This document shows positions 1 to 24,226 of a DNA stretch of 24,226 nucleotides, piece by piece. The stretch lies in the IMG/VR virus record IMGVR_UViG_3300031651_000020, positions 1 through 24,226 of that record, one strand, 5' to 3'. The notes below the pieces were generated by a model that was given only the letters and a program-made list of their open reading frames with translations, was not told the origin of the DNA and did not search any database. Within the stretch, counting starts at the first letter, position 1, and each line of letters begins with the position of its first letter. This DNA is from a virus. Lineage: Duplodnaviria; Caudoviricetes. The position numbers were made by a program, and so were the translations under genes.

Positions 1-282
1 GAGTTGGTATCAAGGGTTCATCCGACACAAAAACCAGTTGGATTATTTATAAGCATACTTAATGACTTTGGGGGAAATTCTATTTTGGATTCTTTCCTAG
101 GTTCAGGTACAACTCTAATCGCCTGCGAAAAACTTAACCGCATCTGCTATGGCATGGAAATTGAACCCCTGTATATTCAAGTCTGTCTCGATAGATGGGC
201 TAATTTTACAGGAAATGATCCCATAAGAGAAGACGGGAAAAAGTGGAGCGAAATGAAAGCAGAAATTTCAGAGGGAGCGTGA
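1..282 (+). CDS. DNA modification methyltransferase (N6/N4 family), C-terminal part; begins before the window
   Basis: HPTQKPV and ILDSFLGSGTTLIACEKLNRICYGMEI (SAM-binding motif); such methylases often sit just upstream of phage terminase genes. Confidence 0.9.
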   Translation, partial: ELVSRVHPTQKPVGLFISILNDFGGNSILDSFLGSGTTLIACEKLNRICYGMEIEPLYIQVCLDRWANFTGNDPIREDGKKWSEMKAEISEGA

Positions 283-834
283 AGCATGCCATCGAATTAT
301 AGCACAGGAACGACAATAAAGGCTTCGTCCTTTGGTTTGTTTGCCACAATCAATACAGGTTCTTGGCCTTCTTTTTGGAAGGAAGTTTTTATTGTGAATT
401 TTGCCATGACAATCAATGCAATAAGAAATGCCATTGTCAATATTAAACCTCAGTTCGGGATACTTGGAAAATGGTTTTATGTGGTGGGCATGAAGCTCTT
501 TTTTGTTCCCACATTTTTGGCAAGTATAGTTGTCTCGTTTAAAAACTGCTTCACGCCATTCCTTCAATTGATTAGAAAGGCGAGCTCTTTCACGAAACAT
601 AGACTTACCGTCTTTAAAGGCATTGCCACGAGTCCCCCGACGAGCACAAGAACGAGAACAAAATCTTTGAATTCTTATATAAGCCTTAAAGGGCTTTTGG
701 CAGAATTCACAGATTTTATTATCTGGAGGATTTCTATTATTCCAACATTTTTTACTGCAGTATTTAGAGTTTTCAGACCTATAAGGAAAGGCCCTATATT
801 CTTGTCCACAAATAACACAACTTTTCTTAACCAT
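268..834 (-). CDS. HNH endonuclease with Cys-rich zinc-binding repeats, antisense to the operon
   Basis: WREAVFKRDNYTCQKCG...LHAHHIKPF...NIDNGISYCIDCHGKIH HNH core; several CxxC...CSxxC motifs. Start placed at ATG 834 because the ORF track's TTG (870) is part of the -35 box. Confidence 0.9.
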   Translation of the reverse strand: MVKKSCVICGQEYRAFPYRSENSKYCSKKCWNNRNPPDNKICEFCQKPFKAYIRIQRFCSRSCARRGTRGNAFKDGKSMFRERARLSNQLKEWREAVFKRDNYTCQKCGNKKELHAHHIKPFSKYPELRFNIDNGISYCIDCHGKIHNKNFLPKRRPRTCIDCGKQTKGRSLYCRSCAIIRWHASRSL

Positions 835-936
835 CTCATAAATTATAACAAAAATTACATAGCAAGTCAACCGACAACAAACTACTGCGAGGATACCCCA
901 GAAGAAGAGATAAGGGCAACGAGGGAAAATGGCTAG
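286..936 (+). other. 216-codon operon-strand ORF antisense to HNH-1 (candidate translational bridge ORF)
   Basis: GAGGGAG at 271-277; ATG 3 nt after the methylase stop; TAG overlaps the terS start; codon-aligned with the HNH gene; no recognisable protein family. Confidence 0.45.
842..870 (-). promoter_or_regulatory. sigma70-type promoter for the first HNH gene (predicted leaderless mRNA)
   Basis: Minus strand TTGACT (870-865), 17 nt spacer ending TGT (extended -10), TATAAT (847-842), 7 nt, then ATG at 834; no Shine-Dalgarno. Confidence 0.8.
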
Positions 937-1483
937 AAAGACTAAATATAATGATGATTTTCCTCTGCTTGCCGAAGACTATGCCAGAAAGGGGATGATA
1001 GACAAGGATATTGCCAGAAAGTTTGGGATATCGCAAGAGACTTTTTATCAATATGTGAAGAAATATCCTGAATTTTCTGATGCCTTAAAAAGAGGCAAAG
1101 CCCCTGTTGACGTGGAGGTCGAGAATGCTCTTCTTAAAAGAGCTCGAGGATATGAATATGAGGAGACTACGGTAGAGTATAGGCCTGGCAAGGAAGGCGA
1201 GGAAAAGGCGAGTCCTGTGTCGATAAGGAAGACAAAGAAACAGGTTTTGCCCGATACGACCGCCCAGATATTCTGGCTGAAGAACCGCCGGTCGAAAGAC
1301 TGGAAAGACAAGCAGGACATAGAAGTCACCAATAAGCAAGAGGATGCGGTCATTGAAAGTCTCAAATTATTATTCAAGGAGGTTGGCGTTTTAAATGTCG
1401 ACGAATTTGTCACTCAATTCAAGAAGCTCTCCGGAGGAAACGGAAAGGGAGAAACAAAACTTCTGGTCGCGGCCGGAAAGTAG
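929..1483 (+). CDS. terS: Terminase small subunit
   Basis: N-terminal HTH (DKDIARKFGISQETFYQY..YPEFSDALKRGK), VENALLKRARGY, PDTTAQIFWLKNRR..W.DKQ; directly upstream of terL. Confidence 0.88.
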   Translation: MARKTKYNDDFPLLAEDYARKGMIDKDIARKFGISQETFYQYVKKYPEFSDALKRGKAPVDVEVENALLKRARGYEYEETTVEYRPGKEGEEKASPVSIRKTKKQVLPDTTAQIFWLKNRRSKDWKDKQDIEVTNKQEDAVIESLKLLFKEVGVLNVDEFVTQFKKLSGGNGKGETKLLVAAGK

Positions 1484-2888
1484 TTTATTCCAGCGTTCCT
1501 GTATAGAGTTGCTTCGGGAGAAAGGGTTAAAGACAGAGGCGGATGTCTACGCGCTTCTGCAATGGCTGAAAGGCCCGATAGTTTCGACTAAGCGAATATG
1601 CAATAATCCTGAACACACCGCCCCGTTCAAGTTTGTGGCTGACATCCTCTTGGATAGGGTCAGAGACTATATAGTCTGGGCAAATAGATCTGGCTCTAAG
1701 TCTTACCTAGCTGGTTTAATAACGTGGGTGAGGAGCTCGTTCAATCCTAAAGTAGAAACAACGATTCTGGGAGGTTCTTTTGAGCAATCGGAGAAATCCT
1801 ATAAGGCTATGATGGACTTCTGGAAATCCACAGGGTTGCAGGACGCATATTTGGCTGTTGAGCCAAGAAAGAGCGAGATGCTATGGAAGAACGGCAGTTT
1901 GGTTTCAGTCCTGACGGCCTCGACGAAATCGACAAGAGGCCCTCACAGCCAGAAATTGATATTGGATGAAATCGACGAGATGGACGATGAGGTTTACAAA
2001 GCAGCATTGTCTATACCTCAAAGCAAATTCGACATAAAGGCCTCTATCGGCAAGCTATCTACAAATCATAAAACTGGCGGAGTAATGGACAACGCATTAG
2101 AGAAGGCCACCAACGGCGGCGGCATAAAGATATATAAGTGGTGCGTTTTTGATGCGATCGAAAGTTGTAAAGACTATAGTTGCTCAACCTGCAAGCTGTC
2201 TCCGTATTGTCCTGGAAAGCAGATGAAAACTGCAAACGGCTATTATAAAATAGAAGACTTTATTCAGAAGCTGTATGAGCTGAGCGACATGACATTGCAA
2301 GTCGAATGGCTATCAAATAAAGTTGGCAGGGACGATCTTGTTTATGGGGCTCAGTATGATAAGATGATACACAGTCCCCTAGACTTGCCCGGCTTTAATC
2401 CTAGCAAGCCTGTTTATCTTTCGATAGACTGGGGAGGAACAAATCCCTTCTCGGTTGGCGTCTGGCAGAAATTCCCTATAGGCTGGGTTAGGGTAGACGA
2501 GGTTTATATTGGCAACACAACAAACAAGAGAGTTATGAAAGAATGTAAAGTTAGGCCTTGGTGGAAGAAGATCAAGGAGGGAGTGGCAGATCCGGCTCGT
2601 GCTGACTTGAGGCGTGAATGGGACGACATAGGTGTGTCTTTGTATCGAGGAGACACGGATGTTGACGAAGGGATAGAGGCAGTTAGAGACGCCCTGGCTC
2701 CCGTTCTTGGCAACCCGCTTTTCTATGTCAACAGAAAGTGCAAGGCTTGGATTAGAGAGGTTGGTAGCTATTCGGAAAAGAATGGAGTGCCCATTAAAGA
2801 AAACGATCACACGTGCGACGAAACGAAGTATTTTGTGCGAAGATATATAAAGAAAAAGAGAGAGCCCGGGGTTCGGAGGGTGGCATAA
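1395..2888 (+). CDS. terL: Terminase large subunit
   Basis: Walker A-like ANRSGSKS, Walker B LILDEIDE, RNase H-like nuclease motifs LSIDWGGTNP and NDHTCD; AAGGAGGT upstream; lies between terS and portal. Confidence 0.92.
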   Translation: MSTNLSLNSRSSPEETEREKQNFWSRPESSLFQRSCIELLREKGLKTEADVYALLQWLKGPIVSTKRICNNPEHTAPFKFVADILLDRVRDYIVWANRSGSKSYLAGLITWVRSSFNPKVETTILGGSFEQSEKSYKAMMDFWKSTGLQDAYLAVEPRKSEMLWKNGSLVSVLTASTKSTRGPHSQKLILDEIDEMDDEVYKAALSIPQSKFDIKASIGKLSTNHKTGGVMDNALEKATNGGGIKIYKWCVFDAIESCKDYSCSTCKLSPYCPGKQMKTANGYYKIEDFIQKLYELSDMTLQVEWLSNKVGRDDLVYGAQYDKMIHSPLDLPGFNPSKPVYLSIDWGGTNPFSVGVWQKFPIGWVRVDEVYIGNTTNKRVMKECKVRPWWKKIKEGVADPARADLRREWDDIGVSLYRGDTDVDEGIEAVRDALAPVLGNPLFYVNRKCKAWIREVGSYSEKNGVPIKENDHTCDETKYFVRRYIKKKREPGVRRVA

Positions 2889-2890
2889 CA

Positions 2891-4333
2891 ATGAAAATAC
2901 CGATAAATATAAATTACAGCAAAAGAAGGAGAGTTTTAAGCATTGGGCTTAAAGCAAGGGGTTGGTCTTCTCCAGACGTTGGGGATGAAAGCATCTGGGG
3001 AGGAAGCAATACATGGGGGGAAGGTGTCGAAGAACGATTAAGCGACCCGTCCTCGCAGTTGGAATACAATAAAAGCTGGGTCTATATATGTGTCCAGTAC
3101 AATGCCAGGCAGATATCTAGGCAGAAGCTAAGGCTGTATGTTAAAAAACAGAAGGGTTCTCCCGGATACAAAGTTACGCCGACAAGAAAGGTTGAAAAAG
3201 AACAGCTCAAATTCCTGTATGAAAATCCGGGTCTTAGGCTTTGGTTGGGCAAGGATGTGGAAATAGAAGAGGTGCTTTTACATCCATTCTTAACGATGAT
3301 GGAAAGCGTCAATCCTTTGCTGAATCAGGCTGATTTATGGATGCTTACAGAGAGCTTCATGGGCATAACAGGCAATAGTTACTGGTGGATCAGGAAGAAC
3401 AAGCTGGGAGTGCCGTGGCAACTCTGGGTTATGGAAACTCAGTACATGAAGCCGGCGATAGGGAAGACTTTTGATGATTACATTCAAGGATTTGTTTATA
3501 GGGTTGGGACGAATGAAGTGCCTTTTGATGTTGAGGAAATAGTCCACCACAAGTACCCGAACCTGAGAAGCAGAGCGGTAGGGATGAGTCCGATAGAAGG
3601 GTTGGCGGATCCGGTGACGGTCAACGCCCAGATATACAAGTATGAACACGCGATATTCAAGAACCAGGCAAGGCCGGATGCAGTCCTTGAATCAGACGAG
3701 GACTTGACGACTACGCAGTATAATCGTGTTAAGAAGAATTGGCAAAAGACATACGGAGGGGTAGATAAAACAGGGCAGGTAGCTTTACTGGAAGGCGGAC
3801 TGAAGTACAAACCGATATCTATAAGACCGAGGGACCTGAATCATCTTGAGGGGAGAAAGCTGACCCGGGAAGAGATCGCAGACGGTCTTGGCGTACCCAT
3901 GCCTTTATTGTCACCCGACAAGTCTAACCTGGCAAACGCAACGGTAGCTTACAGGCAGTATATGAGAGATACCATTGACCCGAAACTAAAGCTTTACGAG
4001 CAGAAAATGAATGAACAGCTTTTGAAACTTTATGATGATGGCAGCATTTTTTGTGCTTTTGATAATTGTATACCCGAGGACAGGGACTTCCAGCTCAAGG
4101 AAATGGAGTCCAGGCTCAAGACGGCATACAGTTCTGTCAATCAGGAGAGAGCAAAGAGAGGGGAAGACGAGGTTGACTGGGGGGATGTTCCTATACTTCC
4201 AATGAACATGCTTCCATTTGGCAGTGCGCCGGCTATCCCCCCAAAGAAAGAAAGCAAAGGAATAAAGATAGCCGATAATTTCGAGGAGTTGGCTGACGGT
4301 GTTGCGAAGGCAATAATGAAGAAAATAAAATGA
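2891..4333 (+). CDS. Phage portal protein (HK97 family)
   Basis: WVYICV, GITGNSYW, EEIVHHKY, GMSPI, ALLEGGLKY, EEIADGLGVP, SSVNQER motifs; start moved to ATG 2891 (GGAGGG SD, just after the terL stop). Confidence 0.93.
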   Translation: MKIPININYSKRRRVLSIGLKARGWSSPDVGDESIWGGSNTWGEGVEERLSDPSSQLEYNKSWVYICVQYNARQISRQKLRLYVKKQKGSPGYKVTPTRKVEKEQLKFLYENPGLRLWLGKDVEIEEVLLHPFLTMMESVNPLLNQADLWMLTESFMGITGNSYWWIRKNKLGVPWQLWVMETQYMKPAIGKTFDDYIQGFVYRVGTNEVPFDVEEIVHHKYPNLRSRAVGMSPIEGLADPVTVNAQIYKYEHAIFKNQARPDAVLESDEDLTTTQYNRVKKNWQKTYGGVDKTGQVALLEGGLKYKPISIRPRDLNHLEGRKLTREEIADGLGVPMPLLSPDKSNLANATVAYRQYMRDTIDPKLKLYEQKMNEQLLKLYDDGSIFCAFDNCIPEDRDFQLKEMESRLKTAYSSVNQERAKRGEDEVDWGDVPILPMNMLPFGSAPAIPPKKESKGIKIADNFEELADGVAKAIMKKIK

Positions 4334-5250
4334 GAGACGTCAACCTGAAAGAGAAATTCTGCAATTGTGTTTCCGATAAGTTGCTGGAGTATATCGTTAA
4401 GGAAAAAATAATAGCCATGATTGCAAAAGCGATCTACGGTAAGGCAATAGAAAAAAGTAAAGAGATTTTAAAGAGAAATAGGCCACAGGAGTTTTTGAGA
4501 CGCAATGAGAAGTTTATAGTGAAATACGAACGGAAGCTCAGAAAGAGATATAGCGAAATGGAAAAAGAGGTTCTTGGAAAAATTAAATATTTGTATGAAA
4601 TTTACAATAAAAGCAGTAAAGATGGGTTCGACGTTAACCAATGGCTGTTTAACAGGCAGAAGTGGCGTGGAACATTGACGGCAGATGGCAAATTATTGAC
4701 AGCTACTCCGCTTGAATCGGGAGGCCAATATGCCTTGGATGACCTTGGCCTTGAGATAGCATTTGACAAGATGGACCCGAGAGTGATTGAATGGATAGCG
4801 ACAAACTCGAAAAACGCCGCCTGGTCAATAACAGACACACAGCATGAAAAGCTGAGAACAAGCCTAATGGAAGGGATAGCTGATGGCGAAAGCATCCCAA
4901 AGATCAGAGCCCGGGTGGCAGAGATATTCGCAGCATCGAGAGCCAGAGCTACGCTGATAGCGAGAACGGAAACCCTGAAGGCATCGAACAGAGGCGGTTG
5001 GATAGGTATGATGCAGAGTGGAGTGGTTGAGGGGAAGCAGTGGTTAAGTACGATGGACGCACGTTGCTGTCCGGAATGCGCAGAAATGGATGGAGCGACC
5101 ATGCCTTTAGAAGAGCCATTTTTTAAGCTGGGCGAAGAGCATACTTTTGAAACAGGTAAAACCATGCCTTTTGATTATGAGGAAATCCAGCATTGTCCAT
5201 TACACCCAGACTGCCGATGCACACTTTTGGCTATTTTAAAGGAAGTTTAA
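4330..5250 (+). CDS. Minor head morphogenesis protein (SPP1 gp7 / Mu F-like)
   Basis: RATLIARTET, KQWLSTMDARCCPECAEMDG, PLHPDCRCTL; ATGA overlap with the portal stop. Confidence 0.9.
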   Translation: MRDVNLKEKFCNCVSDKLLEYIVKEKIIAMIAKAIYGKAIEKSKEILKRNRPQEFLRRNEKFIVKYERKLRKRYSEMEKEVLGKIKYLYEIYNKSSKDGFDVNQWLFNRQKWRGTLTADGKLLTATPLESGGQYALDDLGLEIAFDKMDPRVIEWIATNSKNAAWSITDTQHEKLRTSLMEGIADGESIPKIRARVAEIFAASRARATLIARTETLKASNRGGWIGMMQSGVVEGKQWLSTMDARCCPECAEMDGATMPLEEPFFKLGEEHTFETGKTMPFDYEEIQHCPLHPDCRCTLLAILKEV

Positions 5251-5296
5251 TGCGGTTAATGAATAGAAACATGAAAATAATTTTAGGAGGGTTAAA

Positions 5297-6802
5297 ATGG
5301 CAAAGGAAATATTGACACAAAGACTAAAGCTTTCTGAGATAAAAGTTTCTTGGAACGATTTAAGGGAAGAGGCGATAAAAGATATATTGAAAAGTCCCAA
5401 AGTGCCTTACCGCAGCGCCGGGGATATTCCTTTTATCCGGAAGTTTTATGTTCAGGACAAGAAGGTGACGAAGGGCTTGCCGGAAGGGCAGGTACGGCAT
5501 TACATATCGACAATGGCTTTGGACAGAGACCATGAGATAATGATGCCGAAAGGAGCTAAGCTCAAGAACTACAAGAAGAATCCGATGGTTTTGTGGTCTC
5601 ATAACCCTTCGGATCCTGATAATATTATAGGCAAAAACCTCGAAATTGAACATGATGAGAAAGGCTTGGTGGCTCTGACGCAGTTCATTCTGACGAGCCC
5701 AAAGGCGGCAAGCATTTATAACTTGTTCAAAGAAGATTGGCTGAGGATGTGGTCGGTTGGATTCATACCGCTGAAAGGTCATAAACCAGAAAAGGGGGAC
5801 GGAAAGCTTTCAATTTCCATAGGTGAGCCCCCGAAGTCAGGTGAGGTGAGGTATGTCCATGACGTCTGGGAATTGTTGGAATACTCGGCCTGTGCTGTCC
5901 CATCGAATCCAGAAGCGGCGACTCTGGAAGTGGCTAAAGGTTACGACTTATCAGACGATCTGATTAAGGAGATGGGATTGAATCTTGAAAACATAAACAG
6001 GTTGAAGGCCAAGTTAGAAGGAGGGAAAGAGGATGGCAAAAAAATTATCGACTTGGGGGCTTTGAGTAAAGATGATAAGAAAAAAGAAGAACTCAAAGAG
6101 GAAAAGAAGGATGAGGATAAAACACAGGCGGAAGTTAAAGGGGCAATCCCTTACGCAGATCATGGAGCAGCAGATGAGGGAACAGCTTGGGATGGACCGA
6201 GAGAGATAAGGGAAGCAGATGTTGATGCGCTGAAAATAATCTGCGCATGGTATGATTCAGGAAATGCAGACAAAAAATCAAGCTATAAGTTGCCACATCA
6301 CAGAGCAGGAGACAAGAAGGCTGTATGGCGCGGGGTTTCGGCAGCTATGGGGGCATTGCTTGGGGCTCGTGGCGGAGTAGTAATCCCGGGTGGAGACAGG
6401 AAAAGCGTCTATGATCATCTGAAATCGCATTATAAACATTGGGACAAGGAGCCTCCTGACTTTAAAGATTACAGCGATGAGGAATTGACGGAAATATTTC
6501 CTGAGGAAAAGAAAGCAAAATATGAATGTGAATGTATTAAATGTGGTTATAAGATGGGAAGTGACGAACATTGTGCTGATATAAAATGCCCGAAATGCGG
6601 AGGAGAAATGAGAAGGGTAGAGCGTCCGGGGCCGGGTAGGAGTGATGAAGAGGAAGCAAGAAAGCAATTAGGGCTTACTGTTGAGGAATATGAAAATCTT
6701 AATTGGGATAGCGTAGAGGGCTTAGACCCGGAAGAGTTCAAAAAACTTTATGAAGAAGGTGAGAAAATTAGTGATGAGGAAGTTGGATATTATGAGCAAT
6801 AA
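5297..6802 (+). CDS. HK97-type prohead protease with C-terminal accessory domains
   Basis: DRDHEI..KG, KNPMVLWSH, MWSVGFIP, WELLEYSACAVPSNPEA protease motifs; then a charged linker, a YKLPHH...VWRGV.AAMGALLGARGG domain and a Cys zinc ribbon; AGGAGG SD. Confidence 0.9.
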   Translation: MAKEILTQRLKLSEIKVSWNDLREEAIKDILKSPKVPYRSAGDIPFIRKFYVQDKKVTKGLPEGQVRHYISTMALDRDHEIMMPKGAKLKNYKKNPMVLWSHNPSDPDNIIGKNLEIEHDEKGLVALTQFILTSPKAASIYNLFKEDWLRMWSVGFIPLKGHKPEKGDGKLSISIGEPPKSGEVRYVHDVWELLEYSACAVPSNPEAATLEVAKGYDLSDDLIKEMGLNLENINRLKAKLEGGKEDGKKIIDLGALSKDDKKKEELKEEKKDEDKTQAEVKGAIPYADHGAADEGTAWDGPREIREADVDALKIICAWYDSGNADKKSSYKLPHHRAGDKKAVWRGVSAAMGALLGARGGVVIPGGDRKSVYDHLKSHYKHWDKEPPDFKDYSDEELTEIFPEEKKAKYECECIKCGYKMGSDEHCADIKCPKCGGEMRRVERPGPGRSDEEEARKQLGLTVEEYENLNWDSVEGLDPEEFKKLYEEGEKISDEEVGYYEQ

Positions 6803-7322
6803 GAATAGATTCAAGTTTAAAAATATAATTTTTCATTTTTCTAATTGTATAGTGTTCGCTGTTAGGATGAAGTTCAAGATTTTCAAGAGAATTATTAGTT
6901 TTATTCCCATCTTTATGATGAACATGTTCCCAAGTTTCAAGAGGACGATCAAGAGATTTAGACATTACAAAACGATGTTCATAGATTTCGCCTCTTTTGT
7001 CAGCCATTGGATGATGCTTCCCAAGAAATATTTTTATATATCCATGATTAGTAGGTTTTCGTTGAAGAGGACGATTTCTATTCTTTTCTTCCCATGTAAG
7101 AAAACGATAGCAATTCTTACAAACACCAGTAAAAATGCCAGTTTTCAATCTTTTCAAAACTATGTCTTTCCGCCATGCACGAATATTGCCACATTTACCA
7201 CAAGATATATTAATCATAAGCCTTTTTGCCCCATTTGGATCAACTTTTTGAAATTCGTTTTCCCAATGAATTATCGATTTAGATTTAAGAATTTGATTTT
7301 TCAAAATTGTTTTCTTTTTCAT
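6768..7322 (-). CDS. HNH endonuclease (HNH_3-like), antisense to the operon
   Basis: GYIKIF...HPMAD..G.IYEHRFVM...L.RPL...EHVHHKDGNKTNNSLENLEL; AT-rich. Confidence 0.92.
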   Translation of the reverse strand: MKKKTILKNQILKSKSIIHWENEFQKVDPNGAKRLMINISCGKCGNIRAWRKDIVLKRLKTGIFTGVCKNCYRFLTWEEKNRNRPLQRKPTNHGYIKIFLGKHHPMADKRGEIYEHRFVMSKSLDRPLETWEHVHHKDGNKTNNSLENLELHPNSEHYTIRKMKNYIFKLESILIAHNIQLPHH

Positions 7323-7329
7323 AATATGA

Positions 7330-7358
7330 ATTATACCATATTAAAAGGAACAATTCAA
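7330..7358 (-). promoter_or_regulatory. sigma70-type promoter for the second HNH gene (predicted leaderless mRNA)
   Basis: Minus strand TTGAAT (7358-7353), 17 nt spacer ending TGG, TATAAT (7335-7330), 7 nt, then ATG at 7322; no SD. Confidence 0.8.
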
Positions 7359-7371
7359 GAGGAGGTGTAAC

Positions 7372-8052
7372 ATGCCATTTCCACAAGAACATTCATGCCG
7401 ATTAAAAAATCCTAATTTATTCACGCCTGGGTCATTCCGGAGCTACTCAAGAACGAGTGACGGCAAGAAATACCGAGTCATAGCAGGAAGGCTGAAGGGT
7501 GAAACGACAATGACAGAGCAGGGATTCAGGTATCCGAAGGATGCATGGACTTCGGCACAGGCAAGCAAGCATTGCAAAGATCATGACGGAATCAAGTTCG
7601 AGCCGGCGAAAGAAGTAGAGACATTGGACATTGACATTGCAAAGAATCTGTTAGAGGAGTTTAGCTTACTGAAAAATGACATAATGGAGATGAGATCAGG
7701 CAGAGTAATCTCGGCAAAGAACCGGAGGCTGCTCACGGATTGTCACGGCAAGATGAATGAGGCGGCACAAGCGTTGGCTGTTTTGTTGAAAGAAACAGCG
7801 GTAGAGGAAGAGAGAGATTCTGAGTCTGAGGCTGAGGAAGAGGAAAGGAGCGGAGACGACAAAAAATTAAAAATAAATTTTGAATTAGCGAAGTTGAAGC
7901 CACCAGTTAAAGCCGTCAAGGATGGTGATAAAGTGATAAAAGTTATTGACAAAGAGCAGGCCAAAAAGTTGGCTGAGGAACTCGTAGAGAAATTGGATTT
8001 GAGAAAAATAGTGCAGGAGAAGCTTGACTTTTTAAAAGGAAAAGTGCAATAA
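7372..8052 (+). CDS. Head assembly protein resembling the C-terminal/scaffold part of prohead proteases
   Basis: GAGGAGGT SD; PFPQEHSCRL...RYPKDAWT..A..HC..H.G..FEPA domain, then GRVISAKNRRLL and an acidic helical tail; lies between protease and capsid genes. Confidence 0.7.
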   Translation: MPFPQEHSCRLKNPNLFTPGSFRSYSRTSDGKKYRVIAGRLKGETTMTEQGFRYPKDAWTSAQASKHCKDHDGIKFEPAKEVETLDIDIAKNLLEEFSLLKNDIMEMRSGRVISAKNRRLLTDCHGKMNEAAQALAVLLKETAVEEERDSESEAEEEERSGDDKKLKINFELAKLKPPVKAVKDGDKVIKVIDKEQAKKLAEELVEKLDLRKIVQEKLDFLKGKVQ

Positions 8053-8277
8053 AGAAGAAATGACTATTAATATAACTACACACACATCGACTGAACTTGT
8101 TCACTACGGTCAAATAGCGAACTTGATAACTTCTTTATTAACAATAACTTAGGATGTAATGACTAAAAAAGGAACAAAATAGTTGAAAATATGATAAATA
8201 GTGATTATTTTATGAATAACGCTTTTAAAGTCCATTTAAGGACTATTTGAGATAGCATCTATTCTTGATTTTTGAGT

Positions 8278-8404
8278 AGATTTTAGTGAAGTAGCTGCCA
8301 GTAGAAAATGAAGCGAGCCCGGAGTAGCCGAAAGGCGAAGTGCTTGCGGAGTAATTTTCAAGGGGCAGTGAAGCGGAGTTGAAAGAGGTTGAGACTAGAA
8401 ATTT
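8278..8404 (+). ncRNA. Candidate structured cis-RNA in the capsid gene leader
   Basis: Nested helices GCTGCC/GGCAGT, GAAAAT/ATTTTC, GCGAGC/GCTTGC, GCC-GAAA-GGC, separated by AGUA/GAA internal loops; closing stem TTTTAGT/ACTAGAA next to the SD. Confidence 0.6.
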
Positions 8405-8420
8405 TTAAGGAGATAGAAAG

Positions 8421-9803
8421 TTGGGAAAAGAACAAGAAGAAAAAAACGAATTCACATTAAAAGACCTTAAAGAGCTTGTATCATCAATTATTGAGTCGAA
8501 TGTCATGAGCCAAGGGTTTGTCAAGCTGGGTGAACTGAAGGAACAGATCAAGACTGAATTGGCTTCGGTGGTGTCCGAGCAGAAAGACCTGAAAAAAGCA
8601 CTGGAAAAAGAGATTGAAAAGCTGGCAAATCTGCCAGGTCCCCGGGGTGATGTTGATGTAGGAAAAGATGGCGGAAACGAGCTCAAGGGCTTGAGTAAAT
8701 CAGGCGGGTATGATTCGTATTCGATGTTTGCGAAAGACGTGTATGTGGCATCAAAGCCTCAGGTCCGGGAATTAGCCCCCAGACTCAAGAAGTGGACAAG
8801 TGATGTAGAGGCATACGAGAAGATTATCATGAGCGGTAAGCCGGATTACGGTGATCCGTCATTAGTAATAAGCGATCCAGAACAGGGTGGTTATCTTATC
8901 CCCCCGGAATATTCAGCCAATTTGATGGAGAGAGGTTTTACCAATGCTGATTTCGCACCTATGGCGGATATTATCCCTATGGCAAGAAACACAGTCCACA
9001 TTCCTTTTATCAAGGATTTCACGCACACAACGTATTTGTACGGCGCTATGATGGCCTATTGGCTGGACGAACTTGGGACAAAATTGCCAACGAAGCCGAA
9101 ATTCGGAAAGACTACTCTTGAACTCAATAAGCTGGTGGTGTTGGTTTACAGCTCAGACGAATTACTGGAAGACTCCCCGATTTCGATGGAGCCCTTGCTC
9201 ACAAAGAAATCCGGGAACGTCATCAAGTGGAAAGTTGACGAATCAATGCTGGTAGGAACTGGAGTTGGACAGCCTCTCGGGGTTTTGAATTGCCCGGCGT
9301 TAATTCCTGTGCCCATTCAGGCAGGACAGGCAGCCGGTACTATAGTCTGGCAGAACATCGCCGACATGTGGAGCAGGGTGCATCCAGCATCAATACCGAA
9401 TGTTGTTTGGGTAGCGAATAACAGCATCTTCCCGCAGTTGATGGCGATGGCGATGGCAGTAGGAACAGGCGGAGCGCCGGTTTATCTACCTGCAAACGGT
9501 TTCAGTGCAAAGCCTTTTGACACCCTGATGGGCAAAAGAATAATCTGGTCTGAACACTCCCCGATTCTCGGACAGCAAGGTGATATTGCGCTAATAGACT
9601 GGAGTCAGTATATGGTTGGACAGAAAAGAGGCGCAGGCGCAGGAATCAAGACAGCGACATCGATTCATTTGATGTTCCTCTACGACCAGACAGCATTCAG
9701 GTTTGTATTCAGGATGGACGGTCAGCCCTGGTGGCCGACTGTTTTCACTCCCAAAAACGGCAACCCGCAATCCCCGTTCATAACTCTCAAGAAGAGAGTA
9801 TAG
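8421..9803 (+). CDS. Major capsid protein (HK97 fold) with N-terminal delta/scaffold-like coiled coil
   Basis: GGYLIPPEY, SDELLEDS, GTGVGQPLGVLN, TLMGKRI, DQTAFRFVFRMDGQP; TTG start with AAGGAG SD. Confidence 0.95.
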   Translation: MGKEQEEKNEFTLKDLKELVSSIIESNVMSQGFVKLGELKEQIKTELASVVSEQKDLKKALEKEIEKLANLPGPRGDVDVGKDGGNELKGLSKSGGYDSYSMFAKDVYVASKPQVRELAPRLKKWTSDVEAYEKIIMSGKPDYGDPSLVISDPEQGGYLIPPEYSANLMERGFTNADFAPMADIIPMARNTVHIPFIKDFTHTTYLYGAMMAYWLDELGTKLPTKPKFGKTTLELNKLVVLVYSSDELLEDSPISMEPLLTKKSGNVIKWKVDESMLVGTGVGQPLGVLNCPALIPVPIQAGQAAGTIVWQNIADMWSRVHPASIPNVVWVANNSIFPQLMAMAMAVGTGGAPVYLPANGFSAKPFDTLMGKRIIWSEHSPILGQQGDIALIDWSQYMVGQKRGAGAGIKTATSIHLMFLYDQTAFRFVFRMDGQPWWPTVFTPKNGNPQSPFITLKKRV

Positions 9804-9812
9804 GAGGACACG

Positions 9813-10442
9813 ATGGCACATACAGAATTTGAAAAAACAATCAAAACAACTCTCGGGATTTATCCTCAGGACATCAATGCTGCCGCTTTTGTAAGCCTTG
9901 TTACCTCCATGTCATTGGCTCATCATGCAGCAGTGTTTTTCAATGCTGGAGTTCTTGCGAGTGACGTTATTTGTAGTATCTATCAGGGATCGGAAGACCA
10001 TCCTGTAGTTGCAGTGACGTCGGGTGGAGCAGAAGCAGGTAATTTCGGTATAGCGGGAGACCTTACCGCATTGTTTACAGTAGGAGTATTGCTGGTGATT
10101 TCGGGTAGCACGGGTAACGATGGGATATACACGGTAGATGCGGCAGAATCTGCTTACGCAGGAGGAGTGACCACGATAGAGGTAGACGAAGCGGTTGCTT
10201 CGGCAGTTGCAGACGGAACTCTCACCCTTGTTAAAATCATTGCTGGAAAGACAATGACATTCACCGCGGCTACAGATTTGGCCATAAGCATCCTTGAGGC
10301 CAACGCTTCGGAGCTGGATATAGCGAACGGTTTCAAATCGATAATCGCTCATATTTCTGCCGTCGGAGCAAATGCTGGATTTGTTGGTTGCACAATTCAC
10401 AGATTCCCGCTGAGGTACTCGCCGCCTGCTTATGTTACCTGA
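9813..10442 (+). CDS. Probable capsid decoration/cement protein with an inserted beta-rich domain
   Basis: Immediately after the capsid gene, AGGAGG SD; Ala/Gly/Thr/Val-rich; ASELDIANGF and RY.P end; internal ISGSTGNDGIYTV module. Confidence 0.6.
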   Translation: MAHTEFEKTIKTTLGIYPQDINAAAFVSLVTSMSLAHHAAVFFNAGVLASDVICSIYQGSEDHPVVAVTSGGAEAGNFGIAGDLTALFTVGVLLVISGSTGNDGIYTVDAAESAYAGGVTTIEVDEAVASAVADGTLTLVKIIAGKTMTFTAATDLAISILEANASELDIANGFKSIIAHISAVGANAGFVGCTIHRFPLRYSPPAYVT

Positions 10443-10464
10443 TGACGGTCATTAGGATCTGAAG

Positions 10465-10737
10465 ATGGAAGTTAAACTGATAAAGAACTGGGGAAATCAC
10501 AGGAAAGGTGATTATCTGGTCTCGGTGAATCCAAGATTCAAGGCAAGTCTGGAAAATCTGGGGGTTATTAAAAAGACCCCGATTGCCAAAAAGAAAAAGC
10601 CTCGAAAGAGGAAGACAAAGGCTGTCAAAGCCTCACCGGCAAACAAGATGATTTCAGAATCGCCTAAAATTAAAACTGAGGAAGTCCACAAGCGCGATTG
10701 GACTCGCGGAGAAGGCTTTCACAGAATAGAGAAGTAA
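10465..10737 (+). CDS. Small basic hypothetical protein; N-terminus loosely resembles the ribosomal L9 N-terminal pattern
   Basis: MEVKLIKNW...KGD.LV.V.....LENLG, then a Lys-rich tail with PANKM; located in the head module. Confidence 0.7.
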   Translation: MEVKLIKNWGNHRKGDYLVSVNPRFKASLENLGVIKKTPIAKKKKPRKRKTKAVKASPANKMISESPKIKTEEVHKRDWTRGEGFHRIEK

Positions 10738-10743
10738 CCATAT

Positions 10744-10775
10744 TGGTAGAGGGGCTGGATAAAGTCCCTCTACCA
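10744..10775 (+). terminator. 13-bp stem-loop (terminator, pause or mRNA-stabilising hairpin)
   Basis: TGGTAGAGGGGCT-GGATAA-AGTCCCTCTACCA; no real U-tract follows, so intrinsic termination is uncertain. Confidence 0.45.
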
Positions 10776-10795
10776 TTGCACACAGGAGGTGCATT

Positions 10796-11527
10796 ATGAA
10801 GACACAAGCATATTGGCGAAATTACAATATGGCCTTTAGGGACAAGGATTACAGCCCTCAGAAGGGAGTGTCCCTGTGGGAAACTTGCCCTCAGTTGGCA
10901 TCACTTGACCCAGGAGTTGGGATTACTTACATGGAGGATTTTTTCGCTTGGACAACTGCTGACTGGACACAGACGATAATTGGAGTTGGTGGAGCAGTTG
11001 GATTGCAGAATGGCAAAGGTGGAATTCTAAGGCTCACAACAGATGTTTTGGATGATGATGGTGTCCAGATTCAAAAAAAATTACCAGAGGATATTTTTAT
11101 TCCTGCTGCCGCAAAACCACTTTGGTTCGAAGCGAAAATGCAATTGGTTACCGCAGCGAAGCACGTTGAGAGTGAGTTTCTAATAGGATTGGCAATTACA
11201 GATACAACCGTTATTCCTGGCGTAAATGACGGTATTTTCTTTCAGAAAGCCGATGCCACTGCGGAAGTTGGCGCTTTAACTGAGATTGGAGGTGTAGCAA
11301 CAACTACACCGGGAGTGCTTACATTCGCCCCTGCCACATGGTACAAGTTCGGATTCTGGTGCGACGGAATTACAACCTGTTATTTATATGTAGATGGAGT
11401 GCTCGTCGCTACTCACACCACGCACATTCCAATCGTTGCAATGCAGCCGACATTTGCAGTTTTAAATGGAGAAGCTGGAGCAGTAGAGTGGGATATTGAC
11501 TACTTTAAGATATTCCAAATCAGATAA
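10796..11527 (+). CDS. Probable virion protein with concanavalin/LamG-like beta-sandwich
   Basis: AGGAGGT SD; EDF..W, GGILRLTT, LWFEAK, WYKFGF, YVDGVLVATH, DIDY beta-strand pattern. Confidence 0.6.
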   Translation: MKTQAYWRNYNMAFRDKDYSPQKGVSLWETCPQLASLDPGVGITYMEDFFAWTTADWTQTIIGVGGAVGLQNGKGGILRLTTDVLDDDGVQIQKKLPEDIFIPAAAKPLWFEAKMQLVTAAKHVESEFLIGLAITDTTVIPGVNDGIFFQKADATAEVGALTEIGGVATTTPGVLTFAPATWYKFGFWCDGITTCYLYVDGVLVATHTTHIPIVAMQPTFAVLNGEAGAVEWDIDYFKIFQIR

Positions 11528-11561
11528 GCAGGACAAGCAGTATAAGGTAACGAAAATTAAC

Positions 11562-11609
11562 AGACAGGGAGCATTGGTTGACGTTTGAGCCCTTGCTCTC
11601 TGCCTTTAT
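11562..11609 (+). terminator. Imperfect stem-loop, possible weak terminator
   Basis: AGACAGGGAGCA (11562-11573) pairs with TGCTCTCTGCCT (11594-11605), followed by TTAT. Confidence 0.35.
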
Positions 11610-11630
11610 AAACGTATAGGAGGGTGAAAT

Positions 11631-11855
11631 ATGGATATTAGATTCCACTATTTGAACAGGAATTGCATAGACGGCGTGAAATATATTTATATTCCTAAAA
11701 GGGCAAGGGTTTGGAAGTTGTTCCAGATTGGCATTGTAAGGGAAAGTCCGAGGAATTGGTGGGTTGAACTGGTGTTTTTTAATCGGGAAATCAATGCAAA
11801 TATCTTTTGGCTTGACAGGGGTTTTAAGGCTCAGTTAAAAGCCGAAGAATTATAG
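11631..11855 (+). CDS. Hypothetical protein (74 aa)
   Basis: AGGAGGG SD; fills the gap on the operon strand. Confidence 0.65.
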   Translation: MDIRFHYLNRNCIDGVKYIYIPKRARVWKLFQIGIVRESPRNWWVELVFFNREINANIFWLDRGFKAQLKAEEL

Positions 11856-11864
11856 GAGGACGAA

Positions 11865-12227
11865 ATGGCAGGAACAGTTACAAAGCTTGAAGAAACATAT
11901 GGAACAGTCAAGAAAATAGCTTTTTCCTGGCTTTCTACTGCCGGAGGACTTGCGGATCTGGTGACTACTGAATATTACTCTGGGAAGATATTGGGGCTCT
12001 GCACTGTGCCTGACGGCGTTGATGCCCCTGATGATAACTATGGTGTGGAACTCAAAGACGAGGACGGAGTGGATGTTTTGATGGGTGGAGGATTGTTGAG
12101 AGACACAGCCGATACGGAGTTTGTGCTTTCTGCGTCTCTTGGTGCTGTGGCCAACGACAAACTGCATCTTTATATAACTCTTGCAGGAGCAGCGAATAAG
12201 GGCAAAGTATACGTGTACATAAGGTGA
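11865..12227 (+). CDS. Hypothetical, probably structural beta-rich protein (120 aa)
   Basis: AGGAGG SD; acidic Gly-rich, DEDGVDVL.G.G, AGAANKGKVYVYIR; located in the head module. Confidence 0.7.
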   Translation: MAGTVTKLEETYGTVKKIAFSWLSTAGGLADLVTTEYYSGKILGLCTVPDGVDAPDDNYGVELKDEDGVDVLMGGGLLRDTADTEFVLSASLGAVANDKLHLYITLAGAANKGKVYVYIR

Positions 12228-12301
12228 GCACAAATCAATCCAAAGAATGCATATTATGCGGGATAAACCCGATAATTGGGCACGATGTTAGAGGCTAATT
12301 A

Positions 12302-13246
12302 ATGAAGGTTCTAATCGTAACTGACAAATATGCGATGTCAAATGACATATCAAACGGTTACCGGGTCGGCAAGGCTTTCGGGTCCTTGGGTCATGATGTT
12401 AGTTTTGTGAGTCCTGAAATGGCATCGACAAAGGCGGGAGACGCTGATTTCATTCTAGGGTTTAATTCACTTCTGTACAGTTACCGGATGTTCTTGAATG
12501 TATGGATATCGAAAGCGAAGGCCCCGAAGGCAAAATTTGCTATATGGAACTTTGATTCTTGTAGTGATATTGACGGAATGAATAAAATGCGCAACAGAAA
12601 CATCAGGAAAATAATCCCATATATAGACCTGCTGATTACAACGGATCACGACTTCCCTTGGGAAAACCATATTGATAATTATCTGCATTTAAGCCAGGGG
12701 GTCGATCCAGAAGATTTCAATTATACACTCGGCAACAATGAAGACAGGCCGTATGATGTGATTTATACTGGAGGGATATATGACAGAGAGCCGGAAAGAA
12801 TACAGGCTTTAGAGAAAATCGGACAAAAGTTCAAAAGTATTATTTATACTTCAAGCAATGGAGACAAACTTCCTGAGCTGAAAAAATTGACTTTGAAGGC
12901 TAGTGTTTACGGGAAAGATTTTTTCGATGCGTACCAGCAAGCAAAAATCGCTTTCGTGCCCAGGCCGCCCTCTGAAATCAAGGAAAACTACTGGAGTAAT
13001 CGGATTTATTTGGCAGCCGCTACGGGGACTTGTTGCCTTGTTGAATATGTGAAAGGTATAGAGAAAGAGTTTAATTCTTTTGAAGAAGTGTTGTATTCAT
13101 TTGGTAGCAACGATATTGTCGAAAAGATAAAATTTCTGTTGTCAGATCCAGGACTGAGGTTAGAGCTTGGCAGAAATGCAAGGCAGAGGGTTCTTAATAA
13201 TTATAAATATTCAAACAGAGTTAAAAAAATACTGGAGATCTTATGA
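12302..13246 (+). CDS. Glycosyltransferase, GT-B fold (CgeB / Glyco_trans_1_2-like)
   Basis: MKVLIV start, GHDV, HLSQGVDP, DVIYTG, YWSNRIY.AAATG, ELGRNARQRVLNNYKYSNRV. Confidence 0.85.
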   Translation: MKVLIVTDKYAMSNDISNGYRVGKAFGSLGHDVSFVSPEMASTKAGDADFILGFNSLLYSYRMFLNVWISKAKAPKAKFAIWNFDSCSDIDGMNKMRNRNIRKIIPYIDLLITTDHDFPWENHIDNYLHLSQGVDPEDFNYTLGNNEDRPYDVIYTGGIYDREPERIQALEKIGQKFKSIIYTSSNGDKLPELKKLTLKASVYGKDFFDAYQQAKIAFVPRPPSEIKENYWSNRIYLAAATGTCCLVEYVKGIEKEFNSFEEVLYSFGSNDIVEKIKFLLSDPGLRLELGRNARQRVLNNYKYSNRVKKILEIL

Positions 13247-13923
13247 AAATATCGCTGTTTATTCCTGTCTGGAAGCGGTTCAAATACCTTAAAAATGTGC
13301 TACAGGCATGGTCTCCGCAGGTTGATGACATAACAGTCTGGGATGATTCAGGAGAAGAAAGAAAATATTCCAGCAAAGTCACAGTGATAAGAGCCTCCAA
13401 AAGGCAAGGCAGTCATATCAAATTCAAAACAGCCCAGATTCTTAAGAACGACATGGTTCTGATAAGCGATGACGACATCATGCCGGGGCAAAATCTGGTT
13501 GCGGAACTCATGGCCGGATTCAATAAAATTCCATTGGATGACGAACTGAAAGTAATAACCATATTCGGGAGAAAGCTGTCTAAACACGGCTACCAAAGCT
13601 ATCCGCTGCAAAGGGCAGATCTGATTACAGAAATTCAGGAAGTTGATTGGGCAGGGCGACTGCTGTTTGGACATCGGAAGAATTTTATGATTGATATAAC
13701 CAAGTGCCCCAACTATTTGCTGGACGATCTGTTCTGGTCATTTGAGCTTCGCAGGCAAAGACCAAAAGCAAAGATATTTGTTATTCCTACAATAGAATGG
13801 GGGAATACCCTTGAAGCTAATGATAAAAATTCGCTTTGCAATATTCCCGGGTACTGGATAATGAGAAACAATTTTGTAAGAATGAATTACGAGAAATATT
13901 TTAATGAAGGGCACGAAAAATGA
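13243..13923 (+). CDS. Glycosyltransferase, GT-A fold
   Basis: MKISLFIPVWKR, ITVWDDSG, LISDDDI (DxD), DDLFWS; ATGA coupling. Confidence 0.8.
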   Translation: MKISLFIPVWKRFKYLKNVLQAWSPQVDDITVWDDSGEERKYSSKVTVIRASKRQGSHIKFKTAQILKNDMVLISDDDIMPGQNLVAELMAGFNKIPLDDELKVITIFGRKLSKHGYQSYPLQRADLITEIQEVDWAGRLLFGHRKNFMIDITKCPNYLLDDLFWSFELRRQRPKAKIFVIPTIEWGNTLEANDKNSLCNIPGYWIMRNNFVRMNYEKYFNEGHEK

Positions 13924-14672
13924 AGGCACGAGTATTGAACCATATTATGTATTTAGACCCTGAAGATCAGCTTATATCCAAAAATTTGTTTAATAATAAG
14001 GGTCATGAGCTTAACGAAACCGCCCTTGTATTAAAGACGCTAAAAAAGGGTGATGTGGCCATAGACATAGGAGCGCATATTGGTTATTTCACTTTGATAA
14101 TGGCAAGGTGTGTCGGGCGGCAGGGAAAGACATACGCTTTTGAGCCATCGCCTAGAAATTTTAAATTATTGCAAAAAAACGTTGATTACAATGGTTATAA
14201 GAATGCGACTCTCATCCCCAAAGCCGTCTCTGATAGATCGGAGGAAGCAACGTTATATCTGAATCCTGGGAACACGGGAAACAACATGCTTTTTAAAAGA
14301 ACTAATAATGTTCAAGGAATTCGGATTGAGACCATATCGCTTGACAATTATTTCTCTGACATTGATTTCAATATTGATTTCATTAAGATTGACGTAGAGG
14401 GTTCAGAGCCTTTGGTCATAAACGGGATGAAGAAAATACTTGAGGAGTTTGCATACATAAATCTAATGATAGAGTTTTTCCCGCAATTGCTCAGGGTTTC
14501 AGGATTTGACCCCCGGGCTTTCCTGGTCACGCTGAGAGAGCTTGGCTTTAAACTGTATTTTATAGAAAAAGGTAAGCTGAAAGCATTTAATCAAATCGCA
14601 AGCAGGTATATTAATCACCTAACTTGGCACAAAAACATTTATTGTGAGAGCATGATGAGGTATGAAAAATGA
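13920..14672 (+). CDS. FkbM-family SAM methyltransferase
   Basis: IDIGAHIGYFT, YAFEPSP.N, AVSD, DFIKIDVEGSEPLVING. Confidence 0.92.
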   Translation: MKARVLNHIMYLDPEDQLISKNLFNNKGHELNETALVLKTLKKGDVAIDIGAHIGYFTLIMARCVGRQGKTYAFEPSPRNFKLLQKNVDYNGYKNATLIPKAVSDRSEEATLYLNPGNTGNNMLFKRTNNVQGIRIETISLDNYFSDIDFNIDFIKIDVEGSEPLVINGMKKILEEFAYINLMIEFFPQLLRVSGFDPRAFLVTLRELGFKLYFIEKGKLKAFNQIASRYINHLTWHKNIYCESMMRYEK

Positions 14673-14794
14673 TTGACCTAAAAGAACGGCTTTGGAGACC
14701 GGATGACAGCCTCGTAGGATTCCATCCAAAGAACCGGTATGCCAGAGCTAAACTGGAATCGCTCGGATATATATGTAGGAGGCTTAAATGTTAG
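14669..14794 (+). CDS. 41-aa protein, apparent paralogue of the N-terminus of 10465..10737
   Basis: MIDLKERLWRPDDSLVGFHPKNRYARAKLESLGYICRRLKC; ATGA overlap upstream, overlaps the next start; too short for the ORF track. Confidence 0.6.
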   Translation: MIDLKERLWRPDDSLVGFHPKNRYARAKLESLGYICRRLKC

Positions 14795-16146
14795 ACCCAT
14801 ATGCGCTTTTAACCTTAGAGGAATACAAGGCACTTGCCGGCCTGAGCAACAACGACATCGAGGCCGATGCCATATCGCTATATAGCGATGATGGAACTGC
14901 TGCGACCGCTAAGAAATCAGGAAATATTTTAACGCTGGACAAAACTGCCGGAACAGGGACAGACCACGCCATTGACCTAACGGGTGGCACTCCAGTAGTT
15001 GTTACCGATATCACTCTAGGGATTTGCACAACAGCAGACACGCAAGATTTGAATATTGGCGATTTAGTTATCTTTGCCGGGGATGTCTCGGTTAGTGGGA
15101 AAACATATGAAATAACAGCATTGACTCTAGATACTGATTTTACAATAGATGATTTGACGGTAAACCCGGGAGCGGTAATAGCAACCACCTGCATACTTGC
15201 CAGTTATAATCTTGGTAAATTGGCGGTGCTTATAAATAATTATGTTGGCTGGACAGCGAATTTAGAAGGTTGGTCGATGGCAAGTTCTATTGATTTGAAG
15301 AACCGTTCTGCGACTAACTGTCTATTAGAAGTAAACGAATTGACGCTGATTTATTATGATAACTATACTCTGGAGAGGCTGATTGACAGCGCCAGTCAGA
15401 TCGTGGAAAACTTTTTGAGGCGGAAAATCCTGACAAGAGATTACTTAAATGAACGGTATGATGGCCACGGAAGTGTATATCTCGAGCTTGACAATTATCC
15501 GGTTACTGCAATTTCGCAAATATGTGAGGGCGTGGCTGATGTGATCAGAGCAAAATACACGAGCACGACTGAAAGGAATGCTTATATCACAGTAACGGCA
15601 ACGGGGGTTGTGCTTACGGTAGATGGAGTATCAGGGGCAGAATTGACATTTGTGGCATACCCAACGATTACGACAATGGCAGCGGCAATAAATGCGGTTG
15701 CTTCTTGGAATGCTCAGGTCATTGCATCGACTTTTAACGGTTATCCGTCAACCCAACTATTCGAGCAGGCAAATCTTTACGGAAAGGATGTATATGCTGA
15801 CTTGTGCATACCAGACGATCCGCTAGACGGCTATGAAATTGATAAAAATGAAGGAAGGATTTACAGGCCTTCTGGGTTTTCGTCAGGCGATAGGAATATA
15901 TTCACTACCTATACCGCTGGATATTTGACAGTTCCTTATGCGATAAAGCACGGTGTTTTCAAGCTGGTTAAGGATATGGATGACAAGAGAGAGGAAAGTG
16001 GTGGGGAAAGCCTTAAGTCGGAGAAGCTGGGCGATTATAGCTACAGTAAAGGCGAAAGCAAAAATGTGCTAAAGAAGGTTCTGGACTCAAAGGAATATAG
16101 CGAATTGAAGGCATACCAAAGACCGCTGGTAGGAGATTTGTATTGA
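14788..16146 (+). CDS. Head-tail connector (HK97 gp6-like) enlarged by inserted domains
   Basis: ALLTLEEYK, LERLIDSASQIVENFLRR, ERYDG...L.LDNYPV, YTAGY..VP.AIK, KSEKLGDYSYS; AGGAGG SD. Confidence 0.82.
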   Translation: MLDPYALLTLEEYKALAGLSNNDIEADAISLYSDDGTAATAKKSGNILTLDKTAGTGTDHAIDLTGGTPVVVTDITLGICTTADTQDLNIGDLVIFAGDVSVSGKTYEITALTLDTDFTIDDLTVNPGAVIATTCILASYNLGKLAVLINNYVGWTANLEGWSMASSIDLKNRSATNCLLEVNELTLIYYDNYTLERLIDSASQIVENFLRRKILTRDYLNERYDGHGSVYLELDNYPVTAISQICEGVADVIRAKYTSTTERNAYITVTATGVVLTVDGVSGAELTFVAYPTITTMAAAINAVASWNAQVIASTFNGYPSTQLFEQANLYGKDVYADLCIPDDPLDGYEIDKNEGRIYRPSGFSSGDRNIFTTYTAGYLTVPYAIKHGVFKLVKDMDDKREESGGESLKSEKLGDYSYSKGESKNVLKKVLDSKEYSELKAYQRPLVGDLY

Positions 16147-16484
16147 GCATCAAGAGCATGATTGAGAAGGCCGGGACTAAATGCAAAATACTGTATTTGA
16201 GTAGTGTCGTAGGGGCCGGCGCCCAGCTCACGAAAACGTGGTTGGTAAGATATAACAATGTGCCGATAAGATTCAACCCGAAGCCGAAAGTAAACGAGGC
16301 GCTGTATTTCGATACTCAAAAGGCGTTCCCGGTAACTGTTGCTTATATTATGTATAAGCCCGGGATAATTAAAAGAGATAGAGTGAAATTTGGCACCAGG
16401 CTTTATGATATTAAAATGATTGAAGATTGGGATGAGCAAAACTTGTATTTAACATTAAGTTTACAGGAGATAACCAACCCATGA
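16143..16484 (+). CDS. Head closure / head-tail adaptor protein (SPP1 gp16-like)
   Basis: GIIKRDRVKFGTRLYDIKMIEDWDEQNLYL; size and position after the connector. Confidence 0.75.
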   Translation: MSIKSMIEKAGTKCKILYLSSVVGAGAQLTKTWLVRYNNVPIRFNPKPKVNEALYFDTQKAFPVTVAYIMYKPGIIKRDRVKFGTRLYDIKMIEDWDEQNLYLTLSLQEITNP

Positions 16485-16903
16485 AAATTAACGGATTTAA
16501 AGACAGTGAATACGCTAGAGAACCTAGGACTGTCCTTAAAAGATACCTTGAAGAATGGGAGAAGAGAGACTGGGCTGGAATGGTTGAAGACACGCAAAAA
16601 TCTTGGGTGTTGGCAATGCCAGATCCAGAAGAGATGCTGAAGGTCATCTTTTCATATAAGCCAATTGAGGCTACCTTGATAAGGGAAGCGATGTTGAGCA
16701 ACGTAGCTTATGCCTGTATATTAAACATGCAATATCTGGTGGCTAGAGGGGTTGTGGCAGACGTCCAGTTTGACGCGAGAGTTATCTGTGAGATTGATCA
16801 GCTGATGCCGTCTCCTGATGGAGATTGGGGAGTGAACCCCATCAGCTTGACCCCGACAATGGGGCTTGGATATAAAAATGATAAGGCCGAAAATCGTTGT
16901 TAA
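16481..16903 (+). CDS. Hypothetical protein (140 aa)
   Basis: ATGA-coupled ORF in the neck module ending CE....PSPDGDWGVNPISL; no function recognised. Confidence 0.7.
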   Translation: MKINGFKDSEYAREPRTVLKRYLEEWEKRDWAGMVEDTQKSWVLAMPDPEEMLKVIFSYKPIEATLIREAMLSNVAYACILNMQYLVARGVVADVQFDARVICEIDQLMPSPDGDWGVNPISLTPTMGLGYKNDKAENRC

Positions 16904-18353
16904 GCCTGGTAAGGTATTTCTTACAAATTGTAAGTTATTGCCGGTCAAGGTGAGAGAAGCAGTCAAAAAAGCGACGCTGATGACTGCCTATCAGATTCAT
17001 AACGACGCCAAAATTTTGTGTGTTCATCCACGAACGAAAGTTTTGACTAATGATGGCTGGAAGCCAATTAAAGACATATCTACAGGTGAATTAATTGTTA
17101 CAGAATCAGGAAAAATGAAGCCAGTAGAACAAATCGTAAAAAGTAAGCCTAAAGAAATTATCAGGCTTTATATAAACGCCATAAATAATGGTTTAACGCA
17201 AATAAAAGGCACATTTTCGTCTATTTCAGCAAGCCCAGAACATATAATAAAAACAAGTCTGGGTTGGAAAAAATTCGGTGATATTATTGAGGGCGAAAAA
17301 ATATATTTTCTTGCTTCAAAATGTAAAGAATGTGGTAAATTAAAGCCTTTTTTTAGTGTTTTTTGTTCTCAATCTTGTGGCGGAAAATGGAAATATAAAC
17401 ACGGAGAAGGAGAAAAGGGCTTGAAAATAGGACACGTTAAAGCAAAAGAATTTGCCCAAAAAAGAGACAGTGAATTAATTATAAAGAAAGGGAAAGAATG
17501 GAGAGAGAATAATCCAGAAAAAGTAAAAAAATATCATGCAAGACAAGGTAGAACGCTTGCTGAATTTTATAAGAAATATCCTGAGAAACATCCGAATGCT
17601 GTTTGTGCGAAAAATCATTTCTTTACAAAACTAGAGAGGAAGATCAAAAAATTATTACAAGAATTAAATATTGATTATATCCATCAATTTAAAGTTTGCA
17701 AATATTGGGCAGATTTTTCTTTGCCAAACATGAAGATTTTATTGGAATGCGATGGCGAGCACTGGCATCGAGATAAAAATAAAGAGGATAAAAGAGATAA
17801 AGAAATAAAAAAATTAAAACCAGATTATCGATTAATCCATTTAAGTGAGGAAGAGATTAATAATATAACGATGACTGGTTTATCTCAATACTTATCATGT
17901 GGTTTAGGCGATATTAGACTTATTGAGTTGAAGGTCAAGAAGATTAAAAGAATAAAAACCCCAAAATATTGTCCTCATTTTATCGATTTAGTAATTAATG
18001 GAGGTAAGGGAACGTTTATCGCGAATGGATTTTTAGTCCATAATTGTCCGGTCGATACGGGCAGGCTGAGAGCATCGATTTCCGTAAACTGGACAGGCAG
18101 TGGTATGTCGTATGGCAAGGTTACAGGGAAAACATCGGCAAAGGCCGGAAGGAAACCAAGCTCTGGCTCAGATGGAGTCGGGCAGCCCCCGAAGGAAATG
18201 GGTGGTTTTTACGCTTCTGTGGGTACTAATGTGGAGTATGCAGAGGATGTCGAGAATTATACATCTCCTTATCTGTGGCCCGCATTTGCTATGAACAGAG
18301 AGAAATACAAGGCGGCTTTGGTGATCGCGTTGGGAGCGGCTATAAAATTATGA
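16878..18353 (+). CDS. HK97 gp10-like neck/tail-completion protein, intein-containing precursor
   Basis: Removing the intein joins DAKIL to CPVDTGRLRASI and VGTNVEYA..VE...PYLWPA (~149 aa); ATG 16878 preferred as start. Confidence 0.85.
   Translation: MIRPKIVVKPGKVFLTNCKLLPVKVREAVKKATLMTAYQIHNDAKILCVHPRTKVLTNDGWKPIKDISTGELIVTESGKMKPVEQIVKSKPKEIIRLYINAINNGLTQIKGTFSSISASPEHIIKTSLGWKKFGDIIEGEKIYFLASKCKECGKLKPFFSVFCSQSCGGKWKYKHGEGEKGLKIGHVKAKEFAQKRDSELIIKKGKEWRENNPEKVKKYHARQGRTLAEFYKKYPEKHPNAVCAKNHFFTKLERKIKKLLQELNIDYIHQFKVCKYWADFSLPNMKILLECDGEHWHRDKNKEDKRDKEIKKLKPDYRLIHLSEEEINNITMTGLSQYLSCGLGDIRLIELKVKKIKRIKTPKYCPHFIDLVINGGKGTFIANGFLVHNCPVDTGRLRASISVNWTGSGMSYGKVTGKTSAKAGRKPSSGSDGVGQPPKEMGGFYASVGTNVEYAEDVENYTSPYLWPAFAMNREKYKAALVIALGAAIKL
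17019..18044 (+). mobile_element. Intein (342 aa) with zinc finger and Vsr/DUF559-like endonuclease
   Basis: Starts CVHPRTKVLTNDGWKPIKDI, block B SPEH, ends FIANGFLVHN followed by Cys+1; internal YWADF...LLECDGEHWH; more AT-rich than flanks. Confidence 0.92.
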
Positions 18354-18754
18354 GCGACAACACAAGCTATCCAATTGAAGCCTTGCAGACAACTTTGCAT
18401 ACGCTTCTAATCGGTATTACAGGAGGATTATACGATGAGGTCCCGGAAGGCGCAGGCCTACCGTATTCGACTTTTGGCGACATGGTTGATGAGCCTATGG
18501 AAGCCCGGGGAGTTAAGGGCAGGATGGTTGTTGTGCCGATTCATGTCTACAGCAAGGATTCAGGTGGCAGGTTTCAGGCTGCCGGTATAATGAAAGAGAT
18601 AGTGGAACTGGTGACAGCAGATGCCTTAACGATAGTTGGTTGGCAGGATTGTGGAAAAGTATATAAGGCCGGAAAGATAGAGAGGATGAAAAAGGATAGC
18701 GGATACAGCTATCACGGGATATTGACTTTTTTAATAACGGTGTGCAAAAAATGA
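18350..18754 (+). CDS. Tail terminator/completion protein (DUF3168-like)
   Basis: ALQ..L...L, LYDEVPEGA.LPY..FG, IHVYS, YHGIL.F; ATGA overlap at 18350. Confidence 0.8.
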   Translation: MSDNTSYPIEALQTTLHTLLIGITGGLYDEVPEGAGLPYSTFGDMVDEPMEARGVKGRMVVVPIHVYSKDSGGRFQAAGIMKEIVELVTADALTIVGWQDCGKVYKAGKIERMKKDSGYSYHGILTFLITVCKK

Positions 18755-19701
18755 GACTAGATGACGTGGCGGTAGTGGTCACTACTTTTATGAGGGAGAA
18801 CGACTGCATGAAATGTTTATCTAGCATAAGGAAATTCTACCCAGATATAAAGGTGCTTGTGGCAGATAATGGAAGGCATAAGGACGAGCGGTTTATTAAT
18901 TTTCTGGACAGGATGAATATTGACTATGTAATTCTTCCTTTTGATAGCGGGGTAAGCAAGACCAGAAACGTTGCATTGGACAACTTAAAGGATTTCCCCT
19001 ATATTCTATTATTAGAGGACGACATGGAACTCACTGAGGAATCGGAAATCGAGAAATTCAAGGCTGTTCTTGAGGCGGAGCCAGGACTCGGGATGATAGC
19101 TGGGGCGATTGATCTAGATAGCGGAGCCAGGGCACTTTGGGCACAGCAATTGGAAATCAATAGGAAAGACAAAATGCTTTTCTCGTATCCGATAGTGAAT
19201 CCAGAATGGATTGTATCGAATGGCGTGAGATGGCATTATGCAGATCAGGCCAGTAATTTTGTCTTGTTGAGAAACAATCAAGACATAAGATGGGACAGCG
19301 ATTTGAAGTCCGGAGGAGAGCATATAGATTTTGCAATTCACATAAAGCTTGATACAGCTTGGAGATGCAGCGTAACTGATGAGGTTATTTGCCTTCATCA
19401 TGCCGGAGAAAAAACACCTGGCTATCTGAGACGCAGGCACAGAGGCGACACGTGGCCAAAGATAAGGAAAAAGAGAGGGTTGTTATTCTGGGTTGAAAAC
19501 AGCAGAAAAGCAATCTGGGATTACAAAAATGCGAGAGGAATATTTTATCCTGAATATATGTATAATCTGATGAAGACCATAAACGAATCTAACGGTAAAA
19601 AACTTGCAAAGAATAAGGATTTTTTAAGAAAAATAAACAGGGGTGAAACCTTAGAGGTTAATTTAAAGCACCCCGATTTTAAGGAGGCTCAAAATGGCTG
19701 A
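18751..19701 (+). CDS. Glycosyltransferase family 2
   Basis: VVVTTFMR, VLVADNG, FDSGVSKTRN, ILLLEDD, GEHIDF; ATGA overlap. Confidence 0.88.
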   Translation: MRLDDVAVVVTTFMRENDCMKCLSSIRKFYPDIKVLVADNGRHKDERFINFLDRMNIDYVILPFDSGVSKTRNVALDNLKDFPYILLLEDDMELTEESEIEKFKAVLEAEPGLGMIAGAIDLDSGARALWAQQLEINRKDKMLFSYPIVNPEWIVSNGVRWHYADQASNFVLLRNNQDIRWDSDLKSGGEHIDFAIHIKLDTAWRCSVTDEVICLHHAGEKTPGYLRRRHRGDTWPKIRKKRGLLFWVENSRKAIWDYKNARGIFYPEYMYNLMKTINESNGKKLAKNKDFLRKINRGETLEVNLKHPDFKEAQNG

Positions 19702-20146
19702 CCAAATAGCAATCCCTGGTGAATTTTGTACGTTTGTTATTGGCACGCCGCCCCAGGCAATAGCCGCAACAAGAACATTTACAATGAACCTGGACGCGGC
19801 AACGTATGGGAATTTCGTTGCTAGGGGCACGAGTTATTGGCGGACTAATTATGTGGCTGATCTTGGTGGGACTTTTGATATCGATGGGCTGATTGTGGTG
19901 CAGGATGTAGTACCAGCCGGACCGAAGCAATTCGACGACCTGTTTACTCTTTTTGCAAACAGGTCCCTATTTGCAGTAGTTTTCACGTTGAGAGAGAAGG
20001 TTTTTTTGGAATCGTTCGTTTATTCCTGTAACTGCTACATTACTTCATTGACAACCACGGCGCCGGTTTTTGGCGAAACCACTTATTCTGCTTCGTTGAT
20101 CATAACAGGAGAAGTCAAGCAGTGGCTAGGCTCAGTTAGTTCGTAA
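19694..20146 (+). CDS. Major tail tube protein
   Basis: AAGGAGG SD; 150 aa; YITSLTTTAP..GETTYSASL..TG; position before the chaperone and tape measure genes. Confidence 0.75.
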   Translation: MADQIAIPGEFCTFVIGTPPQAIAATRTFTMNLDAATYGNFVARGTSYWRTNYVADLGGTFDIDGLIVVQDVVPAGPKQFDDLFTLFANRSLFAVVFTLREKVFLESFVYSCNCYITSLTTTAPVFGETTYSASLIITGEVKQWLGSVSS

Positions 20147-20183
20147 GCGTAAACGTAAGCATTATAATTTTTAAGGAGGTCTT

Positions 20184-20567
20184 ATGACAGAGACAAAATC
20201 AGAAAACAAACCGTTTACTATGATTGATCTTGACAGGCCCAGAAAGTTCAGACTAACACTGAATGCATTGGTGGAGCTGGAAGAGAGGGTAGGGCTGGAA
20301 ATTACTGACCCTGGCACTCTTTTGGCGAAAATGAAAAGCTTCAATGTTATACGGCTTGTTTTGTATCTAGGTCTATTAGATGACGACCCGAAATTGACAG
20401 AGGAAAAGGTTGGAAGCCTCATTGAGTGGGATAGCCTGTCTGATATTTTAGACAAGATATTGCCGTATCTGGGTATGAGCAAAAAACCAAAAAACGTGGA
20501 GAGGGTGACGCCCCGGAAAAGGAAGAACCCTGGGACTGGGAAGTTGCCCTCGAAACGTCATTCTTGA
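20184..20567 (+). CDS. Tail assembly chaperone (lambda gpG-like)
   Basis: IDLDRPRKFRLTLNALVELEE..G, LY.GL..DDP.LT.EKVG.L; AAGGAGG SD; position. Confidence 0.82.
   Translation: MTETKSENKPFTMIDLDRPRKFRLTLNALVELEERVGLEITDPGTLLAKMKSFNVIRLVLYLGLLDDDPKLTEEKVGSLIEWDSLSDILDKILPYLGMSKKPKNVERVTPRKRKNPGTGKLPSKRHS
20489..20495 (+). other. Programmed -1 frameshift slippery site A AAA AAC
   Basis: X XXY YYZ heptamer in the gpG frame; the -1 frame is open from here to 20935. Confidence 0.75.
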
Positions 20568-20935
20568 TAGGGTTAAAGCCGGAGGAGTTTTATAAACTAA
20601 CAATTCAGGAATTCACGACAGCAGTAAATGCTCATGGCAAAAAGAGACAGGAAGAATGGTTGAGGACGGCATGGTTGGCGTCATGGATTATAAATGTACA
20701 ATTGCCGAGAGGGAAAAACGTAACCCCTCAAAAGCTGTTGGGGGCAGAATTCTTCGGTGAGCCCGAAAAGAGCCCATATAAGAGCAGGGAAGTATGGGAA
20801 AAGGCTAAAACGAAGATAATTAAAATGGCCAGGTGGCATAGCAAGATTATGAGGCACATGGAAGCCGAGAGCAGGAAGGGCAAAAAGACCTCAAGGACAG
20901 TAAGCATCGGAGACTTTATGAAGAGAACTCGTTAG
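20495..20935 (+). CDS. Tail chaperone frameshift extension (gpT part of gpGT)
   Basis: -1 frame reads RGEGDAPEKEEPWDWEVALETSFLIGLKPEEFYKLTIQEF...; no good SD of its own. Confidence 0.78.
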   Translation, partial: RGEGDAPEKEEPWDWEVALETSFLIGLKPEEFYKLTIQEFTTAVNAHGKKRQEEWLRTAWLASWIINVQLPRGKNVTPQKLLGAEFFGEPEKSPYKSREVWEKAKTKIIKMARWHSKIMRHMEAESRKGKKTSRTVSIGDFMKRTR

Positions 20936-20949
20936 CATGAGATATTAAA

Positions 20950-23900
20950 ATGGCGACTTCAATAGGGAAACTTTACGCGCTTGTTGGTGCGAATACAACG
21001 GAATTCGACGCCAAGATGGCAGCGTTGGGGAAGAGGGCTGCAGTTTTGGGCAAAAGCCTGACAATGTTTTTGACCCTTCCGATTCTTGCGATAGGAGCGG
21101 CATCAGTAAAGTTCTCAGCGGATTTCGAGCAGTCAATGAAAAACGCCCAGTCCGTATCCGGGGCTACAGCCGACGAGCTGAAGATGATGGAAGGGGTTGC
21201 CCGGGAAATGGGCAAGACCACCGTCTTTTCCGCAAAAGAGGCGGCTGACGCTTTCTACTATATGGCTTCAGCAGGCTGGAAAGCGAACCAAATGGCCGTG
21301 GCTATCAAGCCGACACTTGACCTTGCGGCAGCCACCCAATCGGATCTGGCTTTTACTACAAACACGGTAGTAGCCTCTCTAAATCAATTCGGACTGGCGT
21401 CCTCAGAGGCGGGAAGAGTTACAAATGTATTCGCTGCGGCGATCGGAAATTCACAAGCGACTCTTGAAAAGCTAAAAATCTCTATGACTTATATAGGCCC
21501 GCTGGCAAATGCCGTTGGCTATTCAATAGAACAGACGACTGGAACGCTTATGAGTTTGTATGATGCAGGGTATGAGGCATCATCAGCCGGAACAGCATTG
21601 AGAATGGCACTAGCGAAATTGATGCAGGGTACAGGAAAAACGAGGGAAGGGCTAGAAAGTCTTGGGCTTTCTATGGCTGACGTTAATCCTGCAACAAACA
21701 GCCTTGTAGAGATAATAAGGAAACTCGAAGATGCCGGAGCAGACGCAACTGCCATAATAAACATATTTGGAGTGAGAGCTGGTCCTGCGATGGCGGCGGC
21801 AATAGCGCAAGGTGCAGACAAGATAGAAGACTACACGAAAACAATAACAGGCACAGAATCGGCGTCAGAAATGGCAGCGATACAGCTGGATACACTCAAA
21901 GGCCAAGCCAAACTTTTGACCTCTGCTATGGGTGAGGTGGCGTTGCAGATCGGGAAGGTGGTAGTCCCGGTCATAAGGAACTTCATAAAGAATCAATTAC
22001 AGCCGGCCGTTCTGTGGTTCTCTAATTTGTCAGAAGAGGCAAGGAAAAACGTAATAAAATGGGCTCTTATCGTGGCGGCGATAGGTCCGGCAATTATGAT
22101 ATTCGGAAAGGCTGCAATAGCGATAGGGGCTCTTAATAAGGGATTTAAAGCATTGAGAGTGGCGATGGGTACAAAATTGCTAGGCCCGATTGGATTAATA
22201 ACTGTCGCTATAATAACTCTCACAAAGACGATTTATGATAGCCAAAAAGGTTTCCGAGATTTTTATAACACACTAGAAGAATTTGATGAGGTATCAAAAG
22301 AAAATGTATCGACACTTGAAAAAGTAACCGCTGGGGCTAAAGGGATGTTGCTCAAAATGGGGGCGACCTATAAATTATTGTTGAAGGTCTCTGGAGCCAC
22401 TAAAAAATGGACTGAAGAACAACATAACTTAAAAGAAAAAACGGCAGAATTAACGGAAAAGCAGAGAGAACACGGCAAAGAGGTATGGGAAGCGATAAAA
22501 GGGACTGACTTATACAATAAAACATTAGGGAAACAGGCAAAGAAAGCAGAGGAAGCGAAAAGTAAACTCGAAAAAATGAATGAAGCCGTAAAAAAGGCGT
22601 TGCAGGCTCAGGAGAAGGCAAAAGAGGCGGCAAAAGCCTTCAATGACACGCTTAAATCGATTGCTTTGGAGACAATACCGCAGAAAATAGCGAAGATGAA
22701 GGAGCTGGAAGGGAAGCTTGCTATAGTTGATGGGCTTTGGGCTAAAAACAAGATAACGATGGGCGATTGGATAAGGGTATCCAGCGAACTGAGACAGCAA
22801 ATAAGCGACCTGAGTGTTGGAATAACAACTAGTGCAATACCGGCGGCAAGAGATATGGCCGGGGTATTTGAACAGGCTGTAACTAAAATGAAAGGTATAA
22901 CCTTCCTCCCAACAAAAGAAATAGGAACAGATTGGAAAGCGTTAAATAAAGAGATAGAGGCAGATACGATTCGGAGTATTGCAAATATCATCAAAACAGG
23001 TGGGAATCTGTGGGAAGGTATGAAAGGGATTTTTGATAATATTGTTGGTTATTGGATTGATAAAGTTGTTAATGAAATAGTAAAGGGTGGAGACGATATA
23101 TGGGGGACATTGAAGAAAGGATTTTCTGGGCTGTCAGGAAGCATTTCAGGAGTATTTTCAAATGTCGGTGGAGCGGTAAAAGGTTTGGGAGGGCTAATCG
23201 GAGGAGCTGCAGGGAAAGCGGGAAATTTTGTAGGTGATTTAATAGGGAAATTTGGGAAGTTGGCAGGACCAATCGGCGCAGCCATTTCAATTGGCATGAA
23301 ACTCCCAATTATAGGTGATGTGATAAAAGGTATTACTGGAAAGGTTGCTGGGCTGCTGAGTAAAATACCGCTTATCGGTGGGCTATTTAAGAAGTCTGAG
23401 ACTGAAGCTGAAAAGGCTGCCCGTGAGATGAAGGAAATGGTAGATGGGCTTATCTCTTCAGTCTCGAAATGGGGAGATATTACTGAAGAAACCGCTAAAG
23501 CAATCGCTGAAGATATAAAAGGAGGAATGGAAGGGGCCGCGGCTGTTTCTAAGAATTATGCAGATGTGCTGAAAGATGTAGGGGTTACGCAGAAAAGCAT
23601 CAGCGATCAGTGGGACAGGGCTACTGGCATACTTGCTAATTACGCAGATGGGATACTAGATGCAGAAGACGCCTCACAAGCTGCTAGCGAAAGCTTCTCT
23701 ATACTGCTCGATTCAGCTAAAAAGTTTGGGACTGAAGGCTCTGAATCGATGGTTAGTTTTATTAAGCAAGTTAAGGCTTCTGGGTTGGAAATAGCAGAAG
23801 TAACAGGTTATATAAATGACCAACTTGGAGTCGTGAAAAGCGGCTCAATAAATGCTGCTCAGGGACTTGAGGCTATGGCAGGAGCTGTCGGAACAAATGT

Positions 23901-24226
23901 AGAGTCTCTCGGGCGGCTCGAGACCCAGACCCTAGCTGTTTTTAATGCCATGATTGCAAATGGCGCATCGTACAGTGAGGCCATGAATTCTTTAGGGGGA
24001 ACATTAGATGCAATAATTAAAAAGCATGAAGAATTGGGAACAGAAGCATCAGCTGGCATACAAGAACTCTTGAAGATTAGAGGAGTAACAGAAGCCAATA
24101 AAGAATTATTTTCTGCTATGGAAGGCAATTTGGCAGTCTTGAATGCTTTGGGGAACACAGGAAGTTTGACTCAAGAGCTATTCAATAATGCCGCGGTATC
24201 TGCTACAGATTATTATAACCAAATGA
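20950..24226 (+). CDS. Tail tape measure protein (TP901 family); 3' end beyond the window
   Basis: Absent from the ORF track because no stop is reached; MATSIGKLYALVGANT...ADFEQSM...SGATADEL...TVFSAKEAADA..YMASAGW...AGTALR; Ala/Gly-rich helical. Confidence 0.93.
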   Translation, partial: MATSIGKLYALVGANTTEFDAKMAALGKRAAVLGKSLTMFLTLPILAIGAASVKFSADFEQSMKNAQSVSGATADELKMMEGVAREMGKTTVFSAKEAADAFYYMASAGWKANQMAVAIKPTLDLAAATQSDLAFTTNTVVASLNQFGLASSEAGRVTNVFAAAIGNSQATLEKLKISMTYIGPLANAVGYSIEQTTGTLMSLYDAGYEASSAGTALRMALAKLMQGTGKTREGLESLGLSMADVNPATNSLVEIIRKLEDAGADATAIINIFGVRAGPAMAAAIAQGADKIEDYTKTITGTESASEMAAIQLDTLKGQAKLLTSAMGEVALQIGKVVVPVIRNFIKNQLQPAVLWFSNLSEEARKNVIKWALIVAAIGPAIMIFGKAAIAIGALNKGFKALRVAMGTKLLGPIGLITVAIITLTKTIYDSQKGFRDFYNTLEEFDEVSKENVSTLEKVTAGAKGMLLKMGATYKLLLKVSGATKKWTEEQHNLKEKTAELTEKQREHGKEVWEAIKGTDLYNKTLGKQAKKAEEAKSKLEKMNEAVKKALQAQEKAKEAAKAFNDTLKSIALETIPQKIAKMKELEGKLAIVDGLWAKNKITMGDWIRVSSELRQQISDLSVGITTSAIPAARDMAGVFEQAVTKMKGITFLPTKEIGTDWKALNKEIEADTIRSIANIIKTGGNLWEGMKGIFDNIVGYWIDKVVNEIVKGGDDIWGTLKKGFSGLSGSISGVFSNVGGAVKGLGGLIGGAAGKAGNFVGDLIGKFGKLAGPIGAAISIGMKLPIIGDVIKGITGKVAGLLSKIPLIGGLFKKSETEAEKAAREMKEMVDGLISSVSKWGDITEETAKAIAEDIKGGMEGAAAVSKNYADVLKDVGVTQKSISDQWDRATGILANYADGILDAEDASQAASESFSILLDSAKKFGTEGSESMVSFIKQVKASGLEIAEVTGYINDQLGVVKSGSINAAQGLEAMAGAVGTNVESLGRLETQTLAVFNAMIANGASYSEAMNSLGGTLDAIIKKHEELGTEASAGIQELLKIRGVTEANKELFSAMEGNLAVLNALGNTGSLTQELFNNAAVSATDYYNQM

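Follow-up and report, generated by a model that had tools for sequence, protein, structure and literature searches.

How can a gene for a homing endonuclease lie in reverse orientation within an essential operon whose genes are tightly coupled? The question is raised by positions 5,297 to 8,052 of a 24,226-nucleotide stretch of DNA from a tailed virus (Duplodnaviria; Caudoviricetes; IMG/VR record IMGVR_UViG_3300031651_000020), the whole of which we refer to as the window. A preliminary description had noted here an antisense HNH gene overlain by a long open reading frame on the operon strand, and had proposed that the frame is selected to let ribosomes cross or, alternatively, that both strands encode functional proteins. 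The answer we favour, and hold to be probable, is that a backward HNH cassette in the prohead-protease gene keeps the operon-strand frame free of stops, so that ribosomes translate a throw-away "bridge" and the late head operon stays expressed.

An antisense HNH gene likely splits a prohead-protease gene

The minus strand from 7322 to 6768 contains an ORF of 184 amino acids that matches Pfam HNH_3 (33.4 bits; cut-off, 24.8) and has four N-terminal Cys residues. The motif H135/H136-N144-N148-H157 is intact; in the family comparison H135, H136, N144, and N148 are invariant or nearly so, and H157 is present. A Pfam search of the ORF detected no intein domain, and a PDB sequence search with the family profile returned no solved-structure match. 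The gene is likely, judging from its sequence, a free-standing, mobile homing-endonuclease cassette, and as such a selfish gene.

The ORFs on either side, both on the plus strand, appear to belong together. The upstream ORF (5297–6802) encodes the 5′ part of a prohead protease, with the S78 domain at residues 80–210, and overlaps the HNH gene by 35 nt, its last 11 codons and stop lying over the HNH 3′ end. The downstream ORF (7372–8052) encodes the module PFPQEHSCR (motif 7375–7401), which marks the insertion site of the family, followed by a C-terminal module. Relatives carry this module, PxPxEHxCR, inside the prohead protease; specifically, in L244, L247, and L248 a single ORF contains both the protease 5′ part and the modules of the 7372 ORF. 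Since the modules of the flanking ORFs form a single gene in relatives, the two ORFs are likely halves of one prohead-protease gene, and it is likely the HNH insert that split it. The insert likely also supplies the stop of the 5′ half, a new Shine-Dalgarno (SD) sequence and ATG, and a leaderless-type promoter. A likeness between the protease end ("YYEQ") and L267 was not used as a junction marker, because the HNH gene's own last codons yield Tyr-Tyr in that frame.

The HNH family occupies one site. It lies before a PxPxEH-like module in 10 of the 10 family loci having that flank, and none of 29 other module-bearing loci has an antisense HNH there. The exact motif PYPNEH is present in 18 of 24 empty alleles versus 0 of 10 cassette alleles (Fisher's exact test, 6e-5), a distribution from which we infer that PYPNEH is the cut site, and that cutting of the empty allele would drive homing. 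The likely split protease, the fixed target site of the family, and the leaderless-type HNH promoter had all been missed by the preliminary description.

The continuity of the interrupted gene in relatives would also fit an insert that is removed or skipped, as a self-splicing intron or by ribosomal bypass, with the open frame as a by-product. This explanation is very unlikely: a search of the whole window gave no Rfam match at E values up to 1, no ribozyme core was found around the HNH ORF, the HNH coding sequence takes up the whole insert except for 49 nt, and in every family member examined the 3′ half is provided with an SD and ATG of its own. Low-share sequencing runs over 6200–8100 contained no joint across the cassette. 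A joint from 6552 to 7380 in two other runs was left uncounted owing to its short side (34) and undefined filling. Among the 24 listed sequencing-run matches to this DNA there was no RNA run, a result with no bearing on expression.

The HNH gene lacks the codons that would close the operon-strand frame

A TTA, CTA, or TCA codon in the HNH gene reads as a stop on the opposite strand, so that a gene with none of them leaves the plus-strand frame open. Codon counts agree with the earlier claim that all three are missing. In particular, the 16 Leu codons comprise 13 CTT and 3 TTG, with no TTA or CTA, and the 8 Ser codons comprise 6 TCT, 1 TCG, and 1 AGC, with no TCA. The intein at 17019–18044 in the same window (GC 0.31), said earlier to use TTA more than ten times, uses it 16 times.

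The chance of an antisense frame left open by codon usage, proposed earlier as a check, ranges from 3e-3 to 2e-9 across the nulls considered. Specifically, the probability of encountering none of the three codons is 0.003 with the codon use of the window's host genes, 1.4e-4 with the gene's own positional base use, 2.3e-6 with its own third-position habits, 1.5e-8 with intein codon use, and 2.2e-9 with the codon use of 40 AT-rich, sense-oriented HNHs (12.8 expected).

The open frame is in exact codon register with the HNH gene, as had been described. The stop-to-stop opening extends from 6726 to 7370, and the ORF from 6750 to 7370; the remaining two plus-strand frames across the HNH gene contain 17 and 15 stops. 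The frame stays open also through the non-coding promoter segment beyond the HNH start, and ends with TAA (7368–7370), which is separated by one base from ATG 7372. The positions given earlier, with a start inside the protease end and a stop 1 nt before ATG 7372, are thus correct, but the likeliest start is a different one: ATG 6750 has a poor SD (−2.2 kcal/mol), whereas ATG 6792, which precedes the end of the protease stop by 10 nt, has a better one (−5.8 kcal/mol).

The same arrangement is present throughout the clade. All nine clade members have none of the three codons, while the other two operon-strand frames hold 9–16 and 5–17 stops; the eight open relatives have a mean identity of 46%, and synonymous sites in the family are near saturation. 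Over the segment from HNH start to next gene, the bridge frame has no stop at 9/9 open loci examined, versus 5/18 control frames. At the same nine loci, the bridge stop is placed at −4 to +23 nt relative to the next start, and an in-frame bridge ATG at −16 to +31 nt relative to the upstream stop. Outside this set, L272 has one of the three codons and a bridge cut about 83 nt short of the next start, and the sister gene L088 has nine such codons and a closed frame.

Entry starts of the bridge are weak or far at some loci; at L001 the start follows a 10-codon remnant and is at +31 nt. We also considered whether the C-terminal His codon is maintained as CAT to provide the bridge ATG, and rejected this, since CAT is used in 12/13 cases versus 73/93 for other His codons, a difference that is not significant.

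Open frames depend on insertion orientation

Among 190 oriented HNH clusters, the operon-strand frame is open in 18 of 31 antisense insertions versus 0 of 159 sense insertions, orientation having been called with a simple ORF picker and a PHROG check having covered part of the antisense flanks and none of the sense flanks. The first classing gave 17/30 versus 1/160; L080 was then re-classed by its major-head neighbour. With both window families set aside, the frame is open in 7 of 19 antisense versus 0 of 159 sense HNHs (0.43 expected), and of 11 HNHs located at strand boundaries one is open. The open antisense cases are scattered over the tree, and one of them, L112, is sister to a closed sense gene (support 97). 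The preliminary description had named equally common open frames in sense HNHs as grounds for abandoning its proposal; the counts instead strongly support selection for an operon-strand frame that is open up to the next start. The frame is not fully open in 13 of the 31 antisense HNHs, including L088 and, in the family of the second HNH of the window, L163 (four codons), indicating that a bridge is not obligatory.

Chance or codon bias as the whole explanation is scarcely credible. Host genes of the window do contain stretches, up to 176 codons long, that lack all three codons, and high-GC HNHs are often open by chance (P of about 0.15–0.2 for L006, L016, and L181), but the present gene has a GC3 of 0.19 and A-ending codons at 36 of its 40 Lys, Glu, and Gln positions, and neither the family-wide absence of the three codons nor their strict orientation dependence fits such an origin. 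The absence of the three codons from the HNH gene is not due to chance.

The bridge is kept as a frame and likely not for its product

The alternative of true dual coding holds that the bridge protein has a function of its own, for example as a nuclease inhibitor or membrane protein. It would account for an ORF of about 190 codons kept in 9/9 clade members with SD-like starts, and for a slight surplus of matching third bases at conserved four-fold sites (0.37, where 0.30 is expected; in sense controls, about 0.30 against 0.27–0.29). The protein, however, is hardly more alike among relatives than HNH residues and codon habits force it to be: against a null that follows the codon habits of the family itself, the observed identity of the bridge is 0.351 versus 0.330 ± 0.014 in a comparison of four independent pairs that has limited power, and 0.306 versus 0.297 over all pairs. 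Only 3 columns are invariant in eight bridge proteins, conserved Gly, Pro, and Arg columns use two to four synonymous codons each, and the ORF at 6750–7370 has no Pfam or PHROG match and Atlas scores below 0.9. The same design occurs, moreover, in unrelated HNH families. Since the bridge protein lacks conservation of its own (35% versus 33% expected), true dual coding, the second proposal of the preliminary description, is unsupported and in our view unlikely; the bridge product is likely irrelevant.

The HNH gene has a putative leaderless promoter of its own

A sigma-70-type promoter lies on the minus strand at 7358–7330, with a −35 element TTGAAT (7358–7353), a 17-nt spacing, and TATAAT (7335–7330) with TG, which together match 10 of 12 positions plus the TG. 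The promoter ends 7 nt before the HNH ATG, with identical spacing in six relatives, and the HNH protein is accordingly predicted from sequence to be made from its own leaderless antisense transcript. Leaderless-type promoters accompany 9 of 17 open antisense HNHs, 7 of the 9 being from one family, compared with none of the 11 remaining antisense HNHs and 13 of 153 in sense orientation.

This strong convergent promoter inside the bridge, and the enrichment of such promoters among open antisense HNHs, would suit a bridge that serves the control of the nuclease itself, in which polarity plays no part and ribosomes either prevent the operon mRNA from annealing to the antisense HNH transcript or adjust HNH output. 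We consider that improbable: it leaves unexplained the frame through the promoter segment and the stop at the next start in 9/9 loci, and 8 of the 17 open cases have no such promoter.

On the plus strand, the sequence AGGAGGT (7360–7366; −13.0 kcal/mol), coded within the last bridge codons, serves as SD for ATG 7372. Weak pairing between it and the initial codons of the downstream ORF is predicted (opening energy 7.8). Opening energies are 6.7–10.8 in cassette alleles versus 4.2–7.9 at stand-alone empty starts (P = 0.026; 6 versus 6 chosen loci), a difference that is suggestive only.

Proposed mechanism

In the mechanism we propose, the HNH family would target one module, so that the empty allele is cut and the cassette homes, splitting the protease gene into two ORFs. 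The cassette region contains the stop of the 5′ half, an adjoining in-frame ATG, an open frame, and an SD and ATG for the 3′ half. Ribosomes leaving the protease 5′ half would start again at ATG 6792, shield some 580 nt of RNA, U-rich and with C>G, from the Rho termination or decay to which it might otherwise be prone, and finish on the next start, ATG 7372, while HNH would come from its own leaderless antisense transcript. Ribosome crossing is probable, and the gain may be either translational coupling or avoidance of polarity. The strong SD at ATG 7372, with its weak predicted hairpin, implies a weaker need for coupling, and we therefore rank protection against polarity as the probable main gain, with re-initiation as a helper.

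A terminator scan of the plus strand over 6600–8500 found none. The operon strand within the HNH gene has 39% U and a C-G skew of +0.08, versus −0.12 to −0.31 in host genes. Its C>G skew partly follows from the reversal of a purine-rich gene.

A second, unrelated HNH in the window is built like the first, with antisense orientation, a promoter of its own, and a bridge ORF. In particular, the gene (834–268, minus strand; Pfam HNH) is preceded by a promoter at 870–842, 7 nt before ATG 834, and the bridge ORF (286–936, plus strand) begins with an ATG 3 nt after a methyltransferase stop and ends with a stop that overlaps the ATG at 929. The odds are slightly in favour of a repeatedly evolved, widespread class of self-neutralising homing cassettes, in which a backward nuclease gene with a leaderless promoter would offer its reverse strand as a ribosome bridge and so split an essential late-operon gene without polarity.

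The second family, and also L181, provide the evidence for a different history, in which the open frame is the inherited relic of an in-frame insertion like that of the ShiLan domain, formerly read through as a fusion and not maintained for a relay: in the second family (L162 and L163) a remnant duplicate of the methyltransferase C-terminus forms the end of the bridge, and in L181 the former N-terminus of the host gene forms its beginning. For the family of HNH 7322–6768, this reading is largely refuted. In the window, the bridge frame of this first family differs from those of both host halves, and with synonymous sites near saturation an unselected frame would long since have closed. As an account of the open frames it is quite unlikely, slightly less probable than dual coding or nuclease control.

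Relation to known systems

The ShiLan domain is a hidden, out-of-frame HNH in mycobacteriophage methylases, for which leaderless HNH translation was proposed by the authors (PMC11855218, main text). Both systems have a non-splicing HNH insert in a phage gene and a second frame kept stop-free. In ShiLan, however, the HNH shares the strand of the host gene, in a different frame, and the host protein is made as a single fusion, whereas here the HNH is antisense with its own promoter and the host gene is divided. In the ShiLan main text, none of the words reverse, antisense, opposite, and promoter occurs (PMC11855218). The open frame here is a separate ORF in neither host frame, the protease stopping at 6802 and the bridge and 3′ half being in two other frames.

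As described in the passages of a review that cover T4-type endonuclease genes (PMC2988022), T4 segD lies antisense between genes 23 and 24, with no segD promoter reported; the other T4 endonuclease genes run with their operon; and mobA and Aeh1 mobE are HNH inserts that leave their split host gene encoding two separate polypeptides. The present cassette thus resembles segD as a reversed free-standing nuclease in a head operon, and mobA and mobE as an insert that splits a host gene, and T4-type free-standing endonucleases likewise overlap neighbouring stops. By codon count, segD has nine TTA, CTA, or TCA codons and, unlike HNH 7322–6768, no open operon-strand frame, and those passages mention no bridge ORF. 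A search for a cultured example, covering 7 matches examined of 76 and 129 records, found all of them on the neighbours' strand or under a same-strand methylase gene. A literature search covering mainly open-access papers found no account of such a bridge-forming antisense endonuclease.

The closest parallel in coding is with ambigrammatic narnaviruses, which also have an in-register reverse ORF over a real gene, kept open here by avoiding TTA, CTA, and TCA, and for which the act of translation, not the product, was proposed to matter (PMC8316113; PMC8155312). Narnaviruses, in contrast, are eukaryotic RNA viruses in which the reverse ORF spans the genome segment, links no two host cistrons, and involves no mobile DNA element (PMC8316113; PMC8155312).

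If the proposal is true, the cassette would be a bacterial-virus counterpart of ambigrammatic coding, and selfish genes would have, in addition to splicing at the RNA or protein level, a third means of sparing their host. The persistence of a backward homing endonuclease in such an operon would then be accounted for. The reading frame would be under selection for translation itself rather than for its product, and the cassette would offer a natural case in which to ask why prokaryotes contain long antisense ORFs. The PxPxEHxCR module would be a new, predicted target of an HNH family. Annotation is affected as well: gene callers may choose the longer plus-strand ORF and miss the nuclease, and a split protease resembles two genes.

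Codon use of the antisense HNH gene

The window is a tailed-phage late region in which the late genes all lie on the + strand (methyltransferase, likely small terminase, large terminase, portal, MuF, prohead protease, capsid, and tail) and two HNH genes lie on the − strand. The HNH gene at 7322–6768 (−; 184 aa, Pfam HNH_3) is overlain, in codon register, by a + strand ORF at 6750–7370, hereafter the bridge, and the remaining two + frames across the gene contain 17 and 15 stops. An HNH gene is termed open if it contains no TTA, CTA, or TCA codons, and hence no stop in the opposite in-register frame, and closed otherwise. As claimed in the preliminary description, HNH 7322–6768 avoids these codons (Leu: 13 CTT, 3 TTG, no TTA, no CTA; Ser: no TCA), and the intein of the window uses TTA more than ten times (16 found). 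The chance of this avoidance depends on the null: 0.003 with the codon use of window host genes, 1.4e-4 with the gene's own base use, 2.3e-6 with its own third-position habits, and 2.2e-9 with the codon use of 40 AT-rich sense-oriented HNHs (12.8 such codons expected). Because host genes of the window also show runs of up to 176 codons free of TTA, CTA, and TCA, the single case needed relatives. Two host genes with long runs of this kind, at 9813–10442 (176 of 210 codons) and 11865–12227 (121 of 121), have higher GC.

Openness and orientation among relatives

Three database scans yielded 240 loci, the best 80 each of at least 568, at least 557, and at least 547 confirmed matches, forming 223 clusters at 80% identity. 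Orientation was assigned from flanking ORFs with a simple ORF picker, openness was scored after trimming each gene by 20 codons at its start and 15 at its end, and 33 clusters of mixed or unknown orientation (2 open) were excluded from the orientation counts. As first classed, 17/30 antisense versus 1/160 sense clusters among the best matches listed were open. A PHROGs check covering 69 of 107 listed flank ORFs gave matches for 34/58 opposite-strand flank ORFs and 0/11 same-strand candidates. The sole open "sense" locus, L080, has a major head gene as its opposite-strand neighbour and was re-classed as antisense, giving 18/31 antisense versus 0/159 sense (Fisher, 3e-17; listed clusters, window copy included); openness is not equally frequent in the two orientations. 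Without both window HNH families, the listed clusters give 7/19 antisense (0.43 expected) versus 0/159 sense. Of 11 listed clusters with the HNH at a strand boundary, one is open.

In a quick, poorly resolved tree of 122 HNH_3 cores, in which only the placement of L112 is starred, the window family forms a single clade of nine open genes (support 91) with a closed sister, L088, and the open genes of L112, L060, L080, L044, and L016 are scattered among closed sense genes. A further family member, L272, has one TTA/CTA/TCA codon near its start, and the full bridge is absent in 13 of the 31 antisense HNHs (listed clusters). Together, orientation counts and tree placement indicate that the open frame tracks HNH orientation within the operon, had more than one origin, and is missing from some antisense HNHs.

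The sister L088 (1797–2354), at a worn form of the family's insertion site, provides a natural contrast: it is antisense, closed by 9 such codons, and lacks a leaderless-type promoter. Ser AGT, which is not stop-related, is scarce in open antisense HNHs (13/166 Ser codons, versus 342/1516 in sense genes), possibly a family effect.

Anatomy of the cassette

A sigma-70-type promoter (TTGAAT, 17 nt, TG-TATAAT) ends 7 nt ahead of the ATG of HNH 7322–6768, and a leaderless HNH RNA is therefore predicted. Among listed relatives, such spacing is present in 9/17 open antisense, 0/11 other antisense, and 13/153 sense genes. On the operon strand, the protease ORF extends 35 nt inside the HNH gene and stops at 6802. 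The claim that the + ORF starts within the end of the protease gene holds as to the overlap region, with the start itself better placed at ATG 6792 than at 6750: this bridge-frame codon precedes the end of the protease stop by 10 nt and, of three candidate starts, has the best SD. The bridge spans the HNH plus the 49 nt that carry the promoter. Its final codons contain the SD AGGAGGT, and it ends, as had been noticed, one base before ATG 7372.

Nine open loci were examined for anatomy (seven relatives and both window cases; related, so that counts are not independent). In 9/9, the distance between the bridge stop and the following start is −4 to +23 nt, and an ATG in the bridge frame is found −16 to +31 nt from the stop of the gene upstream. 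Across the non-coding segment, the bridge frame is free of stops in 9/9, compared with 5/18 for control frames. Because the non-coding segment is under no HNH protein constraint, the selection target is a frame that reaches the next start.

Proposed ribosome relay and the dual-coding alternative

The alternative of a true dual-coding locus is not supported by the bridge proteins. Eight of them share 3 invariant columns, and identity in four independent pairs is 0.351, versus 0.330 ± 0.014 for codons redrawn so as to keep the HNH residues. The bridge protein has no Pfam or PHROG match and no convincing Atlas match. Agreement of third bases at conserved four-fold sites is 37%, versus 30% expected at saturation; this slightly exceeds the sense controls and may reflect weak constraint. 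The pattern indicates a conserved frame without a conserved product.

Ribosome relay across the antisense HNH is the most likely reading. Across the HNH, U makes up 39% of the operon strand and C outnumbers G, whereas host genes are G-rich. Untranslated RNA that is U-rich with C exceeding G is prone to Rho termination or cleavage; such RNA in the HNH region would invite either event upstream of the capsid and tail genes, and ribosomes re-initiating at ATG 6792 would cover it and would be delivered to start 7372. Since the SD of ATG 7372 is strong (−13.0), coupling may be secondary to RNA protection; this SD has weak predicted pairing with the first codons of its ORF, and predicted opening energies suggest that cassette starts (alleles with the HNH) are somewhat harder to open than starts of empty alleles. 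The codon and orientation data argue that the open operon-strand frame is real and selected. Of the proposal that the cassette is selected to let ribosomes cross, selection for openness is thus upheld (18/31 versus 0/159), and the crossing itself we infer.

Insertion site and probable split of the protease gene

Insertion in the family is directly before a P(F/Y)PxEH(S/A)CR module, or a worn form of it, in 10/10 loci with that flank; the upstream gene varies, and the module site, which starts ORF 7372 in the window, is constant. A module search found 29 other loci (24 distinct), 0/29 with an antisense HNH before the module. The module lies at the ORF start in 10/29 and inside a longer ORF in 19/29; in 13 of those 19 the window protease domain is matched ahead of it, and in L244, L247, and L248 there is also a match to the C-terminal module of ORF 7372. 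Because these domains share one ORF in such module loci, the ORFs on either side of HNH 7322–6768 likely represent a single prohead-protease gene, split at the Lys-Pro junction, an arrangement that L002 resembles.

Exact PYPNEH is present in 18/24 empty alleles and 0/10 cassette alleles, the contrast predicted for a nuclease that targets this coding sequence and to which its own allele is immune, making the PxPxEHxCR site a candidate homing site. A short remnant of the old motif start, retained on the entry side of L001, suggests that the cassette inserted within the motif, with a replacement start. The module (~75 aa; window 7375–7600 and L243–L271) has no Pfam or PHROG match; its position varies among head-assembly proteins (within proteases, at ORF starts, or alone as a 75–82 aa ORF beside the HNH), and it may be mobile in its own right or move together with the nuclease.

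At L044 (2166–3775), two ORFs flank an open antisense HNH that is unrelated to the family; their ends look like the His half and the Asp half of a single putative C39-like peptidase, so this may be another instance of gene splitting. At L181 (1703–3369), the bridge start resembles an old host-gene N-terminus, a near copy of which follows the HNH; there the original start codon would feed the bridge.

Relation to known systems

The components are known separately. T4 segD is an antisense free-standing nuclease like the window HNH but is not open (9 TTA/CTA/TCA codons). T4 mobA and Aeh1 mobE are HNHs that split a host gene, as the window cassette appears to (PMC2988022); ShiLan has a stop-free second frame over a same-strand HNH, whereas the window HNH is antisense (PMC11855218); and narnaviruses have in-register reverse ORFs, like the bridge, proposed to be needed for the sake of translation (PMC8316113). 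Consistent with the earlier statement that no polarity-neutral antisense endonuclease cassette was known, no description of an antisense nuclease with a bridging ORF was found in freely readable main texts. The cassette is probably a variant of the free-standing homing endonuclease whose design would spare the host.

Second HNH and other window elements

The second HNH (834–268, −), unrelated to the first, has the same promoter spacing, and its + strand bridge begins 3 nt beyond the methyltransferase stop and terminates at a stop codon that overlaps ATG 929. Its close relatives occupy the 3′ ends of ParB-methyltransferase genes. Among them, L161 and L162 have an open frame and L163 a partly closed one, and in L162 and L163 the bridge terminates in a left-over copy of the methyltransferase tail. 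Contig depth, a crude measure, in one run that is possibly from the source sample is ~25 over HNH 834–268 and ~132 over the rest, including HNH 7322–6768, which hints that the second HNH is polymorphic.

A third selfish element, the intein at 17019–18044 with a DUF559/Vsr-like endonuclease, lies in gene 16866–18353. Among the head and tail genes, the ORFs at 12302–14672 and 18742–19701 are, by eye, presumably glycosyltransferase-like and FkbM-type methyltransferase-like.

Follow-up and report, generated by a model that had tools for sequence, protein, structure and literature searches.

A predicted RNA rod with repeated loop-E modules before the major capsid gene of HK97-type phages

Our results show that a predicted RNA rod in front of the major capsid gene of an HK97-type phage is conserved, together with its loop-E modules, as RNA structure of the plus strand. 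The DNA that we analysed, here called the window, comprises the 24,226 bases of a virus record with a head-tail gene block. As far as sequence comparison can tell, the rod is a real and so far uncatalogued structured RNA element. What makes it distinctive is that a single rod has four loop-E modules, that the spacing to the start codon is fixed and that the modules are exchangeable across the lineage. Our preferred reading, to which we assign a probability of roughly 0.45, is that the rod is a cis-acting element of the capsid mRNA at which a protein docks to control translation.

The rod and its parts

The rod lies in a gap of 368 nt between the end of the upstream open reading frame (8052) and the TTG start of the capsid gene (8421). 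An earlier note on this DNA, made from the letters alone, had named a TTG-start capsid gene, and this is confirmed: the TTG is found at 8421 and the gene (8421-9803, + strand, 460 aa) has an HK97-type product (phrog_10, E 1e-41; PF05065, E 6.5e-39). The note had also seen a GC-richer island, and G+C is indeed 0.52 in 8290-8372 compared to 0.28 in 8053-8257. The whole element is predicted to be an unbranched irregular RNA rod of 142 nt on the + strand (8258-8399), judging from the MFE and centroid folds of 8240-8430, from pair probabilities and from a close relative, L063.

The closing stem has a 5' arm of 4 bp, a mismatch and 11 bp (8258-8273, + strand), which pairs with a 3' arm (8384-8399) whose last base is 21 nt 5' of the start codon. 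Pair probabilities in this stem are 0.89-0.98 when upstream sequence is included. The longest regular helix in the rod is its stretch of 11 bp, which in the window includes 6 G-U pairs. A different closing stem had been proposed before, 8281-8287/8394-8400, for an element spanning 8278-8413. These bases are complementary on paper, but with upstream sequence each pair has a probability of only 0.001, and the equivalent positions are unpaired in L063. The proposed boundaries were wrong as well: since the closing stem is 8258-8273/8384-8399, the element is 8258-8399.

Next to the closing stem, predicted module 0 (8275-8284, + strand like all parts of the rod) sets AGUA 8275-8278 opposite GAA 8381-8383, followed by a G-U rich helix of 6 bp (8279-8284/8375-8380). 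Module 1 (8290-8299) has AGUA 8290-8293 opposite GAA 8370-8372 and then helix P1 (8294-8299/8364-8369). It is followed by a purine-rich 4x4 internal loop (8300-8303 opposite 8360-8363), both strands of which differ in L063. The AGUA at 8300 was ruled out as a loop-E module; it stands opposite AAGG and reads AGGA in L063. Helix P2 (8304-8309/8354-8359) and module 2, with GAA 8310-8312 opposite AGUA 8350-8353, come next (8304-8312), and here the orientation is reversed relative to modules 0, 1 and 3. The tip of the rod (8313-8347) is predicted to consist of helix P3 (8313-8320/8340-8347), module 3 (AGUA 8323-8326 opposite GAA 8337-8339), helix P4 (8327-8329/8334-8336) and a GNRA tetraloop (8330-8333). 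Outside the rod (8400-8423, + strand) lie an A/U-rich spacer (8400-8407), the SD AGGAG (8408-8412) and the UUG start (8421-8423). This stretch is unpaired in the centroid, whereas the MFE fold shows weak pairing of 8403-8407.

Much of this core had been recognised in the earlier note. The helices that it listed (8294-8299/8364-8369, 8304-8309/8354-8359, 8313-8318/8342-8347 and 8327-8329/8334-8336, with a GAAA loop) form the centroid, at pair probabilities of 0.91-1.0 in the fold of 8240-8430, and its three AGUA/GAA oppositions (8290/8370, 8350/8310 and 8323/8337) hold. All four copies of AGUA that it listed are present, but the count was wrong: the gap contains five, and the overlooked copy at 8275 belongs to a fourth loop-E module. 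We also agree that the element does not look like a terminator, as there is no + strand terminator site in 7900-8500. An intrinsic terminator or attenuator was rejected too; most clade members do not maintain the run of five U that follows the rod in the window.

How often would such an arrangement arise by chance? Our strict loop-E detector counts a module where AGUA is followed by a helix with 4 bp or more, or with 3 bp if GNRA caps it, and where GAA stands on the opposite side. It finds four nested AGUA-helix-GAA modules in the element. Among 3000 dinucleotide shuffles of 8271-8420, 2526 have zero modules, 459 have one, 15 have two and none has more than two, and among 3000 shuffles of the whole gap three modules occur in 14 and four in none. 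When 482 sliding windows per strand are scanned, at least two modules are found in only two of them, both over the rod. When viral contigs were scanned for the spacing of the stacked motifs, 45 stretches emerged: 2 have flanking helices and are copies of this phage, and the other 43 are chance. The folding energy is unremarkable alone, with z of -1.06 for 8270-8420, -2.32 for the core and -1.51 for 8240-8430. This is to be expected, because nearest-neighbour energies count loop-E modules as unpaired loops.

[quoted passage not shown] The sarcin-ricin/loop-E module sets AGUA (or GGUA) opposite GAA (or AAA) in an internal loop between helices, and in three dimensions it has an S-turn, a base triple and non-canonical pairs. 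All four modules of the window have the AGUA/GAA opposition, and modules 1-3 also keep their letters invariant while the flanks covary. Such a module is a building block and not a family; in the window, four copies are predicted in one mRNA leader and in both orientations. The ribosomal sarcin-ricin loop has a GNRA tetraloop one base pair away from the bulged-G module. We dismissed the idea that the rod mimics this loop: three base pairs separate the tetraloop from the module in the window and in L063, and there is no such tip in L117, L069 and L180.

The earlier note could not match the element to a named family, and this holds for Rfam 15, where we obtained 3 chance matches for the window and 2 for 8040-8440, none of them over the element, as well as 0 gathering-score matches in 20 related loci. 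Identity with a T-box, riboswitch, ribozyme, group I intron or phage motif was discarded, there being no Rfam 15 match. An arrangement of this kind is unusual: the only comparable case with four E-loops that we found is Dictyoglomi-1 (RF01703), a candidate RNA of unknown function that is drawn with four of them (PMC2864571). Dictyoglomi-1 has about 235 nt, helices P1-P3 and four representatives in Dictyoglomi, whereas the window has a single rod of 142 nt before a phage capsid gene. A cmscan with RF01703 gave no match up to E 10, either on the window or on 8040-8440.

Conservation in relatives

All loci with a 100% identical capsid belong to the same phage and have a common leader. Covariation for the exact fold is judged on L063, the one independent close relative found, whose capsid is 90% identical. 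The earlier note had suggested testing the leaders of relatives for covariation, and compensating changes in L063 do support the core fold. Window and L063 align without gaps over the 93-nt core, and the 25 core pairs comprise 6 double changes, 6 single changes, 9 unchanged pairs and 4 pairs broken in one sequence (2 of the 25, columns 36-37, were picked after both sequences had been seen). Pairing is kept in 92% of cells for these two sequences compared to 35-46% in slid registers, and 11 of 500 shuffles reach the observed pairing, which is a weak control with two sequences. All 21 loop-E nucleotides of modules 1-3 are invariant, whereas of the 50 helix nucleotides 27 are (Fisher p 5e-5).

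All 11 pairs of the 11-bp closing helix form in the window and in L063 (164-174/286-296), with 5 double changes, 4 single changes and 2 unchanged pairs. P1 is 100% paired in L063, with 1 double and 2 single changes, and the motif of module 1 is invariant. There are 2 double changes, 1 single change and 1 broken terminal pair in P2, 2 double changes in P3 and 1 in P4, and the GAAA loop becomes GCAA, so that GNRA is retained. The AGUA of module 0 is not retained in L063.

For a wider comparison, 185 capsid-bearing loci were reduced to 162 with at least 150 nt upstream of the auto-called start and then to 119 distinct leaders; some starts and upstream stops among these loci are miscalled. The close set consists of 19 leaders at tblastn scores of at least 400 bits, window included, and the distant set of the other 100. 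Strict modules occur in 9 of the 19 close leaders (14 modules versus 1.3 expected) and in 0/19 of both the reverse-strand and the coding controls. Nine of the 100 distant leaders have strict modules (10 versus 5.8 expected). With a tolerant detector the close set gives 25 versus 6.2 expected, and the distant set 41 versus 35.8, which is near chance. On a tree of 112 capsids, whose group labels are partly hand-set, these close leaders fall within one clade of 20 rows (SH-aLRT 100 in a quick search), equivalent to only about nine lineages.

Members of this clade carry purine-loop rods at the equivalent place, and these are enriched in loop-E modules. L117, L069 and L180 have a common three-module rod with double changes in 8 of 32 pairs, and double modules with two-fold symmetry are found in L003, L077 and L146/147/152. 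L072, L073 and L129 have purine-loop rods with no AGUA modules in the rod. A covariance model of the window and L063 (R1) matched only its own two members in 100 sources, and a model of L117/L069/L180 (R2) matched L003 (E 0.01) and L070 (E 0.16) and left the leaders of the window and L063 unmatched. An alignment with MAFFT failed to bring the rod of the window into register with those of L117/L069/L180/L070. Since R2 misses the window and L063, what the rods share is modules and position, and their status as one family has no covariance-model support.

Long irregular hairpins between cistrons invite comparison with the early RNA of phage T7, where irregular hairpins serve as RNase III processing signals. 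The rod could likewise mark where RNase III or another endonuclease cuts a polycistronic late message, separating the protease cistron from the capsid cistron: it is a long irregular intercistronic hairpin with a basal duplex of 11 bp + 4 bp, and in L146, L147 and L152 hardly any of the 89-90-nt gap is left outside the hairpin. We think this quite unlikely. No regular helix is longer than the 11 bp with their 6 G-U pairs, the conserved feature is loop-E and not duplex, and rod length varies widely, between 62 and 143 nt among the rods called at 21-28 nt from the start codon.

More distant relatives have a different module. The repeated pattern YUG-GAR-RYRY-YAG, which was written after the data had been seen, has at least two sites in 21 of the 119 leaders, compared to 0 on the reverse strand, 0 in coding sequence and 0-1 in five shuffles. 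Where sites are nested, 25 of 27 pairs of central 4-mers are fully complementary versus 11.9 on permutation (0 of 10,000 permutations reach 25), and the nested sites form two staggered 3-nt bulges flanking a covarying 4-bp helix. This GAG-bulge module is commoner than the loop-E rod across relatives and has no Rfam match in the loci tested. It was observed 10-190 nt before the capsid start in L009, L010, L012, L081, L099, L107, L110, L111, L176 and others. By inspection, GAG-bulge and loop-E are combined in L004, L067, L068, L093, L184 and L085. The sequence of the module is kept across capsids only 33-48% identical to the query. That distant relatives keep a repeated, sequence-conserved module at the equivalent place points to specific recognition.

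Canonical bulge-helix-bulge motifs have each bulge 3' of the central helix on its strand. The archaeal bulge-helix-bulge consists of two 3-nt bulges with a 4-bp helix between them (PMC3978253), and the GAG-bulge module agrees with it in size, with two 3-nt bulges and a 4-bp centre in the 25 of 27 pairs. A true bulge-helix-bulge was nevertheless rejected, as the bulge is 5' of the covarying 4-mer on both strands, a mirror-image stagger.

The GAG-bulge module is also quasi-palindromic, which together with the modest folding z could be taken to mean that the conserved signal is a DNA-level element (a cruciform, an operator or a packaging signal) or chance. We consider this extremely improbable. 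The G-U-rich pairing exists on the + strand only: the minus strand folds at -22.6 kcal/mol, far more weakly than the + strand at -43.9 kcal/mol, which argues that the selected object is the RNA of the capsid-coding strand. The 0/19 reverse strands with loop-E, the compensatory changes and the 0/3000 shuffles with four nested modules argue in the same direction.

Structured RNAs have been proposed at this genomic position before. Fremin, Bhatt and Kyrpides (2023) report six candidate RNAs that lie no more than 25 bases from a gene for an HK97 capsid domain (DNAVirus_1143, 1925, 6842, 6891, 8491 and 933; PMC10690425). These candidates share the equivalent position, an IMG/VR source and a proposed cis-regulatory role with our elements, and compared by description only it is possible that the loop-E rod or the GAG-bulge module overlaps with them. 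The term 'loop E' has 0 occurrences in the main text of that paper. Searches of the open-licence literature did not turn up any account of a capsid leader with loop-E modules, and a phage T4 review yielded nothing about capsid leaders (PMC3014915).

Spacing to the capsid start and genomic setting

Our comparison also shows that the position of the predicted rod is fixed to the capsid start codon and free of the upstream gene. Unconstrained folding gave no constant rod-end spacing in the leaders, because pairing into the SD and the coding region dominated. If the stretch from the SD to the start is held unpaired, a rod is called in 19 of the 20 clade members. Nine of the 20 then have the rod base 21-22 nt from the start codon and 15 have it at 21-28 nt; in none is it closer than 21 nt. 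For shuffles of the upstream sequence the spacing is 21-22 nt in 11/240 and below 21 nt in 89/240; if the last 21 nt are kept fixed, these numbers are 14/240 and 42/240. The spacing of 21-22 nt is seen in five of the about nine lineages, and the consensus fold of L117, L069 and L180 closes 21 columns before the start. Distances on the other side vary: the gap to the upstream gene is 89-402 nt in 17 clade members (L063, L065 and L072 are left out, as their upstream stop is unreliable), and from the upstream stop to the rod there are 205 nt in the window, 42 in L063 and 5 in L147.

The major 30S footprints in E. coli are reported as -20 to +10, -20 to -5 and -15 to +15 (bioRxiv 10.1101/2025.04.04.647229). 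As the footprint reaches to about -20, the rod base could hardly lie closer to the ribosome-binding site and still leave it free. In the window, the predicted rod abuts at -22 and does not overlap the SD. The constant spacing of 21-22 nt could also mean that the rod docks onto host machinery, with loop-E contacting the 30S platform or S1, and acts as an enhancer that offsets the weak UUG start. UUG starts are enriched in the loop-E clade (TTG or GTG capsid starts in 11/19 close versus 9/100 distant relatives), and 30S binding 5' of start regions is reported to be common in E. coli (bioRxiv 10.1101/2025.04.04.647229). Such docking seems improbable to us. The platform is described as a non-specific binder of single-stranded backbone (PMC3936740), modules and their distance to the rod base vary by lineage, and rods also occur in members with an ATG start.

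Small hairpins are found near the rod. The window has one at 8229-8244, and others lie likewise 5' of the rods in L004, L003, L180, L081, L117 and L070, preceding them by about 5-25 nt and often with a U-rich tail. In L081 a promoter would not fit beside the small hairpin, a hint that the RNA arises by read-through or processing and not as a new transcript. We saw no conserved promoter before the rod, and a promoter scan found one sigma-70-like site at 8183-8211, which is at chance level (3 found, 1.4 +/- 1.1 expected). L146, L147, L148 and L149 have a perfect TTGACA within the final codons of the upstream gene, at a distance of about 45-70 nt 5' of the rod; a weak -10-like hexamer follows after 17 nt. 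The TTGACA may be a by-product of conserved Ile-Asp codons.

The upstream open reading frame (7372-8052, + strand) is the C-terminal half of a prohead-protease gene and ends in a conserved helix and a GKV motif; this C-terminal motif recurs across relatives, and the product is likely the scaffold region of the protease. In the window a free-standing HNH endonuclease gene, encoded on the other strand (6768-7322), interrupts the protease gene and divides it into 5297-6802 and 7372-8052; the second of these is equipped with a strong SD and an ATG of its own. Both halves form one contiguous frame in 7 relatives (L147, L146, L068, L180, L003, L065 and L117). At 7990-8052, and at the same place in most related loci, the protein tail is a conserved amphipathic helix followed by (K/R)xG(K/R)(V/I), possibly a coat-binding scaffold tail. 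The tail is present in phages both with and without the leader; as the basic motif also occurs in leaderless relatives, it gives no sign of RNA binding.

Elsewhere in the record, a second antisense HNH endonuclease gene (268-870, minus strand) lies just 5' of the small terminase. An open reading frame in the head-tail joining region (16866-18353) contains an intein (Hint domains, below the Pfam cut-off) and an inserted DUF559-type nuclease. Glycosyltransferases (PF13524 and PF00535) and an FkbM-family methyltransferase are encoded inside the virion structural block (12302-14672 and 18742-19701), which suggests virion glycosylation.

The window is contained in 24 listed sequencing runs, all of DNA and all labelled salt marsh, and four runs show no variants in the parts that they cover. 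The closest annotated capsid relatives are just 34-38% identical, and when annotated phages were searched by blastn with 8240-8430, the 17 short matches were at chance level. Capsid matches in a genome collection are 12 loci on MAG contigs with mixed labels, the best at 56%.

What the rod may do

Summed over all cis explanations, it is highly probable that the rod belongs to the capsid mRNA and works in cis. Of the functions put forward in the earlier note, comparison favours a cis element of the capsid mRNA and disfavours a free assembly RNA. An independent non-coding RNA with a pRNA-like role in assembly or packaging could make use of the repeated modules, which are two-fold symmetric in L003, L077 and L146 and could contact an oligomer. 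This seems very unlikely to us, however, because no terminator follows the rod, because the rod keeps its place relative to the capsid start codon and because many relatives with the same head genes lack the leader (28 of 113 gaps are shorter than 60 nt, a few of them miscalled).

We regard a passive stabiliser or insulator as possible, at odds clearly below even. The rod would then be the 5' end of the capsid message, made by processing or from an upstream promoter, and would block decay, take up intercistronic sequence and in this way keep the ribosome-binding site open. Loop-E would keep the helix stacked in pieces too short for RNase III, and no phage protein would be needed. HK97-type heads need the capsid protein in far higher copy than the protease, which suits a stabiliser. 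The spacing fits equally well, since the rod ends just beyond the 30S footprint and is followed by the A/U spacer, and the occurrence of differing modules at one position in different lineages fits in part. The U-tailed hairpins just 5' of the rod in L004, L003, L180 and L081 fit too. There is also a precedent in design: long upstream hairpins were given internal loops to evade RNases, and upstream hairpins were tolerated given single-stranded flanks (PMC3936740). Nevertheless, any irregular stable hairpin would suffice for this purpose, yet the motif letters are invariant while the helices drift, and the GAG-bulge sequence is kept across very different capsids. Moreover, the folding energy is ordinary (z -1.5), there is no conserved promoter, the site at 8183-8211 is at chance level and L063 has just 42 nt from stop to rod.

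The leader of phage T7 gene 10 and other 5' stem-loop stabilisers are short regular hairpins behind a known promoter. The T7 leader resembles ours in having a hairpin, an A/U-rich tract and a free SD before a major capsid gene. In contrast, the rods of the window and its relatives are 60-140 nt long, modular and intercistronic, and have no identified promoter.

We prefer docking of a protein that controls capsid translation, because passive stability leaves the invariant letters, the repetition, the symmetry and the replacement of modules unexplained. The repeated non-canonical modules would be a recognition surface and would not serve stability alone. In the predicted fold the rod stops just outside the 30S footprint and leaves the A/U spacer, the SD and the weak UUG start free, and the non-AUG starts of the close relatives speak for this reading too. 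The likeliest reader of the rod, by analogy, would be capsid or scaffold protein that is not yet in proheads. Once docked, the head protein would hinder 30S loading, and this feedback would tune capsid synthesis, much as the P22 scaffold does. With the SD outside the rod, only a steric block could bring about repression. Further points against this reading are the many leaderless relatives, the single relative behind the covariation and the result that neither R1 nor R2 connects the rods of the clade. The scaffolding protein of phage P22 is said to regulate its own synthesis, reportedly described by Wyckoff and Casjens in 1985. This is a precedent for a head-assembly protein that controls the synthesis of a head protein, although it acts on the scaffold gene itself, and we know of no loop-E rod in its regulation.

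One could go further and argue that sediment HK97-type phages have a modular RNA operator that couples capsid translation to assembly, sits at the border of the 30S footprint and is read cooperatively by unassembled head protein. The operator would be made of loop-E in one clade, of the mirror-image bulge-helix-bulge in others and of both in intermediates. We put both parts of this reading forward as speculation that we ourselves doubt more than we believe.

How the ratio of capsid to protease and scaffold is set from one late transcript is poorly understood in tailed phages. The element is short and well bounded and comes with natural variants (four-module, two-module symmetric, mixed, GAG-bulge-only and leaderless), which makes the question of the ratio directly testable by reporters and binding assays. 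Without a partner, the rod would only be a further structured capsid leader awaiting characterisation; leaders of this kind have been published already. If the modular operator exists, it would be an RNA operator for the major capsid protein of tailed phages, and its exchangeable modules would mark the co-evolution of RNA and protein.
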